Source of the DNA: Clostridia bacterium
Lineage (GTDB): Bacteria; Bacillota; Clostridia; Oscillospirales; CAG-272
DNA length: 64,000 bases
NCBI GenBank assembly: GCA_017556745.1
Contig: JAFYMF010000044.1
Location: 3,784-67,783 of the forward strand
Direction: 5' to 3'
Notes under the pieces: model-generated
Seen by the model: the letters and a program-made list of their open reading frames with translations, nothing else
The model's database searches: none
Told to the model about the DNA's origin: nothing
Translations under genes and position numbers: made by a program
In this document: piece by piece, positions 1 through 64,000 of the stretch
Layout: each line of letters starts with the position of its first letter
How positions within the stretch are numbered: the stretch's first letter is position 1

Positions 1-698
1 ATCATATCCGCCGTTACGGCGCGCACGGTACCTCCCACCGTTTCGTTTCCGGTGAGATGTGCAAGATCCTCGGCCGTACCGAGGGCACAAAGGTTGTTAC
101 CTGCCACCTTGGAAACGGTTCTTCCATTTCCGCAGTAAAGGACGGTAAGGTTCTTGATACCAGTATGGGATTCACTCCTCTTGACGGTATCGAGATGGGT
201 ACCCGTTGCGGTGCTATCGACCCCGCTATCGTTCCTTATATTATGGAAAAAGAGGGCTTCACTCCTGCGGAGATGAGCGACTTCATGAACAAGAAGTGCG
301 GTCTGCTTGGTGTATCAGGCGTGTCCTCTGACAGCCGCGACGTTGAGCAGGCTGCAGCAGAAGGAAACAAGAGAGCAATTCTTGCTACTAAGATCCTTGC
401 TTACCAGATCAAGAAGTTCATCGGCTCCTATGCAGCTGCTATGGGCGGTCTTGATGCTATCGTATTCACTGCAGGTCTCGGCGAGAACAATCCTCTCCTC
501 CGCGAGCGCGTTTGTGCTGACCTTGAGTTCCTTGGTGTAAAGATTGACAAGACTGCTAACGATGCAGCTCACCATCAGTCCAACACCATTAAGCTTTCTG
601 CAGGTGACTCTAAGGTTGATGTTTACTTGATCCCCACAAACGAGGAGCTTGTTATCGCATCTGATACCGAGGCTATTGCAAAGTCTCTCAAGAAATAA
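1..698 (+). CDS. ackA: Acetate kinase, 5'-partial
   Basis: Open frame from base 3: IRRYGAHGTSH, CHLGNGSS, SMGFTPLDG, GTRCG, FTAGLGEN, IPTNEEL motifs. Confidence 0.96.
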   Translation, partial: HIRRYGAHGTSHRFVSGEMCKILGRTEGTKVVTCHLGNGSSISAVKDGKVLDTSMGFTPLDGIEMGTRCGAIDPAIVPYIMEKEGFTPAEMSDFMNKKCGLLGVSGVSSDSRDVEQAAAEGNKRAILATKILAYQIKKFIGSYAAAMGGLDAIVFTAGLGENNPLLRERVCADLEFLGVKIDKTANDAAHHQSNTIKLSAGDSKVDVYLIPTNEELVIASDTEAIAKSLKK

Positions 699-710
699 TT
701 ATAAACAAAA

Positions 711-749
711 ATTAAAAGGCAATGCGCACATGCGCATTGCCTTTTAATT
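711..749. terminator. Bidirectional intrinsic terminator
   Basis: ATTAAAAGGCAATGCGCA / TGCGCATTGCCTTTTAAT inverted repeat between convergent genes. Confidence 0.85.
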
Positions 750-826
750 TTATGCTTATCTGACAAACGCATCCTTCTGTAATTATATCATCACACGTGA
801 TAAAAATCAACAGAAGCGTTTCCTTT

Positions 827-2854
827 TCAAAGAATTCGAAGTGCTCCGGTCGGACAGAGTTCAACACATCTGCCACAAGATTTGCAAATCTCGGTTTTAC
901 TGCTGTCTCTGAATTCAGGACGAATAACAGTGGTAAATCCTCTGCCAACAAGGCCAAGCAGACCTGCACCTACCTCCTCCGAACAAACCCTGACACAAAG
1001 GTTACAGAGTATACACTTGCCCTGATCTCTCTCAATAACACCAAGCTTCTGCTCTTTGTAGGATTCGTGCTCTGAACCGTCAAATCTATGAGGATCAATA
1101 GGAGCAAGATTAGCATAACGGATAAGCTTACATTCCTTATAGTCGTGGCATCCGCATTCAAGGCATCTGCCTGCCTCACGTCTCGCTATCTCCTCAGAGA
1201 AACCGTTAATCACCTGATCAAAGTTTCCTCTTCTTACCACAGGATCTTTAACCGGCATAATCGCACGAGGCCGCTTCTCTTTACCCGAGAACATTTCGGG
1301 AACTATCTTCTTCTCAGAATAATAAGGCTTATGAAAATCGATAGGCAAACCGATAAGATACGCATTTATTGCTTTTGCCGCAGTATTACCCTCAGCAATT
1401 GCATCAATAGCAATAGATGCACCTCGATTAGTTGCATCACCTGCTGCAAACACACCCTCAAGGGCCGTCGCACAATTTTTCTCATCTGCAGTAATTGTTC
1501 TTCTTGAAGAAAGAGGCAGCCCATCAAAACCAATGGGGTCGCATTTCTGTCCGATAGCAGAGATCAGAGTATCTATCTCGATAGTTTCAAACTTACCCTC
1601 GACAGGAATAGGAGAACGTCTGCCCGATGCATCAGGTTCTCCAAGCTCCATGATCTGAAGTCTGACAGCGGTAACCTTACCGTTCTCACCTACGATCTCA
1701 TCGGGATTAGTAAGGAATTTAAATTCAACACCTTCTTCTATTGCCTCAGTGATCTCAATATCCTCAGCAGGAGCCTCTGCTCTTGTTCTGCGGTAGATAA
1801 CATATACATTCTCCGCTCCACAGCGGATGGCAGTTCTGCAAGCATCCATAGCAGTGTTACCACCACCGACAACCGCAACATTTTTACCAATATCAACTTT
1901 TTCACCACAGTTAACGCGGCGAAGAAAATCAATGCCGCCGATAACACCGTCAAGATTCTCACCTGCGCAACCTATTCCGCTACTCTTCCACGCACCGATA
2001 GCAACAAGTACCGCATCTGAGTTTTCTCTTATCTCATCAAAGGTGATATCTCGACCAATCTTTACGTTATTTTTCATTTCAACGCCTGCACAGGATATCA
2101 TATCCACCTCTCGTGCAAGAACAGATGCAGGAAGTCTGTACTCAGGAATACCGTATCTGAGCATACCGCCCATCTCAGGCATAGCATCATACACAGTTAC
2201 ATTATGTCCGCAAAGACTTAAATAATATGCAGCACTAAGTCCTGCAGGTCCACCGCCGATAATTGAAACTACTTTTCCGCTATCAGGCTTTCTTTCGGGA
2301 ACGTATGGGTTTTCTGAAGCAAGATCGTTATCCGCCGCAAAAGCCTTAAGATATGCAATAGACAAAGGCTCCTCTACATATTTACGTCTGCAATTCTTTT
2401 CACAAGGGTGTGGGCAAACTCTTCCAATAGATGCGGGGAGGGGAATTTTTTCTTTTATTATACGTACCGCTTCTCTGTCGTCGCCATTTGCAATCGCTTT
2501 AAGATATCCCTGGACATCGGTACCTGCCGGACAGTGAAGTGAACAAGGTCCTTTACAGTCACCGTCATGGTCACTCATTATAAGCTCAAGAGCAATTTTT
2601 CTCGCTTCTCTTACTCTTGGTGTATCAGTACTAATGACCATTCCATCGATAGCAATGGCAGAACACGCGCGAAGGAGTTTGGGCATTCCCTCTGCTTCAA
2701 CTACGCAAAGACCGCACGCTCCATACACCTTGACACTTTTATCGTAGCACATGTTGGGAATCTCAATACCGTTTCGCATTGCGGCATTCAGTATGGTATC
2801 TCCCTTTTCAGCGGAGACAATTTTTCCGTTTATTGTAACTTTGATCTTTTCCAT
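827..2854 (-). CDS. FeS flavoprotein: N-terminal 2Fe-2S domain + GltD/NfnB-like FAD/NAD(P)H domain + C-terminal 2x[4Fe-4S] domain
   Basis: Start MEKIKVTING after GGAGG; CGLC, CKGPC..CP, GRVCPHPCE..C, IIGGGPAGL, VVGGGNTAMD, CLECGC, CILCNLC..C, CKSCGRC..CP. Confidence 0.88.
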   Translation of the reverse strand: MEKIKVTINGKIVSAEKGDTILNAAMRNGIEIPNMCYDKSVKVYGACGLCVVEAEGMPKLLRACSAIAIDGMVISTDTPRVREARKIALELIMSDHDGDCKGPCSLHCPAGTDVQGYLKAIANGDDREAVRIIKEKIPLPASIGRVCPHPCEKNCRRKYVEEPLSIAYLKAFAADNDLASENPYVPERKPDSGKVVSIIGGGPAGLSAAYYLSLCGHNVTVYDAMPEMGGMLRYGIPEYRLPASVLAREVDMISCAGVEMKNNVKIGRDITFDEIRENSDAVLVAIGAWKSSGIGCAGENLDGVIGGIDFLRRVNCGEKVDIGKNVAVVGGGNTAMDACRTAIRCGAENVYVIYRRTRAEAPAEDIEITEAIEEGVEFKFLTNPDEIVGENGKVTAVRLQIMELGEPDASGRRSPIPVEGKFETIEIDTLISAIGQKCDPIGFDGLPLSSRRTITADEKNCATALEGVFAAGDATNRGASIAIDAIAEGNTAAKAINAYLIGLPIDFHKPYYSEKKIVPEMFSGKEKRPRAIMPVKDPVVRRGNFDQVINGFSEEIARREAGRCLECGCHDYKECKLIRYANLAPIDPHRFDGSEHESYKEQKLGVIERDQGKCILCNLCVRVCSEEVGAGLLGLVGRGFTTVIRPEFRDSSKTEICKSCGRCVELCPTGALRIL

Positions 2855-2867
2855 TTTTATTGCCTCC

Positions 2868-4622
2868 TTAGTTAATAGTAACTGCACCAAACCTACAGGT
2901 CTTTCTGCAGTTATCACACTTTACGCAAAGTGTCGTATCTATTACATGTGTCTCCTTGACCTTACCAATGATTGCCTTTGTAGGACAGCCGCGGGCGCAA
3001 AGAGTACATCCAACGCACTTGTTGGGATCAATAGCATATCTGCGAAGTGCCGCACACTCCTTGGCAGGACAGCGCTTTTCATTTATATGAGCCTCATATT
3101 CATTTCTGAAATACTTAATAGTGGTAAGCACGGGGTTCGGCGCAGTCTGACCAAGTCCGCAAAGTGCTCCGTCTTTAACTGCCAAAGAAAGTTCCTCAAG
3201 CAGTTCTATGTCTCCTGTCTTACCCTCACCGTCAACTATTCTTGACAATATCTCCTGCATACGCTTGGTACCGATGCGACAGTGAACACATTTTCCGCAG
3301 GATTCAAGAGCGGTGAAGTCAAGGAAGAATTTAGCCATACCAACCATGCAGGTACTTTCGTCCATAACAACCATTCCGCCTGAACCCATTATTGCTCCGG
3401 TTGCGGCAAGAGCCTTATAATCGATAACAGTATCAAGCAATGATTCAGGAATACATCCGCCCGAGGGTCCACCCATCTGAACCGCTTTAAACTTTTTACC
3501 GTCTCTTATTCCACCACCAATACCGAATATAACATCTCTGAGGGTCTTACCCATGGGTATCTCCACAAGTCCGCCCTTCTTTATTTTTCCGGTAAGTGCA
3601 AACACCTTGGTACCCTTACTATTCTCGGTACCCATTGCGGCAAAAGCAGCACCGCCGTTATTTATTATCCATGTAATATTGGCATATGTTTCAACATTAT
3701 TAATGTTAGATGGAGAATCCATATATCCCTTTTCTGCAGGGAAAGGAGGCTTGAGCCTTGGCATACCCCTCTTACCTTCAAGGGACTCTATCAGAGCAGT
3801 CTCTTCTCCGCAAACAAATGCACCTGCACCGGCTTTGATCCTCATCTTACATGAAAATCCGCTTCCGAGAATATTGTCACCGAGGAAACCGTTTTTCCCA
3901 GCCGCAGCTATAGCAATTTCAAGATTTTTTATAGCAAGGGGGTATTCCGCCCTGACGTATACTATCATTTCTTTTGCGCCTATTGCATAAGCACCGATAA
4001 GCATACCCTCGATCAAGCTGTGTGGGTCAGACTCAATAAGAGCTCTGTCCATAAATGCACCGGGGTCACCCTCGTCTGCATTACATATAAGGTATTTATC
4101 TTCTCCACTACTGTTACGAGCGGCATTCCACTTAAACCAAGTGGGGAATCCTGCACCACCGCGTCCCGCAAGACCGGATATCTTTATCTCATTGATAACA
4201 TCCTCCGGTGTCATTGTTCCGAGAACTTTTTTAAGCGCAGAATAACCGTCAGCATTACAGTAATCGTCAATTGAAGTAGGATCAATAAGTCCACAGTGAC
4301 GAAGAGCTATACGAGTCTGCCCAATAAGAAATTCCTCATCATCAGAAGTTATGGTTATATCGTCCACAAGAGAGAAATCACCACTTCTCACAGAAGACAC
4401 GATATCCTCTGCTTTATCCTGAGTTACACGAACCAGTCGCTTAAAAAGAACCTCTCCATCATATATATCAACAATAGGTTCAAGATAGCACATACCTATG
4501 CATCCTGTGCTACCAAGAGAAAAGGAATCATTGGCGGTAATAAGATTCTCAATAGCACTATGTACTTTAAGTGCACCGGCAGCAATTCCGCATGAACCCT
4601 CACCTATAATAATACGCATCAT
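2868..4622 (-). CDS. NuoF/HydB-like FMN- and NADH-binding subunit
   Basis: GRGGAGFP, CNADEGDPGAFMDR, FVCGEETAL, SCGKCVHCRIG, two C-terminal ferredoxin motifs. Confidence 0.93.
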   Translation of the reverse strand: MMRIIIGEGSCGIAAGALKVHSAIENLITANDSFSLGSTGCIGMCYLEPIVDIYDGEVLFKRLVRVTQDKAEDIVSSVRSGDFSLVDDITITSDDEEFLIGQTRIALRHCGLIDPTSIDDYCNADGYSALKKVLGTMTPEDVINEIKISGLAGRGGAGFPTWFKWNAARNSSGEDKYLICNADEGDPGAFMDRALIESDPHSLIEGMLIGAYAIGAKEMIVYVRAEYPLAIKNLEIAIAAAGKNGFLGDNILGSGFSCKMRIKAGAGAFVCGEETALIESLEGKRGMPRLKPPFPAEKGYMDSPSNINNVETYANITWIINNGGAAFAAMGTENSKGTKVFALTGKIKKGGLVEIPMGKTLRDVIFGIGGGIRDGKKFKAVQMGGPSGGCIPESLLDTVIDYKALAATGAIMGSGGMVVMDESTCMVGMAKFFLDFTALESCGKCVHCRIGTKRMQEILSRIVDGEGKTGDIELLEELSLAVKDGALCGLGQTAPNPVLTTIKYFRNEYEAHINEKRCPAKECAALRRYAIDPNKCVGCTLCARGCPTKAIIGKVKETHVIDTTLCVKCDNCRKTCRFGAVTIN

Positions 4623-5119
4623 TTTTCACCATTCTCCTTTTCCTTTATGGTCTTGAGAACTTCAACTGCACTTTCCGGAGTAAGGTTGCCGTATGCCTCT
4701 CCGTTTATCATGATAACAGGAGCAAGAGAGCAACAACCGAGGCAAGCAACATTCTCAAGAGTAAAGAGACCATCAGCTGTAGTTTCACCGTGCTTTATAC
4801 CGAGATAATCAGCCACAGCCTCACTCACCCTTTTACTGCCGTTTACATGACACGCTGTTCCCTGACAGGACATTATAAGATATTTGCCTATAGGGGAAAG
4901 TCTAAACTGTGAATAAAATGTAGCCACGCCCATTACCTCAGCAGGTTTAGCGCCAAGGACGTCTGCCACGTGATAAATTACATCCTCCGGGAGGTAACCG
5001 TATATCTCCTGTGCCTTTTGGAGCACAGTAATAAGATTTTCCGGAACACAGGATATCTCTTCAAAAATATTATTTAACAGGGTAAGATCGCTCTTAGGTC
5101 CCTTGCAATTACAACTCAT
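4619..5119 (-). CDS. NuoE/HydC-like 2Fe-2S subunit
   Basis: GVATFYSQF, CQGTAC, CLGCCSLAP; overlaps the next gene by 4 bp. Confidence 0.93.
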   Translation of the reverse strand: MSCNCKGPKSDLTLLNNIFEEISCVPENLITVLQKAQEIYGYLPEDVIYHVADVLGAKPAEVMGVATFYSQFRLSPIGKYLIMSCQGTACHVNGSKRVSEAVADYLGIKHGETTADGLFTLENVACLGCCSLAPVIMINGEAYGNLTPESAVEVLKTIKEKENGEK

Positions 5120-5235
5120 TTATTTTCCTCCAATCTATGGATTTTAGCTGTTACTATTTTATTATATTTTACAGAAAAAATCAATTAAATTTCGGTAAAT
5201 ACATTATATTCCTTGATTATAACAGCTATATCAGT

Positions 5236-5276
5236 AAAAAATGCCGTTATCCTTTCTATCGGATAAACGGCATTTT
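5236..5276 (-). terminator. Intrinsic terminator
   Basis: AAAATGCCGTT-ATCC...GGAT-AAACGGCATTTT hairpin just after the GerA-family stop. Confidence 0.7.
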
Positions 5277-5279
5277 CGT

Positions 5280-6704
5280 TTAGTTTATCTTTTTTCTTCT
5301 TATAACAAGTCTCAGCATAGCCTTTCCGTTAAACGGAATAAGAGGATATAGATATCTGCGTTTTCCATTTACGGTATTATTGCTCGCAACAAGTACGATT
5401 ATCGTAACTATCCCTGCGATAAATCCCCATATACCAAAGATTGCGGTAAGAAGGAGCAGAAGCATTCGCATAAACTTAAATGCATATCCAAGCTCATAAC
5501 TCGGCTGAGAAAAGTTTGCAATAGCAACGAACGCCATATACAGTATAACCTCGGGTATAAGCCAGCCGGCCTTGACCGCAAAATCACCAAGTATCAACCC
5601 TCCCACAATAGACAGGGAGTTGTTAAGCATGCTGGGAGTATTAAGAGAGGCAAGTTTAAGTCCGTCTATAACAAATTCAACCATAAAGAGTTGAACGATT
5701 ATCGGAATCTCCCCACTCTCCGGAGGTATAACAAAAGTGAGCCATTCGGGCAAATATGACGGATATTTGAGAGCAAGATACCAGAGAGGAGTTATTAGCA
5801 TTGTAAGCCAAAATACGAAATGCCTCAGTATACGCATATAACTTCCGGTGAGAGGAGGAAAATAATAATCGTCTGTCTCCTGAAGAAAGTCAAAAATAGA
5901 AGTAGGCAGTATCATTGCTTCAGGGGAATTATCACAAAGAAGAATAAGGCTTCCTTCAAGCAATTGTGCTGCAGCACAGTCAGGTCGCTCGGTAGAACGT
6001 ATCTTAGGAAACGGATTATACCATTTTGTTTTTATGAGGCACTCTGCAAGACTCTGATGCCCCATAACGAGAGAATCACAATTTATGTTTTTTAGTTTTT
6101 CCGTTATTTCAGCAACATATTTTTCATCGGCTCTGTCCTTCATATAGCATAGTGCAAGATCTGTCTTTCCGGCGCCACCTGCATTAATATACTTTACTGT
6201 AAGTGATGTATCTCTGATACGTCGCCGAATAAGTGCAGTATTAAATATTAAAGTTTCGACAAACCCATCTCTGCTACCACGCATAACGCGATCATTTTCC
6301 GGCTCATCCATGGATCTTACAGGATAACTTCTCAGATCAATAGCAATAGCCTTATCTCCAAATGTTTCGAGGAACATGACAGCCCCGCCTGACATAACCA
6401 TAAACTCTGCCGCTTCAAAGTTATCTATAACATCTACCTCAATATACGGAAGATTGATAAGAGAGAACTTCTCAGCAGTCATGGTATCGTCAAAATCTTT
6501 AAGTCCTATAAAGTACTGCATAAGTCTCTGCATCGTTCCATCTTTAACGAATCCATCTATATAATAGAATATCGCCGAACAACCACCTATACGCATTTCC
6601 CTTGCAATGACGTCAAAACTGTCTTCGGGGTGTATACGACTGTTCATAATATTGATGTTTTCAAAAAACGAATTCATCATCCCTGTTTTTTTACTTTCAG
6701 GCAT
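5280..6704 (-). CDS. GerA/SpoVAF-family spore germination membrane protein
   Basis: EPENDRVMRGSRDGFVE, LIRRRIRD, TERPD, C-terminal TM helices, YLYPLIPFN. Confidence 0.9.
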   Translation of the reverse strand: MPESKKTGMMNSFFENINIMNSRIHPEDSFDVIAREMRIGGCSAIFYYIDGFVKDGTMQRLMQYFIGLKDFDDTMTAEKFSLINLPYIEVDVIDNFEAAEFMVMSGGAVMFLETFGDKAIAIDLRSYPVRSMDEPENDRVMRGSRDGFVETLIFNTALIRRRIRDTSLTVKYINAGGAGKTDLALCYMKDRADEKYVAEITEKLKNINCDSLVMGHQSLAECLIKTKWYNPFPKIRSTERPDCAAAQLLEGSLILLCDNSPEAMILPTSIFDFLQETDDYYFPPLTGSYMRILRHFVFWLTMLITPLWYLALKYPSYLPEWLTFVIPPESGEIPIIVQLFMVEFVIDGLKLASLNTPSMLNNSLSIVGGLILGDFAVKAGWLIPEVILYMAFVAIANFSQPSYELGYAFKFMRMLLLLLTAIFGIWGFIAGIVTIIVLVASNNTVNGKRRYLYPLIPFNGKAMLRLVIRRKKIN

Positions 6705-6893
6705 ATCTATTCCTCTCTGCAATTACCTTATTGTATTTTGTATTTTTCCCCTCCTTTCCGGTTTTATGCAGATATGTGACTGTCATCTAATATAATATCC
6801 TCATTACCATACAAGCATATTTGTACATTAATTATTTAAAACGTAACAAAAAAACCAAAAGCAAAAATGCTTTTGGTTTTTTTATTATTAATA

Positions 6894-7718
6894 TCAGTTT
6901 TCAGCACCGTCACCGAGAATATACTCGTTAACTATAGCTTCGATTTTTTTCTCACTTTCAAGGGCAGCAATTGCAGAATTTGTCTTGGATAAAATACCAC
7001 TACTAGTGTCCTTCACAAATAAGACAAAATCCAAACTGTAGTACTCATCAGGAAGAAGTCTGAGACCGTTTTCAGAGACATAAGCATCGTTAACTATTTT
7101 ATCATTATGTTCATCAACGACCATAGCATCAATCTCACCGTTCTTAACCGCCTCAACACCGGTCTCATAATCAGAATAGGTAATTACATTATCCTCACCA
7201 AAGCGACTAACTGCATTCTGCATAGCAACAGAACCCTCGAGGATACCGACCTTTTTGCTGCTTTGAATAGCAAGATCATAAAGTCTATATATTCTGGAAG
7301 AACCAGAAACAAGAAGGACAAATTTATTGGAAACCAAAACCTGAGACGAAAAAATAGATTTTGCAGATTCCTCATCAATATAAGTATCTGCAGGAGCAAG
7401 AACTGCAGCATATTCATTCTTTATGAGTCCTGCTATAGCATCGTTACTGTCAACAATTTTAAGTTCAAGATCCTCGTCATTTTTTTCTGCGATCTTAGCA
7501 AGAATATCTACGCAAATACCGGACACCTTGTCCTCAACACTGTAAACATACGGGTTACCGAACAAACTAACAGCAACAGAATACTTGGTATCGTCAACCT
7601 CATCTTTATCATCATTCTGATCATCGACACTACTGTCAGAACAGCTAACAAAAGACAAAATAGAAAGTATAGTTGCCACGCAAAGAAGCAAAGATATAAG
7701 CTTACCAAAATTCTTCAT
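6894..7718 (-). CDS. Amino-acid-type ABC substrate-binding lipoprotein (SBP family 3)
   Basis: Lipobox FVSC; GICVDIL, KVGILEGS, AVKNGEIDA motifs; orphan, no permease adjacent. Confidence 0.7.
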   Translation of the reverse strand: MKNFGKLISLLLCVATILSILSFVSCSDSSVDDQNDDKDEVDDTKYSVAVSLFGNPYVYSVEDKVSGICVDILAKIAEKNDEDLELKIVDSNDAIAGLIKNEYAAVLAPADTYIDEESAKSIFSSQVLVSNKFVLLVSGSSRIYRLYDLAIQSSKKVGILEGSVAMQNAVSRFGEDNVITYSDYETGVEAVKNGEIDAMVVDEHNDKIVNDAYVSENGLRLLPDEYYSLDFVLFVKDTSSGILSKTNSAIAALESEKKIEAIVNEYILGDGAEN

Positions 7719-8425
7719 GCAAATAATTCCTCCACACACAGAAATCAAATACGTAAATTAACATTATGTATTATACTGTATATGAATTACGAAAGAAATA
7801 ACAATATGTAAATTAATTGTTGCTAAAAGTACCATATTATATTATCAAGGATAAAATGATCACAATATAGATTAACGAAACATGAAATGACTTTTATTTC
7901 TATAAATATACCTATCAAACGGCATCTTATAAACTCTAATTGTCCATGTACCTCAGCCAAACATGCACTTAAAGATAAACATTTATATCCTTAAACCAAC
8001 CGCGAGAGCTACAATACATAATTATGCTCAACCGTTGATTATTAATAAATAACAGCCGTGACCACTGTCTCACCCACGCAAGTTATCATACTATGTAAAA
8101 ACATCTTACTGTCAAAAGAAAAATTCGCAAGTAATTCTAACAATCACAAAACAATACTACTGCCACAAATATGGCGGTCACCTAATAACACATAACCTTA
8201 TATGAAGAAGACATCACTAATCTTTACTGCTAGTTCAATACATTAAAGAATTTACAACCACAGTCATCAAGTTATAACCAATAATGCACCATCTCTCCTA
8301 ACTCATCATCGATTTATGTTGGATTCCTTGTTACCTTACACATAGAGAAAAAGCATACAACGGTAAGTCCCCTTCAACAACAAAAGCTCTTTGTGGAATC
8401 ATTTAACCGGTGAATCATTTTCATA

Positions 8426-8458
8426 AAAAAAAACGGAAGGGTAAACCCTTCCGTTTTT
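8426..8458 (-). terminator. Intrinsic terminator
   Basis: AAAAACGGAAGGG-TAAA-CCCTTCCGTTTTT. Confidence 0.85.
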
Positions 8459-8477
8459 ATGTTATTTAAGTATTAAC

Positions 8478-9569
8478 TTATCTAACCTTCTTTGCAACTA
8501 CAACGCCTGCAAGAGCGAGAGTAGCAAGAACAGCGATACCTGCAACAGCTACGTCAGAGGTCTGAGGAGCGTCGGAAGCAGGAGCCTTGGTGGTCTCAGG
8601 AGCCTTGGTGGTCTCGGGAGCCTTGGTAGTATCGGGAGCCTTGGTGGTATCGGGAGCAGCAGTGGTATCGGGAGCTGCAGTGGTCTCTGCGGGAGTGGTA
8701 TCTGCAGGAGCTGCAGAACCGCCCTTAAGCTCTACATACCAGAAGTTCTGAGGCTCCCAGCCGGACTGAAGAACACCCTCAACATCATCGTTTGCAGCCG
8801 CCTCAACGGAGGACTTACCGTTGGGGTCGGAGCAAAGGAATACCTGGTCGAACTGAAGACCGTCGAAGAGCTGGATGCAAAGAGATACCTTAGTACCATC
8901 AGCGTAAGAGAAAGTCTTACCGCCAAGCTTATCAGCTGCGGGAAGCTTAATCTTTATCTCAGCGATGTAACCGTAAGCGGTGTTAACAACACAACCGTCG
9001 GAAATGAAGCCGCCCTCTTCGGACCACTCCATAGGAAGATCCTCGGAGTTACGGAAACCACCGAAGTCCTCGTAGCAGTTGTAGAACCAACCGCCAAGCT
9101 CAGGCATGCTCTGAGTGGGGGTTGCACGGTACTGGTTAACGTCAGCCATGGAGTCGGGATAGTACTTGATAACGCCTTCGCCGTCACCATTGTTCCAACC
9201 GATAAAGAACTCAACACAGTCAACGTCCCAACCCTGCTGCTGCATGTACTGCATCATAGAGGTTGCCTCAGCGGTGTTGTCCTTTACGTCAGCGCAAAGG
9301 TAAAGGTAAATGCCGTCCCAAACAAGATAAACGGTACCTACAGTACCCTTGATGTTATCCTTGTCGGAAGCGGGAAGGATGGAGTCAACAGCAACAGCCG
9401 CGCTGGTCTTGTAAGCAGCGTCGATTGCACCGTCGATCACGATGGAGCCGGGCTCAACGAAAGAAACGTCACCCTTGGGGAACTTCTGTCCGTTGGAACC
9501 AGCACTAGCTACTATTGCCATAGAAGCAACAACAGCTATGAGAAGTGCGATGCTAAGAAGTTTTTTCAT
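8478..9569 (-). CDS. Secreted, surface-anchored CBM9/DOMON-like sugar-binding protein
   Basis: Signal peptide; IVIDGAID..Y, VWDG.YLYL.ADV.D, DCVEFFI; P/T-rich linker; APQTSD + TM + KKVR tail. Confidence 0.7.
   Translation of the reverse strand: MKKLLSIALLIAVVASMAIVASAGSNGQKFPKGDVSFVEPGSIVIDGAIDAAYKTSAAVAVDSILPASDKDNIKGTVGTVYLVWDGIYLYLCADVKDNTAEATSMMQYMQQQGWDVDCVEFFIGWNNGDGEGVIKYYPDSMADVNQYRATPTQSMPELGGWFYNCYEDFGGFRNSEDLPMEWSEEGGFISDGCVVNTAYGYIAEIKIKLPAADKLGGKTFSYADGTKVSLCIQLFDGLQFDQVFLCSDPNGKSSVEAAANDDVEGVLQSGWEPQNFWYVELKGGSAAPADTTPAETTAAPDTTAAPDTTKAPDTTKAPETTKAPETTKAPASDAPQTSDVAVAGIAVLATLALAGVVVAKKVR
8580..8705 (-). repeat. 18-bp coding tandem repeats (AP[D/E]TT[K/A])
   Basis: About seven imperfect copies of GGAGCCTTGGTGGTCTCG-like units. 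Confidence 0.85.
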
Positions 9570-9885
9570 GCTAAATTACCTCCTAAATTTTTTATACACC
9601 CATAGTATACACAAATATTAATTGTTTGTCAAGATAATTTTACAAAATTATTTCATGATTTGAGCGAAATGCGACCTATCCCCAGAGGCTCAGATGACTG
9701 ATTTACTGTAATGTCAGAGCTGTGTTTTTTAACAATTTCCTATGTTTTCCAAGTTCTTATATATTATATATAATCAAATGTAGGAAATATTATATTATTT
9801 TAGAGAAATGCGATTGCATATTGATTTTCTTGACTGTTTATAATATAATCATTGTAGATATTTTTTGTTTAAGATCGGAGAAAAG

Positions 9886-10653
9886 ATGAGCTTTTCAATG
9901 TCAGATGTGGCGAACCTTATCAGAAGTATTGCCGGAAAGCCAAAGAAAAACTATTATACCTCTGCCATTGTGCTTGCCGGTGGCTCCGGTACCAGAATGG
10001 GAGAACTCGAAACGACCAAGCAGATGCTTGATATTGATGGAATTCCGGTAGTTGTCCGGTCTCTCCTGGCATTTGAATCTTGTCCCATCATCGACGAGAT
10101 AATTGTTGCCGCGAAAAAGGATGAGATCCCCATTTACAAGGAGTTTCACAAAAAATACAAACTCAGCAAGCTTAAAACCGTGGTTCCCGGTGGCGAAACC
10201 CGCCAGGCGTCTGTATTCTCTGCCTTGAGGGCAGTAGACGAAAAGTCAGAGTTTGTGGCTATTCACGACGGAGCAAGATGTTGCATTACCCCCGAGATGA
10301 TAGAAATAACCGCAAAAAGCGCGTATAAATGCGGGGCTGCAGCCGCAGCTTCCAGGGTAAGTGACACCGTAAAGATAGTCGACAAAAACGGATATATAGA
10401 AAAAACTATTGACCGAGATACAGTATGGCTTGTCTCTACCCCACAGATAATAAAAACCGATATCTACCGTGCCTGCGCCTATTCAGCAAGAGAAAACGGA
10501 CTTCTTGCCACCGACGATTGCGGTCTCTTGGAGGCACACGGCTTTAAAATAAAACTTTGTGATGTTGGTAAAGACAATATAAAGATAACCAAAAAAGAAG
10601 ATATTTCTGCCGCCAAGGCTATTCTTTCAAAGAGAACGGAGGAACAGAAATGA
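9886..10653 (+). CDS. ispD: 2-C-methyl-D-erythritol 4-phosphate cytidylyltransferase
   Basis: [37 protein letters not shown]. Confidence 0.95.
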
Positions 10654-11135
10654 GAATAGGACACGGGTATGACGTTCACCGTTTGGTAAAAGAAAGACGC
10701 CTTATTCTCGGTGGTGTTGATATACCATACGAAAAAGGTCTTCTGGGACATTCCGATGCTGATGTTCTTCTTCACGCCATAATGGATTCCATACTGGGTG
10801 CACTTGCTCTGGGGGACATCGGCAAGCTGTTTCCTGACTCATCGGATGAATTTCTCGGTGCTGATAGTCTGGTTCTCACAACAAGAGTTGCATCAATTAT
10901 GAAAGATAATGGGTACCAAATCGGAAATGTAGATGCAACGGTTATCGCCCAAGCTCCAAAGCTTCGTCCTTATATAGATGAAATGAGGAAAAATATTGCC
11001 TCCGCTCTCGGATGTAATATAACAGACATCAGTGTAAAAGCTACGACCGAGGAAAAAATGGGGTTTACCGGAAGCGGCGACGGAATTTCTGCTCATGCAG
11101 TATGTATAATTAAAAAGAGGGACATAGAACAATAA
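10650..11135 (+). CDS. ispF: 2-C-methyl-D-erythritol 2,4-cyclodiphosphate synthase
   Basis: [35 protein letters not shown]. Confidence 0.97.
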
Positions 11136-11307
11136 TTATCCCATGTCCCTGTATATAAAGCGCGATAACGGTGGAGACATTAGCATTATTCCCTTACTTT
11201 TATACTTCTCTTCCCCTGTCATCGTGCGTATCCTCTACATTTTATAATATGGTGAATGGCGGATTTCTGTCACGCACTAAGTCAAACAAATAAAGGAGAT
11301 TAAAAAA

Positions 11308-11952
11308 ATGATCAAGACAGCACCTTCAATTCTTGCAGCCAATTACATTACTCTCGGTGATGATATAAAGAAGATAGAGGACGCAGGCGCAGACTATCTT
11401 CACATTGACATAATGGACGGCCACTTTGTACCTAATATGTCTTTCGGCCCCGGATTTGTCAGTGCAATTCATCCGGTATCTAAGTCGGTACTTGATGTGC
11501 ATCTCATGATCACAGAGCCGGAAAGATACATAAAGCAGTTCGCAGAAGCCGGCGCAGACATTATAACTATACACACCGAGAGCACCGCAGATCCGGAAAA
11601 GGTAATCGACGATATTATCTCCCTTGGTGTAAAAGCAGGTATATCTGTAAAACCGGCCACCCCTGTTGAAGAAATCTACCGCCTTCTTGATAAAGTTTCA
11701 ATGGTTCTTATTATGACAGTCGAGCCGGGCTTTGGCGGACAATCCCTGATCCCTGCTACTCTTGACAAGATCACTCCTCTCTATAATGAGATAAAGAGAA
11801 GAGGTTTGGAAGTAGATATCGAGGTAGATGGCGGAGTCACCGCAGACAATGTCCATGAACTTACATCAAGAGGTGCAAACGTTATCGTTGCAGGTTCCGC
11901 TGTATTTAAGGCAAAGGATCCCGCGGCAGTTCTTGCGGAATTCAAAAAATAA
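11308..11952 (+). CDS. rpe: Ribulose-phosphate 3-epimerase
   Basis: APSILA, HIDIMDGHFVPN, DVHLM, MTVEPGFGGQ, VDGG, VAGSAVF. Confidence 0.96.
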   Translation: MIKTAPSILAANYITLGDDIKKIEDAGADYLHIDIMDGHFVPNMSFGPGFVSAIHPVSKSVLDVHLMITEPERYIKQFAEAGADIITIHTESTADPEKVIDDIISLGVKAGISVKPATPVEEIYRLLDKVSMVLIMTVEPGFGGQSLIPATLDKITPLYNEIKRRGLEVDIEVDGGVTADNVHELTSRGANVIVAGSAVFKAKDPAAVLAEFKK

Positions 11953-11961
11953 TGTAATAAA

Positions 11962-12637
11962 TGATATGCATCCCAAAAGTTAGACACTTTTGGAGGTGCA
12001 TATTTTTTATGGGCAAAACAGGCAGAAAAAACAAAAATGATAAATACCACTCCTACAAAGGAGAGGTTGGTAAGGTAGCAGATAATCTGCTGAAAAGAGA
12101 TTTTCATGCAGACAAGCCATTTGAAAAGCTCACTACAGATGTTACTGAATTCAAGATCGGTGATGAGAAGGTCTATCTTTCTCCTGTCCTCGATATGTTC
12201 AACCGTGAAATTATATCTTACTCTATTTCTACCAGCCCCAACTTGCAGCAAGTTAGAGATATGCTGAACGGCTTATTTGAGAAACTTCCTTCCCATGCTC
12301 GACCTCTCTTTCACTCTGATCAAGGTTGGCAATGCCAACACACTGAATACCAACGTCTTCTTGCCGAACATAACATTACGCAAAGCATGTCTCGAAAAGG
12401 GAACTGTATGGACAACGGCATAATGGAAAACTTCTTCGGCAGGCTTAAGGTTGAGATGTATTACGGTGAAAAATTTGAATCCCCTCGGGGATTCATTGAA
12501 AAGTTGGAAGAATACATACATTACTACAACAACGAGAGAATTTCTCTCAAATTAAAAGGAATGAGCCCAGTTCAATACCGAGCTCATTCACAAGCAATTT
12601 AATATTTAATTTTGTCTAAACTTTTGGGTTCACTTCA
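11962..12637 (+). mobile_element. IS3-family (IS150-like) element with a large internal deletion
   Basis: TG...CA ends; imperfect IRs TGATATGCATCCCAAAAGTTAGACA vs TGAAGTGAACCCAAAAGTTTAGACA (revcomp); AAA flanks; OrfB DDE core TTDVTEF, HSDQG, MENFFG.LKVE. Confidence 0.9.
12009..12602 (+). pseudogene. Truncated IS3 transposase (rve core only)
   Basis: A few N-terminal codons joined to the OrfB segment KYHSYKGEVGKVADNLLKRDF; no OrfA HTH. Confidence 0.8.
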
Positions 12638-12666
12638 AAAAACGTCTCTTTTTTTATTACATTAAC

Positions 12667-14754
12667 TTAGCAAACTCCGAAAAGAAGACTGCCGTAGGTA
12701 GGATATGGCCAGTACTCCTCACCGACTATAGTTTCAAGCTCGTCCGCAACCTCACGAAGAGAATTCATTGCAGGAATGAGAGTATCTCTACAGTAACAGG
12801 AGAGCTCTGTGTTGTCAGCAAATTTTTTCATGCCGTTGGAAACCTTTTCAAGAGTCTCGGTCTGACGATACATGGAGAGAAGGAGGCCCGAGAGTCTGGT
12901 GAGCGCAGTAGTTTCTGCCTCAACTGAGATTCCTACGGTTTTCATGTTGGCAGCAGTCTTAGCAATCATTCCGGCATACTTTTCACATGCAGGAATAATA
13001 TTCTTTCTCGCCATATCAATCATGGTAAGTGCCTCGATATTAAGTACCTTGCAATAATTCTCGACAAGTATCTCGTAACGGGACATTACCTCGGTACGTG
13101 TGAAAATACGGTGCTTTTCGAAGAGAGCAATGCTCTTCTCAGTTTTAAAATGAGGAAGTGCATCTGCGGTAGTCTTAAGATTTGAAAGTCCTCTCTTCTC
13201 CGCTTCCTTTTCCCACGCGTCCGTATAGTTATTACCGTTGAAGATTATTCTCTTATGATCCTTTATCGTGGTTTTGATGATCTGGTGAAGCTCATCGGTA
13301 AAGCTCTCTGCTGACTCAAGTCTGTCAGCAAAACGAGAAAGCTGCTCTGCAGCAATAGTATTAAGAATTATATTTGACTCAGCAATTGAGAACGCGGAAC
13401 CAAGCATACGGAATTCGAACTTATTTCCTGTAAATGCAAAAGGAGAGGTACGGTTACGGTCTGTAAGATCCTTCGAGAAAGCAGGAAGAACGGTAACACC
13501 TACGCGCATCTTGGTCTTCTGCATGTTCTCATATTCATTTTCATTCTCGATAGCATCAAGAACACCGGTCAGCTGATCGCCAAGGAAAATGGACAGAATC
13601 GCAGGAGGTGCTTCGCTTGCGCCAAGGCGGTGATCATTACCTGCGCTTGCAGCAGAAACACGAAGAAGATCCTGATATTCGTCAACACCTGCGATAACAG
13701 CCGCAAGGAAGAGAAGGAACTGCGCATTCTCATAAGGAGTATCACCCGGCTCAAGCAGATTAATACCGTCATCGGTCGCAAGAGACCAGTTATTATGCTT
13801 ACCCGATCCGTTAACACCGGCAAACGGCTTTTCATGAAGAATACAAACCAGACCGTTACGGAGAGCAACCTTCTTCATGATTTCCATGGTCAGCTGGTTA
13901 TGGTCGGTAGCTATATTTGTATTGGTAAATACCGGGGCAAGCTCATGCTGAGCAGGAGCCGCCTCGTTATGTTCGGTCTTAGCATATACACCGAGGTGCC
14001 ACAACTCATTGTTAAGATCCTCCATATAGGCCTTAACACGCGGCTTGATGGTACCGAAATAGTGATCCTCAAGTTCCTGACCCTTGGGGGGCATTGCACC
14101 ATAGAGAGTACGTCCGGTGTAAACAAGGTCCTTTCTCTTGTCATGAATATCCTTGTCAACCAAAAAATACTCCTGCTCTGGTCCAACGGTGGTAATAACT
14201 CTCTTAGTAGTGGTATTACCAAAGAGACGAAGTATTCTCAGTGCCTGAATATTAACCGCTTCCATTGAACGCAGGAGAGGGGTCTTTTTATCAAGCGCTT
14301 CACCGCCGTACGAGAAAAATGCAGTCGGAACACAGAGGGTCTTGTCCTTTATAAACGCATAAGATGTTGGATCCCACGCGGTATATCCCCTTGCCTCAAA
14401 GGTGGTACGAAGTCCACCGGAAGGAAATGATGACGCATCGGGCTCGCCCCTCTTAAGGTCCTTTGAAGAGAACTCCGCAATGGCCTCACCGTCACCGGTA
14501 GGACAAAGGAAGCTGTCATGCTTCTCTGCGGTTATTCCCGTCATAGGCTGGAACCAGTGGGTATAGTGGGTAGCCCCTTTTTCAAGTGCCCAGTCCTTCA
14601 TAGCAGAAGCAACAACACCCGAAACACCGTGGTCAAGCTCACATCCTGTCTCGATAGTCTTACGGAGAGAGCGATATATTTCTTTAGGAAGACGCTGTCG
14701 CATCTCGGCATCGCCGAAAACCATACAGCCAAATTCATTCTGGATCATACTCAT
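12667..14754 (-). CDS. glnA: Glutamine synthetase type III
   Basis: [64 protein letters not shown]. Confidence 0.96.
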
Positions 14755-15103
14755 AAAACACACGACCTTCCTGTAAATTTCAGTTCTTCGGTAAAAAGAG
14801 GAAAATTGTCTATACAATGCCACTTCTACCTCGATTTTATTATAATTCACGCACCAAAAAAAGTCAAGGGTTTTATCCCTTCTGTACCTTTCACAATAAT
14901 AAATATCTCCTTTACTTTTTTTGAAAAATATTCTATAATATATTCATACAAAATACGAGATGATATAGTGAAGAATATACTTATGTCATCTCTCCGATAT
15001 GTCACGTCACCGTTTGCGGCTTCGGTCCTTATTTATATTCTATGGATCTACGCGAGACGGTCGGGATACTTTTAATTTAATTATATCCGAAAGGGGTTTT
15101 GAT

Positions 15104-16168
15104 ATGAGACTTGCAAACTTTAGAAAAGCAATCGTTCAAAACGGCTATGATGCCGCAGTTCTTACCAACACAGTTTCACAAAGATATATTTCCGGCTTTA
15201 ACTTCACAGACGGTTACGTGGTAGTCGGACGAGAGAGAGCCACCATTCTTGCTGACTTCCGTTATATTGAGGCAGCAAAGGCTGCTGCGGGAGATGACTT
15301 TGACGTAGTTATGATATCGAGAGAGCAGAAGAATATTCTTCCCGACACTCTCTCAAGTTACGGTGCAAAAAAAGTAGCTTATGAAGATAACTATCTTACA
15401 TGCTCCGGCTTTGCCGCTCTTAGCGATAAGCTGGCTGACTTCGAGCTTATTCCAATGGGTAACCTCCTTGATGATATCAGAGAGATCAAGGATGCCCCTG
15501 CATTTGAGTCTATCACACGTGCACAGAGAATTGCCGAAAGCGCATTCCGCCACGTGCTCGGTCTCATAAATCCCGATATGACTGAAATAGAACTGGCAGC
15601 TGAGCTTGAATACTTTATGCGCCGTGCAGGTAGCGAGGAGCCCGCATTCCCCACCATTGCAATTTCAGGAGCTTCCACCTCTCTCCCGCACGGAGAGCCC
15701 GCAAACAGAAAGCTATCCCGTGGCTTCATCACCATGGACTACGGTGCAACAGTAGACGGTTACCGCTCTGATATGACGAGAACAGTAGTTCTCGGCCGTG
15801 CAGATGACGACATGCGCCGTCTGTACCAGACTGTACTTGATGCACAGCTTGCCGCTCTTGAAGTAGTATGCGAGGGTGCTGATATGGGTGCGGTTGACGG
15901 TCTTGCAAGAGATATCATTGAGAACGCAGGTTATCACGGTTGCTTCGGCCACGGTCTCGGCCACGGTGTCGGCATGTATATTCACGAATCTCCATCTCTC
16001 AATCCCTCGGCTAAAGGCAAAATTCTCCGACGCGGACAGCTTGTTACTATCGAACCCGGTATATACATCGAGGGTAAATACGGTTGCCGTATAGAGGACA
16101 TGGTTGCTCTCACCGATAACGGTCCCGTTAATCTTACTGACTGCGAAAAGCAGCTTATTGAACTTTAA
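15104..16168 (+). CDS. Xaa-Pro aminopeptidase (M24B)
   Basis: MDYGA..DGYRSDMTRT, HGLGHGVG..IHE, TIEPGIY, RIED. Confidence 0.93.
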   Translation: MRLANFRKAIVQNGYDAAVLTNTVSQRYISGFNFTDGYVVVGRERATILADFRYIEAAKAAAGDDFDVVMISREQKNILPDTLSSYGAKKVAYEDNYLTCSGFAALSDKLADFELIPMGNLLDDIREIKDAPAFESITRAQRIAESAFRHVLGLINPDMTEIELAAELEYFMRRAGSEEPAFPTIAISGASTSLPHGEPANRKLSRGFITMDYGATVDGYRSDMTRTVVLGRADDDMRRLYQTVLDAQLAALEVVCEGADMGAVDGLARDIIENAGYHGCFGHGLGHGVGMYIHESPSLNPSAKGKILRRGQLVTIEPGIYIEGKYGCRIEDMVALTDNGPVNLTDCEKQLIEL

Positions 16169-16240
16169 ACAAATACGGGCTGTCCACAAGAGACAGCCCA
16201 TTTTGATAAAATCGTTTTAAATGTATGCAGGAGACATTAA

Positions 16241-17599
16241 ATGAACATTTTGGTGCTTAACGGAAGTCCGAAAGGCAACTACAGTATAACTCTGCAAACG
16301 GTAAAATACCTGTCTGAGGTCTATCACGACCATTCTTTTGATATTCTCCACGTAGGAAAATATATAAAGAAATACGAAAAAGATATGAATGAGGCAATAT
16401 CAGCTATCGAGTCAGCGGATATCATACTGTTTTCGTATCCTGTATACACATTCATGGCGCCATATCAGCTCCACCGTTTTATAGAGTTGATAAAGGAATC
16501 CGGCATCTCTCTTGAAGGTAAGATCGCAAGTCAGATCACAACCTCAAAGCATTTTTATGATGTCACCGCCCACAACTATATAAGAGACAACTGTTTTGAC
16601 CTCGGGATGAAATATATCCGTGGTCTCTCTGCGGATATGGAGGATCTGTTAAAGGAAGAGGGGCAAAAGGACGCCCGTGATTTCTTTGAATATCTTATCT
16701 TCTCCATCAAAAACGATTTGTTTGAACAGCCGCCAATATCTAATTCTGAGTCTCGGGAAATTATCTCCTCTTTACCAAATAAGCCCTCGAAAAACAAAAA
16801 TGGTGACGTTGTTGTGCTTACCGACCTTGATGACAGCGATGTTTCACTTAAAAGCATGATAGATCGTTTCTGCCATGTAATGCCAAGAGCCACACGCGTG
16901 GTAAACATACGGGAATACCCCTTTTCCGGCGGTTGTCTCGGTTGCTTTGGATGTGCAGTTGACGGAAGATGTGTGTACAAAGATGGGTTTGATGAATACC
17001 TAAGAAATACCATACAGTCAGCTGAGGCTACCGTTTACGCATTTAAGATTAAGGATCATTCAATGGGTGCAAGATTTAAACTCTATGACGACCGTCAATT
17101 CTGTAACGGTCATCGTACCGTAACAATGGGCAAGCCTGTCGGATATCTCATCAGCGGTGATTATTCGGCGGAAGAAAACCTGAGAACAGTTATTGAGGGC
17201 CGTGCACAGGTAGGACATAATTTTCTCTCAGGCATCGCCACCGACCGAAGCTGTCCAGATAATGAAATCGACGATCTTGCAAAAACTCTTAATTACGCAA
17301 TTGAAAAAAGCTATACTCCTCCGCAAAACTTTCTCGGTGTAGGAGGCAAGAAGATATTCCGTGATCTTATCTGGCTTATGCGGGGAATGATGAAGGCAGA
17401 CCATAATTTCTATAAAAAGAACGGAATATACGATTTTCCCCAAAAGAGCAAAGGTACCGTTATCAAAATGTACCTCGTGGGTGCTCTTATCTCATCTCCT
17501 AAGATAAAAGCAAAGATGGGGAACAGCATGAACGAGGGAATGATAGCTCCGTATAAAAAGGTAATCGAAAAGATAAAAAAGGAAAATATCAAAAAATGA
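16241..17599 (+). CDS. Two-domain flavodoxin-like / iron-sulfur flavoprotein
   Basis: LNGSPKG N-terminus; second domain with GCLGCFGC..GRC. Confidence 0.75.
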   Translation: MNILVLNGSPKGNYSITLQTVKYLSEVYHDHSFDILHVGKYIKKYEKDMNEAISAIESADIILFSYPVYTFMAPYQLHRFIELIKESGISLEGKIASQITTSKHFYDVTAHNYIRDNCFDLGMKYIRGLSADMEDLLKEEGQKDARDFFEYLIFSIKNDLFEQPPISNSESREIISSLPNKPSKNKNGDVVVLTDLDDSDVSLKSMIDRFCHVMPRATRVVNIREYPFSGGCLGCFGCAVDGRCVYKDGFDEYLRNTIQSAEATVYAFKIKDHSMGARFKLYDDRQFCNGHRTVTMGKPVGYLISGDYSAEENLRTVIEGRAQVGHNFLSGIATDRSCPDNEIDDLAKTLNYAIEKSYTPPQNFLGVGGKKIFRDLIWLMRGMMKADHNFYKKNGIYDFPQKSKGTVIKMYLVGALISSPKIKAKMGNSMNEGMIAPYKKVIEKIKKENIKK

Positions 17600-18348
17600 A
17601 ATTCATCTCTTTTAATGTAAATGGATTTAGAGCCTGCCTCGGTAAAGGTTTTGCTGATTTCTTCAAGGAAGCGGATGCCGACTTCTTCTCGGTACAAGAG
17701 ACAAAAATGCAACCAGACCAAGCTGACTTCACCCCCGACGGATATCACATCTACTACAACAGTGCAGAAAAGAAGGGGTATTCAGGCACAGCTATATTTA
17801 CAAAGCATGCTCCCATATCGGTAAAATACGGAATAGGAATTCCCGAACACGATACCGAGGGAAGGGCCATAACACTTGAGTATGATAATTTTTACCTTCT
17901 CAACGTATATACTCCAAACGCTCAAAAGGAGCTCGCCCGTCTTGACTACCGTATGCAGTGGGAGGACGCTTTGAGAGAATACATAAAAGCTCTTGATGAA
18001 AAAAAGCCGGTCATCTACTGCGGTGACCTTAACGTAGCGCACGAGGAAATAGACCTCAAAAATCCGAAAACCAATCACAAGAGCGCCGGTTTTTCTGACG
18101 AAGAGAGAGACAAGTTTTCTAAGCTTCTTTCCGAGGGATTTTGTGACACATTCCGCACACTTTACCCTGACAAGGTCGAGTACTCTTGGTGGAGCTATAT
18201 GATGAAAGCGAGAGAAAAGAATGTGGGATGGCGTATTGACTATTTCGTGGTATCCGAAAGAATAATGAACAAGGTATCGGACAGCCGTATACTGACACAG
18301 ATCATGGGCAGTGACCACTGTCCCGTTGAGCTTGAAATAAACATATAA
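17596..18348 (+). CDS. xth: Exodeoxyribonuclease III / AP endonuclease
   Basis: SFNVNG, QETK, KGYSG, CGDLNVAH, GWRIDYF, SDHCPV. Confidence 0.95.
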   Translation: MKFISFNVNGFRACLGKGFADFFKEADADFFSVQETKMQPDQADFTPDGYHIYYNSAEKKGYSGTAIFTKHAPISVKYGIGIPEHDTEGRAITLEYDNFYLLNVYTPNAQKELARLDYRMQWEDALREYIKALDEKKPVIYCGDLNVAHEEIDLKNPKTNHKSAGFSDEERDKFSKLLSEGFCDTFRTLYPDKVEYSWWSYMMKAREKNVGWRIDYFVVSERIMNKVSDSRILTQIMGSDHCPVELEINI

Positions 18349-18375
18349 CCTATTTTCATTCTCAGGAGATCAAAT

Positions 18376-20229
18376 ATGCAAAAGTTAAAGTTCTTTTTTA
18401 GCACCAATATGGCAGCTTTTTCACCCGAAAGAATATTTGTAAGGCTTCTTGCCGCATGGTGCATCTTCATAGGTTTCGGACTTATCGGCGATCCTGAATT
18501 TGACAAGCTTGAATACGCACAGGATACCTCGCTTATCTATATGTTTTTATTTATCGTATTCCTGTTTATCATTTTCACCTTTATTAACGTACTTATAATC
18601 AATTACGAGTCCGACACTTGGTTTTTAATGCTGGGATCGTCGGTATGCGTAGTGCTTTGGTTACTCTCTTTCAGACAGACCGGCAGTGAATTTTTCATAT
18701 CCTTGGCAGTTGCCGCAGTTTATTCACTGTTTACCGTTTACTTTATCCGCAAAAATGACCTGCTGTGGAAAAAATGGAATCCGTCAAGTAAAACGGTCTG
18801 GGGATTTGCTATTGCTTTCGGAATTTTCTGCGGTGTCATAATAGGAACCATAACCTGCTACAGACACCTAAGATTTTCCACCCCCAACTTTGACTTCGGT
18901 CTGTTTGTAAATATGTTTCACAACATGAAAGAATGCGGACTACCTCTTTGCACTTCCGAAAGAGACGTGTTGATGTCTCATTTTGTTATTCATATATCAC
19001 CGATATACTATCTTCTTCTGCCATTCTATATGATCTTCCCCTCTCCGCTCACTCTTCAGATCGGTCAGGCGGTAATACTTGCATCGGGAGTTATCCCGGT
19101 GATCCTTTTGTGCAAGCAGTTTAAGCTTTCACAAAAGGTCACGATACTGACGTCATTCATTTATGCACTCTACCCCGCTCTTTCAATCGGATGCTTTTAC
19201 GATCTTCACGAAAACTGTTTCCTCACACCGCTGCTTCTTTGGGTCTTCTATTTCTTTGAACGTAACAAGTGGCCCTGGATGTACATATTTGCCGCGCTGA
19301 CCCTTACTGTCAAAGAGGATGCCGCCATATATCTTATCATTTTTGCAATATACGCAGTAGTAGCAAAAAAGAAATATTACCATGGGGTACTTATTATTTT
19401 GGGATCGATTGCATATTTCACGATCGCTCTTACTATTCTGGAAAAGACAAGTGCCTACTATGCAGAGCTGTATGCCAACTCCACACCCAACCCGTACATT
19501 AACGGCCCAATGATAAACAGGTTCAGCAACCTGATACTCGATCAGTCAAAGGGCCTTGGAGGAGCGGTGAAAACAGCCCTTCTGAACCCCGGATATCTGT
19601 TGACACAGCTCTTTGTTACAGAAGACGGTGACTGGGGAAAGATCCTGTATTTTCTAAAGATGTTCTTACCCGTTGGGTTTATTCCGTTCTTCACAAGGAA
19701 ACCCTCCCGTTGGCTTCTTATAGCACCGATACTGATGAATCTTCTGACAATGTATGTGTATCAGTACAATCTCAAATATCAGTATCACTTCGGTATAATT
19801 GCATTTATTTTCTATGCCACGATCACAAATCTTCCCGATCTGAAGTTTCCTGTTCGCAGAAACATTATCAGTGTTGCGGCAGTCTTCTGTCTGTGTATGT
19901 ATTTGTCGTCAGTCATACCGGTACTAAACGAAAACCACACCGACTATAATAAAAATGAAGAAAAGTATACTCAGATGGAAGCAATACTCGATACCATCCC
20001 CAAGGATGCGTCTGTATGCTGTTCCACATTCCTTCTTTCACATCTTGCTGACCGTGATGAAATATACGAGATCTATTATCACGATGACGTAGGCGACGTT
20101 GACTATGTGATATTTGATACGCGAGGTGGAATTGACAACAACCAGCTTACTGCTTTTCTGAATCAGGGGTATGAAATAAAGGAAGAACATCCCGGAATGT
20201 TAACTATACTTGAAAGAACAGATAAATAA
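18376..20229 (+). CDS. DUF2079-like polytopic membrane protein (possible GT-C glycosyltransferase)
   Basis: FDFGLF, HF.IHISP, YDLHE, VKED, YQYH motifs; many TM segments. Confidence 0.7.
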   Translation: MQKLKFFFSTNMAAFSPERIFVRLLAAWCIFIGFGLIGDPEFDKLEYAQDTSLIYMFLFIVFLFIIFTFINVLIINYESDTWFLMLGSSVCVVLWLLSFRQTGSEFFISLAVAAVYSLFTVYFIRKNDLLWKKWNPSSKTVWGFAIAFGIFCGVIIGTITCYRHLRFSTPNFDFGLFVNMFHNMKECGLPLCTSERDVLMSHFVIHISPIYYLLLPFYMIFPSPLTLQIGQAVILASGVIPVILLCKQFKLSQKVTILTSFIYALYPALSIGCFYDLHENCFLTPLLLWVFYFFERNKWPWMYIFAALTLTVKEDAAIYLIIFAIYAVVAKKKYYHGVLIILGSIAYFTIALTILEKTSAYYAELYANSTPNPYINGPMINRFSNLILDQSKGLGGAVKTALLNPGYLLTQLFVTEDGDWGKILYFLKMFLPVGFIPFFTRKPSRWLLIAPILMNLLTMYVYQYNLKYQYHFGIIAFIFYATITNLPDLKFPVRRNIISVAAVFCLCMYLSSVIPVLNENHTDYNKNEEKYTQMEAILDTIPKDASVCCSTFLLSHLADRDEIYEIYYHDDVGDVDYVIFDTRGGIDNNQLTAFLNQGYEIKEEHPGMLTILERTDK

Positions 20230-20389
20230 CGACAAAAACACACGGAAGAATAAAAGCTTCCGTGTGCTTTTTATTTTCTATTTGTATATGCTGTATTGAT
20301 AAATTAAAGAAATAGTGCTATAATTTACTAAAATGAAAAGATGTTTCTATCAATATATTATATGATTAATTTGCAAAGGAAATGAAAAG

Positions 20390-21493
20390 ATGAAGGTCGT
20401 ACTGGAAAATCTGACAAAAAAATTCCCTTCCAAAAATAAAAAGGAACATTCTGAGGTTGTAGCTGTAAACAACTTTTCCTTTGAAATACCCGACGGTAAG
20501 CTTGTGGGGCTTCTCGGCCCATCGGGATGCGGAAAAAGTACCGCTCTTAATCTTATCAGCGGTCTTCTTAAACCAACATCGGGCAAAATATTCTTTGGTG
20601 ATGATGACGTTACAACTATCCCTCCGGAGAACAGAGGGGTTGGACTGGTTTTTCAGAGCTATGCTCTCTACCCACATCTTACAGTAAGACAAAATATCAT
20701 CTTCCCCCTCGAAAACTTAAAGGGTAAGAACAAGCTGTCAAAGGAGGAGATGAACAAAAAGGCACTTGAGATAGCGAAGCTTGTTCAGATAGATAAACTC
20801 ATGGACAGAAAGCCATCTGAACTGTCAGGCGGTCAGCAGCAGAGAGTTGCTATAGCAAGAGCACTGGTCAAGATTCCCAAGGTTCTTCTCCTTGACGAAC
20901 CCCTCTCCAACCTTGACGCAAGACTCCGTCTGCAGACGAGAGAGGAAATTCGCCGTATACAGAAGGAAACCGGGATAACCACTGTTTTTGTCACACATGA
21001 CCAGGAAGAAGCAATGAGTATATCCGACCTCATTATAGTTATGAAGGACGGTGTTATTCAGCAGATAGGTGAGCCTCAGTCTGTATATGATAATCCTGTC
21101 AATCTTTTCGTTGCCCAATTCCTTGGCACTCCTCAGATTACCGTATTCTCAGGTGAGATTAAAAACGGCGGTCTTTACATCGGTGAGGACAAGGTTTTGA
21201 GTATCATCACAGACTACAGCGGCCCCGTCAAGGTCGGTGTACGTCCCGAGGGATACATCCCTGCCGCGGACGGTGCACTTTCCTGCAACCTCTGCCGTAT
21301 TGAGGTAATGGGCAGAGACATCAGTGTAGTTTCCTCAAATCCTTTAGCCGAGAGTGAAATTATTCGCTCTATAATCAGCTCAGACAACAAAATAGATACG
21401 TCCTCTGCCACAGTAAGATTTAATCTCAAGCCGAGCAAGGTACATCTTTTCCGCCCCGACAACGGTGAACGTATTGATTTTTCACTGAACTGA
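20390..21493 (+). CDS. Carbohydrate-type ABC transporter ATPase (MalK/UgpC-like)
   Basis: GPSGCGKS, FQSYALYPH, LSGGQQQR, LLDEPLSNLD, VTHDQEEA. Confidence 0.93.
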   Translation: MKVVLENLTKKFPSKNKKEHSEVVAVNNFSFEIPDGKLVGLLGPSGCGKSTALNLISGLLKPTSGKIFFGDDDVTTIPPENRGVGLVFQSYALYPHLTVRQNIIFPLENLKGKNKLSKEEMNKKALEIAKLVQIDKLMDRKPSELSGGQQQRVAIARALVKIPKVLLLDEPLSNLDARLRLQTREEIRRIQKETGITTVFVTHDQEEAMSISDLIIVMKDGVIQQIGEPQSVYDNPVNLFVAQFLGTPQITVFSGEIKNGGLYIGEDKVLSIITDYSGPVKVGVRPEGYIPAADGALSCNLCRIEVMGRDISVVSSNPLAESEIIRSIISSDNKIDTSSATVRFNLKPSKVHLFRPDNGERIDFSLN

Positions 21494-21509
21494 CGGAGGT
21501 TAGAATAAT

Positions 21510-22403
21510 ATGGATAAACAAAACAACAAGGCATGGTTATACCTGATACCTGCATTGATATTCATCGGAGTCTTCATGGTATATCCTCTGGTAGACGTTC
21601 TTATATACTCCTTTGAGGAAGGTTATAACTCCGCATCACAGACATATAACGGTGTAGGCGGTTACAACTATTCATTCGTGCTTCGCGACCCCTATTTTCT
21701 TCAGGCGGTAAAGAACACTTTCATTCTCGTTATTATAACCGTCCCCCTTTCCACCGGCATCGCACTTCTGATTTCTGTGGGACTGAGCTCGATCAAACCA
21801 CTGCGTAATCTGTTTCAGACGGTGTATTTTCTCCCATACGTAACAAACACCCTTGCAGTAGGTCTGGTATTTATGATACTTTTCAAAAAGACACCCTACA
21901 GCGACGGTCTGGTAAACCTCCTTATCAATTGGTTTGGCGGTTCATCAGTTGACTTTATTGACGGTCCGTACGCCGCAAAAATGTTCGTACTTTGCTTCTA
22001 TACAATTTGGGTCGTCATGCCCTTTAAGATACTGATACTCACATCCGCCCTTGCATCTGTCAACCGTGACTATTATAACGCAGCAAAGGTAGACGGTACG
22101 TCTCCCTTCCGTATATTCAGAAGGATAACTCTTCCCATGATCTCCCCTATGCTTTTCTATCTGATAATTACAGGCTTCATCGGTGCATTCAAGGCATATA
22201 GTGATGCAGTAGCTCTTTTCGGTACAGATCTTAATGCCGCAGGCATGAACACCATTGTCGGTTATATATACGATATGCTTTACGGTAACAGCGGCGGTTA
22301 TCCCTCCTACGCATCAGCTGCGGCTATTATCCTCTTCATAATCGTCCTTACCATAACCTGCATTAACCTGATAGTCAGACGCAGGTTTGTTCACACAAAA
22401 TGA
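21510..22403 (+). CDS. ABC transporter permease (MalF-like)
   Basis: TM helices; EAA-type motif YNAAKVDG...FRRITLP. Confidence 0.9.
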   Translation: MDKQNNKAWLYLIPALIFIGVFMVYPLVDVLIYSFEEGYNSASQTYNGVGGYNYSFVLRDPYFLQAVKNTFILVIITVPLSTGIALLISVGLSSIKPLRNLFQTVYFLPYVTNTLAVGLVFMILFKKTPYSDGLVNLLINWFGGSSVDFIDGPYAAKMFVLCFYTIWVVMPFKILILTSALASVNRDYYNAAKVDGTSPFRIFRRITLPMISPMLFYLIITGFIGAFKAYSDAVALFGTDLNAAGMNTIVGYIYDMLYGNSGGYPSYASAAAIILFIIVLTITCINLIVRRRFVHTK

Positions 22404-22418
22404 AAGGGGTGAGAACAA

Positions 22419-23294
22419 ATGACAAATTTATCAAATTATGAAAAGACCGAGAAAAAAGTCTCTGTGCGAAAAAAGTTTTTTAACGTAATAGTCTATACCC
22501 TGCTTTCTATCTGGGGACTTATGGTTCTTTTCCCTTTCTACTGGATGATACTTTCATCGGTAAAAAGCTACAGCGCATACAGTTCTGAATTTGTACCTAA
22601 GTTCTTCACACTCTCCCCCACTCTCGAAAACTTTTTCGATGCATTCACTGCAGTCCCACTTGCTGACTATTTTGTCAACACCTTGATCTTCACCGTTTTG
22701 ACAACTGCCGTAATGCTGGCTGTCATCATTCCTGCCGCATTCGCCTTTGCAAGGCTTAATTTCAAGGGCAAAAATCTGCTCTTTACCTTGATTCTGGCAC
22801 TCATGATGATCCCGAACGAGCTTGTTATCATAACAAACTTCACGACCATCACAAATCTTGATATGCGCAATACCTTCTCGGGACTTATCTTCCCCTCAGT
22901 GATGTCGGTATTCTATATATACCTTCTCCGTGAGAATTTTGCCCAGATCCCCGATGACCTGTACTATGCCGCAAAAGTAGACGGAACTTCCGACTTCAAA
23001 TATATGATGAAGGTCATGGTTCCTATATGCCGCCCCACTATTATTACGGTAACAATACTTAAAGTCATTGAATGTTGGAATTCCTACGTCTGGCCGCGAC
23101 TTATCACAGATGATCAGAACTATTTCCTTGTCTCCAACGGCATTCAGGAGATAAGAGAGAACGGTTTTGGACGTGAGAATATACCTGCTATGATGGCAGC
23201 GGTAGTTGTTATCTCAATTCCCCTCATCGTACTTTTCCTTATTTTCCGCAAGAAGATAATGGAAGGGGTAGCAAGAGGAGGTACTAAGGGATGA
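22419..23294 (+). CDS. ABC transporter permease (MalG-like)
   Basis: PFYWM, QIPDDLYYAAKVDG, WNSYVWP. Confidence 0.9.
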   Translation: MTNLSNYEKTEKKVSVRKKFFNVIVYTLLSIWGLMVLFPFYWMILSSVKSYSAYSSEFVPKFFTLSPTLENFFDAFTAVPLADYFVNTLIFTVLTTAVMLAVIIPAAFAFARLNFKGKNLLFTLILALMMIPNELVIITNFTTITNLDMRNTFSGLIFPSVMSVFYIYLLRENFAQIPDDLYYAAKVDGTSDFKYMMKVMVPICRPTIITVTILKVIECWNSYVWPRLITDDQNYFLVSNGIQEIRENGFGRENIPAMMAAVVVISIPLIVLFLIFRKKIMEGVARGGTKG

Positions 23295-24886
23295 TAAAAA
23301 GATTTCTTTCTTTGACTGTTCTTCTTCTCGTCCTGCTTCCCACTCTCTTTGCCTGTCACGGCAGCAGAGACAAGGTATCATTTGTTATTCCCGAGAATTT
23401 TAATGAGAGTAAAAATTATGAGATCACCTTCTGGGCAAAGAACGACACAAACGTTACCCAGACCGCAATATACAACAAGGCTATCACAGATTTTGAAGCA
23501 CTGTACCCTAACATCAAGGTGAATCTCCGTCTCTATACAGATTACGGAAAAATATATAACGACGTTATAACGAACATTGCCACTGACACCACCCCAAATG
23601 TATGCATCACTTATCCCGACCATATAGCCACATATATGACGGGAGAAGATACTGTAGTTCCCCTTGACGGTCTTTTCTCTCATCCCGAATACGGATTCGG
23701 TGGTACCAAACTCAAATATGACGGTCCCACCTTAGAGGAGATGGTTCCAAAGTTCCTCTCTGAATGTATACTTGGAGATGAACATTACGCGATTCCATAT
23801 ATGCGATCCACCGAAGCATGTTACGTAAACAAAACTTATGTTGAGGCTCTTGGATATACTCTGCCCGAAATACTTACATGGGATTTTGTATGGGAAGTAT
23901 CGGAAGCCGCTATGGCAACAGATGACAACGGTAATTTTATCGTCAACGGTCAGCAGGTACTTATCCCGTTCATATATAAATCCTCTGACAATATGATGAT
24001 ACAGTACCTCAAGCAATCGGGTGGCAATTATTCCACACCCGACGGTGAAGTCCAGATATTTAACGATCACACCAAAGACTTTCTTTATACTATCTCCGCC
24101 CACACCAAGACAAAGGCTTTCTCCACCTTTAAGATTTCAGGTTATCCTGCAAACTTCCTCAACGCAGGTCAGTGTATATTTGCAGTAGACTCTACCGCAG
24201 GTGCTACCTGGATGGGAAGCAATGCACCTCTCGTTGATATAAGTGAGGACAGAATAGTAGAATTTGAGACAGTGGTAATGCCGATTCCTCAGGCTGATCC
24301 CGAAAATCCACGAATGATTTCCCAAGGCCCGTCGATATGTATATTTAATAAGGAAGATTCCGGTGAGGTTCTCGCATCTTGGATCTTTGCTCAGTATCTC
24401 CTTACGAACGAGGTTCAGATATCATACTCTCAGACCGAGGGTTACGCCCCAGTTACTCTCAAAGCACAGAACTCCCCCGAATATCTTGATTATCTCTCAC
24501 GGGAGGGCGAGGATAATCAGCTATACTACGACATTAAAATAAAAGCCGTTAAGCTTCTTATGGAAAACACCGATAATACCTTTGTCACACCGGTGTTTAA
24601 CGGTTCTGCTTCTCTGCGTGATGCGGCAGGACAGCTCATTGAAGAGGTTACAAAATCCACAAGGCGTAAGAAGACAGTTGACGAGAAATTCATGGCAGAG
24701 TTATATGCAAACATGAAGTCTCTTTACAGACTTGAAGAGTTCTCAGCAAAAAATTCCTCAGACAATAATGATCTCTCAAAAGAGCCTCTCCCCACCACCT
24801 CAGTTATTTTACTGTCCTCTATTGCCGGAGTATGGGTACTGATGGGAGTTTATCTCCTCATTACCCGTAAAAAAAGGGAAAATTAA
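23291..24886 (+). CDS. ABC substrate-binding lipoprotein with extra C-terminal membrane anchor
   Basis: Lipobox LFAC; ITFW, FEALYPNIKV, QGPSICIF, TEGYAPV; LPTTS + TM + RKKREN. Confidence 0.82.
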   Translation: MIKRFLSLTVLLLVLLPTLFACHGSRDKVSFVIPENFNESKNYEITFWAKNDTNVTQTAIYNKAITDFEALYPNIKVNLRLYTDYGKIYNDVITNIATDTTPNVCITYPDHIATYMTGEDTVVPLDGLFSHPEYGFGGTKLKYDGPTLEEMVPKFLSECILGDEHYAIPYMRSTEACYVNKTYVEALGYTLPEILTWDFVWEVSEAAMATDDNGNFIVNGQQVLIPFIYKSSDNMMIQYLKQSGGNYSTPDGEVQIFNDHTKDFLYTISAHTKTKAFSTFKISGYPANFLNAGQCIFAVDSTAGATWMGSNAPLVDISEDRIVEFETVVMPIPQADPENPRMISQGPSICIFNKEDSGEVLASWIFAQYLLTNEVQISYSQTEGYAPVTLKAQNSPEYLDYLSREGEDNQLYYDIKIKAVKLLMENTDNTFVTPVFNGSASLRDAAGQLIEEVTKSTRRKKTVDEKFMAELYANMKSLYRLEEFSAKNSSDNNDLSKEPLPTTSVILLSSIAGVWVLMGVYLLITRKKREN

Positions 24887-24976
24887 CGTCAAATTATTGA
24901 CATATTTGAGAATTTATGTATAATAGTCTTTGTATCAAAAAGGTCATTGACCTTTTGTAATAAAAAGGAGAAAAAA

Positions 24977-25819
24977 ATGAAAAAACTTCTCGTACTGTTT
25001 ATGACTATCGTTCTTTGCGCATCACTCTTTGTTGCCTGCTCACCCGCGAACGATACGACTGTAGACGACACCACCGTAGCTGATGACACTACCGTGGCTG
25101 ACGACACCACCGTAGCTGACGACACCACTGTGGCTAACGATGAGCCCGCTGATCCCGCGGCTAAGTCCGAGGGCGTTATGACCTATGCTGAGTATGTTGC
25201 AGCTGAGATGGATGCTGAGGTTGTTATCGAGGCATACGTTCAGGCTAAGCAGATTTGGAACGCTGACTATCAGAATGGTTCTCTCTATCTTGCCGATCCC
25301 GACGGTGCATACTTCGTATATCGTATTGCTTGCGGTGATGAGACCTACAACAAGCTCGATAAGGGTACCAAGGTAAAGGTTACCGGTTATAAGTCTGCGT
25401 GGGCAGGTGAGGTTGAAATCACCGATGCTACCATCGAGATCCTTGAGGGTAACTGGACCGCAGAAATCAAGGACGTAACCTCTCTGCTTGGATCCGATGA
25501 TCTTATCAACAATCAGAATCAGTTCGTTGCTTTCAAGGGAATGACTGTTGCTGCTTCTACCGATGCTAACGGTAACGAAGTTGCATTCCTTTACGGTTGG
25601 GATGGTTCCGGTGTTGAGGGTTCTGACCTCTACTTCAACGTTTCCATCAATGATAATACCTACAATTTCGTAGTTGAGTCTGATCTTTGCGATAGCTCCT
25701 CCGATGTTTATGCAGCTGTTAAGGCTCTTAATATTGGCGACAAGATCGACCTCGAAGGGTTCCTTTATTGGTATGAGGGTGCAAACCCCCACATCACTGC
25801 AGTATCCGCTGCAAAGTAA
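24977..25819 (+). CDS. Lipoprotein with DDTTVA linker and probable OB-fold domains
   Basis: Lipobox FVAC; four 18-bp repeats; GTKVKVTG and IGDKIDLEG OB-like strands. Confidence 0.65.
   Translation: MKKLLVLFMTIVLCASLFVACSPANDTTVDDTTVADDTTVADDTTVADDTTVANDEPADPAAKSEGVMTYAEYVAAEMDAEVVIEAYVQAKQIWNADYQNGSLYLADPDGAYFVYRIACGDETYNKLDKGTKVKVTGYKSAWAGEVEITDATIEILEGNWTAEIKDVTSLLGSDDLINNQNQFVAFKGMTVAASTDANGNEVAFLYGWDGSGVEGSDLYFNVSINDNTYNFVVESDLCDSSSDVYAAVKALNIGDKIDLEGFLYWYEGANPHITAVSAAK
25064..25135 (+). repeat. 4 x 18-bp coding tandem repeat (DDTTVA)
   Basis: GAYGACACYACYGTRGCT x4. Confidence 0.9.
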
Positions 25820-25836
25820 TTAAAACTGCATAGTTT

Positions 25837-25868
25837 AAGATGCCCGAGGTCTCGGGCATCTTTTTTTG
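25837..25868 (+). terminator. Intrinsic terminator
   Basis: AAGATGCCCGAG-GT-CTCGGGCATCTT followed by a T run. Confidence 0.85.
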
Positions 25869-25941
25869 TCTGTATATTCTCTTGAAATATTATCAAAATA
25901 GTTGTATTATATATAAAAGGAAAGAAAAAGGAGATCATCTA

Positions 25942-26394
25942 ATGCTAAAAGAAGGAATGAAAGCACCTGATTTTACACTTTTTGACAAGGACGGAAAAGA
26001 GGTCTCTCTCTCCGACTTTCTTGGCAAGAAGGTAGTTTTATATTTTTATCCCAAAGATAATACCCCCGGATGTACCCGTCAGGCATGTGCATTTGCAGGA
26101 GCATATACAGCGTTCAAAGATAAAAATATAGAGGTCATAGGTATTAGCCGCGACAGTATTGCCTCTCACGTAAAGTTTGCAGAAAAGCATTCTCTTCCAT
26201 TTGTTCTTCTGTCTGACCCGGAGGTTAAAGCGGCAGAGGCTTACGGAGTCTGGCAGGAAAAGAAGCTGTATGGTAAGGTATCTATGGGAATCGTCCGTAC
26301 CACCTTTATAATAGACGAGAGCGGTAATATTGAAAAGGTTATGCCTAAGGTAAAGCCGGACACCAATGCCGCAGAGATCCTTGAGTACCTCTGA
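25942..26394 (+). CDS. bcp: Peroxiredoxin BCP
   Basis: APDFTL, LYFYPKDNTPGCT.QAC, RTTFIID. Confidence 0.93.
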   Translation: MLKEGMKAPDFTLFDKDGKEVSLSDFLGKKVVLYFYPKDNTPGCTRQACAFAGAYTAFKDKNIEVIGISRDSIASHVKFAEKHSLPFVLLSDPEVKAAEAYGVWQEKKLYGKVSMGIVRTTFIIDESGNIEKVMPKVKPDTNAAEILEYL

Positions 26395-26399
26395 TAATA

Positions 26400-26686
26400 A
26401 TGAAAAGCTTAGTTCATAGTAAGCTCACCCACAATGACTACCTTTTCCGCAGAATAAAGGACAGCGAGATACAGCTCATGTTTGAGATGATACTCAGCCG
26501 TATGCGTTGGATGGACGAGGTTGGTATCGAGCAATGGAACAAAACGGAATAAAATTTTTCCGTCTTGACAGTGCTGTCGGTAACGATAAGCTTGAAAAAT
26601 ACTACTCTGACATGGGTTTTACACCTGCAGGAGTATGTGTTGACGGATTATATACAGGTGTGCTCAGACAAAAGAAGCTACAGTGA
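26400..26686 (+). pseudogene. GNAT acetyltransferase pseudogene, central part deleted
   Basis: N-part ...RMRWMDEVGIEQWNKTE* directly followed by C-part FRLDSAVGNDKLEKYYSDMGF...LRQKKLQ*. Confidence 0.65.
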
Positions 26687-26774
26687 GAGTCCTCTGTATC
26701 CGAGTCAAGTTTTTCATATTCCAGACTATAACTATGACTATTACCAAACACCATAACAATAGGCGGTAAAAAAG

Positions 26775-27368
26775 ATGAATATATATGATATTTCTCAAGA
26801 TATATACGGATGCTCGGTGTATCCCGGAGATCCGGTACCTAAAAAAGAGGTGCTCTGTTCCATCGCTAACGGTGACGTATGTAATCTCACACAGTTTTCT
26901 ATGTGCGCCCACAACGGTACTCACTTAGACGCACCTTATCACTTTTTTGATAACGGCAAGAAGATAGACCAGCTTCCCCTCAAGCAAACCGTAGGTCTTG
27001 CATATCTGGCAGAAACAGACGTAGATCTTACGAAACACTCGGCAGAAAAGATTATTACTGCGGCAAGAGTTGCTTACCCGGGATGTGAGAAAAAAATTCT
27101 TATCAAGGGCAAAGCCGTTGTCACCGAAGAAGCGGCACAAGTCTTTGTCACCTCAGGTGTTGAGCTTGTAGGTGTTGAATCACAAACTGTCGGACCGTTT
27201 GATGCCCCAATGGAGGTACATAAAATACTTCTCAGTGCAGACGTTGTACTGCTGGAAGGTTTAAGACTTTCCGAGGTAAAGGAGGGACCGTACTTTCTCT
27301 CCGCCGCTCCTCTCTCCCTTGGAGACGGTGACGGTGCACCCACGAGAGCGTTTCTTATAGAAATATAA
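26775..27368 (+). CDS. Cyclase family metallohydrolase (KynB-like)
   Basis: YPGDP, HNGTHLDAPYHF, VHKILL, LLEGL, DGAPTRA. Confidence 0.88.
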   Translation: MNIYDISQDIYGCSVYPGDPVPKKEVLCSIANGDVCNLTQFSMCAHNGTHLDAPYHFFDNGKKIDQLPLKQTVGLAYLAETDVDLTKHSAEKIITAARVAYPGCEKKILIKGKAVVTEEAAQVFVTSGVELVGVESQTVGPFDAPMEVHKILLSADVVLLEGLRLSEVKEGPYFLSAAPLSLGDGDGAPTRAFLIEI

Positions 27369-27593
27369 TATAAAAAGACACCCGACCGGGTGTCTTTTTA
27401 TATTGGCTGGGATAGCCGGATTTGCGAACCGTGATTTTCGTTTTTTGTTTGCTTTTTTCTTCAGTTTCTGCTACGAAAATCTTACTCTGTGCTAACGCAC
27501 AGTGGCGATCCTGCATACTATAGACTATTCTAAACAATATAAAAAGACACCCGACCGGGTGTCTTTTTATATTGGCTGGGATAGCCGGATTTG
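27367..27593 (-). repeat. 58-bp direct repeat (tRNA-Gln 3' end + terminator), period 169 bp
   Basis: 27367-27424 identical to 27536-27593. Confidence 0.92.
27536..27573 (-). terminator. tRNA-Gln terminator (second copy at 27367-27404)
   Basis: AATATAAAAAGACACCCG-AC-CGGGTGTCTTTTTATATT hairpin. Confidence 0.85.
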
Positions 27594-27647
27594 AACCGAC
27601 GAATGCGAGAGTCAAAGTCTCGTGCCTTACCGCTTGGCGATATCCCA
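27573..27647 (-). tRNA. tRNA-Gln(TTG)
   Basis: TGGGATATCGCCAAGCGGTAAGGCACGAGACTTTGACTCTCGCATTCGTCGGTTCAAATCCGGCTATCCCAGCCA; full cloverleaf, encoded CCA. Confidence 0.97.
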
Positions 27648-27658
27648 TCGACCTATAT

Positions 27659-27687
27659 ATTTTATCACAATTACCGCAACATGTCAA
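27659..27687 (-). promoter_or_regulatory. sigmaA promoter for tRNA-Gln
   Basis: TTGACA-17-TAAAAT on the minus strand. Confidence 0.85.
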
Positions 27688-27722
27688 GAAAAAGAGTGTC
27701 GATAGCTTTTTTAATTTACTAC

Positions 27723-27751
27723 TTGAAAACAAGTTCTAAATGTGATATAAT
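27723..27751 (+). promoter_or_regulatory. sigmaA promoter for the repeat array and tRNA-Ser
   Basis: TTGAAA-17-TATAAT, 20 bp upstream of the first tRNA-like unit. Confidence 0.85.
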
Positions 27752-27771
27752 ACTTGAGTGCAAAGTAGCAC

Positions 27772-27995
27772 GCAGAGATATCGAAGCGGTCATAACATGA
27801 ATTGCCATTGACAATTCCGATGACTCGAAATCATCGTGCCGTCAGGCGCGACGGAGCTATGTCTGTGCACAAAAACTTAATACGCAGAGATATCGAAGTG
27901 GTCATAACATGAATTGCCATTGGCAATTCCGATGACTCGAAATCATCGTGCCGTCAGGCGCGACGGAGCTATGTCTGTGCACAAAAACTTAATAC
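27772..27995 (+). repeat. Two tandem 112-bp tRNA-Ser-like units
   Basis: Units start at 27772 and 27884 and differ at 2 positions; the first 25 nt match the tRNA-Ser 5' end (one mismatch in unit 1); each has a CTCGAAA loop. Confidence 0.95.
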
Positions 27996-28084
27996 GCAGA
28001 GATATCGAAGTGGTCATAACGGGGCTGACTCGAAATCAGTTTGCTGGCAACAGCACGAGGGTTCGAATCCCTCTCTCTGCGCCA
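27996..28084 (+). tRNA. tRNA-Ser(CGA)
   Basis: GCAGAGA/TCTCTGC acceptor, GCTGA-CTCGAAA-TCAGT anticodon arm, long variable arm, GAGGG-TTCGAAT-CCCTC, GCCA end. Confidence 0.96.
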
Positions 28085-28085
28085 G

Positions 28086-28121
28086 AAAGAGCCTAAAATG
28101 TTAAGTTTTAGGCTCTTTTTT
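28086..28121 (+). terminator. tRNA-Ser terminator
   Basis: AAAGAGCCTAAAA...TTTTAGGCTCTTT followed by a T run. Confidence 0.85.
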
Positions 28122-28174
28122 CGTTCTGGCACGAAAAAATGTGAAATTTGGAATTATGATTCCAACCAATCGTG

Positions 28175-29020
28175 TTAATCCTCTATTTTCTTGAACGCTT
28201 CGTAATTTGCTACTTCGCGTTCCATATGGTACACCGCATACTCAATCGTGTCGAAGTGGTATAGGTAGTCTTGCATCACGGTGTTGAATACCTTGGCAAC
28301 GATTGCTGGAGGATTTCTGAATGCCCCACAGCCGAACGCACCGAGGATCAGCACCTCATTTCCGTTGGCAGCTGATACCTCAAAGATTCTGCGGATTCGC
28401 TTTGTCAGCAGTTTTTCGAGATCTGCAGGCGTTATCTTTGCAGCCTTGTCTCCGGCGTGAGGATTCATAGAGTTGCTCGGACGTTCACGCAGATTCGGGG
28501 CCGCGCAGGTTAGAATATTCACGTTCCACCAATCCTCTTTGAGCAAGGGTTCGGGAAAGTTCGTGTCACTCTTGAACACGCACACATCCGGAGTATAAAT
28601 GCAGTCGTTGTTGTATAACGGATTGGCTGCTTTGCGATGCGATTTATAGAAAGCACTCCACATCGCATCGGTGTTCAGACACGGGTACAGCATCGTGCAT
28701 CGGCAAAGGCATTCCTCTTGTGCGGAAGAGCCGTTCACCACACCGCCGCCGGGATTGGTTGCCGAAGCAAAGTTCAGTACGCAGACCTTCTTGCCCTGCT
28801 TGGCATAGCTCTCGGCGGCTTCGAGAGAACGTTTGCCGCTGACTATAACTTTCGCTTTTTCGGATTTGTAAGCTTAAGGAATGATAATGTTATCGGTTTC
28901 GGCTATGAATGCTTGTGCTTGGATTTAATGTTGGACGGTGGTCATCAGAGCTGAGTCCGATGTATATTGCCATTCGGTATCGCGGAATATCTCCGCGTTT
29001 TTTGTTCTTCTGTCAGTCAT
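28175..29020 (-). pseudogene. TIGR02452/DUF2263 bacterial PARG-like macrodomain pseudogene
   Basis: One frame from MTDRRTKN with two in-frame TAA stops, then VLNFASATNPGGGVVNGSSAQEE and LILGAFGCGAFRNPP. Confidence 0.85.
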
Positions 29021-29083
29021 GTGATCACATCCTTTCTTTGTGGTAGCACACAAGATACCACAGAAATCCGGGAAAGTATAGAG

Positions 29084-29415
29084 TTATTTTACCTTTTTCT
29101 TGCGTGATTTTATTGCCTCATAGCTCGCATATACCAAACGTTCGAGCTGATCATCGGCAGCATCAGGCAGGCGCACCGAAATCCAATGGTACGTATTCAT
29201 GTGGTATGCTGGATATACACCGTACGTAGCATTGAATGAGCCGAACATTTCGAGCGGCAGCTTGAGATTGACTCTGTCGATCACCACCTTGTCGCTGTCT
29301 GCCGAACTTCCGGTGGGATACGCGCATCACGATGACGTACCATTTGCGATTGTTGCATGACGAAACACCGCCGTTTCGAAGTATTCCTCGAAGGGATAAT
29401 CGGCGGCAGTACCCT
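29084..29415 (-). pseudogene. MmcQ/YjbR-family DNA-binding protein remnant
   Basis: YPF..FETAVFRH / NRKWYVIVM / VNLKL..YPAYHMN..HWISV spread over three frames. Confidence 0.75.
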
Positions 29416-29892
29416 GATGTATGAACGTAATTGTTGCGCCAACGGGAATCTTGCACTTGGAGAAGGCAAACGGAGAAAGACGCTCGATGTGGTCTTTCTC
29501 AATCTCCTGCGCCAAATTTTCGCTCTTTTTCTCTTCAGCAGAGGGATCATACAGATGAAGCCTGTCTTTGCGGCCGCCGAGCACGGCAATTGTCTCAAGG
29601 ATAGAATAAGCCTGTTCGGGTGTCATCGCATAGAATTCACGAACGCGCTGTTTACCGTCCACATTGTCGATAGATCGCAGATTTGGATTGAGCTGGTCAA
29701 TCAGTGCATGGAGTTTCAAGTCCGTAAGGCGTTCCTCAACCTCGTATGTAGCGTAAATGCGGAAGGCAAAAGGAATACACTCACTGTTATTCAGTTGTTT
29801 CAACCGCGATTCCACGTTGTCAGCGTAGCCGATCTTGACATATTGTGGGAGGAGGGATTTGTAAGAATATAAATTACGCCAGCTTTATTCAT
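29416..29892 (-). pseudogene. GIY-YIG (T5orf172-like) nuclease remnant
   Basis: MNKAGVIYILTNPS, frameshift, then QYVKIGYADNVESRLKQLN..PFAF..REFY; C-terminus truncated. Confidence 0.8.
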
Positions 29893-29908
29893 AGAAACTC
29901 CTACTGTA

Positions 29909-30485
29909 TCAAGAATGTGGAATATTGTCTTTCGCTCTTGCCTCATAATATTCATTTGTCAATTCAGATCGCAAGAACGAGCCGTTCAAGAGCTTTATAA
30001 ACGCTTCTTTAGATTTTTTTGTATCCAATCGTATTGCAAGACCATCGTCACTATATTTGAAAGCGCCTTTAAGACCAGGATTTGTTTTTGTAAATTCCAC
30101 TATAACTTCTTTGGGAATATTATTTGCAAAAATAGGTGATGTCTTTTTCACTTTGGAGAGTTTTCTTGCAAAAGATACCTCTTCGGCACTATCTTTTAAT
30201 ACTTGAATATCTTCCAAAGGTTCGAGACTGTCTATTGATTCAATTGTGGTTGATGCCTCTCGAAATATCAGTTCATTAAAACCAAGATTTCGTTCCAGCG
30301 CCTTGACATCGGTAACAAATATCTCATCGCCAACACGGATGAGCTGAAAATCTCCGTTCAAGCGAAGGATATCATCGCTACTAATTTTTTCGAATCGTTC
30401 AGCACTCTTTTTGAGTCCTATGCAGACCAAGCAATAAATAAGAAACAAGAGATGCGCTTAATTGAATATACCGGAAATATTATCG
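29909..30485 (-). pseudogene. Kiwa KwaB (DUF4868)-like C-terminal fragment
   Basis: FEKI..DILRLNGDFQ, LERNLGF, FARKLSKV, FIKLLN.SFLRSELT..YY..AKD; no N-terminus, no kwaA. Confidence 0.65.
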
Positions 30486-30524
30486 CTGCCAATACCTCTT
30501 ACGATCAACAGATAACTTGAATGA

Positions 30525-31676
30525 TCACAGATTATTTATCCACTGAAAATTCTTTTCGTCCCGAACCCGTGTATTTCTCGGGCAGGTTTCAAGAATACGA
30601 ACTGCTTCTGTGAACTGCTTATTATCGCGAATCAGATCGTATATCGACTGTTTCATCTGATACAGGTAATCTTCCGGTGAGCCACACGCCCCCTGTCTGC
30701 CCATTTTCGATTCATCGTAAACCAAATGACTGACAAGATATGATGTATGTTCGGCATAGGGCGGGATTGATTCGTGCATTGCCGAAAATTCGGCGGTTTT
30801 CAGCCAGCATTTAGCCGATTTTTCGCCGTCGCCTTTCATCATGTATGTTTCCGCCATACGGGAGTACGATGCAGCCATATGCCATGCATAATCGAGATAA
30901 TCTCCATCCCGGAACAGACAGTTATAGATTGCAATCTGCATCTCATTCACGGCGATCCATGTGTCGTCATCACACTGCGGCATGCCTTTCGAATCTTCGA
31001 ACCATCTGCCGCACAGGTCAAGCACCTTTCTGTTGAACCACCAGAGCAGTTCCTGCATATTTTTCTGACGAAGTTCGATTCCTTTATCTGTGTCCGCAGG
31101 ATAGATGTCTTCCATCCACAGTTCCTGAGTGAAATTGAATCCGGATGGGATTTTCTTACGCATTTCTTCTCTCTCCTCAGGCTCGCAGACACAGCACAGG
31201 CTCTCGATAGCTCCATAACGATAGTCTTCCACTGTGCATCCTTCAAGAACCAGCTCAGCTACACGGCGGATTTCCGGCTTGCGCTCCTGCCAGTTCTCGT
31301 ACGTCACATCATACGACTGAAGTGCGGTTGTATAGAAATCCATCATTTTATAGGAATACGGATATCTTTTATAACCTTCTACCGCCATGGTAAGGGCTTT
31401 TGCTTCGTCTCCGAGACGTGCGGTCTCGCGGCAGTCAGCAATTAATTGGTCAATCATTGCATCGGTTTGGGTTTTATCATTCCCCAGAAGCTCATCTATG
31501 GTAACACCGAAATAATTCGCTATCACAGGTAAAGTATCAATATCGGGATAGGTTTCCGCGCGTTCCCATTTGGAAACGGTCTGCGGAGTAACACCCACGA
31601 ATTCTGCCAGTTTTTCCTGTGTGATGTCAGCGGTGCGGCGGAGCTTCTTGATATTTTCGCTGAAGTATTTTTTCAT
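30525..31676 (-). CDS. XRE-family HTH regulator with helical (TPR-like) C-terminus
   Basis: IKKLRR..ITQEKLAEFVGVTPQTVSKWE..YPDI..FGVTIDELLG. Confidence 0.85.
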   Translation of the reverse strand: MKKYFSENIKKLRRTADITQEKLAEFVGVTPQTVSKWERAETYPDIDTLPVIANYFGVTIDELLGNDKTQTDAMIDQLIADCRETARLGDEAKALTMAVEGYKRYPYSYKMMDFYTTALQSYDVTYENWQERKPEIRRVAELVLEGCTVEDYRYGAIESLCCVCEPEEREEMRKKIPSGFNFTQELWMEDIYPADTDKGIELRQKNMQELLWWFNRKVLDLCGRWFEDSKGMPQCDDDTWIAVNEMQIAIYNCLFRDGDYLDYAWHMAASYSRMAETYMMKGDGEKSAKCWLKTAEFSAMHESIPPYAEHTSYLVSHLVYDESKMGRQGACGSPEDYLYQMKQSIYDLIRDNKQFTEAVRILETCPRNTRVRDEKNFQWINNL

Positions 31677-31939
31677 TTTTTATCTCCGTGATATTTATTA
31701 CGGTACCGTTGTATTAAGTGTACATCATGATAAAGTGAAAATCAATAACGCGTTTGGCGGGGATTTTTCCCGTTCTTCGTTAGTTTTATAAGACTGTATG
31801 ATAATTGCATCATATCTCGTTTGCCATTCCGGGTACGAAGATAACACCCCACTGCCAATAACGGCGGTGAGGTGTTTGGATTTCCTATTCAGTTTCTGCT
31901 TTCCTGCATATTCTCACAAAACCCCCTCATCCCAGCGGC

Positions 31940-32488
31940 TTACAGTTTTTTCATCATCCAATCCGCGTCCGCATACGTACCGTCCGAATATCTCACATTG
32001 TCCGGAAAGGTACCGTATTTTTCAAACCCCAGACTTCTGTACAATGCGATCGCCCTTTTGTTATCCGAAATCACTTCCAGTTCCGCCTGTTCATATCCGG
32101 CTTCCTTCGCCGCTTCAAGAACTGCCTGCATCATTTTCCTGCCGATTCCGCAGCCGCAGTATTCCTGATACAGTGCAATGGCGATCCCGCAGCGATGGGC
32201 ATATCTTCTGTACGGTGCAATGCTCATCAGCGAACAGTTTCCGATGTGTTTCCCGTCAATGAAAGCGACAAGCATCAGTTCCCGTTCGTCCTCCGCTTTG
32301 CGTTCGATAAACGCTTTTTCCTGTTCGGGAGTTATGGTAATTTCGTCCGGTTCCCGGATCAGATACGGGGTTTCCGCCGATGTTATTCTGAGATATTCGA
32401 TCAAAGCGTCCGCATCCTCCGTTTCTGCTTTCCGCAGGAGAACTTCCCGCCCGAACTTATCTCTGAACTGTACCGATTCAAAATTCAT
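31940..32488 (-). CDS. GNAT acetyltransferase
   Basis: GIAIALYQEYCGCGIG, LEVISDNKRAIALYRSLGF. Confidence 0.9.
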   Translation of the reverse strand: MNFESVQFRDKFGREVLLRKAETEDADALIEYLRITSAETPYLIREPDEITITPEQEKAFIERKAEDERELMLVAFIDGKHIGNCSLMSIAPYRRYAHRCGIAIALYQEYCGCGIGRKMMQAVLEAAKEAGYEQAELEVISDNKRAIALYRSLGFEKYGTFPDNVRYSDGTYADADWMMKKL

Positions 32489-32744
32489 ATCTTGCTTTTT
32501 CCTTTCGTTTCAACCCAAAGTTCATTACAAATGTCCCGATCAGTGCCAGCGGAAGTGCGATGAACCTGTTGCGATAAACACGCTGACGGCATCGTATTTG
32601 GTGTCTCCTCCTGCCGGATGACTGATTTGTCGAAGTTTTGAACTATTATATACCAATCGCTGAAGAATGTCAATCATTGAAAACAGCCGGAGCAATTCCG
32701 TAATTCTGCAAGGTATATCTGTCAATTTAGGATGAATTACGGAT

Positions 32745-32766
32745 TTTATCAGTTATAACTGATAAA
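32745..32766. promoter_or_regulatory. 22-bp perfect palindrome, putative operator
   Basis: TTTATCAGTTATAACTGATAAA; partial repeat CAGTTATAA at 32790-32798; upstream of the AAA ATPase. Confidence 0.6.
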
Positions 32767-32844
32767 TTTACAATTCGATCATTGTATTTCAGTTATAAAT
32801 GGATTATACTATACTCAGCCACGAGAAAGGGGGACTAAAAAATT

Positions 32845-34059
32845 ATGATTAAACGCGAAATGTATATGAGCCGTATTCGTCCTTTCATCGGATCGGATCT
32901 TATAAAGGTCATGACCGGTATTCGCCGCTGCGGAAAGTCAGTTATGCTGGAACTGATCAAGCAGGAACTTACGGAATCCGGCATCAGCCCCGCTCAGTTT
33001 ATCTCCATCAATTTTGAGGATATGAACTATTCCCATCTGCAAACCGCTAAGGCACTGCATGATGAGATCACGAAGAGAGCTGCCGGCATAGAAGGCAAGG
33101 TATATCTGTTCTTCGATGAGATTCAGGAGGTCAGGGATTGGGAGAAATGTGTCAACTCCTTCCGTATTTCGCTGGACTGTGACATTTATATCACCGGTTC
33201 AAATGCCAAGCTGCTGTCCGGGGAGCTTGCAACCTATCTGGGGGGACGCTATGTCGAGTTTGTGATATACCCCTTTTCCTTTGCGGAGTTTATGAAGCTG
33301 TATCGCGGGGTTGCACCGGACGAGCCGGTTCAGAAATGTTTTCAGCAATACCTTTTATCCGGCGGTATGCCTTACCTTGCGAACATCCGATATGCAGATG
33401 CTCCGGCAAAGCAATACCTCCATGATCTCTTCAATTCCGTTCAGCTGAAGGATATTATGAAGCGAAACAAAATCAGAGATGTAGATTTGCTTGAGCGTAT
33501 AATCGCCTATGTTATGGCAAATGTGGGCAATACCTTCTCCGCAACCTCTCTTGCAAAGTTTCTGAAAAGTGAACAGCGTGCCGTAGCACCGGAGACTATC
33601 CTGAACTACATCAAATATTGCTGTGATGCCTATCTGTTCTATCAGGTGAAGCGTGAGGATTTGCAGGGCAAACAGATTCTTGCATCGAATGAGAAATATT
33701 ACATTGCGGATCACGGCATCCGGGAAGCTGTTTACGGAGGCAACACACGAGACATCAACCTTATTCTTGAGAATATCGTTTATCTGGAACTGATGCGCAG
33801 AGGTTATAAGGTTACTGTTGGCAAAACCGGAGACCTTGAGATTGACTTCGTATGCGAGAATCGGGGAGAGAAGCTGTATGTTCAGGTTGCTTATCTGCTG
33901 GCAGCGGAAGAAACAATTGCCCGTGAGTTTGGAGCGTATGACAGCATCCAGGATAACTTCCCCAAGTATGTCGTTTCTCTGGATGAGTTTGATATGAGCC
34001 GCAACGGCATCAAGCACCGGAACCTCCGTGATTTCCTCCTGATGGAGGAGTGGAACTGA
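32845..34059 (+). CDS. AAA_14 ATPase with DUF4143 domain
   Basis: TGIRRCGKS, INFED, FFDEIQ, ITGSNA, YIADHG, LENIVYLEL, EIDFV, YVQV. Confidence 0.9.
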   Translation: MIKREMYMSRIRPFIGSDLIKVMTGIRRCGKSVMLELIKQELTESGISPAQFISINFEDMNYSHLQTAKALHDEITKRAAGIEGKVYLFFDEIQEVRDWEKCVNSFRISLDCDIYITGSNAKLLSGELATYLGGRYVEFVIYPFSFAEFMKLYRGVAPDEPVQKCFQQYLLSGGMPYLANIRYADAPAKQYLHDLFNSVQLKDIMKRNKIRDVDLLERIIAYVMANVGNTFSATSLAKFLKSEQRAVAPETILNYIKYCCDAYLFYQVKREDLQGKQILASNEKYYIADHGIREAVYGGNTRDINLILENIVYLELMRRGYKVTVGKTGDLEIDFVCENRGEKLYVQVAYLLAAEETIAREFGAYDSIQDNFPKYVVSLDEFDMSRNGIKHRNLRDFLLMEEWN

Positions 34060-34330
34060 AGATATTCCAATAATGACATTCTAATAGAAGCAAAAGAAAT
34101 TTTAGACGCATTCAACACTCTAAAGCAAAACTGTTAATTTTCAGGAACAACAGGTTACAATCATGTGAACTGAAAAAGCGGATAGAGTAAAAACGCTGCA
34201 TTACGCACAACCCCTCCATCCCGCAGTTTTCCCGCAAATTCTCACAAACTGCGTACAATCCCGCAAAAATCCCCGAAAATCCGCGTTTTTCAGGGACGAT
34301 GCGGGACGAAACGGGACACCATGCCATTTG

Positions 34331-34386
34331 CTCGAAATGTCGTGTACAGAAATGCACCTAGGGTTCGAATCCCTCTCTCTGCGCCA
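34331..34386 (+). pseudogene. Orphan tRNA-Ser 3' half (att-like)
   Basis: CTCGAAA loop + variable-arm remnant + T arm + acceptor 3' strand + CCA; followed by AGACCGCAATT/AATTGCGGTCT hairpin. Confidence 0.85.
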
Positions 34387-34469
34387 AACAGACCGCAATT
34401 CTCACGAATTGCGGTCTTAATTTTGTTTTGTAAACAGTTTGATCAATAAGAATTTACAGGTGTATCAAT

Positions 34470-34930
34470 ATAAAAATAAGATTATTCAAGCAAGAAGATG
34501 CCCCAGAAGTGGCACAACCTGTTACCGAAACCTTGAGGGTAAGTAATAGCAAAGACTATTCTTCTGAGTATATAAATGGTAACATTACTTCGCATTCAGC
34601 AGGAGTATTGATTGAACGTGCCAAAGAAGGACAAATGTACGTTGTTTGCGATAAATCAATAATCGTTGGGTATGGTGCAATTGCCGGATATTGGTGAGGT
34701 ACACCTGAAAGTATTCTTTTGACAATTTTTGTGTTGCCCGAATATCAAGGAAATGGAATAGGAAAACAGATTATACATACGCTCGAACAAGATGAATTCT
34801 TTTTGAAAGCAAAAAGAATAGAGATACCTGCTTCAATTACAACTGTGGAGTTCTATCGTAAAATGGAATATGACTATAAGAACGGGGGGGCAGAATTGGA
34901 CGATAAGCAGATTTATCGTTTGGAAAAATT
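34470..34930 (+). pseudogene. GNAT acetyltransferase pseudogene
   Basis: IRLFKQEDA..SNSKDY..GYW*GTPESILLTIFVLPEYQGNGIG; no start codon and an in-frame TGA at 34695. Confidence 0.75.
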
Positions 34931-34946
34931 AGATAAATTCAAGTTT

Positions 34947-35453
34947 ATGAAGAGATATATTGCAAACATCATTACAGGGAGTAGAGTTGTATTTAGTTTA
35001 CCTCTTCTGTTCATTCCTATATCATCGGTATGGTTTTACATACTCTATCTTTTTTGTGGACTTACCGATATGATTGATGGAACGATAGCAAGAAAGGCCG
35101 GAGCGGTTAGTAAATTTGGAGCAAGACTTGATACAGTTGCTGACTTTGTATTTATGTTCGTAGGTTGGGGAAAGATAAGCCCCCTAATGTACATACCTGT
35201 GTGGCTATGGGTGTGGATTATCATTATTGCGTTGATTAAGATATTTAATATTGCGTTAGTTTTTATTTACAAGAAAAAACTAATATCAATACATAGCGTG
35301 TTAAATAAAACAACGGGATTGGCTTTGTTCCTTTTGCCGTTGTCGATAACTTTTGTCGAAACAGCTTATAGCGTTACTACAATATGTGTGTTTGCAACCA
35401 TTGCGGTAATGCAAGAAGTTTATTTTATTGCGAAAGGGAAAGAGGTCTTATAG
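34947..35453 (+). CDS. CDP-alcohol phosphatidyltransferase family protein
   Basis: ANIITGSR, TDMIDGTIARK..SKFGARLDTVAD; no clear RBS, in frame with the upstream GNAT remnant. Confidence 0.82.
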   Translation: MKRYIANIITGSRVVFSLPLLFIPISSVWFYILYLFCGLTDMIDGTIARKAGAVSKFGARLDTVADFVFMFVGWGKISPLMYIPVWLWVWIIIIALIKIFNIALVFIYKKKLISIHSVLNKTTGLALFLLPLSITFVETAYSVTTICVFATIAVMQEVYFIAKGKEVL

Positions 35454-35530
35454 TCAAATCCCAATTTTTCGAACAGTTTGAAATTATCAAAGGGGTACTC
35501 GATTTGGTCACCCCTTTCGCTATTCCTTCC

Positions 35531-35711
35531 TTATCTCAATGCTTTACTCATCGCGGCGCCGGTGTCTGCTTTGCTGACGGCATCGAGGTGGCTATAGATG
35601 TTGGCGGTGGTGCTCATATCGCTATGCCCGAGCCATTCCTGAATCTGCTTCATGGATACGCCCTTCTCCAGCAACGCCGAGGCACAGGAGCGACGTAGGT
35701 CGTGGGAACCT
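35531..35711 (-). pseudogene. Tyrosine integrase C-terminal fragment 1
   Basis: HDLRRSCAS.LL..GVSMKQIQEWLGHSD.STTANIYSH. Confidence 0.9.
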
Positions 35712-35892
35712 GTCTTTTTCAAATTATGCTTTTCAATTTGTTATTTCACTCATCAATAACATCCCCTGCTTTTAACAAGAGTCAAAATCAACCACAAGTT
35801 GTGCGAATTTTATTTCTGTTATCCAAACGCTATCTTTATAGTCGTTTTTTGATATGATATACTATACACAAGATGAAGAGGAGGTTGAATCT

Positions 35893-36771
35893 ATGTATTT
35901 AAATCAAAACATCGCATATTATCGCAAGCTTTGCGGATATACACAGGAACAGTTAGCGGAACGACTCAGTGTGACGGCTCAGTCGGTATCAAAATGGGAA
36001 AACGAGATTTCTAATCCTGATATTTCTATCTTACGGGACTTAGCAAAAGTACTTGGAGTTGACATCAATTCGCTTTTTGAAGAAACGCCAAACGCACTAA
36101 AGGGAATTAAGTTATCTGAACTTTCAAATCTTTGCTATGATGCTCTTATTTCTCTCTTTGTTAAAGCTCAGTTTACGTTTTACCATAGTGAGAAAAACGT
36201 TTTACCTAGCGAAACACTCAATAAACGGATTGAAGCATTAAAAAAAGAATTTGACTTTCCACTACCAAAATGCGCTTACATTATAGATGAAGGTGAACCT
36301 GAACACAGTTCTGTTTTTCTTTCCGATGCATTTTCTTTCATCGATCGCAGTTATGGTGGCCCGGATTCTGCCTTGCTTTTTGATCTTGATAAAGCGGGAG
36401 AACTATTATCTGTCTTAGGAGATAAAAATGCACGTAAGGTTTTGAAAACTATTTATGAAAAATTAATTTCAGAGGGAGAAAACGCAACATCCTTTTCACC
36501 TCAAATGCTTTCAAAAGTCACTTTATTGACAGAGGATGCCATTAGCGATGCTGCCATAAAGTTGCGACACGTAGGATTGCTCGATGAAGTTGAAAGGATT
36601 CAACAGGATGGATTCAAGAAAGAATACTGTGCTTTGTACCCAACGGATTTTATTTTTGTGATTTCTATACTTCGACTTGCCTATATACACACATCGAATA
36701 TGACAAGTGTTCAGCTAATGTATAGGGATGCCAAAAATCAACTCAATAATTACAATAGTGATGCAATTTAA
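35893..36771 (+). CDS. XRE-family HTH regulator
   Basis: IAYYRK..YTQEQLAERLSVTAQSVSKWEN..PDI; possible C-terminal winged helix. Confidence 0.85.
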   Translation: MYLNQNIAYYRKLCGYTQEQLAERLSVTAQSVSKWENEISNPDISILRDLAKVLGVDINSLFEETPNALKGIKLSELSNLCYDALISLFVKAQFTFYHSEKNVLPSETLNKRIEALKKEFDFPLPKCAYIIDEGEPEHSSVFLSDAFSFIDRSYGGPDSALLFDLDKAGELLSVLGDKNARKVLKTIYEKLISEGENATSFSPQMLSKVTLLTEDAISDAAIKLRHVGLLDEVERIQQDGFKKEYCALYPTDFIFVISILRLAYIHTSNMTSVQLMYRDAKNQLNNYNSDAI

Positions 36772-36826
36772 CTCATACAAGTTAAGACCGCCTCGATTGC
36801 TCGAAGCGGTCTTCTTTATTATTCGG

Positions 36827-36901
36827 TTACCCTAACGCCTTACTCATCGCTGTATTACTCTTCGCTTTCGTCACCGAATCAAGGGGTACGTAAATATTGG
36901 A
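36827..36901 (-). pseudogene. Tyrosine integrase C-terminal fragment 2 (not in ORF track)
   Basis: Translates SNIYVPLDSVTKAKSNTAMSKALG*, colinear with ANIYSHLDAVSKADTGAAMSKALR* of fragment 1. Confidence 0.75.
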
Positions 36902-37036
36902 CTATCAAACAAATTATCAACCTCTGTCTGAACGTAATTCTTTATAAAGGGATTGCGGTTTTTACTTTTTTTATGGTATAATTAAGTTTATAAGTATCTA
37001 AAGATTTTATATAAACCACGCAAGCAGAGGTATGCT

Positions 37037-37918
37037 ATGAACATAACAAGAGAACTTGATCTGGCTATCAAATTAGCAGAAGCAAAGACTACCGAGGGTG
37101 GATACCTTATCGGTGACAAAAAAATAGATACATATATGACAAATAGTGAGTGGAAAGAGTTTAAAAGCTCGATGCTCCCGTCAGCACTCAAGGAATACGA
37201 AGCAGGAAAAGGAGGCAAGCTTTCCGAGAAAAACGGATGTCCGCCCGAAATGGCATCATACGGATCATCCGGCAGAATGATTTATATGCTCTCCCGTCAC
37301 AAGGAAGATTTCCACTATGAGAAAATGCTTTATACTACCGTGGGTGGAACAACAACTATCGACGGTTTCTATGACGAGGAATACCGTTACGTATTTGTCG
37401 AGGCGAAATGTCACGAGCCTTATACCGTAAAGAACTCATCAGTCAGCATAGCCTATGAGAAGCTATATAATTATATCAACACATATATGCCGGAAAATCT
37501 GATGATCGAAATGTCACCGAGCTCAGATAATGGCTACATGGAAGCTGTATTCCATGCAGACGGAGAGGTACTGGAGCATTTTGACTTAAAGCAAATGATC
37601 TGCCATCTTTTAGGCATCGCAACAGGAATACTCAAGGGAGAACTGGAAAACAGACAGATAGACTTTATCTATCTGCTCTTTGATCCCACCGAGCTTGATA
37701 TTCGTCCCGAGGCAAAGGATACTATCGACTCAATATACGAAAGAACCTGTTATGAGTGTAATCTCGTTGATTTTGCCACCTTGTTACAGGTGATTTTTGC
37801 CTTTCTGAGAGAAGAAAAATTTGGTGATACCATTTCTGACGAGGGTATTTACGACATCATATGCAAATTCACCTTTTCACTTGCTTCACAGGATTTTTAT
37901 CCTATTCTTCTGCAGTAA
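37037..37918 (+). CDS. Hypothetical protein, possible PD-(D/E)xK nuclease fold
   Basis: MASYGSS, FHYEK, TIDG..VFVEAKCHE, KQMICHLLG. Confidence 0.55.
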   Translation: MNITRELDLAIKLAEAKTTEGGYLIGDKKIDTYMTNSEWKEFKSSMLPSALKEYEAGKGGKLSEKNGCPPEMASYGSSGRMIYMLSRHKEDFHYEKMLYTTVGGTTTIDGFYDEEYRYVFVEAKCHEPYTVKNSSVSIAYEKLYNYINTYMPENLMIEMSPSSDNGYMEAVFHADGEVLEHFDLKQMICHLLGIATGILKGELENRQIDFIYLLFDPTELDIRPEAKDTIDSIYERTCYECNLVDFATLLQVIFAFLREEKFGDTISDEGIYDIICKFTFSLASQDFYPILLQ

Positions 37919-37964
37919 AAAATCAGGACTTTATAATTGAATCTTGTCTATTAACTATAAAAAT

Positions 37965-38002
37965 CAAATCCCAAAGCAGAGGCTTTGGGATTTGCTTTTT
38001 TT
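37965..38002. terminator. Bidirectional terminator
   Basis: CAAATCCCAAAGC-AGAG-GCTTTGGGATTTG. Confidence 0.8.
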
Positions 38003-38016
38003 CATTCTTTGCGCTG

Positions 38017-40602
38017 TTATTCTACAAGAATACCCGCAAAGATATTGTCGTACATGGTAGCTTTTTCGTTAACAAGATGATCTATTTCATATGACTCGTA
38101 TTTTCCGATACAAATATTATGGTGGAACACCTGATAATCCTCAGGAACACCTCTGAGCCAATATGGTGTTTTTTCAGTAAGAATGGTATTGTTATACATC
38201 TCACAATATGTTCCGGCTATATTAGTTCCATCACCGCGATCTTCTCCTCCGTGTATATCAAATGGGTACATCAAACAATTACCCATTTCTATATTATACC
38301 TTGCAATATAACCGGTAACCGGAGCTCCGGTGGCAGCAACAGAATGCCTGTTATAATTAAACAGACAGTACTCTACGATAGATTCAGCTCCATTTTGATG
38401 GCATATACCATAACCCAGACCTTTAGCTTGATTATGGTGTATATAACAGTGATCTATTCTTACCCCTTTGATTCCACCGGGAACATTTATACCCGTACTA
38501 CCAAATCCGAACACTTCACAATTGTCTATTCGCACGTTATTTCCCGCAGATATTCCGTACTGTCTCGGTAAATTATAGTACGAACTCTCAATACCGTGTT
38601 TCCCTCCTCCATGGCTTCTTGCATGATGTTCAATATGAGTGTATGGATTTCTACCGTTAACTACAAGTCCCGTAACACGTGAATCATCCCCGGCTGTGAT
38701 AATACCCGATCCACAGGCAGCTATACTCCAAAGAACAGCACCTGTACTACAGTTGCCATTTTCATCTATATAACCGCGATTTGAAGCAAGAGTTACACCT
38801 TTTGCAATAGAAATGGTATTTGCGGACGTAACGTCTATATTTGCGTGACCCTCAACAAAGATAACTTCTCCGCTTTTTGCTTTTTTTGCAGCGTCTAACA
38901 GCTCCTCAAAAGTATCGACCACGTAGTCACCTGTTGTGAATATTTCACTGTACCCTACCCCACCACCGATGGGATCCATTCCCTCCTCGAGATATGCACC
39001 GTATTTAACACCGTCAATATCCTGTGAAAACACACCGTTCTGTTTATAATATTCAGAGAAACATCCAAGCTCCGCTATCGCATCATCCAAAAATGACCTT
39101 GCCGTTTCGCTTTCGCCTTTATTTATGTTTTCTGCAAAGCCGTTTATTTTCTCCATGACTTTATCATGGTCGCCGAGACCTCCGACCGTAACTATTTCCG
39201 GAATATAGTCATATCCGTAATCAACCGTTTCTGCGGGGTATACCTCAACCTGAATATTTATCAGTTTTGTTTCGGAATCTTCTTCTCCCAATGTCATAAG
39301 ATACGGTTCTTTTATATTAAACACATTATTTGTAAATGAAGCTAACGCCTTAACAGCATCGTACTCTTCACCTTTACCGTAAAATGCTTCTATACTGTAC
39401 TGATGTTCATTAAGAGAAAAGAGATTATTTTCTACAGTGTATTCTCGAGGGACCCCCTCAAGGAATATCGGCTGAGTATATCCGAGAACGGTATTATTCT
39501 TAATAATCGCAGACGCACCTGCCGCAACGCGGAACATCGATTCAATAGAGTTACCGACTTCAATATTATTTGTTGCTTCAAGAAAAGCATTTTCCCTCAC
39601 AGCCACACCATTTCTGCAGTTTGAGAACAAACTGTTCTCAACTTTGACGCTACCACCCGACACAAGAATTCCGTTACCGGCATTATTTCCTCTTATATGA
39701 TGTATGTAACAGTCGTGTATATATGCATCCCCATCCGATACAATAATTCCGGCACCGGTAAACCCGGAAATTTCACAGTTATCTATCTCTATACCGGTAC
39801 CGTTAAGTTCAATACCGTTAGACTCGGTGTAATTATCTATCCCATCGTGTGTGGTAGCATCCGGTCCTTCAATAATAACACCTGTTATACGTACATTTGA
39901 AGATACCTCAAATATTTTGGCAGCTTCCGTTGAAAATTTGAGCACACCGCCTCCCCAATTGTTATATCCTCTGCCTGAAGCAATGGTGACCCCATCCGGA
40001 ATAACAAGATCAGGATAATTGGTTATCTTAAGATCTGATAAGTCTATCTCTACATTAGGTAAAATGTAAAGGATATCCCCCGTCTTAGCAATACTTACAT
40101 AATGATAAAAATCATTATCCTCCATAATAAGATAAACACCGAGAGTGTTACCTGTTTGAGGATATTTTTTTCCACCACCGATAGCCCAGTCATTTACTGA
40201 ACTTGCGCCGTAAACAGCACCATCCTCAGCTGTAATGAAAGCATTACCCTCATAGTCGTAGTAATAACCGAGCTGCTCCAGCTCCCGTCTTACACTTTCG
40301 ATTTCTGACAAAAGAGTTTTCTCGGTAAGTATACCGTTTTCCATACCGTACTTGATATTCATTAGCTTTTCCAAAAGCACGGAAGAATCAGGGTAATAAC
40401 TTTTACATGTTACCGAGATTCTCTCTGTCATATTCAATACTTCGAGAATAACATCCGGTGTCTTATTATTTCCCGTCACCTCAACATCTTCAGTGACATC
40501 GTCATCAACAATCCTGACATCGCCGCTATCACACCCACTGAGCATAAAACCAATAAGGTAAAGTAACGCCACAGTAAAGAATACTACAAACTTTTTATTC
40601 AT
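38017..40602 (-). CDS. Lipoprotein with two right-handed beta-helix modules
   Basis: Lipobox LSGC; duplicated GVT(I/L)AS.RG, IDNCE..GF..GI, DCYIHH motifs. Confidence 0.75.
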   Translation of the reverse strand: MNKKFVVFFTVALLYLIGFMLSGCDSGDVRIVDDDVTEDVEVTGNNKTPDVILEVLNMTERISVTCKSYYPDSSVLLEKLMNIKYGMENGILTEKTLLSEIESVRRELEQLGYYYDYEGNAFITAEDGAVYGASSVNDWAIGGGKKYPQTGNTLGVYLIMEDNDFYHYVSIAKTGDILYILPNVEIDLSDLKITNYPDLVIPDGVTIASGRGYNNWGGGVLKFSTEAAKIFEVSSNVRITGVIIEGPDATTHDGIDNYTESNGIELNGTGIEIDNCEISGFTGAGIIVSDGDAYIHDCYIHHIRGNNAGNGILVSGGSVKVENSLFSNCRNGVAVRENAFLEATNNIEVGNSIESMFRVAAGASAIIKNNTVLGYTQPIFLEGVPREYTVENNLFSLNEHQYSIEAFYGKGEEYDAVKALASFTNNVFNIKEPYLMTLGEEDSETKLINIQVEVYPAETVDYGYDYIPEIVTVGGLGDHDKVMEKINGFAENINKGESETARSFLDDAIAELGCFSEYYKQNGVFSQDIDGVKYGAYLEEGMDPIGGGVGYSEIFTTGDYVVDTFEELLDAAKKAKSGEVIFVEGHANIDVTSANTISIAKGVTLASNRGYIDENGNCSTGAVLWSIAACGSGIITAGDDSRVTGLVVNGRNPYTHIEHHARSHGGGKHGIESSYYNLPRQYGISAGNNVRIDNCEVFGFGSTGINVPGGIKGVRIDHCYIHHNQAKGLGYGICHQNGAESIVEYCLFNYNRHSVAATGAPVTGYIARYNIEMGNCLMYPFDIHGGEDRGDGTNIAGTYCEMYNNTILTEKTPYWLRGVPEDYQVFHHNICIGKYESYEIDHLVNEKATMYDNIFAGILVE

Positions 40603-40782
40603 ATCAAATCCTCAGTTTTTATAGAATAAAACGCCACAGTTAAGTACGTTTATATTTATTTTTATTATACATATTTTGGCTTTAAATTACAATATACCGT
40701 CACTGTTTTATTTTTACCTTTTTAACCTTCAAACCAAAAATGCTTTACCCTGTTTTTCAGGGTAAAGCATTTTTGTGTTTTT

Positions 40783-41388
40783 TTATTCAGCAAGACATTT
40801 TCTTATATTTTCGGCAACAGCCTGTGCAGCAAGCTCCGTGCCCTTATCTGACAGATGAATACCATCATCGCAAATGTTATCAAGATCTGCTCCGATAACT
40901 GCGTTAAGATCAGTTATCCACACTCCCTTTGAGGTGAGATAACCTGCAAGAATATTATTATAGAGAGCGATCTCCTTATTCCATTCATCTCTCGAAAGAT
41001 AGCAAAGACTGTTTGGCTTATTTGGGTTATATCCAAGACCTGCAGGAGTGGTGGTAGCCCAGATAAGTTTATCGGTATAGGTTGTCATATGATCATGTAA
41101 ACGTCTGTTAAGATACAGGTACTGTTCGGGAGTAGAAAGAGGAGCCGCATCAGCAAGAGTACGATGATGGTCCCATATACCGTTATTATAATGTATAAGG
41201 TCAACCTTCTCAAATCCCGTCTCATTTACCCAGTTACGAACATTCCATACTGTTTTTAATGTATAAGCGCAGTTGTCCTCAGGAAATCTCACATCACAAA
41301 TATCCTTAAGTAATTCTTTTACACGTTCACAGTACTGCTGTCTTATAGAATCGCCGAGGAGAATAACATTTTTCATTTTTCTCTCCAT
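40783..41388 (-). CDS. SGNH/GDSL hydrolase
   Basis: LLGDSI, NNGIWD, DGIH. Confidence 0.88.
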   Translation of the reverse strand: MERKMKNVILLGDSIRQQYCERVKELLKDICDVRFPEDNCAYTLKTVWNVRNWVNETGFEKVDLIHYNNGIWDHHRTLADAAPLSTPEQYLYLNRRLHDHMTTYTDKLIWATTTPAGLGYNPNKPNSLCYLSRDEWNKEIALYNNILAGYLTSKGVWITDLNAVIGADLDNICDDGIHLSDKGTELAAQAVAENIRKCLAE

Positions 41389-41400
41389 TTCAGTAAGATA

Positions 41401-43362
41401 TTACAAATTTATAATTTTAAATTCATTCTCGCCAAGGGTGTAACTCTCACCACATACGGTAACAGTCTCGGTAGTCTTCTCAGGGTTCCAGATGACTACA
41501 AGCTGTTTTCCGTCGGGACTTTCAAAAACATTGGCTATAACTGTATCAGCCTTCTGTGCTTCGTCATAGGTACCTGCGTATTTACCGTCGTAGAAGAACT
41601 CTCTGTACTCTTCCTTTATGTCAAGCAAGTATTTTAGATGCTTACCGTATTCCGGTTGACCTGAAATATCGATGAGTCGGCCGCGATATATGGAAACGTC
41701 GTATCTGAGGCCGTATACGAAAGCCATATTCAGCTGAACCTTAAAATCATCTCTCTCATCGTGACAGAAGCGGTTTGAAATCACAGTTTCCGGGAATGTG
41801 TATCTGTAAAGAGCAGTGAAATTACCGGTATCCCAGTCGGCATTAAGCAGACCGTGAATAAAATCAAAATGCTGTGAATAGCAGTCTGTCGCATTTTCGG
41901 TACCCATACCCTTTCCCTCAGGAAGGATGTCTCTGATAGCCTTGACGTTTCTCAGTTTGAAATAAGCATCCAGGTCAGCTCTGGGACCGTGGTGATGACT
42001 CTTATCAAAGCACAGATGAGGATCGTGTCCTCCGATCTGATCGTAGAAAATTGCATCAGGATCAAAGGAAAGCTTGACCTTTGCATTCTCTATGAGCTTG
42101 TTTTTCCAGCTGTCAGTTGCGTGACATGCCGCAGTAAAGGACTTGTGACCGTGAGTTCTGAGCATGGAACCGTGGTCACCGAACATATAGTACTCACGGT
42201 ATTCGACACCCTCAATATTCTTCTTTGATACCTTATGACCTTCGGTCTTATAATAATCGCCGGTAACGTCAATAAGAACACCATTGTTGTAAAGGATAAC
42301 ATGACCACCCATTTCGCGGATAGTCTGAATAGCCTTCTTTAATTCTTCTGCTCCGCCAAGATCATCGTCAGGCTCGTACACGGGATAACCGTTGTCAAAG
42401 CATCCCTTCCACCATCCGAACACAAGCAGGGTATCAAGGCCTACCTTTCTGCCGTTTTCATATATCTTCACAAGATCGGTGTACTTAAAGTATATACGGC
42501 CAAACTGATGCTTAAGTATTATTCTCTGCCAGCCGGGAGAGTCCTTGATCCATTCTATCGGCTTTACCGGTCTGTACCAGCTGTCTGCCCAAGCTCTGTA
42601 TATATCCGCACCTTTCTTCCAGTTACCCTCAATGAGAGAGATAACACCCTTACCGCAGGTTATCTTCTCGCCCTTCTCTGCTACCGGGAACTGGGCAATA
42701 TTGAACACGAGCTCATCCTTCTGCTTTCTTGGTGCACCTCCGAGAGAAAGGTTGACGGTTCTGAAATCCTCATCATGACGACCCACGTACAAGAAATGGC
42801 CGTTACTCTCAACACCGTACCATGCCATACTCATAGGAAAAGGATAAGCAAGGTGAGTCCACACGTGATCATAATCCGCAGTTACGTACTCTGTGTGACC
42901 GCCTTTTACAAAGCTCATAGGATCTTTATATTTAAGACCGAGGCCAAACGGAAGATACAAAATATCTTCTTTAAAATTATCGTTTGCAATAGCCTCAAGA
43001 TCAACAAATGGGCAGGACACCTCATTCACGCGGACATCGGAATTATTTTCCACTTCCGCGTAATATTCCATTGTTTCTCCTACGGTCTTCATATAGATAT
43101 TAAGCTTGATATCATACTGACGACCGAATTCATCCGTCAGTGAATCATATGTAATAACGATGTCATCATCCTTACCGATAACTCTTCCCTTTTGCTGACT
43201 TGAAAATACCGCTATCTCACGTTCCATTCCATTGTCAAGAAAAAGTCTAAAGAAATCGTGTTTTTTCGGGGATGCTGTTGGAAGTCCGTCTGCAAACCAT
43301 CTAACGCTTTCAGCTGTATCACTAGTCTCAAAAACCAATTTTCCGCCATGTACGTAAAACAT
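41401..43362 (-). CDS. DUF6259-like putative glycoside hydrolase
   Basis: FGWW..FDNGYP.Y, GG.EELK, ILY.NG, IFYDQIG, GTE. Confidence 0.6.
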   Translation of the reverse strand: MFYVHGGKLVFETSDTAESVRWFADGLPTASPKKHDFFRLFLDNGMEREIAVFSSQQKGRVIGKDDDIVITYDSLTDEFGRQYDIKLNIYMKTVGETMEYYAEVENNSDVRVNEVSCPFVDLEAIANDNFKEDILYLPFGLGLKYKDPMSFVKGGHTEYVTADYDHVWTHLAYPFPMSMAWYGVESNGHFLYVGRHDEDFRTVNLSLGGAPRKQKDELVFNIAQFPVAEKGEKITCGKGVISLIEGNWKKGADIYRAWADSWYRPVKPIEWIKDSPGWQRIILKHQFGRIYFKYTDLVKIYENGRKVGLDTLLVFGWWKGCFDNGYPVYEPDDDLGGAEELKKAIQTIREMGGHVILYNNGVLIDVTGDYYKTEGHKVSKKNIEGVEYREYYMFGDHGSMLRTHGHKSFTAACHATDSWKNKLIENAKVKLSFDPDAIFYDQIGGHDPHLCFDKSHHHGPRADLDAYFKLRNVKAIRDILPEGKGMGTENATDCYSQHFDFIHGLLNADWDTGNFTALYRYTFPETVISNRFCHDERDDFKVQLNMAFVYGLRYDVSIYRGRLIDISGQPEYGKHLKYLLDIKEEYREFFYDGKYAGTYDEAQKADTVIANVFESPDGKQLVVIWNPEKTTETVTVCGESYTLGENEFKIINL

Positions 43363-43435
43363 ATTACCTCCTACGCAGAAATACCTGCTTAAAAAATAAA
43401 ATTCAAAAATTTAATTATATAAACGTCTGTATATA

Positions 43436-43915
43436 TCAAAGAATTTTCTCACAGACGTAATAATCATGTCCGTATCTGTAGGTTTCGCCGATAAATTCAA
43501 ATCCCAGTGATCTGTAGGTATTCACTGCAGGGGGATTCGATTTCGCCGCCAGCAAATGAACCGAAGAAACACCCTGAGACGATAGTTTATCTATAAGTAT
43601 TGATACCATTTTCGAGGCATACCCCTTTCCCTGATGGGAGGGAGATATTGCTATCCTGGATATTTCCCTGTGGGTACCGTCATTTATTTGCCAAAAAGGC
43701 AGATCATCATCCTCGGCTACCGGTTCAACCGAAGCACAGCCAATTATCTCTTCGTTATCCTTCAGTACGTAGAGGCACCCGGCGGCCTCGTCATTTTCTG
43801 CATCACTACGGGTAGGATATAACTCGTTCCAAACGCAGTATTCACCCTTTTTTACCTCATCATATATCTCTGTGACGCGAGATATATGATCGGAAGTTGC
43901 CAGTATAAGCTCCAT
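43436..43915 (-). CDS. GNAT acetyltransferase
   Basis: WNELYP, RIAISPSHQGKG, NPPA..YRSLGF. Confidence 0.85.
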   Translation of the reverse strand: MELILATSDHISRVTEIYDEVKKGEYCVWNELYPTRSDAENDEAAGCLYVLKDNEEIIGCASVEPVAEDDDLPFWQINDGTHREISRIAISPSHQGKGYASKMVSILIDKLSSQGVSSVHLLAAKSNPPAVNTYRSLGFEFIGETYRYGHDYYVCEKIL

Positions 43916-43924
43916 AGAACTCCT

Positions 43925-44854
43925 TTATTTCTTGTTTTTCTCTTTTGAACGTTTATCGTTTATTATAGTCATGTGTTCCTTGGTTATGAGTTCGACGTTA
44001 TTTTCCCTTGCCCAGTCAACACATCCGCGGAGAACGAGAGGAAGAAAAACCCTGGGTACCGCAAGCACGGTTTCAAGTGCCTCATCGGTGAATTTTATTT
44101 TATCATCAACTCTGTCTGCCGCATATCTTACAGAATGGATAGAAGCCTTTCTCATTTGAAGCAGCTCCGCACGCATTCTTCTCTTTCTGTGAAACCAGAA
44201 ATTCTTTGAGTCTCTGTAGCCGTAATCTACGGGGAGAGGAGGAAAATCCCCTGCCTTTACTCCGTTTATAATTGCATCACGGTACTTTTTCTTCATTAGG
44301 ATCTTGTCTACCCGCAAAATAAAATGAGCACCAAACTTACTTGTTATCCCGTTAAAATCGTGATACGGTCCTTCGTAACCGTTAATCTCACCCGGAAGAT
44401 CCCTGTCTGCTCCGTCAAGTTCACGCATCCAGGTACACTCTATTACCTCAATGGCATCTGTCATTACCATAGGACGGATATCCTCAGGAGATTCCTCTTC
44501 TATCAGGCTTTTTTCCAGATTAAACTTGCATTTCGGCATTTTTTCCGACGGTTTATCCCCGGGCCAAGACAGCTTGACCGACTCCTTAAAGGTTTTTGGG
44601 GAATCGTCTATAAAATTCAGAGCACATTTGCCGTTTCTCAGAATATTCTGAGCGGTGTTCGATGAATTACGGCAGCAAAGGAGCATTGCATAGTAATCCT
44701 TCCCTGCAACGTAATATGGCTGTACCAAGGAGTAGGGGCCGAGATTTGTACTTCCGTCCTCACAAAGAGTACTTATAAGCACGGTCGGCATAGGAAAGAA
44801 AAGTGATGTCTGATAAAAATTATCTACTATTCTGAGATTTTCAAAACTGCTCAT
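43925..44854 (-). CDS. Flavin-reductase-like protein with C-terminal PCP_red-like helical domain
   Basis: PMPTVLIST..DGSTNLGPYS, NTAQNI..ALNF, IEC; tail FTDEA..VP.VF..ITKEHM. Confidence 0.6.
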   Translation of the reverse strand: MSSFENLRIVDNFYQTSLFFPMPTVLISTLCEDGSTNLGPYSLVQPYYVAGKDYYAMLLCCRNSSNTAQNILRNGKCALNFIDDSPKTFKESVKLSWPGDKPSEKMPKCKFNLEKSLIEEESPEDIRPMVMTDAIEVIECTWMRELDGADRDLPGEINGYEGPYHDFNGITSKFGAHFILRVDKILMKKKYRDAIINGVKAGDFPPLPVDYGYRDSKNFWFHRKRRMRAELLQMRKASIHSVRYAADRVDDKIKFTDEALETVLAVPRVFLPLVLRGCVDWARENNVELITKEHMTIINDKRSKEKNKK

Positions 44855-44872
44855 ATTGTTCGTCTATACCTT

Positions 44873-45673
44873 TTATTTAAGTATTTGTTTTATTATAAAG
44901 AATTGCAGTCGCTTTGGCAAAGCTGAAAGGATCAACAAAAGCGGGTTACGGTTTATGGAATATGCAAAGGCAGGTTTTCTTTTGTCGAAAATTTTCCTGA
45001 CCTTTTCGGCTATTTTTCTCGGTGAGATACGTCGAGCTTCCACGCCGTCAACTATCTTTTTGAATCTTGCGGCATTGCAGGAATAAAGTCCGGTATTTTT
45101 ACAGAACTCATCAAGAGCATCGGTAGACACGCCGATCATCCCGGTATCAACCGCCCCCGCCCGAAGAACGGATACGGATATTCCCAGAAGCTGAAGCTCC
45201 ATTCTCAGTGAATACGCGTATTTATCAAGTGCCGCCTTAGATACCGCATATACCCCTGTAAAAGGGAGAGGATCAAGCGGAGCAAGCTCACTTGTAGTTA
45301 TCAGTATTTTGCTTCCTTTGCTAAGAAGAGAGATAAAAGTGCGGTTTACAAGGTAAACTCCGAAAAGATTCACCTTGAATATTTTCTCGAACTCTCCCCT
45401 CTCCATCTCCACAAGAGAATCAAGCATATATATGCCTGCAAAATGAAGGATCGCATACAGATTGTCGGTGATCCCTCTTACCTCAGAAAAAGCTCGCAAT
45501 ACACTTTCTTCATCGGTAACATCACAGCGAATATACCTGATTCCGTCTTCATATCCTTCATTCCTATCAAGAACGATAACGTTATAACCGTCATCTCTGA
45601 AACGCAAAGCAACGGCAGCACCCATTCCTCCGGTACCACCGGTTATAAGAATGTATTTCATCTCGTCACTCAT
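44873..45673 (-). CDS. Short-chain dehydrogenase/reductase
   Basis: ITGGTGGMG, CDVTD, VNLFG, YAVSK. Confidence 0.9.
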   Translation of the reverse strand: MSDEMKYILITGGTGGMGAAVALRFRDDGYNVIVLDRNEGYEDGIRYIRCDVTDEESVLRAFSEVRGITDNLYAILHFAGIYMLDSLVEMERGEFEKIFKVNLFGVYLVNRTFISLLSKGSKILITTSELAPLDPLPFTGVYAVSKAALDKYAYSLRMELQLLGISVSVLRAGAVDTGMIGVSTDALDEFCKNTGLYSCNAARFKKIVDGVEARRISPRKIAEKVRKIFDKRKPAFAYSINRNPLLLILSALPKRLQFFIIKQILK

Positions 45674-46872
45674 ATAAAAACATATTTTGTCATTCTGTAA
45701 AATGCCTCTCTGAGTCTTGACATGGGGAGTGCTAAATTAAGTCTGATATGCATATCTCCACCGTGCTGACGTCCGTCCTGCCAGGCGACACCTACATCCC
45801 ATCCACGTTTCAGCAGCCCATCAATGGTCATTCCCTTCCACTCAAGCCATTCTCTGCAGTCGAGGAATAACATATATGTACCCTCAGGCTTTGACACATT
45901 TATTTTACTGAAATTATCCTTAATATATTTATAAGCAAATTCTATATTTTCTGTAATAGTCTCGCAAAGCTCGTCAACCCACTCTTGTCCCTCCTTGCTG
46001 TAAGCTCCTATCAGAGCGTGCATTGAAAGCACGTTCATGGAATTATAGTGGGAAAGTGAGGCTTCCTTATCCACTCTGGATTTAATACGCTTGTTGTAAA
46101 TTATATGATACGCACCTATAAGTCCCGCGAGATTAAAGGTTTTCGAGGGAGCATAAAGTGCAACTGTTCTGTTTCTTGCATCATCCGAAACCGATTGTGT
46201 AGGAATATGCTTGTTACCTCGGAGGATAATATCTGACCATATCTCATCAGATACAACGAAGACGTCATGACGGCGATAAATATCCATCACCCGTTCTATT
46301 TCCCATCTTTCCCACACACGTCCGGTGGGGTTGTGAGGCGAACAGAATACTGCCGCATGAATACCGTTATCTACTATCTTCTTCTCCATGTCGTCAAAGT
46401 CAATTCGCCACACTCCGTCACTGTCGATATACAGAGGACTTGTAATTATTTTATATCCTGCGTTATCAAGAGAATAAGTAAATCCAAGATAGGTGGGACC
46501 GTGAAGCAAAATTTTATCACCACGTGAACAAAATGTTGCTATGGCAGAAAGGAGACCGCCGAGAACACCGTTCTCGTATCCTATATGTTCCGGAAGAAGA
46601 TCTTTTGTACCGTTTCTTTCCTCTTGCCAACGGATAATACTGTCAAAATAATCCGGTGACGGGTCATAATAACCAAATGCAGGGTGAGACGCTCTTTTGA
46701 TTATCGCTTCGGTAACTGTAGAAACAGTAGGAAAATTCATATCAGCTACCCACATCGGTATAACGTCAAAGTCCTCCCTGGGCATATCAGGTGCCCAACC
46801 TGAGCCAAGACCGTCTATTGCCAGGGCATCCTTTCCTGACCTATCCATAACGGTAGTAAAATCATACTTCAA
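45670..46872 (-). CDS. PatB/MalY PLP-dependent C-S lyase/aminotransferase
   Basis: TTG start after GGAGG; PMWVADM, CSPHNPTGRVW, SDEIW, APSKTFNLAG. Confidence 0.9.
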   Translation of the reverse strand: MKYDFTTVMDRSGKDALAIDGLGSGWAPDMPREDFDVIPMWVADMNFPTVSTVTEAIIKRASHPAFGYYDPSPDYFDSIIRWQEERNGTKDLLPEHIGYENGVLGGLLSAIATFCSRGDKILLHGPTYLGFTYSLDNAGYKIITSPLYIDSDGVWRIDFDDMEKKIVDNGIHAAVFCSPHNPTGRVWERWEIERVMDIYRRHDVFVVSDEIWSDIILRGNKHIPTQSVSDDARNRTVALYAPSKTFNLAGLIGAYHIIYNKRIKSRVDKEASLSHYNSMNVLSMHALIGAYSKEGQEWVDELCETITENIEFAYKYIKDNFSKINVSKPEGTYMLFLDCREWLEWKGMTIDGLLKRGWDVGVAWQDGRQHGGDMHIRLNLALPMSRLREAFYRMTKYVFI

Positions 46873-47036
46873 AGAAAAATTCCTCCGATGATAGAAATCT
46901 TTTGTTATATATTCATTATAATATTCACACAAGCAAAAAGCAAGTATAATTATTGTCCCACTCTTCTTTGACAAAATGTTTCCTTCGTGATATACTTATA
47001 TCATTGTAATCATGTATCGAAAGAAGGTTAAACAAT

Positions 47037-48407
47037 TTGGCAAACAAAAGTCTATCTAAAGATTTTACACAAGGTAATATAATACGTCAGCTTTTTTTCT
47101 TTGCTCTTCCGTTCATGGCATCAAACGCACTGCAGGTACTGTACAGTACTATAGATATGGTTATAGTTGGAAAGTTTGTAGGAACGGCAGGTCTGTCCGC
47201 AGTTTCCCAAAGTAGCCAGATAGTAAACTTTGCTACTATGGTTTGTCTCGGTTTTTCAAACGCGGGACAAGTACTTCTGTCTCAGGCACTGGGAGCAAAA
47301 AAGAAAAAAGAAATGAACGATATAATCGGTACTCTTTTTATTTCGGTAGTAATTCTTGCCGTCATCCTCTCATCTGCCTTTCTTATCTGTCGAACATTAA
47401 TTCTCGACGTTATGAAAATACCCACTGAGTCTTACTCAATGTCAATGGACTATCTGATAATTTGCAGCGGCGGTCTGATCTTTACCGCAGGTTATAATCT
47501 GGTATCCGCAGTTCTCAGAGGCATGGGAGATGCTAAACGTCCTCTTCTCTTTATCGGTATCGCTTCGATTACAAATCTCATTCTTGACTTGCTTTTTACC
47601 GGTCTTTTCGGCTGGGGTGTCGCAGGTGCCGCTTGGGCTACCATTATAGGGCAGGCGGTGTCATTTGCTTTCTCTATTTGGTATCTTTATAAAAAGAAAG
47701 AATCCTTCGGCTTCGACTTTAAAAAGGAAAGCTTCAGGATCAACGGCAAATATCTCGGCATGATCGCTTCTCTCGGTACACCTATGGCTATCCAGTCCGG
47801 ATTCATCAATCTTTCCATGCTATATGTTAACTCACTCATAAATGACGTAGGAGTTGTAGCATCCGCTACCTTTGGTGTAGGAGTACGTATAGACGATATT
47901 ATCAACAAGATATCCCAAGGTATACAGTACGCAGCTATGCCTATGATAAGCCAAAATATAGGTGCCGGTAACAAAGAGAGAGCTAAACAGGTGGTCTACA
48001 AGGCTTGGATCTTTTCCTTCGTCTTTACAGTTTTCTTCTTAATTTTATATGTGCTTCTCGGCAAGCAGATGTTTATGCTATTCTCAGACGATACACTCGT
48101 ACACGATATGTCGAGTACATTTATAATGGCAATACTTTGGATGTTCCCCGCTTTTGCCGTAATGCGTGGAAGCGGTGCCTTTATTCAAGGCATCGGAAAT
48201 GCCCGTCTCGGTATGGTACTTGCAATACTTGACGGTGTTGTTCTGAGAATAGGCTTAAGCTGGCTTTTCGGTATTGCTCTCAATATGGGCTTTTACGGTT
48301 TTGTTCTCGGATACGGTCTTGCACCTTACGGATATGCAATACCGAGTCTGATATATTTTCTTCTCGGCAGATGGCAAAAGAAGAAGACGTTAGCAGAAAA
48401 AATGTAA
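47037..48407 (+). CDS. MATE efflux transporter
   Basis: DFTQGNI, LRGMGDAKRPL, NLILD, GVAGAAWAT, SQNIGAG. Confidence 0.92.
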   Translation: MANKSLSKDFTQGNIIRQLFFFALPFMASNALQVLYSTIDMVIVGKFVGTAGLSAVSQSSQIVNFATMVCLGFSNAGQVLLSQALGAKKKKEMNDIIGTLFISVVILAVILSSAFLICRTLILDVMKIPTESYSMSMDYLIICSGGLIFTAGYNLVSAVLRGMGDAKRPLLFIGIASITNLILDLLFTGLFGWGVAGAAWATIIGQAVSFAFSIWYLYKKKESFGFDFKKESFRINGKYLGMIASLGTPMAIQSGFINLSMLYVNSLINDVGVVASATFGVGVRIDDIINKISQGIQYAAMPMISQNIGAGNKERAKQVVYKAWIFSFVFTVFFLILYVLLGKQMFMLFSDDTLVHDMSSTFIMAILWMFPAFAVMRGSGAFIQGIGNARLGMVLAILDGVVLRIGLSWLFGIALNMGFYGFVLGYGLAPYGYAIPSLIYFLLGRWQKKKTLAEKM

Positions 48408-48612
48408 TTCCCGGAATAGTCTTATATTTTGTAAAAATATACTTGCATTATTATAAAATTAGATGTAAAATAACAGTAGTAATCTAAAAAGACAAGTATA
48501 TAACTTCGTAATGATTTATGTGAAAGTTTGCTTGTCTTGTTATAAAACATTAAACACACTTGAATTTAAGCAGGCTTTTATACCGCCGTATGGTGACAAA
48601 ACGGAGGTTAAT

Positions 48613-49527
48613 ATGAAAATACGTCAACAGGCCTTTGAACCAAACAAAAAGATGCTCAAAGGTGGACTTCATTGCCACACCACACGTTCTGACGGAAGTG
48701 GAGACCCTGATGCAGTTATCAGATATCACTATGATCACGGTTATGATTTTCTTTCAGTAACCGATCATAATATATATAATTACGAGAACTTTGCTCCTGA
48801 TGTTCCCATTACCATAGTTCCGGGATTTGAATTCGGTCTTGATAACGATGCCGGATGTGAGGATTACCATACCGTTTGTCTCGGTCAGGAAAAGAAAAAT
48901 GGAAATCCGTATGAGCAGGATGAAATAATCTGTCAGCAGACGAAAACGCCGGAAGAGCATCAGAAATTCCTTGATGAATTTCGTGCTAATAATCAGCTTA
49001 TTTTCTATTGTCATCCCGAGTGGAGCGGAACTCCTGCTCGTTCCTTTGAAAATTTCAGGGGATATTTTGCTTACGAGATATACAACAGCGGCTCACATTT
49101 TGACAACGATATGGATAAAGATGCAAGTTATTGGGACGAATTGTTAGGCCAAGGCAAAAGGATATTCGGCGTTGCCGTTGATGACGGTCATCCAATGTGG
49201 CATCACTGTAACGGTTGGGTAATGGTGAATGCAGAAAACAACGTAAAAGATATTTTGAACGCTCTTGAAAACGGTAAATTTTACTCATCCTGCGGTCCAG
49301 AGATATATGATTTTTACGTTGACGGCAACACTGTCGTAGTAGAGTGCTCGGATGTATCATTAATACGTCTCCACTGCGCAAAGCATCCCACAAGAGTTGT
49401 AAGATCTGACGATAAAGGAATAACTCACGCTGAATTCAAAATAAATGATAGTTATCCTTACATTCGCATTTCCATTGTCGACAAAGACGGTAAAAAAGCA
49501 TGGACCAATCCAATCTTTTTGGATTGA
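48613..49527 (+). CDS. PHP-domain metallohydrolase
   Basis: LHCHTT.SDG, VTDH, CHP.WS, EIYN, DDGH, AWTNP. Confidence 0.82.
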   Translation: MKIRQQAFEPNKKMLKGGLHCHTTRSDGSGDPDAVIRYHYDHGYDFLSVTDHNIYNYENFAPDVPITIVPGFEFGLDNDAGCEDYHTVCLGQEKKNGNPYEQDEIICQQTKTPEEHQKFLDEFRANNQLIFYCHPEWSGTPARSFENFRGYFAYEIYNSGSHFDNDMDKDASYWDELLGQGKRIFGVAVDDGHPMWHHCNGWVMVNAENNVKDILNALENGKFYSSCGPEIYDFYVDGNTVVVECSDVSLIRLHCAKHPTRVVRSDDKGITHAEFKINDSYPYIRISIVDKDGKKAWTNPIFLD

Positions 49528-49556
49528 CCTTCAAATAACAAAGAAAGGAAATCACC

Positions 49557-49793
49557 ATGGACATTCTCAAGAAACTATTTCCCCTTTCCTTTAAAGCAAA
49601 GGATGTCGCATCTCTCATAATCTACATCATTATTTACCTCGTTGTAGGTGCAATCGGCGGAGTACTTATCGGTGTTCTCGCAGGCCTTCCCATCATCGGA
49701 ATCATTTTCATACTGATCGGTTCACTTATTGACATTTATGTTCTTGCCGGTATAGTAATCGCTATTCTTGACTACCTTAAAGTACTTAAATAA
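49557..49793 (+). CDS. Small membrane protein
   Basis: AAGGA RBS; 78 aa with two hydrophobic segments. Confidence 0.7.
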   Translation: MDILKKLFPLSFKAKDVASLIIYIIIYLVVGAIGGVLIGVLAGLPIIGIIFILIGSLIDIYVLAGIVIAILDYLKVLK

Positions 49794-49842
49794 TTAAAAC
49801 AAAAAAATATCGGATATCCGGCAGGATATCCGATATTTTTAT

Positions 49843-51246
49843 TTATTCTTTTCCGTTCCAACAATAGGTGCACAGACACTCTTTGTCTATTCCAACAGAA
49901 TCAAGCATATCGTCAAGTCTGTTATATACAAGAGAGGTAAAGTGAAGGTGTCTGCCAATCTCCTCTACCATTTCCTTGTAGCGAGATGAATCGGGATCAG
50001 AGTACTCAGCAAGTATCTCATCAGTGATTTCACCCTCACGCTCCGCAATAACTCTGCGCGCAATAAGATCGAGGTCGGATGTTGAACGTGAGAAATTAAG
50101 ATATTTGCATCCGAAAAGAAGAGGCGGACAAGCGGGACGTACATGTACCTCTTTTGCACCCTCTGCATAGAGTATCTCTGCAGTTTCCTTCATCTGAGTA
50201 CCTCTTACAATAGAGTCATCGATAAGCATAAGACGTTTATCCTTGATAAGATCAACTATAGGAATTATCTTCATCTTTGCGATAAGCTCGCGGCTACTCT
50301 GCTTAGGAGGCATGAACGATCTTGGCCATGTGGGAGTATACTTAACAAGAGGCCGTGAATATGGGACACCGCTCTCTGCCGCATAACCGATGGCATGAGC
50401 TATACCCGAGTCGGGAACACCTGATATACTATCAGATCTCTCCTTGTCTGCTCTTGCCATTGCCGCTCCGCATCTGTATCTCATATCCTCAACGTTTACC
50501 CCCTCATAACAGGACGCGGGATAACCGAAATACACCCAAAGAAATGTACAGACCTTCTTCTTCTTTTCCGGAGGAAGGATATCCGTACAGCTGTCAGGGG
50601 TAATATATACTACCTCGCCGGGACCAAGCTCCTTGTAATCAATATACCCCAGATTAATATAAGCAAATGACTCAAAGGATGCACAGAATGCACCGTCCTT
50701 CTTACCGATCATAAGAGGAGTTCTGCCATGAAGATCTCTTGCTGCATAGATTCCTTCGGTAGTCATTACCAGCATAGACATCGAACCGTCGATCTTCTCC
50801 TGCGCAGCTCTGATCCCCGTGGGAATATCCTTTTCTCGGGTAATAAGAGTTGCCACAAGCTCTGTAGCATTTATCTCACCCTTGCTCATTTCAAGAAATG
50901 TAGCATTGCCTGTCTCAAACAGATCCTTTACCAATTCCTCGACATTATTGATTCTGCCAACGGTGGTTATTGCAAAATTACCGAAATGTGCACGAACCAT
51001 AAGAGGCTGGGGTTCTGTGTCGGAAATACAGCCTATACCTATAGTACCGCTCATTTCCTCAATATCTCTCTCAAATTTGGTTCTGAAGGGTGAATTTGAT
51101 ATATTATGAATTGCACGCTGAAATTTGCCCTCCTCGCAGAGTACCATTCCACCTCTCTTAGTACCAAGGTGAGAATGATAGTCTACTCCGAAAAACAGAT
51201 CAAGCGAACATTCTTCTCTCGATACAACGCCGAATATTCCGCCCAT
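49843..51246 (-). CDS. purF: Amidophosphoribosyltransferase, variant lacking catalytic Cys1
   Basis: GVPDSG, RSFMP, IDDSIVRGT PRPP loop, FeS-type Cys, CTYCWNG; begins MGGIFG. Confidence 0.9.
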   Translation of the reverse strand: MGGIFGVVSREECSLDLFFGVDYHSHLGTKRGGMVLCEEGKFQRAIHNISNSPFRTKFERDIEEMSGTIGIGCISDTEPQPLMVRAHFGNFAITTVGRINNVEELVKDLFETGNATFLEMSKGEINATELVATLITREKDIPTGIRAAQEKIDGSMSMLVMTTEGIYAARDLHGRTPLMIGKKDGAFCASFESFAYINLGYIDYKELGPGEVVYITPDSCTDILPPEKKKKVCTFLWVYFGYPASCYEGVNVEDMRYRCGAAMARADKERSDSISGVPDSGIAHAIGYAAESGVPYSRPLVKYTPTWPRSFMPPKQSSRELIAKMKIIPIVDLIKDKRLMLIDDSIVRGTQMKETAEILYAEGAKEVHVRPACPPLLFGCKYLNFSRSTSDLDLIARRVIAEREGEITDEILAEYSDPDSSRYKEMVEEIGRHLHFTSLVYNRLDDMLDSVGIDKECLCTYCWNGKE

Positions 51247-51341
51247 TTATATTGTTCCTTTCCGTAATGTATGGTAACTGTATATATTATAGTCTTCCCA
51301 GTCTTCACTGTCAAGCAAAAGGAAGCAGGAAACTATCGGAT

Positions 51342-52136
51342 TCACTTGTTATAATGAAGATCAGTACCTATAAAACCAACTTCCATAAACTCGTCATGGT
51401 TTCTTCTTACGATATAATCAACATAAGTCTCGATCATTCTAGCGAAAAGAAGATATCCTGCAGGATTCATATGACCGCCAAGGAAGAATTTCTTTCTGAA
51501 GTCAAGGTCAAATCTTGGTGCGTAGGTAAAAAGATCTATCAGATAACAGTTGTCAAAGACCTCACAAAGCTTCGCAAGAAGATCCCTGTGTTCTTTCTTT
51601 AGTTCATCTCTTTCGGTCTTATCATCCTTGGGCATCGTCACAAGAAACATCTTAGCCCTGGGTTGTATCTCCTTATAGCGACTTATAATTGCGGCGTACT
51701 GTCCTGCAAATGTATGCCGATTATTGTTACGGTAATCAGTCGGATCCACATCGTCAATTGTACCGACAGGTGTGTGATCATTAATAATATCATTTACACC
51801 AAGTGCAAAAAAATATGCATCCGAACAGTATTTCTTATCCCAGAATCCGCGATAGTCTGCGTAGCCTTTAAGATATTCCTCTGCAGACATACCGCCGCAG
51901 GAGAAATTATATACTTTACTTCCACAGTTTCTTCCGATATGTGAGATCCATGAATGCTCATACATATCGTGATAATTTTTGTTTCCGTTTTCATCTAAAG
52001 ACTCAAATTCTCCCGATGAGAGACTGTCTCCCACACAAGTAAAACTTCTGAATATAGCGCACATACCGCCGTCAGTCACCATATCGTCAAGGGGATTTCC
52101 GCTTTCAGCTCTATTTACATATTCTTCAATATTCAT
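51342..52136 (-). CDS. SGNH/GDSL hydrolase
   Basis: VGDSLSSG, ALGVND, GGHMNPAGY. Confidence 0.85.
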   Translation of the reverse strand: MNIEEYVNRAESGNPLDDMVTDGGMCAIFRSFTCVGDSLSSGEFESLDENGNKNYHDMYEHSWISHIGRNCGSKVYNFSCGGMSAEEYLKGYADYRGFWDKKYCSDAYFFALGVNDIINDHTPVGTIDDVDPTDYRNNNRHTFAGQYAAIISRYKEIQPRAKMFLVTMPKDDKTERDELKKEHRDLLAKLCEVFDNCYLIDLFTYAPRFDLDFRKKFFLGGHMNPAGYLLFARMIETYVDYIVRRNHDEFMEVGFIGTDLHYNK

Positions 52137-52152
52137 AACTAGTCTCCATTCT

Positions 52153-54204
52153 TTATTCAGCCTGAATAAGGTAATAAACGGTAGGACATTTCTCGCCGAG
52201 GGTGAAGCTAAACCAGCCGTCATCTTCATACTTAACGGGAACTGTGCCAAGGAATACTCCCTCAGCATTTACTGCCCAGATAATAAGGTTCTTTCTTGGA
52301 TTCTTTATTCTGATCTCAGCCTCAATAACCTCACAAATAATAGGTGCGGTACCAAAATCATCCATCTGCATAAACGGAGGAAGATCTTCTTCTGTCTGCT
52401 CAGGCGCAACCGACATCTTCATGTCGGTATTCTCCGCACGACCGACTGTGGTTATAAGGATAGAATCTGAATCTGCTATACCAAGCTCACTGTTAAGGGA
52501 GCTTGCCGCGATTACTGCATAATCGTTTTTGCAGGTGATCTCCATATCCTCGAGAGATATTTTTCCCTGAGAATCAAGGCGTCCGTATACACACTTTGTC
52601 ATCGAGGTATCGATGGTACCGTATTTTTTCTCCCAGCTTCTGTACATTTCACCTGTGTCAGAGGTTATCTCTCCAAGACTGAGGTCAACGAGAGGCACAT
52701 CATCAGGTACTGTATTCTCAAACTCACCGTAGTAATCAACACCGATCTGAGAAAGCTCTGTTGCGGCGATAAAGGCCTTCTTCTTAGGAAGAGAAATAGA
52801 CTCACCGGGTGCCTGATCATTATCCTGTTCAAGCTCAGACACACCTACAACTATCTTATTGTTCGCAGGACGAACATCACCGCGGCGGGTAATGAGAGAC
52901 GCGTGGTAGAAAAGGCCGAATTTGGCAGGATCATTCCAGGTAGAGAAAATACCCTCTCTGTAACCGACGTTACCGATTGTGTCTCCGCTTATCTCCTTAC
53001 CGAGAATATGCATATGCTCAAGATTAGAGGTGTAAGCATAAGTATGGATGGTATAACCGGCCCAGTTCTGAAGCTGTCCGAGAGCTGCCATAAGTACAGA
53101 ACTCTCCGCACGGTACATATTGGGGAATGTAAGATCCCATTCCGAGGTAAACATGGGCTTGCCGAAGCGGCGCATTCTGGCATTGCGCATAGCGCCCCAC
53201 TCAGGCTGCTCGTGAAGACTCAAGTCACGTGAGTAACGCTTACCGGGCCCCCAGTTCATAAAACGAACGTTAAGATGTGAATCGGCAAAATCACCTATAT
53301 GCTGAGCAGCCTTACACTGAACGTATTTCCATGAGAAGTTAGGACCGGTACAGGGAATCTTAACACCAAGCTCACGCATATAATCTATCATTCCGCCGTA
53401 GTATTTTTCCTGTACTTCTATCTTGTATTCAACAAGGGGCTCAACTCCGCGATCGTTAAGGTCGACTGAGTCAACATCAAGCTCAGGAGCATTTACACTG
53501 CACCACTCTCTGAACATTTCTCTGAACTCGGATGCATAAGGTTCAACCGCAATGGGGCTGCCAAAGCAACCGAAAAGGCAAACCTCGTTGACCACGTCGG
53601 TCAGAGCAAAAACCGGATCGTCTTTATACTTAAGACCGGTGTAGGGATTCTCGTGTTCCCAAAGAGTACGGATATATCCCTTTTGAAGCTCGATCAGCTT
53701 CTCGTCAAAGAGACAATAAGGAGCAGCTCTGTCACCGAGAGCAACAGAGTTGCGAACCCCGTCCGCCTCCTTAAACTTTCTGTATGTCATCATGTCAAGG
53801 TATACATATATACCTTCTTTTTTAAGACAATATATAAGATAATCTAGTCTGTCAAAGGACTCCGGATCATAAGTAGTAGTATCCTTCATACGACGGCCCT
53901 TGGTAAACTGATAAATATTGGGAGTTGCCCATTCAGAATCCATCTGATGAAGTCTTACTATATTACATCCGTATGCAGCAAGACGCTTTGCCAATTTTTC
54001 GGCGTATGGCTTTTCAGGGAAGTTTGCTCCGCCGTTAAGATTAGTACCCCAAAAACGCACCGGTGTACCATCTTCAAAACAAAATTCGTCACCGTTTACC
54101 TTAAGAAAACCGTGTTTACCGGCAGGCTTCTCATCTTCGAAAATATATGATATATCAAGAGGGGCCGAGTCGGGATACGCGGGAAAAGGAATATATTTTT
54201 TCAT
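52153..54204 (-). CDS. Clan GH-A (GH5-like) glycoside hydrolase
   Basis: RFWGTN, NIVRLH, NPYTG..YKDDP, VNE acid/base, TSEW nucleophile region. Confidence 0.75.
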   Translation of the reverse strand: MKKYIPFPAYPDSAPLDISYIFEDEKPAGKHGFLKVNGDEFCFEDGTPVRFWGTNLNGGANFPEKPYAEKLAKRLAAYGCNIVRLHQMDSEWATPNIYQFTKGRRMKDTTTYDPESFDRLDYLIYCLKKEGIYVYLDMMTYRKFKEADGVRNSVALGDRAAPYCLFDEKLIELQKGYIRTLWEHENPYTGLKYKDDPVFALTDVVNEVCLFGCFGSPIAVEPYASEFREMFREWCSVNAPELDVDSVDLNDRGVEPLVEYKIEVQEKYYGGMIDYMRELGVKIPCTGPNFSWKYVQCKAAQHIGDFADSHLNVRFMNWGPGKRYSRDLSLHEQPEWGAMRNARMRRFGKPMFTSEWDLTFPNMYRAESSVLMAALGQLQNWAGYTIHTYAYTSNLEHMHILGKEISGDTIGNVGYREGIFSTWNDPAKFGLFYHASLITRRGDVRPANNKIVVGVSELEQDNDQAPGESISLPKKKAFIAATELSQIGVDYYGEFENTVPDDVPLVDLSLGEITSDTGEMYRSWEKKYGTIDTSMTKCVYGRLDSQGKISLEDMEITCKNDYAVIAASSLNSELGIADSDSILITTVGRAENTDMKMSVAPEQTEEDLPPFMQMDDFGTAPIICEVIEAEIRIKNPRKNLIIWAVNAEGVFLGTVPVKYEDDGWFSFTLGEKCPTVYYLIQAE

Positions 54205-54439
54205 CTCTCTGTGCCTTGTCCTTTATGCTTGATGATATAATTTTACCACAACTCATATCTAAAATCAATCTACTTTTAATATATCAACTATCAATCCAAA
54301 AAATATTTCATCATACATGTCATAAATATTCACTCTCCATATATACAACAAAACACCGAGGTATCCACATGAATACCTCGGTATCTTCATATTATTCGGT
54401 TCTCTAGTGCGAAGGGGATGCAGATGTAATTCTTCTTAA

Positions 54440-55201
54440 TTACTTGCAGCCCATTGCCTTGAGATTGTTATAGCTTCTTCTCAGACAATCGAAAGGATCA
54501 TCGTCGTAGCAATTATCCTGCTCAACAAGCATATAGTCAGTACCTGCAGCCTCTGCCGCGAGAAGAATAGATTCAAAATCAAGGTTACCCTCACCAACGG
54601 GAGCCATTCTTGTCTCTCTGCCGTAAGGAATAAGATCCTTGAGATGGATACAGGGACAACGTCCGGAGAACTTCTTGATCCACTCTGCGGGGTTACCTCC
54701 ACCAACCTGAACCCAATATGTATCAACAGTAAAACCAAGCTCGTTCGGTGCAAAATCCTCAGAGAGACACTGGAAATATGTTTTGCCTTCCTTGTTCTTC
54801 ATAAACTCATTGTTGTGGTTGTGATACATAAGGTATCCGCCGTTTGCCGCGATAGTCTTGGCAGGCTGAAGGAAATTCTCAACAAACTTCTCATAGCTTC
54901 CCTCTTCTTCGAGAGCGTAGGGCATCATACCGATACCTATATACTTACAGTCAAACTTCTTGTGATCGGCAACAACCGCTTCAGTCTCGGTTCTGATCTT
55001 CTCGGGGTTAATGTGAGTGATAACACAGCGAAGGCCGTTAGCCTTAAGCTGCTCGTCAAGCCATTCGGGCTCGTATGCACATACGCCGGATGCCTGAATG
55101 GTAGTATAACCGATATCTGCTATCTTCTTCAGTGTTTCACTGAAATCCTCAAGATTTGTTGCGAACTTACGCACTGTAAAAAGCTGTGCTCCTAATACCA
55201 T
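54440..55201 (-). CDS. Sugar phosphate isomerase/epimerase (xylose isomerase-like TIM barrel)
   Basis: GAQLFTVR, YHNH..EF, DTYW, HLKD, VEQD. Confidence 0.88.
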   Translation of the reverse strand: MVLGAQLFTVRKFATNLEDFSETLKKIADIGYTTIQASGVCAYEPEWLDEQLKANGLRCVITHINPEKIRTETEAVVADHKKFDCKYIGIGMMPYALEEEGSYEKFVENFLQPAKTIAANGGYLMYHNHNNEFMKNKEGKTYFQCLSEDFAPNELGFTVDTYWVQVGGGNPAEWIKKFSGRCPCIHLKDLIPYGRETRMAPVGEGNLDFESILLAAEAAGTDYMLVEQDNCYDDDPFDCLRRSYNNLKAMGCK

Positions 55202-55362
55202 GGTATTTTCCTTTCTGCGGTTTCAAACCGATTCTAAAAATTTCATTTACTCCATTATAGTTTACGAATGTACATAAATCAATTGCATTTTCAAGCGCAA
55301 TATATTGCAAATAAAAGCATTGTGTATTATAATATATATATTAACTGCAAAGGACATATTAT

Positions 55363-56190
55363 ATGCAAACACTTTACTCATATAAGAATGAGGGTATTGA
55401 GATCGCCCACAGAATAACATCCCACCTTACACAAAGAGACACAAAATATCATTCTCATAATAACCTGTACGAAGTCTTCTGTTTTGTGGATGGAGAGGCA
55501 GAATATATCGTCGAGGACAGTGTTTATCCCCTGAAACCCGGATATCTGCTGATAATGCGCCCCGGCGAAAGACACAAGATAAAAATTCATACAGAAAAAG
55601 GTTATGAAAGATTCTTCATCAACTTTTCGGAAAATATACTTTCTTCATATAATCTGGAAAAGCACTTTTTATTTCCTTTTACCGACCGTAATATAGGAAA
55701 GAAAAATTTATATTTTCCAACCGAATTTCCACAGTTTACTCCTAAAGATATTTTCAGCAGAATGTGCCTTTACAGTGACTGTTCACAAGAAAAACGGATC
55801 TCTGCATATCTCTATATTCTGCTCGAGGGAATATACAATGCTTTCATAGGAAAAAGGCATTCCGATGAAAGTACTCATTACACTGCGGAAAGAATGATAA
55901 TGTACATAAGCGAACACCTTTCCGAAGATCTCTCCCTCGCCTCACTCAGTGAAAAGTTTTTTCTCAGTCCATCACAGATAAATAGAATATTCAAGAAGAG
56001 CGCAGGAGTCCCGATTGGTGAATATATTCTAACCAAACGTCTAACCGCCGCAGAGGATCTTCTACGTAACGGAACCTCCGCCCTTGATGCTTGTCAGAAA
56101 TGCGGGTTCAGAGACTACTCTGCTTTCTACCGATCGTATCGTAAGCGAGTGGGAAGGTGCCCACGTGACGATATGACTGATATCATTTAA
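55363..56190 (+). CDS. AraC-family regulator with cupin sensor domain
   Basis: HSH..YEV, PGERH; LS..FFLSPS..R.FKK, CGFRDYSAFYR; divergent from the epimerase. Confidence 0.9.
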   Translation: MQTLYSYKNEGIEIAHRITSHLTQRDTKYHSHNNLYEVFCFVDGEAEYIVEDSVYPLKPGYLLIMRPGERHKIKIHTEKGYERFFINFSENILSSYNLEKHFLFPFTDRNIGKKNLYFPTEFPQFTPKDIFSRMCLYSDCSQEKRISAYLYILLEGIYNAFIGKRHSDESTHYTAERMIMYISEHLSEDLSLASLSEKFFLSPSQINRIFKKSAGVPIGEYILTKRLTAAEDLLRNGTSALDACQKCGFRDYSAFYRSYRKRVGRCPRDDMTDII

Positions 56191-56287
56191 TAACAAAACT
56201 GATTACATCATCTCATAAACCAATATATTTTATTTATAAAAGCCAAAATTGCCGTTTGCGATTTGCAAACGGCAATTTTTCATATAT

Positions 56288-59212
56288 TTAAATATACATT
56301 CTGCTGATTATCATCATTGGAAGATACCAGAGAAGCTGATAAAGACCGGAGAATACCGATGTCATATTTGAACCGTTTCCGGTAATGATTATGAGAGAAG
56401 ATATAATCGCACCGAGAAGAGCGGATATTATCTTGACTGCCGTATTCGTACCGATAACATGACGAACCTTGTCACAAAGGAGTATAGAAGTGAGGAGTGA
56501 ACGTGCACCGCCTCTTGCTATTATTCCGCTGTTAACATGAGCCTCTTCCTCGGGAACAGCCTTCTTAACGTTTCTTCTGATAACCTTAACAGGATATCGG
56601 TTCTGAGGCATCTTACTCTTAAGCATCTCTTCTGTGATGTTCGGGTCTGTTGAATTAACTGCAAGACAAATTCCTGCACCGTCAAGTTCTGTAGCTATAT
56701 CATCAAAATCATGCTCAAGTGCATAACTGATATATATTTTTGCTGCTGCGGACTTTTCGGTAGCAAGATACATCACGCTGATACTATCATCATCGTAAAG
56801 ACCGATTTCTGCCTTTTCCTCGGGAATCACAATTCCGTGAGATTCAATATATTCACGGGAGCCGGCATAGAAAACCTCACCGTCAACTTTTGATTTGATA
56901 CCAAAATCTGCAATTTCCTCATATTCCACATTATCGGAATGTCCAAGCTCACCTGCAGCAACTCTGAATACATCACCAAGGAGACCGCCGAGACCATTGA
57001 AAATACTTGCAGTATTATAGATAACCTTGTCTATACGGTTGTCGCCGTACATCTTGACACTGCGTACCTTTACACCGTAACGGTCAAATACCTCATCATC
57101 ATCAAATGCAATAATCGCGGTAGATGCAAATTCGTCAAGTGCATCTTCGCCGATAATAGCACCGTCGTTTACGTACGCCGCTCTCTCTGCACGGTAGAAA
57201 GGAACACTGTACGCATAAAGGATAGTTGCAGGAACACAGAACATAAAGGTTGAAACGCAACCTGACAGTGCACTTACCCAACTTCCGTCTTTAACAACAG
57301 AAATGATCATCATTATTGCCGCCGCAACAAAAGGAATGAGTATACCTATTATTACACGATTACCGTAGTAAGGTTCTCTTTCGCTACGAGAAACAAATCC
57401 ATCGACAAAAGAAACCTTTTCAAGATCCGCAACAGTTGAATACTCGTCGATATACTCGCTGAATACGCTTCTTTCAGCAACCATATCCTCCTCGGATTTG
57501 AGGGTAAGCGCATATTTCATCTTCTTAGCAGAAACTATATTAAAACTGAGTATCTCTCTACGAAGATTAAAGAACTCATAGAAGGATGTAAGCACTGCAA
57601 TAAGCGCTACAGGAAATCCCATGAGATGAGCACCGTCTGAAACTCTGAATACACAAAGCACGATAGTATAAAGCAAAGCCACAATTCCTGCTGCAGACAG
57701 CAAACTGTCCGGGGTAGGTCTAAGTGAGAATAGTCGACCGAGTCCGGGGAAGAAATTGCGGTACATTACGGCAATTACAAAGAGCAAAAGCTGAAGCTCT
57801 ACCATATAGTACACTATAGGGTACACAGAAACATTGAAAGGTCCGGAAAGTTCAATTCCAAAAAGAGAAATATTCTCAAACAGGAAAAGTCCAACCGCGA
57901 GTATAAAGGTTGCTATCATCTTAAAGATTATTCCGGAATATGCTTTTCTGTAATCATCCTGGATCTCTCTGTTCTGAGAGGAATGTACATACTCAGTAAA
58001 TCTCACCTCATCTGCGGAAGGAGCGGAAATTCGTCTTGCTTCATCGCTCTTACGTTCCATACGCTGCGAAAGCTTTGAAACTGCATCTATACCTACGGTT
58101 TTAGCAAGCTCATCTTCAAGGCCGAGAGCAAGCATCAGATTTATATCTGTTTCATCAAATGTGTCGCTCTCCGCCCGCTGAATGTTACTCTCTATTCCTG
58201 CACCGGTATATTCTTCTGTAGCAGGTGTCTCCTCGACAGCAGGTTCATCAATAGGAGCGGAAGCCTGTGAGGAAGAGAGCATTTTTATATATTCAGCAAT
58301 CGCCTCATCGGTAGTCAGCTCTCTATCTGCCTCTTCGGTCCCTTCAGCCTCTTCAAGTACTTGAACCTCTTCAACAACTTGAGCTTCTTCTACATTCTCA
58401 GCCTCAACAATCTGCTCATCATCTATTATAACAGTTTCCGCCTCTTCAAAAGCAGTATCCTCAAGAGCCCCCTCTTCGATCACGTCCGAAGCATATTCCT
58501 CTTCTTCAGAATATGCTTCATCTGCTTCATCGAAAACAAGTTCTTCATCTTCAGAATCAATGATTTCTTCTTCCTCGGTCACTTCATCTTCATTGGTAGC
58601 CAAGGAAAAATCACCTGTCATCTCAAGCTCATCAAAGGAAATATTTCCGTCAATCTGCTCAGGCTCAGGAATGATTTCTTCTGCATAATCTGTCAGCTCA
58701 TCATCTATGAACTCTTCAGAAACCTCAGGCTCCGCAGACTCACTTGAAGGCATATCATACTCTTCGACCTGAGTTTCCTCTGCTGCTGAAATCTCCGTTT
58801 CATCGACTATCACTGTAGGTTCGGACACCTCGGGAGACAACTCCTCGGGTATACTCTTACAGATAAGCTCTACACCGTTTCTGACATGTGATTTAATTTT
58901 AAATCTCATGCTTCGCACAGGAGCAGGAGAATCGTCAAGATCACTGTATTCATCAGTTTCGGCATCGGCATCAATGTTATCATAAGCAGGAGTATCCATT
59001 ACCGGAATATCTTCAGTTTCGAATACCTCGCCTTCAGAGATATACTTTTTGAGTAATGCCTCGATCTCGGGATCATTATCCACAACAGATGAAGATTCTG
59101 CAGTCTCGGAAGAACCTACTTCTGACAATCCTCGAAGAAGCTCATCAATAGACATATCGTCATTCTTATCATAAGAATTATCCTTCATTCTGCTGTTATC
59201 TTTCTTTTTCAT
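56288..59212 (-). CDS. Large membrane protein: acidic N-terminus + degenerate P1B-ATPase-like body
   Basis: ~400 aa D/E-rich region, about eight TM segments, GAIIGEDALDEF..IIAFDDDEVF where P-ATPases have DKTGT. Confidence 0.6.
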   Translation of the reverse strand: MKKKDNSRMKDNSYDKNDDMSIDELLRGLSEVGSSETAESSSVVDNDPEIEALLKKYISEGEVFETEDIPVMDTPAYDNIDADAETDEYSDLDDSPAPVRSMRFKIKSHVRNGVELICKSIPEELSPEVSEPTVIVDETEISAAEETQVEEYDMPSSESAEPEVSEEFIDDELTDYAEEIIPEPEQIDGNISFDELEMTGDFSLATNEDEVTEEEEIIDSEDEELVFDEADEAYSEEEEYASDVIEEGALEDTAFEEAETVIIDDEQIVEAENVEEAQVVEEVQVLEEAEGTEEADRELTTDEAIAEYIKMLSSSQASAPIDEPAVEETPATEEYTGAGIESNIQRAESDTFDETDINLMLALGLEDELAKTVGIDAVSKLSQRMERKSDEARRISAPSADEVRFTEYVHSSQNREIQDDYRKAYSGIIFKMIATFILAVGLFLFENISLFGIELSGPFNVSVYPIVYYMVELQLLLFVIAVMYRNFFPGLGRLFSLRPTPDSLLSAAGIVALLYTIVLCVFRVSDGAHLMGFPVALIAVLTSFYEFFNLRREILSFNIVSAKKMKYALTLKSEEDMVAERSVFSEYIDEYSTVADLEKVSFVDGFVSRSEREPYYGNRVIIGILIPFVAAAIMMIISVVKDGSWVSALSGCVSTFMFCVPATILYAYSVPFYRAERAAYVNDGAIIGEDALDEFASTAIIAFDDDEVFDRYGVKVRSVKMYGDNRIDKVIYNTASIFNGLGGLLGDVFRVAAGELGHSDNVEYEEIADFGIKSKVDGEVFYAGSREYIESHGIVIPEEKAEIGLYDDDSISVMYLATEKSAAAKIYISYALEHDFDDIATELDGAGICLAVNSTDPNITEEMLKSKMPQNRYPVKVIRRNVKKAVPEEEAHVNSGIIARGGARSLLTSILLCDKVRHVIGTNTAVKIISALLGAIISSLIIITGNGSNMTSVFSGLYQLLWYLPMMIISRMYI

Positions 59213-59274
59213 TTAGATTAAGCGCCGCGATAACGCGGTTTTCCTCCATCAAAAGATATTTAACAATCGTAAGT

Positions 59275-60351
59275 TTACTTCTTGGTTCTGTGTCGACGTG
59301 CAGCTTCACACAGAAGCACAGATGCGGCCGTTGACACATTAAGCGAATTTACCTTTCCATACATGGGAATTGAAACAATAAAATCGCACTTTTTCTTTAC
59401 ATTATCCTGTATTCCGTTACCCTCACTGCCAAAAATAATAGCGGCAGGACCGGAAAAATCGGTATCATAATACGGGGCACCGTCAGCCTCAGCGGCATAT
59501 GTCCAAATACCTTTCTTTTTAAGATCTTCAACTGTAGCTGAGATATTTGAAACCTTAGCAATTGCAAGATGCTCAACCGCACCTGCGGATGCCTTGCTTA
59601 CCACAGGGGTAAGACCGACTGCACGACGTTTTGGAATAATAAGTCCGTGTGCACCCGCGCCTTCGGCACATCTGATAAGTGCACCCAAGTTATAGGGATC
59701 AACGATTCCGTCTGCTATTGCTATCAGCGGTGTCTCCCCTCTGTCTTTAGCTATCTTAAGTATGTCGTCAACAGAGACATATTCCTTCTCGGCAGCCATA
59801 GCGATAACACCCTGGTGAGGAGCGTTACCTGAAAGTACATCAAGCTTATTTTTATCTGCCTCAACAACAGGAATACCACGGCTTACAGCTTCTGCTACAA
59901 GAACTACGATAGAACCCTCTCTGTCGCCTCGTCTGACCAAAAGCTTATCTATCGCTCTATTTGATTTTAAAAGCTCTCTCACGGCATTTCTGCCAACTAC
60001 TATACCACTTTCCTCTGCTTTGGAAAATCTCTTATTCTCCTGAATTTCGTAACCGGTAACAACATCATCAGTATCGAAATGTGGGGTATAGTCATTGTGA
60101 TATGACCTTATATCATTATCCTCAGTAAAGTCACGGCGGTCACGTTTGTAACCACGGTTTTTCTGCACCTTGTTCTCCGCCGTATCGAATGTCTGCTTTT
60201 TTTCTGATTTTGGCTTTATATCAGAACTTTTTTCAGCCTTTCCTCGCAGAGACTGAGCATTCTTATTCTGCTTAAAATTTCTTCCGTCCTTGTGACGGCC
60301 TCGTCCCTTTCCATCACCGAAATGGGACTTCTTCTTTTCTGTTGTTTCCAT
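59275..60351 (-). CDS. rlmB: 23S rRNA Gm2251 methyltransferase with long charged N-terminal extension
   Basis: GRNAV.E, HQGV, DPYNLGALIR, KASAGA, GSEGNG, IPM.G.VNSLNVS. Confidence 0.92.
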   Translation of the reverse strand: METTEKKKSHFGDGKGRGRHKDGRNFKQNKNAQSLRGKAEKSSDIKPKSEKKQTFDTAENKVQKNRGYKRDRRDFTEDNDIRSYHNDYTPHFDTDDVVTGYEIQENKRFSKAEESGIVVGRNAVRELLKSNRAIDKLLVRRGDREGSIVVLVAEAVSRGIPVVEADKNKLDVLSGNAPHQGVIAMAAEKEYVSVDDILKIAKDRGETPLIAIADGIVDPYNLGALIRCAEGAGAHGLIIPKRRAVGLTPVVSKASAGAVEHLAIAKVSNISATVEDLKKKGIWTYAAEADGAPYYDTDFSGPAAIIFGSEGNGIQDNVKKKCDFIVSIPMYGKVNSLNVSTAASVLLCEAARRHRTKK

Positions 60352-60587
60352 AAATAATACTGTCCTTTATCGTTTGCGGCACATTGCCGCCGTAAGTGTT
60401 TATTCTTCTGGTAATTATATTATAACTTATTTTATATTATATCACAAGCTTCTTTATTTGTATATAATAAACTCAAAAAATTCAAAAATTATTGACACAA
60501 TTGAAGATAAAATTTAATAAAAAACGGCGCATACGTCACCGAAATGGAAACGTATGCGCCGAATTTATACCTGTAATTTACAATTTA

Positions 60588-61559
60588 TTATGCCCAAGAC
60601 ATGCCGGAGGGCTTAGGCTCAGTCATAAGTATGGGCTTAAGGAAATCAATAGCCTTGCCAAGACCTTCCATAGTGGTCATAAGGCTGTCCTCATGCTCGA
60701 TACTCATAACCTTGTCATAACCTACGAGACGAAGGTTGCTGACAATGTCACGCCAGTAAGACTCGTTATTACCGTAACCGATAGCACGGAATACCCAAGA
60801 ACGATGGATCTCATCACCGTAGTGCTTGGTGTCGAGAACGCCGTTCTTCGCAGTGTTGTAATGGTCGATCTTAGTATCCTTTGCGTGGAAGTGATAGATA
60901 GCACCCTCAAGCTCACGAATAACAGCAACAGGATCCATACCCTGCCAGATAAGGTGAGAAGGATCGAAGTTAGCGCCGATATTGTCACCAACAGCTGCAC
61001 GGAGTCTGAGAAGAGTCTCTGCATTGTATACACAGAAGCCGGGATGCATCTCAAATGCGATCTTGGTTACACCGTGAGCCTTTGCAAATGCAGCAGTCTC
61101 CTTCCAGTAAGGAATAAGAACCTGATTCCACTGGTAATCAAGGATAGCGAGGTAATCCTCGGGCCAAGGGCAGGTTGCCCAGTTGGGAGTCTTATCCTCA
61201 GGGCTTCCGCCGGGACAACCGGAGAAGCAAACGATAGTGTCGATACCAAGCTTCTCAGCAAGAAGACAACCGTCGATGAAATCATCGTGAAAGCTCTTTG
61301 CAATAGCCTTGTCAGGATGTACGGGGTTACCGTGGCAACCGAGAGCAGCGATCTGAACCTCGTTCTTTGCGAAGGTAGCCTTGAACTCCTCAAGCTTCTT
61401 CTCATCAGCGAGAAGCTCCTGAGTGTTGCAAAGGCTCTTGCCGGGGTATCCGCCGCAGCCAATTTCTACAAAATCAAAGCCAAGACCTTTAACGAGCTTG
61501 AGAGTCTCGTCAAGAGTCTTGTCGCCAAAAAGGTTGGCGAGTGCAATACACAAATTCAT
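60588..61559 (-). CDS. Sugar phosphate isomerase/epimerase
   Basis: VEIGCGGYPG, CHGNPVHP, FSGCPG, EMHPGF, NFDPSH, HAKD, SIEHED. Confidence 0.9.
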   Translation of the reverse strand: MNLCIALANLFGDKTLDETLKLVKGLGFDFVEIGCGGYPGKSLCNTQELLADEKKLEEFKATFAKNEVQIAALGCHGNPVHPDKAIAKSFHDDFIDGCLLAEKLGIDTIVCFSGCPGGSPEDKTPNWATCPWPEDYLAILDYQWNQVLIPYWKETAAFAKAHGVTKIAFEMHPGFCVYNAETLLRLRAAVGDNIGANFDPSHLIWQGMDPVAVIRELEGAIYHFHAKDTKIDHYNTAKNGVLDTKHYGDEIHRSWVFRAIGYGNNESYWRDIVSNLRLVGYDKVMSIEHEDSLMTTMEGLGKAIDFLKPILMTEPKPSGMSWA

Positions 61560-61661
61560 AATATATACCTCTTTAATAAAATTCGAAAAGCAAACAGGGG
61601 TTGCCGCGTTGCCATAACGGCTACTCGGCAACTCCCGGTTTTAAATGTTTAACTAACGAAA

Positions 61662-62774
61662 TTAGTCTTTGAAGAAGTATGCGGTACCGCTCTTAGCGGA
61701 CTCGTAAATACCCTCAAGGATCTGAGTTACAACGATAGCCTGCTCGGGCTTAACGAAGAGCTCACCCTCACCGCGAAGGTAGTTGTACCAAACTCTCTGC
61801 TCGCGAACAGAATCATCCTCATCGCCTACAGCATCATTGAATGCAACACCGCCGCCGCTCATCTCGATTCTGTTAACGTAAGGACGACCGTCCTCAACAC
61901 CGTTGATACGGATACCGCTCATCTCGTCAGCACCTGCCTTGGTACCGCAGAAGGAGAGAGTAGCCTCACGAACGTCAAGGGTGTTAAGTGCCCAAGAAGC
62001 CTCAAGGTTAATAGTAGCACCGTTCTCCATAACGATGAAACCGAAAGCAGAGTCCTCAACAGTGAACTCTTCAGGCTCCCAGTTACCCCAAGCGTTACCG
62101 CGCATGTCAGCGGGAAGATCAGCAAGCTTGTGGTATACAGTACCTACACAGTACTTGGGCTTGTAGTTGTTAAGAATCCAGAGGGTAAGGTCAAGGGAGT
62201 GAGTACCGATATCGATAAGGGGACCGCCACCCTGCTCATACTCATTCATGAACACGCCCCAAGTGGGAACTGCACGACGACGGATAGCAGTAGCCTTTGC
62301 GTAGTAAATGTCACCGAATCTACCCTTCTCAACCTGGTCGCGAAGGTAACGGTGCTCAGGAGTCTGGCGGTTCTGATAACCGATGGTAAGAGACTTACCG
62401 GTACGGTTCTTAGCGTCAAGCATCTTCTTAGCTTCCTCATAGTTCATAGCCATGGGCTTCTCGCACATAACGTTCTTGCCTGCCTCAAGAGCATCAACGG
62501 TAATGAAGCTGTGAGAACGGTTGGGAGTACATACGTGTACGTCGTCTATGGTAGGATCTGCAAGGAGCTCCTTATAATCAGTATAAACCTTTGCATCAGG
62601 AGTACCGAACTTCTTAGCAGCATCAATTGCTCTCTGCTCTACGATATCACAGAATGCAACCATCTCAATGCCGATGTTCTTAAGTCTAGCGATGCTAGGC
62701 ATGTGCTTTCCGTTTGCAATACCACCGCAACCGATGATACCAACGCGAATAGTTTCACCTTTTCCGTATCCCAT
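61662..62774 (-). CDS. Gfo/Idh/MocA oxidoreductase
   Basis: GIIGCGGIA, CEKPMA, GGGPLIDIGTHSLD. Confidence 0.93.
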   Translation of the reverse strand: MGYGKGETIRVGIIGCGGIANGKHMPSIARLKNIGIEMVAFCDIVEQRAIDAAKKFGTPDAKVYTDYKELLADPTIDDVHVCTPNRSHSFITVDALEAGKNVMCEKPMAMNYEEAKKMLDAKNRTGKSLTIGYQNRQTPEHRYLRDQVEKGRFGDIYYAKATAIRRRAVPTWGVFMNEYEQGGGPLIDIGTHSLDLTLWILNNYKPKYCVGTVYHKLADLPADMRGNAWGNWEPEEFTVEDSAFGFIVMENGATINLEASWALNTLDVREATLSFCGTKAGADEMSGIRINGVEDGRPYVNRIEMSGGGVAFNDAVGDEDDSVREQRVWYNYLRGEGELFVKPEQAIVVTQILEGIYESAKSGTAYFFKD

Positions 62775-62932
62775 TTTGAAATACCTCCAATATGTTAAAT
62801 AATATAAAATAAATAATTCGTTTTCGAATACATTTATACAAAATAATTATATAATGTTTTTATTTAATTTTCAAGTACATTATTGTAATTTTTGTCCTTG
62901 TTTTCTTTTTTTCTGCAGTATGCTGTAAAAAA

Positions 62933-64000
62933 TTAAAGTTTGGACAGTGCATCAAGAATTCCTGCAAGGGTATCACGGTACTTCAGAAGCTTTTCCTTTT
63001 CTCCCTCGACAACCTCTGCAGGCGCCTTAGCAATAAATCCGGCATTGGAAAGCTTACCTTCAAGACGCTTGATCTCACCCTCGGTCTTTGTCTTTTCCTT
63101 TTCAAGACGTGCTCTCTCTGCATCGGTATCAACGATATCGCTAAGAGGAATATAAATAGTAGCAGCATCGGTAACGATCTGAACATTACCGTCGCTCTCA
63201 CAGCTGTCTGCTATCTCGAGTCCGGATGCGGAAGCCATTCTTGTAAAGAAGGGTTCTGCTTCGGCAAATGTCTCGGGATACTTGGTAACGAGAGTTACTT
63301 TTGCCTTTCTTGAGGGAGGAACGTTCATCTCTGCACGGCGGGTACGGATAGCACGGATAGCATCGATGATCTTGCTCATCTCACCCTCCTCAAATGCAAA
63401 CTCAGGCTCAGAAGAGAACTCGGGATATGCAGAGATCATAATGGAAGGCTCACTCTCATCGTGAGGAAGACTGCCGTAGATTTCCTCGGTTACGTAAGGC
63501 ATATAAGGATGAAGAAGCTTAAGAGTGCCGACAAGAACATATGCGATAACGTTCTGAGCAACTATATTCTCCTCGGTATCCTTATTGGAAAGACGCGCCT
63601 TAGCAAGCTCGATATACCAGTCGCAGAATACATCCCAAATGAAGTCATAAAGCTCGGAAAGAGCAACACCAAGCTCATATTTATCAAGAGAAGCTCTTAC
63701 AACAGAGGTAAGCTTGTTGAACTTAGAAAGTATCCACTTATCCTCGGTAGCAAGCTTATCCTTCTCGGGAAGCTTGATCTCATCGATAGAAAGATTCATA
63801 AGCACGAAACGTGCCGCATTCCAAAGCTTGTTAACAAAGTTTCTTGCAGACTCGATCTTCTCATCTGAGAAACGCATGTCGTTTCCGGGAGAATTACCGG
63901 TAGCAAGAGCAAATCTGAGTGCATCAGCACCGTATTTTTCAATGATCTCGAGGGGATCGATACCGTTGCCAAGGGACTTAGACATCTTACGTCCCTGAGC
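62933..64000 (-). CDS. valS: Valyl-tRNA synthetase, 5'-partial
   Basis: KMSKSLGNGIDP, GADALRF, FCDWYIE, LHPYMPYVTEEI, C-terminal coiled coil with F..KAP. Confidence 0.97.
   Translation of the reverse strand, partial: AQGRKMSKSLGNGIDPLEIIEKYGADALRFALATGNSPGNDMRFSDEKIESARNFVNKLWNAARFVLMNLSIDEIKLPEKDKLATEDKWILSKFNKLTSVVRASLDKYELGVALSELYDFIWDVFCDWYIELAKARLSNKDTEENIVAQNVIAYVLVGTLKLLHPYMPYVTEEIYGSLPHDESEPSIMISAYPEFSSEPEFAFEEGEMSKIIDAIRAIRTRRAEMNVPPSRKAKVTLVTKYPETFAEAEPFFTRMASASGLEIADSCESDGNVQIVTDAATIYIPLSDIVDTDAERARLEKEKTKTEGEIKRLEGKLSNAGFIAKAPAEVVEGEKEKLLKYRDTLAGILDALSKL

Follow-up and report, generated by a model that had tools for sequence, protein, structure and literature searches.

For Islander islands it has been described that a regenerated target and a displaced fragment of this target mark the two ends of the island, and the orientation in which the fragment carries the 5′ part is given in PMC6563490 as considerably less frequent among islands. 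A different arrangement, tRNA-dependent lysogeny, has been described in actinobacteriophages (Guerrero-Bustamante and Hatfull 2024, PMC10865867), where the site of integration is a short common core within the tRNA gene and the gene is not rebuilt. For IMEs, PMC5704250 describes how integrated elements decay and how they accrete in tandem at att sites. Here we analysed a stretch of 64,000 nt, referred to as the window, from contig JAFYMF010000044.1 of the Clostridia bacterium assembly GCA_017556745.1, in which two back-to-back tRNA genes are accompanied by imperfect copies of themselves. With moderate confidence we attribute these extra copies to past integrations: the tRNA pair would be a hotspot for mobilizable islands of the tyrosine-integrase type, and the copies their relics.

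By ARAGORN the window contains two tRNA genes and no more, tRNA-Gln(TTG) at 27573-27647 on the minus strand and tRNA-Ser(CGA) at 27996-28084 on the plus strand, and the Rfam tRNA model matched only these same two live genes (61.5 and 54 bits, respectively). None of the tRNA copies in the window was called by either method, even at E-values up to 10, and by both methods all copies lack the cloverleaf of a functional tRNA. When the window region and eight related loci were compared with Rfam, tRNAs and no other RNA family were found. A promoter-like site with 11 of 12 consensus matches precedes tRNA-Gln (27659-27687, minus strand). Another one, with 11 of 12 matches and an extended TG, lies 5′ of the first Ser unit (27723-27751, plus strand), and no further promoter-like site was found before the live tRNA-Ser. 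On the Ser side the promoter is followed by the two units, the live tRNA-Ser, a 6.3-kb island without integrase, four clustered TCCCGCA repeats, a 3′ half-tRNA and an integrase pseudogene. As the only strong promoter is located upstream of unit 1, the units are expected to be co-transcribed with tRNA-Ser. An earlier note on this DNA had reported that each of the two genes adjoins a cognate copy bearing a palindrome. This is correct, the copies being one associated with a 58-nt repeat on the Gln side and two units of 112 nt on the Ser side.

On the Gln side, an exact direct repeat of 58 nt joins a terminator to the final 21 nt of tRNA-Gln. Its proximal copy (27536-27593) holds the terminator and the gene end of the live tRNA-Gln, and its distal copy (27367-27424) repeats these 21 nt next to the terminator hairpin, which is bidirectional (27367-27404). 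Read on the minus strand, the 111 nt that separate the two copies of the repeat resemble a decayed tRNA-Gln. The tRNA-Gln-like copy as a whole spans 27404-27516 on the minus strand and starts with a stretch resembling the 5′ acceptor and D stem (27503-27516). It continues with hairpin 1, the palindrome CTGTGC-N4-GCACAG at the place of the D loop (27487-27502), and with hairpin 2, GATTTTCG-N33-CGAAAATC, which replaces the anticodon arm (27433-27481), and then come a T arm, enlarged by two bases, and the 3′ strand of the acceptor (27404-27432), all on the minus strand. The copy noticed earlier is thus real, but one of the palindromes then counted is the intrinsic terminator, the copy itself holding two hairpins. 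In G003, a genome of the same genus as the present one (G000), an orthologous copy lies beside the same cyclase gene (L026). In the helix that closes the Gln copy, one pair is retained despite a one-sided change. The flank of tRNA-Gln is different in all four species of the genus. The copy is present in DNA contigs of three separate studies, and a single contig from an RNA library (n = 1) spans 27302-27507 at a depth of 2.35, strandless and possibly derived from DNA carry-over; all this read-derived evidence consists of contigs only, without copy numbers, strand or joints across the repeats.

On the Ser side, two tRNA-Ser look-alikes without T arm, unit 1 at 27770-27881 and unit 2, 98% identical to it, at 27882-27993 (both plus strand), form a tandem pair with a period of 112 nt, next to which the live tRNA-Ser follows in register. 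Each unit opens with the first 25-27 nt of tRNA-Ser. Hairpin A, GAATTGCC-N4-GGCAATTC, then substitutes for 5 nt after the D arm (27799-27817 in unit 1, 27911-27929 in unit 2) and is followed by 13 nt identical to the anticodon stem-loop, with the anticodon-loop core at 27824-27830 and 27936-27942. The 3′ part is made up of a second hairpin, B (27838-27854 and 27950-27966), and a strand resembling the 3′ side of the acceptor, the T arm being absent. Identity to the live gene hence ends at position 25-27 and returns for 13 nt, a pattern that is ambiguous as the end of an att site. Since the sequence behind the loop is complementary to that in front of it, a unit may be a whole decayed tRNA gene and not a recombinant junction, a point against the relic reading. 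The geometry differs between the two sides, with upstream 5′ copies for Ser and a downstream, whole decayed copy for Gln, so that the single narrow process that the earlier note had postulated for both is not demonstrated.

Downstream of tRNA-Ser lies a decayed island without an integrase gene (28085-34329). Its cargo includes fragments of defence genes and comprises a PARG fragment, a KwaB fragment and genes for an HTH protein, a GNAT protein and an AAA_14/DUF4143 ATPase; its GC profile was not informative, and a search of the plasmid database with the island gave no match. Four of the 11 TCCCGCA copies of the window, three direct and one inverted, are found inside 88 nt (34219-34306), and this cluster can, from its sequence, be read as putative arm-type sites of an integrase. 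It is followed by a displaced 3′ half of tRNA-Ser (34330-34386, plus strand), which begins at the anticodon loop (core at 34331); 21 diverged nt come next, and the final 27 nt are equal to the end of the live gene. This exact recurrence of the last 27 nt of tRNA-Ser at 34360-34386 compares with 0 expected from 100 shuffles. The start of the match in the anticodon loop and the presence of accessory DNA with arm-type repeats near the core are the features of an att fragment. With an island without recombinase between tRNA-Ser and the 3′ half and an integrase fragment beyond, the locus also has the layout of a cis-mobilizable or accreted element. This fragment belongs to a tyrosine-integrase pseudogene with 3 stop codons (35582-35794, minus strand; G000:C44:39365-39577, 51.6 bits) and sits outside the island. 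Two observations speak against the relic reading: the 3′ half and the Ser units have anticodon-stem strands that do not pair with each other, and no intact integrase gene adjoins the tRNA or lies inside the island. The whole contig contains no intact gene for a tyrosine recombinase, a serine recombinase or a Y1 transposase, in agreement with the earlier statement that no candidate enzyme is intact.

Adjacent copies are not restricted to this pair, and the condition under which the earlier note would have regarded its hypothesis as refuted does not hold. In the same genome partial self-copies adjoin 4 of the 33 tRNA genes, and integrase fragments adjoin the tRNA-Leu(CAA) repeats and the tmRNA. 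Among 40 relatives, 5′ half-copies upstream of tRNA-Ser are clear in at least 14 and partial in 2, and in 12 of the 20 upstream copies listed the identity to the own live gene reaches positions 40-44, in the anticodon loop. The types of spacer between half-copy and gene cut across phylogeny, three different ones occurring inside this genus, and two motif blocks of one type recur 5′ of the replication gene in mobilizable elements, which also encode a relaxase, ParB, AAA_25 and an integrase. A tyrosine integrase is encoded directly 3′ of the live tRNA at 4 of 5 assessable copy-bearing loci, compared to 0 of 3 copy-less loci, and the involvement of a tyrosine enzyme, one of the options named in the earlier note, gains support from this. 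At loci where the copies contain the 111-nt module described below, an integrase within about 1.3 kb downstream was found in 0 of 9 cases, and there is none in G016 either; a resident element is thus not needed for such arrays to be kept, or to form, and this counts against the relic reading.

An element with a tRNA gene of its own is present in G087. Here the native tRNA-Ser(CGA) is intact, and in the element a core of 13 nt from the anticodon loop is followed by a spacer and by a second, divergent tRNA-Ser(CGA), the anticodon stem of which differs from that of the native gene. The G087 element thus has the layout of tRNA-dependent integration, defined by an element that disrupts a tRNA and carries the replacement. 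In the window the layout fits this definition, but the stems of the halves are mismatched and the integrase gene is gone. The anticodon stem of the live gene is also unlike that of the upstream copies in G274, in G023 and in a phage-database scaffold (L024), which represents an additional half-copy locus. At the tRNA-Leu(CAA) of G224 the same order of promoter, half-copy, spacer, live gene and integrase is seen, with motifs common to both sides of the live gene. A 3′ half at the far end of the element was found neither within 22 kb in G224 nor within 7 kb in G034, which also speaks against the relic reading. Scanning of viral contigs gave 0 matches to the type A junction and, for the type C double motif, 6 matches that we rejected, as every one is unrelated coding DNA; a search of the phage database with the type B unit returned tRNA-Ser genes only. 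The searches of phages, plasmids and viral contigs thus revealed no free element with these spacers, which counts against the relic reading.

The hairpins themselves are local features of the relics and not a transposed repeat family. When all pieces of the hairpins were compared with the 2.43-Mb genome by BLAST, only their own copies and one match of 21 nt (C58:26192), which is chance-like, were retrieved. A multi-copy family of palindromes, as in REP/RAYT or IS200/IS605 systems, is absent from this genome, and for a cognate Y1 (HUH) enzyme it holds only a Y1_Tnp fragment with 3 stop codons (C19:2587-2826). A REP-like identity of the hairpins was rejected because they are single-copy and the Y1 transposase gene is broken, and the mobilisation of REP-like sites by an HUH enzyme, as considered in the earlier note, is not borne out. 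For scars of integration, the hairpins are unusually well preserved. The Gln copies of G000 and G003 show 22 differences in 99 aligned columns, of which none falls on the 28 stem positions (p about 2e-4), and Ser hairpin A differs between G000 and G001 at 4 of 24 positions, with 0 of 16 in the stems (p about 0.007). In both structures the loops diverge between species while the stems are kept to 100%, in two or three species that are mutually related; this is unlike the expectation for neutral scars and argues against the relic reading. G006 and G013 have hairpins at the same places with unrelated sequences, and the Ser unit of G006 does not keep its acceptor-like pairing. The predicted folds are more stable than those of shuffled sequences, with z-scores of -2.2 to -3.2.

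Of the 401 genomes of the order, 119 contain a structured module of 111 nt. It is discrete and consists of two covarying hairpin domains. In relatives it interrupts relic copies of tRNA-Ser, tRNA-Met and tRNA-Ala and is also located within tRNA-like repeats adjoining a tRNA-Gly; a structured element inserted in tRNA copies, as the earlier note had envisaged, thus does exist in relatives. The insertion follows GAAG(T)GG-like sites, without a clear duplication of the target, and the same type of spacer is seen both filled with the module and empty. In relatives there are also arrays that have a period of 199 nt. The covariance model of the module gave no match in the window and a single match in this genome, a degenerate relic of 60 nt on another contig near tRNA-Ser(GCT), and no relatedness between the module and the hairpins of the window was detectable. 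Y1_Tnp occurs in 54 of the 119 genomes with the module and in 103 of the 282 others (odds ratio 1.44, p 0.12, relatedness of the genomes being ignored). The presence of the module is thus not significantly linked to Y1_Tnp across the order, and the association with RAYT/IS200-type genes proposed earlier was not seen in this comparison.

We therefore regard the extra copies as most likely the leftovers of islands, a common kind of scar. Elements would recombine within the anticodon loop of tRNA-Ser(CGA) and, as related genomes suggest, supply their own complete tRNA-Ser, the live gene of the window probably having been brought in by such an element. The front of the previous gene would stay stranded upstream and its back half would move to the far end of the island, resulting in the layout of tRNA-dependent integration. 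In the window the stranded Ser copy may have decayed, with loss of the T arm and gain of a hairpin, and may then have been doubled by a recent local tandem duplication of 112 bp; the units are now probably transcribed as a leader of the live tRNA. The Gln side would go back to an earlier tRNA-Gln copy, since decayed, that lies 3′ of the live gene in a flank varying between species, and the last 58 nt of this copy may recently have become identical to the live gene.

The preserved stems point to another reading, which is compatible with an origin as relics and which we consider possible but doubtful, namely that the copies are selected tRNA-derived structured RNAs or single-stranded DNA elements. 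The Ser units would then be a self-folding leader of pre-tRNA-Ser, the fold of which could keep the repeated 5′ half and the live tRNA from mispairing or could label sites of processing, and the Gln copy would be a trailer RNA with a three-way junction. Gln and Ser hairpin A stems without any difference, unrelated hairpins at the same places in G006 and G013, folds beating shuffled sequences, the closing-helix pair preserved through a one-sided change, the only strong promoter upstream of unit 1 and the RNA-library contig over 27302-27507 are all in line with it. Set against these are the absence of Rfam family matches, a comparison limited to two or three related species, the Ser unit of G006 without acceptor-like pairing and an RNA contig that is shallow, strandless and maybe DNA carry-over; conserved inverted repeats could, moreover, equally be protein-binding DNA sites. 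We also think it unlikely that nothing but local duplication by slippage or unequal crossing-over and subsequent decay was at work, template switches having made the palindromes and mobile elements having played no role. The near-identity and register of the Ser units, the 199-nt arrays of relatives and the lack of an integrase near all nine module-type loci agree with such a process, but it leaves unexplained why the copies of relatives end in the anticodon loop, why spacers matching mobilizable-element sequence cross the phylogeny, why integrase genes lie beside the live gene and why each of the four species of the genus has a different tRNA-Gln flank.

Very improbable, finally, is the model of the earlier note, in which an enzyme acting in trans, of the HUH or another kind, inserted REP-like or miniature IS200/IS605-type hairpins into spare copies of tRNA genes. 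It can draw on the discrete module inside relic copies of several tRNAs in relatives, on the filled and empty versions of one spacer type and on the degenerate piece of module near tRNA-Ser(GCT) in this genome, but the hairpins of the window are single-copy, the covariance model is blank there, the Y1_Tnp gene is broken and the link between module and Y1_Tnp across the 401 genomes is not significant. Overall, the interpretation given in that note is partly supported. As a speculative extension, to which we assign a low probability, hairpins selected as insulated leader and trailer RNAs or as spare attachment sites and a module that colonises relics might together form a tRNA-relic ecosystem. 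If true, this would link islands with replacement tRNA and integrase to a new class of non-autonomous elements. Spare attachment sites would absorb incoming elements that target tRNA genes, sparing the working gene, and the 111-nt module would be a protein-less, undescribed element specific to relic tRNA copies across an order of gut Clostridia.

To return to the preferred reading of the copies as relics of tyrosine-integrase islands, hairpin-bearing tRNA look-alikes that adjoin tRNA genes in gut and rumen Clostridia should in annotation be read first as past integrations and not be taken first for new genes or REP systems. The data further suggest that the 'bring your own tRNA' mode of integration, described in 2024 for mycobacteriophages, also operates in an unrelated phylum, where small mobilizable elements employ it. 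Repeated integration appears to stack half-copies into arrays, so that past events could be read from the series of half-genes upstream of the target. The conserved stems and the 111-nt module are leads to small structured elements outside the RNA family libraries.

Compared with described systems, the locus shares with REP/RAYT and miniature IS200/IS605-type elements the short palindromes in non-coding DNA; unlike REP/RAYT, there is no multi-copy family, no intact Y1 enzyme in the genome and no order-wide association. The resemblance to integrase islands with tRNA-borne att fragments (attL/attR, anticodon-loop and T-loop site classes, Islander-type) lies in the 3′ half that starts from the anticodon loop and ends the island, and, as in tyrosine-integrase islands, short repeats are clustered beside this half, an integrase remnant is found beyond it and several tRNA loci of the genome are affected. 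In contrast to usual island borders, the copies of the window are located upstream and carry the 5′ part, the spacers have just 50-190 nt and the copies bear hairpins with conserved stems. As in cis-mobilizable ICE/IME accretion, an island without recombinase is flanked by att-like pieces of tRNA, with a second decayed element and its integrase fragment beyond the island. In the ICE/IME cases presented in PMC5704250, unlike the copies of the window, accretion takes place at the target gene's 3′ end, and arrays of 5′ halves with spacers below 200 nt have no counterpart among those cases. From actinophage tRNA-dependent integration the present arrangement is set apart by its carriers, which are small non-phage mobilizable elements (relaxase, ParB, AAA_25) of gut Clostridia, by the replacement tRNA within about 200 nt of the core, by half-copies apparently stacked into arrays through repeated events and by the enzyme being gone from the window. 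What it has in common with the actinophages is the combination of a 13-nt core and an own tRNA-Ser(CGA) in the G087 element, and the order of half-copy, spacer, live gene and integrase that recurs in the relatives.

The only two tRNA genes called by ARAGORN in the window, tRNA-Gln(TTG) (27573-27647, minus strand) and tRNA-Ser(CGA) (27996-28084, plus strand), lie back-to-back, and no further match to the Rfam tRNA model appeared up to an E-value of 10. The stretch between the two genes holds two strong, divergent promoter-like sites, one for tRNA-Gln (27687-27659, minus strand) and one upstream of the first of two tandem tRNA-Ser look-alikes (27723-27751, plus strand); none was found between this first unit and the live tRNA-Ser. 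The two units (27770-27881 and 27882-27993, 112 nt each) are 98% identical to each other and in register with the live gene after them. Each opens with the first 25-27 nt of tRNA-Ser, continues with a hairpin in place of the 5 nt after the D arm, and then carries 13 nt identical to the anticodon stem-loop within a perfect inverted repeat of 6 bp; the place of the long variable arm is taken by a second hairpin, and an acceptor-3'-like strand follows. The T arm is absent from both units.

On the Gln side, 58 nt made up of a terminator hairpin and the last 21 nt of the tRNA are repeated exactly and in direct orientation (27367-27424 and 27536-27593), and the 111 nt separating the repeats, taken in the reading direction of tRNA-Gln, form a decayed tRNA-Gln (copy V). 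Its 5' part consists of an acceptor/D-stem-like stretch followed by the palindrome CTGTGC-N4-GCACAG at the expected place of the D loop, the anticodon arm is replaced by an 8-bp stem with a 33-nt loop, and the 3' part holds a T arm enlarged by two bases, followed by the acceptor 3' strand. In G003, a genome of the same genus, an orthologous copy adjoins the same cyclase gene, with better preserved acceptor-like 5' bases and a diverged 3' end. The two versions differ in 22 of 99 aligned columns and in none of the 28 stem positions (p about 2e-4), and both are predicted to fold into a three-way junction (z-scores of −3.2 and −3.0). The front part and hairpin of the Ser units are shared with G001, also of this genus; the hairpin shows 4 changes in 24 nt, none of them in its 16 stem positions (p about 0.007), and the spacer beyond the anticodon loop is quite different. 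In two genomes of other genera, G006 and G013, hairpins occupy the same places with sequences unrelated to those of the window.

The DNA directly 3' of tRNA-Gln was different in all four readable species of the genus, which is typical of an insertion hotspot. Downstream of tRNA-Gln(TTG), loci L028 (G020), L031 (G028) and L026 (G003) of relatives carry small hairpins in arrays; the loops have 3 or 4 bases, and 8-mers such as TATGAAAT or TATGTAAT stand between the hairpins. In L031, terminator and array are repeated twice. Sequence matching the Gln copy and parts of the Ser units, with 0-3 differences, was present in contigs from DNA runs of three separate bovine or gut metagenome studies. A 207-nt contig from a metatranscriptome run covers 27302-27507, from the cyclase gene's end across the terminator to include most of the Gln copy, at a depth of 2.35 and with strand unknown, too weak to serve as expression support.

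The earlier note had supposed that one process generates such copies and proposed looking for them at all tRNA loci. Copies of this kind do occur at other loci: in the source genome, 4 of 33 tRNA genes have adjacent partial self-copies, Gln-TTG, Ser-CGA, Gln-CTG and Leu-CAA. Downstream of tRNA-Leu(CAA) lies a 95-bp tandem array, at which the assembly is broken and which flanks the 12.7-kb contig C36 (pieces at C33:66309-66510, C36:1-105, C36:12464-12707 and C56:38622-38878). Each unit joins the tRNA's final 17 nt and the terminator to a T-arm-like piece whose loop is enlarged by about 9 bases. Integrase fragments adjoin the Leu repeats and tmRNA, one of them on C36 at 311-430. At tRNA-Gln(CTG) (C16:5572-5920), an 82-nt repeat of tRNA 3' end, terminator and 20 nt lies 200 bp downstream, and a second, older degenerate 3' fragment breaks just past the T stem; these nested 3' copies are scars of T-loop type. 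tRNA-Ser(GGA) and tRNA-Leu(TAG) have intact large serine recombinase genes about 1.3 kb away (C48:12255-12701 and C26:5646-6071, reading frames of 545 and 581 aa).

Among 40 relatives, 5' half-copies upstream of tRNA-Ser were found in at least 14 clear and 2 partial cases; in G003 it is the TGA isoacceptor that is preceded in this way. The layout runs from the native promoter through the half-copy and a spacer of 50-190 nt, sometimes repeated, to the live gene. In 12 of the 20 copies listed, identity to the live gene of the same genome reaches positions 40-44, in the anticodon loop. Among the remaining eight, identity ends at 25-28 in five (the window's two included) and at position 18, where a 111-nt structured module is inserted, in two; one is unalignable. 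Spacer types do not follow phylogeny, and G034 and G274 hold arrays of mixed type, for which simple duplication cannot account. One spacer type, found in 15 of the 401 genomes from the order, has two motif blocks that also occur upstream of the AAA_25 replication gene in mobilizable elements that encode NikA or relaxase, ParB and integrase. A tyrosine integrase gene lies directly 3' of the live tRNA-Ser in 4 of 5 assessable copy loci (G010, G005, G034 and G020; none in G016), in 0 of 3 loci without copies and in 0 of 9 module-type loci. The same half-copy layout, followed by an intact integrase element, was seen at tRNA-Leu(CAA) of G224, with motifs common to the spacer and the tRNA-integrase gap.

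The module occurs in 119 of the 401 genomes (loci include L005:1038-1148 in G020, L050-L079 and L046:16748-16859), sometimes in arrays of 199-nt period. In tRNA-Ser copies it is inserted in the D loop after GAAG(T)GG-like sites, and the same spacer type is seen both with and without it. It also lies within relic pieces of tRNA-Met and tRNA-Ala, and within tRNA-like repeats beside a tRNA-Gly. In G087 (L046:16712-16966), the live tRNA-Met is immediately preceded by a 5' copy that the module splits just ahead of the anticodon loop; this repeats at a different tRNA the pattern seen at tRNA-Ser. Of the module's 24 predicted base pairs, 14 show compensatory changes among 28 copies, and no Rfam family matched. 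All that the source genome keeps of it is a relic of 60 nt close to tRNA-Ser(GCT) (C34:3430-3489). The literature searched yielded no description of the module or of stacked 5' half-copies with conserved hairpins, which does not prove that none exists. The proposal that the window's hairpins are REP-like sites mobilized by an HUH enzyme failed for the window: the palindromes are single-copy in the source genome (a 21-nt stretch in an unrelated leader was the one further match), the genome's Y1 gene is broken, and the module model found no match in the window. Across the order, Y1 transposase was present in 54 of 119 genomes with the module vs 103 of 282 without it, which is not significant (p 0.12).

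Beyond the live tRNA-Ser lies a 6.3-kb island (28085-34329), and after it the last 27 nt of the tRNA recur exactly (34360-34386). They are preceded by the anticodon-loop core at 34331 and 21 diverged nt, a length equal to that in the live gene, and the piece is therefore a 3' half starting in the anticodon loop. Of the window's 11 TCCCGCA 7-mers, four fall together within the 88 nt that precede it. The cargo comprises a PARG fragment, a KwaB fragment, an HTH protein, a GNAT and an AAA_14/DUF4143 ATPase; no recombinase gene was found in the island, and no serine recombinase or Y1 transposase gene on the contig. An integrase fragment with 3 stops lies at 35582-35794. The fragment of KwaB (Kiwa defence) and the ATPase (29909-30448 and 32845-34059) have an intact counterpart pair beside a mobilizable element in G224 (L042:5382-8540).

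We lean, by a modest margin of confidence, towards the extra tRNA copies being relics of integration. Several observations sit poorly with this: the window's Ser units may represent entire decayed genes instead of junctions, the stems of the tRNA-Ser halves mismatch, the integrase gene is no longer present in the window, and many relatives retain copies without an element nearby. Neutral decay moreover leaves the conservation of the stems unexplained. In view of these misfits the relic reading is given no more than this strength, and a functional structure of the copies is retained as an improbable alternative.

Repeated integrations of the tRNA-dependent kind would stack front halves upstream of the target and push back halves and old elements downstream, and the window's order of parts is compatible with such stacking. 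The live gene has a changed stem in G274, in G023 and in scaffold L024 of the phage database, and there the upstream copies retain the usual one. In G087, the native tRNA-Ser(CGA) is intact and has no upstream copy; a separate contig carries an element that encodes a serine recombinase, ParB, a relaxase and AAA_25. At the end of this element, non-tRNA DNA is followed by 13 nt that match the usual host gene at its anticodon stem-loop, then by a spacer and finally by the element's own tRNA-Ser(CGA), which is divergent and altered in the anticodon stem. Integration at the 5' side is known but less frequent, according to PMC6563490, and decay and accretion of elements are described in PMC5704250. 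As described in PMC10865867, tRNA-dependent integration uses a short common core and does not rebuild the target, the element bringing a replacement tRNA; the G087 element, with its short core, unrebuilt target and own tRNA, has this same layout.

Follow-up and report, generated by a model that had tools for sequence, protein, structure and literature searches.

A gene-less folded unit behind a Clostridia tRNA-Gln gene is a member of a widespread tRNA-anchored element family

Introduction

Prophages and genomic islands classically land at tRNA genes, and a partial tRNA copy found next to such a gene is routinely taken for a scar of integration. The stretch of DNA analysed here, referred to as the window, comprises 64,000 nucleotides of a Clostridia bacterium (assembly GCA_017556745.1, contig JAFYMF010000044.1; source genome G000), and it holds such a partial copy: the 3' end of a tRNA-Gln gene and the terminator behind it are found a second time a short distance downstream. 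Is this a scar, a remodelled tRNA or something else? An earlier note, made from the letters of the window, had called it a remodelled copy of the whole tRNA and more than an att scar. It was right in that the unit is no simple scar and wrong in its core, since the unit is a member of a widespread, structured, tRNA-anchored element family. Positions are given for the minus strand unless stated otherwise.

Results

The tRNA-Gln(UUG) gene that anchors the element was placed at 27573..27647 (ARAGORN; Rfam tRNA 61.5 bits); a promoter-like site, TTGACA-17-TAAAAT with TG (27659..27687), matches the consensus at 11 of 12 positions and is a consensus match only. A second tRNA gene, tRNA-Ser(CGA), lies at 27996-28084 on the plus strand (ARAGORN, Rfam). 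Repeat search returned a direct repeat of 58 nt, 100% identical, at 27367-27424 and 27536-27593 with a spacing of 169, which is the exact repeat and period that the earlier note had reported. From the ARAGORN and Rfam placement of tRNA-Gln, the 58 nt consist of the last 21 nt of the tRNA (27573-27593 in copy 1, 27536..27593) and a 37-nt palindromic A/T-tract terminator, detected as an inverted repeat; the repeat covers the 3' part of the tRNA and begins in the T-loop at position ~57. Along the minus strand, tRNA-Gln is followed by the terminator, a 20-nt spacer (27516..27535), a 112-nt stretch (27515..27404), the terminator again and the 3' end of a convergent cyclase-family gene (26775-27368, plus strand, Pfam Cyclase match). 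The 112-nt stretch is made up of the element core (27425..27515) and a tail (27404..27424) that repeats tRNA-Gln exactly, beginning in the T-loop (position ~57) and ending with CCA. The second copy of the terminator hairpin (27367..27404, terminator scan), with 17 pairs followed by a T run, is bidirectional and terminates the cyclase gene as well. Immediately before the tail stand GGTTC and a 2-nt insertion, GC, and GGTTC-GC-AAATCC on the minus strand corresponds to the tRNA T-loop with 2 extra nt; the tRNA-derived part of the unit is confined to its final ~21-26 nt. Between the repeats there are 111 bp only, room for no integrase or cargo, and in this respect the earlier remark that the unit is far too small for an integrase gene was accurate.

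On 27404-27515 no tRNA was detected with Rfam RF00005 even at E<=10, and ARAGORN reported the two true tRNAs only. If the whole tRNA-Gln gene had been duplicated in tandem and remodelled by insertions into a pseudo-tRNA or tRNA-like RNA, the tail shared with tRNA-Gln from T-loop to CCA would be accounted for, as would a 7-nt match, ATCGCCA, at equal offset from the 5' end. No local match of the 111-nt insert to the tRNA-Gln body is better than this 7-mer, and 296 of 1000 dinucleotide shuffles did equally well; with the collinear 5' part alone, 41 of 1000 shuffles did so. The likeness of the 5' end and D-loop to tRNA-Gln, for which the earlier note had proposed a comparison with shuffled controls, is at chance level, essentially no better than the shuffles, and this argues against a remodelled tRNA, as does the lack of an ARAGORN or tRNA-model match on the unit.

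The fold of the unit was analysed by energy minimization. A 154-nt stretch has a predicted energy of -51.7 kcal/mol (z = -7.0; none of 200 shuffles as stable), part of which is supplied by the terminator, and the minimum free energy fold of the unit is a three-way junction in which helix P1 encloses two hairpins, P2 (the CUGUGC stem) and P3 (9 bp with a 31-nt loop). Folding, a check that the earlier note had asked for, gave a structure far better than shuffles, but a three-way junction rather than a tRNA. P2 (27487-27502) is the CTGTGC/GCACAG hairpin with a 4-nt loop, and P3 (27433-27481) carries its A-rich loop at 27442-27472; both had been described correctly on the minus strand. The P3 stem is sequence-conserved in the family, of the type TTTGCGC/GCGCAAA, and reads GATTTTCG/CGAAAATC in the window copy. 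P1 is formed by GC-A-GGAUCG, the supposed acceptor 5' strand (27506-27514), paired with CGGUUC-GC, the supposed T-arm (27424-27431). The sequence read earlier as a T arm with a 2-nt insertion is therefore present, but its role is that of the P1 3' strand, and both inserted bases pair and show covariation. In the family this strand is T-arm-like, GGTTC with 1-3 extra bases; in the window copy GGTTC and the inserted GC both belong to it. The 5' strand is an inverted copy of the same stretch, and P1 closes the fold as an imperfect inverted repeat, conserved in structure and variable in sequence. Assignment of the core rests on the minimum free energy fold, the consensus fold with an orthologous copy, covariation in the family and a match of 107 bits to the family model R2 (CM).

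The orthologous copy was found when 61 relatives were searched by BLAST: only G003, a goat-colon Clostridia MAG of the same genus as G000, matches past the tRNA tail. Its copy is at the same place, adjoining the 3' end of the cyclase orthologue. A cyclase orthologue was not found in G001 and G002, and G003 is therefore the only orthologous locus of the window copy; this sole relative with the locus has the same small element, where the earlier note had considered that relatives might carry a large island. No tRNA-Gln was found in the ~550 nt between the G003 copy and the contig end upstream, and the tail of this copy, now decayed, follows the tRNA sequence only as far as GGCTAT. The G000 and G003 copies have similar folds. 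Among 26 consensus pairs, two are changed on both sides and two on one side, and all still pair; one changed pair involves the 2-nt T-loop 'insertion'. At paired positions 40 of 46 are identical (87%), with all six changes keeping the pairing and two pairs compensatory, against 70.9% identity for the cyclase gene overall, 43.1% for its third codon positions, 43.5% for the unconserved spacer and 18/31 for the P3 loop. A second orthologous pair, G011 and G130, lies behind tRNA-Leu(GAG) beside the same flanking gene, and here 44 of 46 paired positions are identical (96%), compared with 13/32 in the loop and 41.8% at third positions of the neighbour gene. Stems conserved at 87% and 96% next to third codon positions at ~42% indicate, as judged from sequence comparison, that the stems of the element are under purifying selection in both pairs. 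The claim that the unit is more than an att scar was thereby upheld in an orthologous copy from another species.

How far the element extends beyond this genus was examined with two successive models. CM R1, built from the G000 and G003 copies, gave weak matches in 9 of the 151 genomes sampled from the same bacterial family, and these had the same architecture with different stem sequences. CM R2, built from 9 sequences, matched 31 of the 151 genomes, in 24 of 97 genera. A single genome holds as many as 11 copies, tandem runs are frequent, and an order-wide sample gave matches in 4 of 151 genomes. Presence is patchy: genomes of the same genus differ, with eight copies in one and none in the other (G129 and G010). 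A motif scan of species-representative genomes returned at least 122 stretches, and R2 gave 68 matches among the 80 loci listed; from their record titles, the matching loci among those listed belong to gut or rumen Clostridia/Eubacteriales MAGs, and among the matches listed no pattern match from another phylum was matched by R2. In G000 itself R2 has one match, the window copy, and BLAST of the 111-nt insert found itself only. The search at other tRNA loci that the earlier note had suggested found the core behind many tRNAs in relatives and, with R2, at this one locus in the source genome. The 33 assembled tRNA/tmRNA genes of G000 include two more with tail copies close behind: tRNA-Gln(CUG) on contig C16, where the tail copy has a 200-nt period and a different insert of ~145 nt, and tRNA-Leu(CAA) on contig C33, a minimal form in which the inverted T-arm copy is joined almost directly to the tail. 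R2 misses both forms, and the family census is accordingly a lower bound.

In the 9-sequence alignment, which was fitted to the model and so favours pairing, 92.8% of cells are paired, compared with 25-42% when the partners are slid; 15 of 26 pairs are changed on both sides, a level reached by none of 500 shuffles of these nine model-fitted sequences. Among 73 distinct sequences, related copies of which are not independent, the stems contain 81 G·U and 19 A·C on the tRNA-sense strand, a count that the model-fitted alignment may bias slightly. This excess of G·U over A·C indicates selection for the fold on the tRNA-sense strand, whether in RNA or in single-stranded DNA. The length of the P3 loop is nearly fixed (median 31, interquartile range 30-31, range 29-39, n=138) and its sequence drifts.

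Rfam 15 returned nothing fitting in the window region at E<=10 (best overlap Phe_leader, 30.7 bits against 55, on the other strand), and at 16 family loci there were only tRNA and 5S matches and one sub-threshold MicX. A search of the literature outside subscription journals and supplementary files found no description of such an element, and the family appears to be undescribed.

The position of the copies relative to tRNA genes was determined for 138 distinct copies. Of these, 75 follow a tRNA or tmRNA gene on the same strand at a distance of no more than 70 nt, 21 stand further along arrays, one is more than 460 nt from a tRNA and 41 have no tRNA in the sequence stretch examined, many of them with short flanks, contig ends or masked bases. 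Close copies are found at 47-64 nt in 72 of 75 cases, typically ~54 nt behind the gene and after its terminator. The anchors are tRNAs of 15 amino-acid identities, and two are tmRNA genes; intervals in arrays measure 119-182 nt in 27 of 28 cases. In the printed loci a copy usually ends with GGTTC, 1-3 extra bases and then the neighbouring tRNA from the T-loop towards CCA. This tail is of variable length, decayed in some copies and sometimes extended to take in the terminator, with an exact match of 5-21 nt; the longest exact match averages 13.8 nt with the cognate tRNA and 6.1 nt with other tRNAs. The 5' strand of P1 in many copies is the reverse complement of the T-stem 5' strand and T-loop of the own tRNA, and it tracks unusual T-arms (GGAGTTC of tRNA-Lys with GAACTCC; GTGTTCGAGTC of tRNA-Thr with GACTCGAACAC); the G000 and G003 5' strands pair only through wobbles. 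Across 73 element-tRNA pairs, the P2 and P3-loop regions were no closer to the own tRNA body than to unrelated tRNAs. That unrelated tRNAs carry the same core behind them, and that P2 and the P3 loop show no cognate-specific likeness to tRNA bodies, speaks further against the remodelled tandem duplicate of tRNA-Gln, which the family comparison rules out and which we regard as barely credible.

The same comparison bears on the plain scar. On this explanation the two repeats would be attL and attR, left after deletion of a large integrase-borne island or prophage at tRNA-Gln, with the 111 bp as random leftover. Like the repeats of T-loop integration sites, the repeat begins in the T-loop and takes in the tRNA 3' end, and a genuine island, flanked by a 27-nt tail repeat, is present in the window at the adjacent tRNA-Ser. 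The supposed leftover, however, is a member of a conserved family in which architecture and distance from the many tRNAs are fixed, its orthologous locus in G003 is conserved well above neutral sites, and no integrase was found near 23 family loci: none of 82 ORFs (>=150 aa, within ~1.5 kb) at these loci contains an integrase, transposase or RT domain. The neighbouring genes are ordinary (transporters, aldolase, gyrA, PBP, smpB and others). The plain-scar reading is largely refuted, and we judge it very improbable.

The tail could instead be taken as the guide of an RNA, with a scaffold of ~90 nt followed by a 3' guide of ~20 nt that is identical to the tRNA gene beside GGTTC, and with an RNA-guided protein encoded elsewhere. 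A scaffold followed by a target-identical 3' segment would agree with this, as would the position of the 1-3 nt insertion exactly between GGTTC and the identical segment and a fold that is specific to the sense strand. In such a system the extra T-loop bases would spare the element's own copy. A guide-type RNA is nevertheless improbable, given that no associated protein gene lies nearby, that the G003 copy retains the scaffold and has lost most of the 'guide', and that P1 pairing takes in the inserted bases in roughly two thirds of informative cases. For the cassette reading given below, an integron-like boundary rule would have the P1 5' strand match the upstream T-loop better than the downstream one; 66 of 122 elements have differing sites, and of these 17 fit the upstream site better, 34 the downstream site and 15 are tied, counts that mostly reflect whether the inserted base is paired.

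Possible transcription of the core was considered next to these findings. Before the core there is no promoter-like site of any strength, the only candidate being a 9/12 match inside the terminator, and with a strong terminator upstream an RNA would arise only by read-through. A contig from an RNA library covers 27302-27507 at a depth of 2.35, with 27100-27291 and 27508-27579 uncovered in that run; this is a weak hint of transcription, as the contig may stem from either strand and DNA may occur in the library. The locus could accordingly be read as one of a family of functional structured non-coding RNA genes, whose tRNA-tail-bearing RNA is made by read-through from the tRNA promoter or from an unrecognised promoter and for which mobility is secondary; copies would then spread with or next to tRNA genes. 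In its favour are the RNA-library contig, the terminator behind many of the copies shown, the ratio of 81 to 19 for G·U over A·C on the tRNA-sense strand, and stem covariation together with purifying selection at orthologous loci while the loop sequence drifts. Stem selection at orthologous loci is the strongest point for a functional read-through RNA. The genomes concerned have a single detected copy each, so the fold also appears to matter in place; such selection is unlike what would be expected of a merely selfish cassette and fits better to a host function, which favours the RNA gene. On the other side, inspection of the printed loci revealed no conserved promoter or -10 in the 17-25-nt spacers, a strong terminator stands before each copy, no Rfam family matches, and tandem arrays, within-genus patchiness and tRNA-specific tails are what mobile DNA typically shows. 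Neither the P3 loop nor P2 has target-like complementarity to the cognate tRNA. Guide-like complementarity of the P3 loop or P2 to the tRNA body was tried as a candidate and rejected, with values of 4.70 and 4.82 for cognate and 4.82 and 4.85 for non-cognate tRNAs. On balance an RNA gene is possible, on the doubtful side.

Candidate enzymes for mobility were searched for with domain models, and no recombinase linked to the family was found. A Y1/RAYT transposase was rejected as mobiliser, with PF01797 in 12 of 31 element-positive and 35 of 120 element-negative genomes and with the richest genomes lacking it. An integron integrase was likewise rejected: TIGR02249 was over the cut-off in none of five element-rich genomes (best 52 bits against 265), in a search whose 14 control genomes all gave sub-cut-off matches only. 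No full-size parent element or ICE/IME was found in the relatives searched, among IMG/VR pattern matches or by phage BLAST; one narrow pattern had 10 matches in IMG/VR, none of which was confirmed by the CM or lay near a tRNA, and BLAST of INPHARED phages with two queries gave no match. Two metagenome scans, one for strain variants or an empty site and one for further G000-type copies, returned none of either. No excised form was seen, and in public runs no joint skips the unit among contigs that are assembled from 31-mers, break at the 58-nt repeat and would therefore not show an empty-site allele. In a comparison of G010 with G129, from the same genus, for an empty site, the locus is too diverged and cut by a contig end.

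Discussion

Tandem arrays, the many tRNA anchors and patchy presence within genera are mobility-like features, and the reading that we prefer, although the chances for and against it stand about level, is that the 169-bp unit is a copy of an apparently undescribed, ~110-nt, gene-less folded family, a protein-less T-loop cassette that was subsequently maintained. We infer a mechanism in which the unit (tail, terminator, spacer and core) would have entered the tRNA-Gln gene at the T-loop as a site-specific cassette, with helix P1 as its recombination site, a folded single-strand mimic of the duplex T-arm DNA of the target. The cassette would supply a replacement tRNA tail and terminator, the tRNA would stay intact, and the displaced original tail and terminator would become the second, downstream repeat; the recombinase would be supplied in trans from another locus. 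Once the unit has been inserted, selection on the tRNA-sense strand would preserve its fold, with a role in place either as read-through RNA or as folded lagging-strand-template DNA. In general, if a tRNA gene and replication run in the same direction, the lagging-strand template is the tRNA-sense strand.

Tentatively, the family may represent a new class of protein-less T-loop cassettes that propagate by offering a host recombinase a folded single-strand mimic of the T-arm, attC-like and independent of integrons, and that the host then keeps as a functioning site of structured RNA or DNA. Retained units might serve the host as a decoy or landing site that shields tRNA genes from integrating elements or, alternatively, as a read-through RNA that acts on tRNA metabolism.

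Four known systems were compared with the element, and each of them (T-loop att repeats, CIMEs, integron cassettes and REPINs) fails in at least one tested defining feature. Tyrosine-integrase att sites in tRNA and tmRNA genes include a T-loop sublocation class. Like attL/attR at such sites, the element has a direct repeat from the T-loop, an intact tRNA and tandem accretion at the same site; unlike tyrosine-integrase elements, it has no integrase or other gene between the repeats, which are 111 bp apart, and the enclosed DNA is a conserved fold with covariation and signs of purifying selection, closed by an inverted T-arm copy. REPIN/REP elements are mobilised by RAYT (Y1 transposase-like) proteins. 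They too are short, gene-less, non-coding hairpin repeats in multiple copies, intergenic and near terminators, but the present family has no link to a Y1 transposase, and REPINs do not copy the tail of a neighbouring tRNA.

The attP of CTX phage is a folded single-strand site. In integrons, the folded bottom strand of attC is the recombination substrate (PMC8876359). The element resembles attC and CTX attP in its imperfect inverted repeats, in a site of conserved structure and variable sequence, in strand bias and in the apparent mimicry of a duplex target, and it resembles integron cassette arrays in its short units in tandem. It differs from integrons in that no integron integrase was found (0/5 element-rich genomes), that the anchor is a tRNA T-loop and attI is absent as anchor, that the fold is a three-way junction and that the cargo consists of a tRNA tail and terminator only. 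The likeness to attC is thus an analogy, a resemblance in working principle only.

CIMEs are presented as cis-mobilizable elements, decayed ICE/IME that kept attL and attR and lost the integration and transfer genes (PMC5704250). Like them, the present units lack an integrase, have att-type repeats as borders where a target gene ends at its 3' side, and occur in tandem with others. Retention of attL and attR with integration and transfer genes absent is a feature shared by the present element, but its units are 119-182 bp long and have one fixed architecture across genera, and no parent ICE/IME was found.

What looks like a scar at this locus is a gene-less, covarying conserved fold, apparently kept by selection, that is found in tandem copies and in about one in five of the genomes sampled from one Clostridia family. 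If the element is a cassette, recombination through folded single strands, so far known from integrons and CTX-type phages, would extend to tRNA genes, and the family would exemplify an integrative unit that is both minimal and self-contained; should it be an RNA, it would be a new and abundant RNA family of gut bacteria. Either way, such elements can be a source of error for tRNA annotation, for island finders and for assemblers, as contigs break at the repeats. In public runs, DNA contigs of three other studies contain the unit of the window together with both flanking repeats, with 1-2 differences.

Units upstream of tRNA-Ser(CGA) and the island behind it

On the forward strand of the window, tRNA-Ser(CGA) (27996-28084, +) is preceded by two tandem 112-nt units (27770-27993, +), which are 98% alike and are each opened by the first 27 nt of tRNA-Ser. 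Each unit contains a palindrome of the AATTGCCA/TGGCAATT type and an anticodon-arm-like hairpin, in which the loop CTCGAAA is kept and the stem is different; the units were called as tRNA by neither the tRNA model nor ARAGORN. A strong promoter-like site (27723-27751) lies ahead of the units, and co-transcription of the units with tRNA-Ser would therefore follow. Among relatives, a partial copy of the 112-nt unit (93% over 61 nt) was found in genome G001, and in genome G025 a 72% copy directly adjoins a match to the tRNA-Ser 5' end.

The last 27 nt of tRNA-Ser are repeated at about 34360-34386, and repeats of this segment bound an island of ~6.3 kb (window 28085-34386). Its ORFs code, among others, for an HTH protein and for two fragments, one of a microbial PARG domain and one KwaB-like (Kiwa defence). 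A 23-nt stretch at 28238-28260 is 74% like the tRNA-Ser start and its upstream units, from which it lies 246 nt further on (repeat family D2); this may be a chance likeness or another fragment.

Other tRNA loci and the element family

Outside the window, this genome carries copies of a tRNA tail (T-loop to 3' end) at two more of its tRNA loci. At the tRNA-Gln(CUG) locus (contig C16:5572-5950) the repeat period is 200 nt and the insert, of ~145 nt, is different; at the tRNA-Leu(CAA) locus (contig C33:66309-66510) there is a minimal hairpin, consisting of the tail joined to an inverted T-arm copy. Neither locus was matched by R2, the covariance model of the element family. The sole Y1 transposase match in this genome is a remnant (PF01797) on contig C19:2587-2826, which is broken and carries three in-frame stops.

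The loop of P3, the large-looped hairpin of the element (27442-27472 in the window copy), is 30-31 nt long in most of 138 copies, and its sequence drifts between orthologues at a near-neutral rate. By eye, many P3 loops at the family loci open with a GGTGA-like word, and AACTGAA is present in several, the window's among them.

Upstream of the orthologous element copy in relative G003 (locus L002, contig C126), the place where the window genome carries tRNA-Gln is occupied by several similar short hairpins (about 1660-1920, minus strand) of the type ...CGCCGAAGGCG... / ...GCCTTCGGCGTGAT..., which look like a REP-type repeat.

Follow-up and report, generated by a model that had tools for sequence, protein, structure and literature searches.

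Two nearly identical units of 112 bp separate a serine tRNA gene from its promoter in the DNA studied here, a 64,000-nt stretch of a Clostridia bacterium genome (hereafter, the window). Each unit starts like the tRNA gene itself and then departs from it. What are these units, and how did they come to stand in front of a tRNA gene? The original prediction, made from the sequence alone, named two candidates: a co-transcribed RNA mimicking the tRNA, possibly a decoy, or a tiny element regenerating the 5' end of the tRNA. The latter proved to be broadly right, as many units with tRNA 5' parts were found in relatives, along with phage attP sites carrying a tRNA 5' half. The former received no support from Rfam, fold energies or consensus folds. 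The window pair is most likely one case of a pattern common in gut Lachnospiraceae.

According to ARAGORN, the window contains only two tRNA genes, tRNA-Ser(CGA) on the forward strand and tRNA-Gln (27573-27647) on the reverse strand. A single tandem array was reported by Tandem Repeats Finder at 27770-28020 (period 112, 2.2 copies, 98% matches, no indels, score 488), in agreement with the predicted pair of units in phase with tRNA-Ser (Table 1). The strong promoter anticipated 20 nt before unit 1 is also there, and a promoter scan of the forward strand from 27752 to tRNA-Ser found no further promoter-like site. Alignment of the units, the tRNA gene and a copy from G001, a genome of the same genus, divides each unit into tRNA bases 1-25, a 19-nt palindrome wholly missing from tRNA-Ser, 13 nt that match the tRNA exactly (TGACTCGAAATCA, which spans the anticodon loop plus three stem bases to either side) and 52 diverged nt, the last 17 of which repeat the leader of tRNA-Ser itself. 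Identity between tRNA and unit is 100% from -17 to +25 and over the 13 nt of the anticodon loop and near random elsewhere, so the boundary is sharp and shows no gradient. The predicted insertion point after the D-loop is not the most likely one: likeness resumes beyond the palindrome at TGACTCGAAATCA and ends after the anticodon loop, as it does in 70 of 79 units of relatives. This places the breakpoint at a crossover subsite if the palindrome is an insertion; without this assumption the break falls at base 25, as in 7 of those 79 units. We know of no case where base 25 of a tRNA serves as a crossover subsite.

The two units differ at two positions, 27787/27899 (C/T) and 27811/27923 (A/G). At the first of these, base 16, unit 2 shares its T with tRNA-Ser. 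At the second, A at 27811 makes the palindrome of unit 1 imperfect (GACAATTC), so the predicted palindrome is perfect in unit 2 only; contigs from two other studies have G at this position. The remaining predicted parts are all present in the sequence: the arm CGATGA-CTCGAAA-TCATCG, the hairpin CCGTC-AGGCGC-GACGG and TATGTCTGT, with neither a T arm nor CCA. The unit tail aligns loosely with the 3' side of the T-loop, the 3' strand of the acceptor (TCTGTGC vs TCTCTGC) and the CCA of the tRNA. As displaced 5' fragments of tDNA do, the units begin at tRNA base 1, include the 17-nt leader and lie on the same strand directly upstream of the gene. No integrase gene or element body is located between fragment and tDNA, the 87 non-tRNA nt of each unit being free of ORFs.

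Table 1. Features of the tRNA-Ser locus and of the DNA on its 3' side (window coordinates).
Feature	Position	Strand	Basis or remark
Promoter TTGAAA-17-TATAAT, TG-n before second hexamer	27723-27751	+	sigma-70-type; 11/12 matches
Unit 1	27772-27883	+	tRNA-Ser bases 1-25 with C at base 16
Unit 1, imperfect palindrome	27799-27817	+	alignment/sequence
Unit 1, anticodon-loop arm	27818-27836	+	sequence
Unit 1, hairpin	27839-27854	+	sequence
Unit 1, 17-nt copy of the tRNA's own leader	27867-27883	+	alignment
Unit 2	27884-27995	+	same order of parts as unit 1; T at base 16
Unit 2, perfect palindrome	27911-27929	+	sequence
Unit 2, anticodon-loop arm	27930-27948	+	sequence
Unit 2, hairpin	27951-27966	+	sequence
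Unit 2, leader copy	27979-27995	+	alignment
Real tRNA-Ser(CGA), CCA encoded	27996-28084	+	ARAGORN; Rfam tRNA 54 bits, E 1.1e-10
Decayed classical (3'-restoring) island, no intact integrase	28085-34330		Pfam; bounded by tRNA and 3' partial copy
Terminator-like hairpin and T run after tRNA-Ser	28086-28125	+	by eye; absent from simple terminator scan list
TCCCGCA-type short direct repeats	34218-34290	+	by eye; ~90-110 nt left of the island's right-end crossover
Displaced 56-nt 3' partial tRNA-Ser copy, anticodon loop (CTCGAAAT) to CCA	34331-34386	+	attR of the island
Broken tyrosine-integrase fragment	35582-35794	-	PF00589, 51.6 bits; profile positions 95-169; three internal stops

Tandem repeats are handled poorly by short-read MAG assemblies, and the G001 copy lies at a contig end. 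Nevertheless, the array does not stem from misassembly: in three gut metagenome studies independent of one another, Logan contigs, which show junctions and not the exact copy number, cross unit 1 or the unit-to-unit junction. Both unit variants (C/A and T/G) are contained in X1 contigs. A 284-nt contig of another study (X3) extends from tRNA-Gln past the promoter and the whole of unit 1 to the next tRNA-Ser copy (27618-27901, 2 differences), and a 142-nt contig of a third study (X7) spans the unit-to-unit junction (27788-27929, 3 differences). The probability that assembly or repeat collapse created the array is negligible. In the metatranscriptome X15, three contigs cover the unit-to-unit junction; as the library may contain DNA, this is compatible with transcription, and window stretches devoid of X15 RNA contigs are uninformative.

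In its own genome the 112-bp unit occurs at this locus only. Across 101 genomes (G000, which is the genome studied here, and 100 relatives) it was found elsewhere only in G001, where it follows its own promoter, and the G001 record was the sole match in a scan of one genome per species. Three further weak matches among relatives (G058, G085, G038) had E values of 0.001-0.006. The phage collection gave no match to the unit, and its pattern had 0 matches among viral contigs. Among metagenome contigs a strict pattern had 0 matches; a loose one gave at least 117 chance matches, with the palindrome-bearing 5' part in 0 of 80 loci among the matches listed. In G001 the same palindrome-bearing 5' part passes at the anticodon loop into the beginning of another unit type (type D), so this part, with its anticodon-like arm, has been a recombination target itself. 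Comparison of the 52-nt tail with other unit types yielded nothing beyond a 12-nt leader motif, AAAACTTAATAC, which scored 24 against a null maximum of 19 +/- 2.2 (largest 28). A tail homology to type D units suggested by eye was not significant and was dropped.

Searching the genome and its relatives, as envisaged in the original prediction, thus confined the 112-bp unit itself to two species, but it also uncovered a wider pattern of stacked tRNA 5' copies (heads). In G003, a further member of the genus, a promoter precedes a partial copy of tRNA-Ser(UGA), which is separated from the true tRNA by about 140 nt of other DNA. The D-arm motif of tRNA-Ser is present in 346 of 401 sampled genomes of the family. 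Two such motifs, counted with one narrow pattern requiring a spacing of 176-206 nt on one strand, occur in 95 of the 401 genomes and 59 of 97 genera; the corresponding figure for the high-quality genomes of the family is 68 of 271. The arrays consist of one to four heads stacked before a tRNA-Ser(CGA or UGA) gene. Among the matches listed, the first copy at that spacing reads as a full tRNA only in G170. In 29 of 37 non-redundant arrays the tRNA-Ser called by ARAGORN begins exactly at the last head, and never does a call begin at an upstream one; the other eight arrays either extend beyond the fetched DNA (seven) or are masked by N (one). Each scanned array has one promoter-like site, located upstream of the array, and scanning found no promoters inside units. 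Two heads lying 55 kb apart in G147 were considered as a prophage and rejected, since they belong to two separate tRNA genes.

A wider set comprises 73 arrays with 100 units of about 32 sequence types. Unit lengths are mostly 178-212 nt, with a few of 78, 236 or 383 nt. Of 79 units compared with the tRNA of the same array, 70 lose their likeness to it at bases 41-44, where the anticodon loop has its 3' edge and tRNA-targeting tyrosine integrases are known to cross over; seven do so at bases 27-28 and two at bases 48-49. In the common order of parts, the head precedes a variable hairpin and a short A-rich hairpin with TTTTCG behind it. Next come short direct repeats, specific to the type and able to pair with an inverted copy further downstream, and the unit closes with a final hairpin and a leader end resembling ATATAC. 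Short direct repeats resembling arm-type sites are present in most 180-210-nt units of relatives. The consensus folds of unit types contain conserved hairpins with a few compensatory changes and do not favour the sense strand.

The 158-nt unique part of type A has whole matches (130-158 nt, 89-100% identity) in 10 genomes and any match in 13 of 401 genomes from eight genera, and it is never split by cargo. In all five type E arrays examined the tail leads into the same head variant while the head preceding the unit varies, as would be expected if the element supplies leader and head. Three congeners (L036, L037, L057) have the same promoter and first head, followed by different units and real tRNAs. 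Doubled units were also seen in L033, L078, L091, L116 and L117, which would fit unequal crossover.

Elements which could supply a tRNA 5' half exist among phages. Of 44 viral contigs containing a head and loop, 35 have the full tRNA, two are cut by the contig end and seven carry a true partial head. Downstream of the partial head, L129, L156 and L160 each have a bidirectional terminator, then two direct repeats and, on the opposite strand, a gene for a 373-374-aa tyrosine integrase; in L156, examined further, phage-type genes come next (RNase H, HNH/AP2). L129 and L160 come from phage genomes of 150 kb that have direct terminal repeats and are estimated to be 100% complete. As each contains a single head, this site is the attP of the phage. 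Upstream of the phage head lie its own promoter and the same repeat pair as in the other arm, so that the full order is promoter, arm repeats, leader, tRNA-Ser bases 1-41, anticodon loop, terminator, arm repeats, integrase. Judging by the order of its parts, such an attP is what one would expect of an element displacing the resident 5' half and supplying a new one. In L156 the stretch from the loop to the P' repeat pair, one repeat pair, the stretch from the P pair to the head and the head itself sum to about 177 nt. This is near the common unit size, so recombination between the repeat pairs would leave such a unit.

The L156 arms were found in 0 of the 401 family genomes, only the tRNA head being matched, and the arm motifs of three unit types had 0 matches each among the viral contigs. 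Two arrays compared with the phage collection matched in their tRNA parts only, apart from one weak array-like match, and for the other units the match was confined to the tRNA part. A full-size element with the same arms was found for no unit type in the family genomes, viral contigs or phage collection, and the step from a large element to an 80-210-bp unit is therefore one that we infer. The matching fecal scaffolds named 'Bacteriophage sp.' are unverified records, and one of them, L046, is merely another array.

Integrases have also left traces at the window tRNA-Ser. The gene is the attL-side tRNA of an island on its 3' side, which is gene-poor, about 6.2 kb long and codes for a PARG-domain fragment, a weak MUG113 match, KwaB-like, HTH and GNAT proteins and an AAA_14/DUF4143 ATPase (Pfam). 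The last 27 nt of the 3' partial copy at its far end are identical to the 3' end of tRNA-Ser. Since this copy starts from the anticodon loop, integrases must have earlier cut this tRNA-Ser there, in the classical 3'-restoring sense. The short direct repeats near the right end of the island look like arm-type sites and resemble, by eye, TCTCGCA-type repeats of type F units from other genera. The broken integrase gene, the nearest integrase trace, lies 1.2 kb to the right of the 3' partial copy, on the far side of it from the tRNA, and is probably a remnant of an older tandem island. A tyrosine integrase gene directly 3' of the real tRNA-Ser was found in four of the 10 array loci tested, and restriction-modification or other defence genes occupy this place in the remaining ones.

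We propose, with a probability of about 0.58, that the units were left by elements which regenerate the tRNA 5' half, either as footprints or as miniature derivatives without an integrase, were doubled by unequal crossover and now form a passively transcribed leader. The attP of such an element, carrying a leader and the 5' part of tRNA-Ser, would cross over at the anticodon loop with the tRNA gene already in place. The 5' part of that gene would be displaced upstream, still joined to short element DNA, and the leader and 5' part of the element would complete the present working tRNA. What remains between the two head copies would be about 50 nt of foreign DNA, either a larger element collapsed through deletion by arm-repeat recombination or an integrase-less miniature consisting of att arms only. 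The 19-nt palindrome would have entered the dead head afterwards, and unequal crossover between heads would then have doubled the unit.

As the only promoter is located upstream, the units would be transcribed as a long pre-tRNA leader. Transcription should start from 27752 or soon after, pass through both units and end past the tRNA. RNase P would then release the tRNA by cutting at 27996, leaving the leader to be discarded; a longer precursor would be the sole effect of the units on the tRNA. Directly observed are the repeat and its relatives, the positions of the breakpoints, the order of parts in the phage attP and the island on the 3' side. The event order and the arm-repeat deletion are what would connect them, and co-transcription and RNase P processing are expected from the single promoter and from general knowledge of tRNA maturation.

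Several observations support a footprint origin: only the last head in arrays is a gene, breakpoints are sharp at the anticodon loop, full-size phage elements of the same polarity exist, and integrase genes adjoin tRNA-Ser in other arrays, while the window tRNA has its 3' partial copy. Since this genome and one congener are the only known sources of the unit, its history is read from two sequences. Some observations point the other way. The tight size of type A and its identity of about 90% over eight genera would better fit a selected or self-propagating entity, and the loose alignment of the tail to the tRNA 3' end would fit a decayed duplicate of the whole gene. The window unit contains neither an integrase gene nor an arm-type direct repeat nor a terminator.

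The units could instead be a working co-transcribed RNA, a tRNA-Ser look-alike lacking the T arm, which might lure anticodon nucleases or modification enzymes as a decoy, serve as a sponge for seryl-tRNA synthetase or regulate the processing of the downstream tRNA. Having no promoter of their own, they sit behind a strong tRNA promoter and are transcribed if the tRNA is; the junction contigs from the RNA library agree with this, although that library may contain DNA. The unit folds better than its shuffles (MFE -37.4 kcal/mol, z -3.9, none of 200 as good), yet the best fold is not cloverleaf-like, as it pairs the D-region with the 5' side of the anticodon-like stem. An acceptor-like closure is possible with TCTGTGC/GCAGAGA (6 of 7 pairs) or TATGTCTGT/GCAGAGATA (8 of 9), with no CCA after it; the resulting cloverleaf-like folds (-29.5 and -29.7 kcal/mol, respectively) are about 8 kcal/mol worse than the best one. 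An exact 7-nt anticodon loop is kept on a 6-bp stem, whose altered pairs had been taken for retained structure. Three pairs (CGA/TCG) are indeed new, but the other three are plain tRNA identity, and most related unit types have not kept this stem. The palindrome stem is the same in G000 and G001 despite a different loop, which could reflect selection on structure. Hairpins of other unit types show a few compensatory changes, e.g., CTGTC/GACAG to CTGCC/GGCAG, against which stand the small number of covarying pairs and consensus folds that are no better in sense than in antisense. The 112-bp unit itself is known from just two species. ARAGORN calls a tRNA at the start of the third repeat only, and the Rfam tRNA model, even at E up to 10, matches just tRNA-Ser and tRNA-Gln and neither of the units. 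Rfam 15, searched over 27400-28300 at E up to 10, gave no family at the gathering threshold over the units; the only matches there were CRISPR-DR63 (19.3 bits, threshold 37, E 3.9) and Xoo1 (16.4 bits, threshold 70, E 5.3). Eight related arrays searched at E up to 0.01 gave tRNA matches and chance-level matches only. The units are probably not working tRNA mimics, and a functional RNA of any of the above kinds seems very doubtful. An acceptor-like closure as a general feature was dropped as well, being present in the G003 unit and inconsistent across unit types by eye, and strand asymmetry of G-U pairs, considered as a sign of RNA function, was not seen.

Two further explanations were considered. 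The units may be miniature non-autonomous cassettes consisting of a complete attP and hardly anything more, which neighbouring islands or phages move in trans with their tyrosine integrases specific for tRNA-Ser; the arrays would then grow and shuffle like those of integron cassettes. This idea, which we consider unlikely, overlaps with our preferred one but claims ongoing mobility of the units. It would account for the clustering of most of the 100 units at 178-212 nt, a size comparable with that of a full attP and with the L156 layout after merging of its repeat pairs; for the compact type A, whole in its 10 genomes; for congeners with different arrays at the same locus; and for type-specific direct repeats similar to arm-type sites. 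The Islander paper gives about 250 bp for a full attP (PMC4383910). Repeated scarring by one phage family would, however, produce the same picture, and the window unit has no direct repeats. A circle of 200 bp has, to our knowledge, no known route between cells. Another possibility is that no integrase took part and that the units arose by tandem duplication of the whole tRNA-Ser gene with its 17-nt leader, followed by decay: the upstream copies would have lost the T arm, gained the palindrome and drifted, with the 5' part held identical by gene conversion. The tRNA-like parts do stand in the right order, the tail loosely matches the tRNA 3' end, and the first copy in G170 is a full tRNA at the same spacing. 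We regard this as a reasonable second rival because the window unit is short, has no direct repeats and matches other tails only in AAAACTTAATAC. Drift would be expected to leave a gradient instead of a sharp identity boundary, 77 of the 79 units of relatives break at one of two fixed places, and the G001 palindrome head joined to type D shows recombination at the loop; duplication looks rather improbable.

If the cassette idea is widened to a whole group, it would define an undescribed class of gut Lachnospiraceae elements: integrase-less attP-only cassettes of about 80-210 bp at the tRNA-Ser anticodon loop, moved in trans. We mention this class tentatively and give it a low probability. Its members would rebuild the tRNA 5' half and pile up in promoter-proximal arrays, and the window pair may be a short member. 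The arrays would then document past integrations and at the same time offer spare attachment sites, and transcribed units might also act as RNAs.

The units resemble several known systems in part. In tandem accretion of integrated elements and of integrase-less cis-mobilisable elements (CIMEs) in Firmicutes, successive integrations leave repeated att sites at one tRNA or gene end, and att-bearing derivatives without a recombinase can be moved by the integrase of a relative. CIMEs are kilobases long and carry genes, unlike the units, which are 78-236 bp long, lie upstream of the tRNA and regenerate its 5' half. Integron cassette arrays are similar in having short promoter-proximal units, each ending in a recombination site, with number and order varying between relatives. 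This is a likeness of working only: no integron integrase or attC-type site is evident here, there is no obvious coding, and the site is the anticodon loop of a tRNA. RNAs that lack the T arm or otherwise resemble tRNA include nematode mitochondrial tRNAs, mascRNA and viral tRNA-like structures. The window unit shares with them a possible acceptor-like closure, the anticodon-like arm with a true loop, the hairpin resembling a long variable arm and the tRNA order of parts. In contrast to them, its tRNA-like fold is not favoured, it has no CCA and is missed by tRNA and Rfam models, a 19-nt palindrome separates its D and anticodon arms, and no conservation of it was seen beyond one genus.

Also akin to the units are tyrosine-integrase islands and prophages that displace a 5' tRNA fragment, a minority class. 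The Islander paper lists 159 islands with a 5' fragment versus 3760 with a 3' fragment, and 2083 islands with anticodon-centred sites (PMC4383910). In both the 5'-fragment islands and the units, a partial copy of the same orientation stands on the proper side, the breakpoint is in the anticodon loop and the gene is restored by the element. The units differ in having just 87 nt (window) or about 40-170 nt (relatives) between fragment and gene with no integrase or cargo, and in the presence of several units in tandem within the transcribed leader. As described there, Islander filters out candidates below 2 kb or without an integrase (PMC4383910), so such units would go unreported. It has also been noted that tRNA gene fragments arise from integrations in Archaea and some Bacteria (PMC9897764). 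Our search of the full-text literature found no description of stacked short 5' tRNA-Ser copies.

Should our reading be correct, about a quarter of the sampled Lachnospiraceae genomes carry stacked tRNA-Ser footprints between promoter and gene. This would explain odd tRNA-Ser pseudo-copies, and perhaps contig breaks at tRNA-Ser, in gut MAGs, and the arrays could serve as an ordered record of the element families visiting a lineage. It would also raise the question whether a bare attP of about 200 bp can act as a mobile non-autonomous element. The leader on the precursor of an essential tRNA would reach up to a kilobase in length, which matters for processing by RNase P and for any RNAs that might derive from the leader. 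The palindrome itself recurs once in the genome, within an unrelated leader on contig C58.

In the 150-kb phage genomes with terminal repeats, attP contains the 5' 41 nt of tRNA-Ser(CGA) (locus L129, 5780-6040; locus L156, 400-690; underlying records G442, G443 and G441). These attP regions also come with a promoter of their own, a bidirectional terminator, a tyrosine integrase of 373-374 aa and one direct-repeat pair that recurs in the two arms.

A second kind of unit diverges from the tRNA at base 27-28, not in the anticodon loop. Such units are located at tRNA-Ser(UGA) loci of relatives (L028, L029, L043, L053, L081 and L087). At their start lies a strong hairpin resembling a terminator. 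The repeated stretch can begin some 60 nt before the tRNA. Base 27-28 is not known to be an integrase crossover subsite. One array locus of a relative (L026, G303:C34:29400-30300) is partly N-masked (withheld bases) and its units are unreadable.

A second tRNA-Ser(CGA) lineage, in which the D arm (GTCCGAGAGGTCGAAGG) and the anticodon stem are both different, was found at locus L134 (12308-12560). The unit in front of this tRNA carries a head of the usual family type. The displaced 3' fragment in the window (34331-34386) is similar to the 3' half of the L134-lineage tRNA. The working tRNAs thus look like patchworks with halves of differing source.

This fragment belongs to a decayed genomic island lying on the 3' side of the window tRNA-Ser. 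Since a broken integrase fragment sits past the end of the island, the arrangement suggests two islands in tandem.

Features on the 3' side of the window tRNA-Ser
Feature	Window position	Remark
Decayed genomic island	28085-34386	KwaB-like (Kiwa) protein, PARG-domain fragment, HTH protein, GNAT protein, AAA_14/DUF4143 ATPase
MUG113 match	28085-34386 (inside)	weak
3' partial tRNA copy	34331-34386	end of decayed island
Broken integrase fragment	35582-35794	beyond the 3' partial tRNA copy

In the window region 27573-27751, the minus-strand tRNA-Gln is preceded by a separate promoter-like site (TTGACA, 17 nt, TAAAAT at 27687-27659), located near the tRNA-Ser promoter in divergent orientation.

The 19-nt palindrome of the window units has a sole other copy in the genome, with one mismatch, on contig C58 (26193-26211; locus L011, 1490-1530). 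It directly follows a promoter-like site and looks like part of a structured leader.
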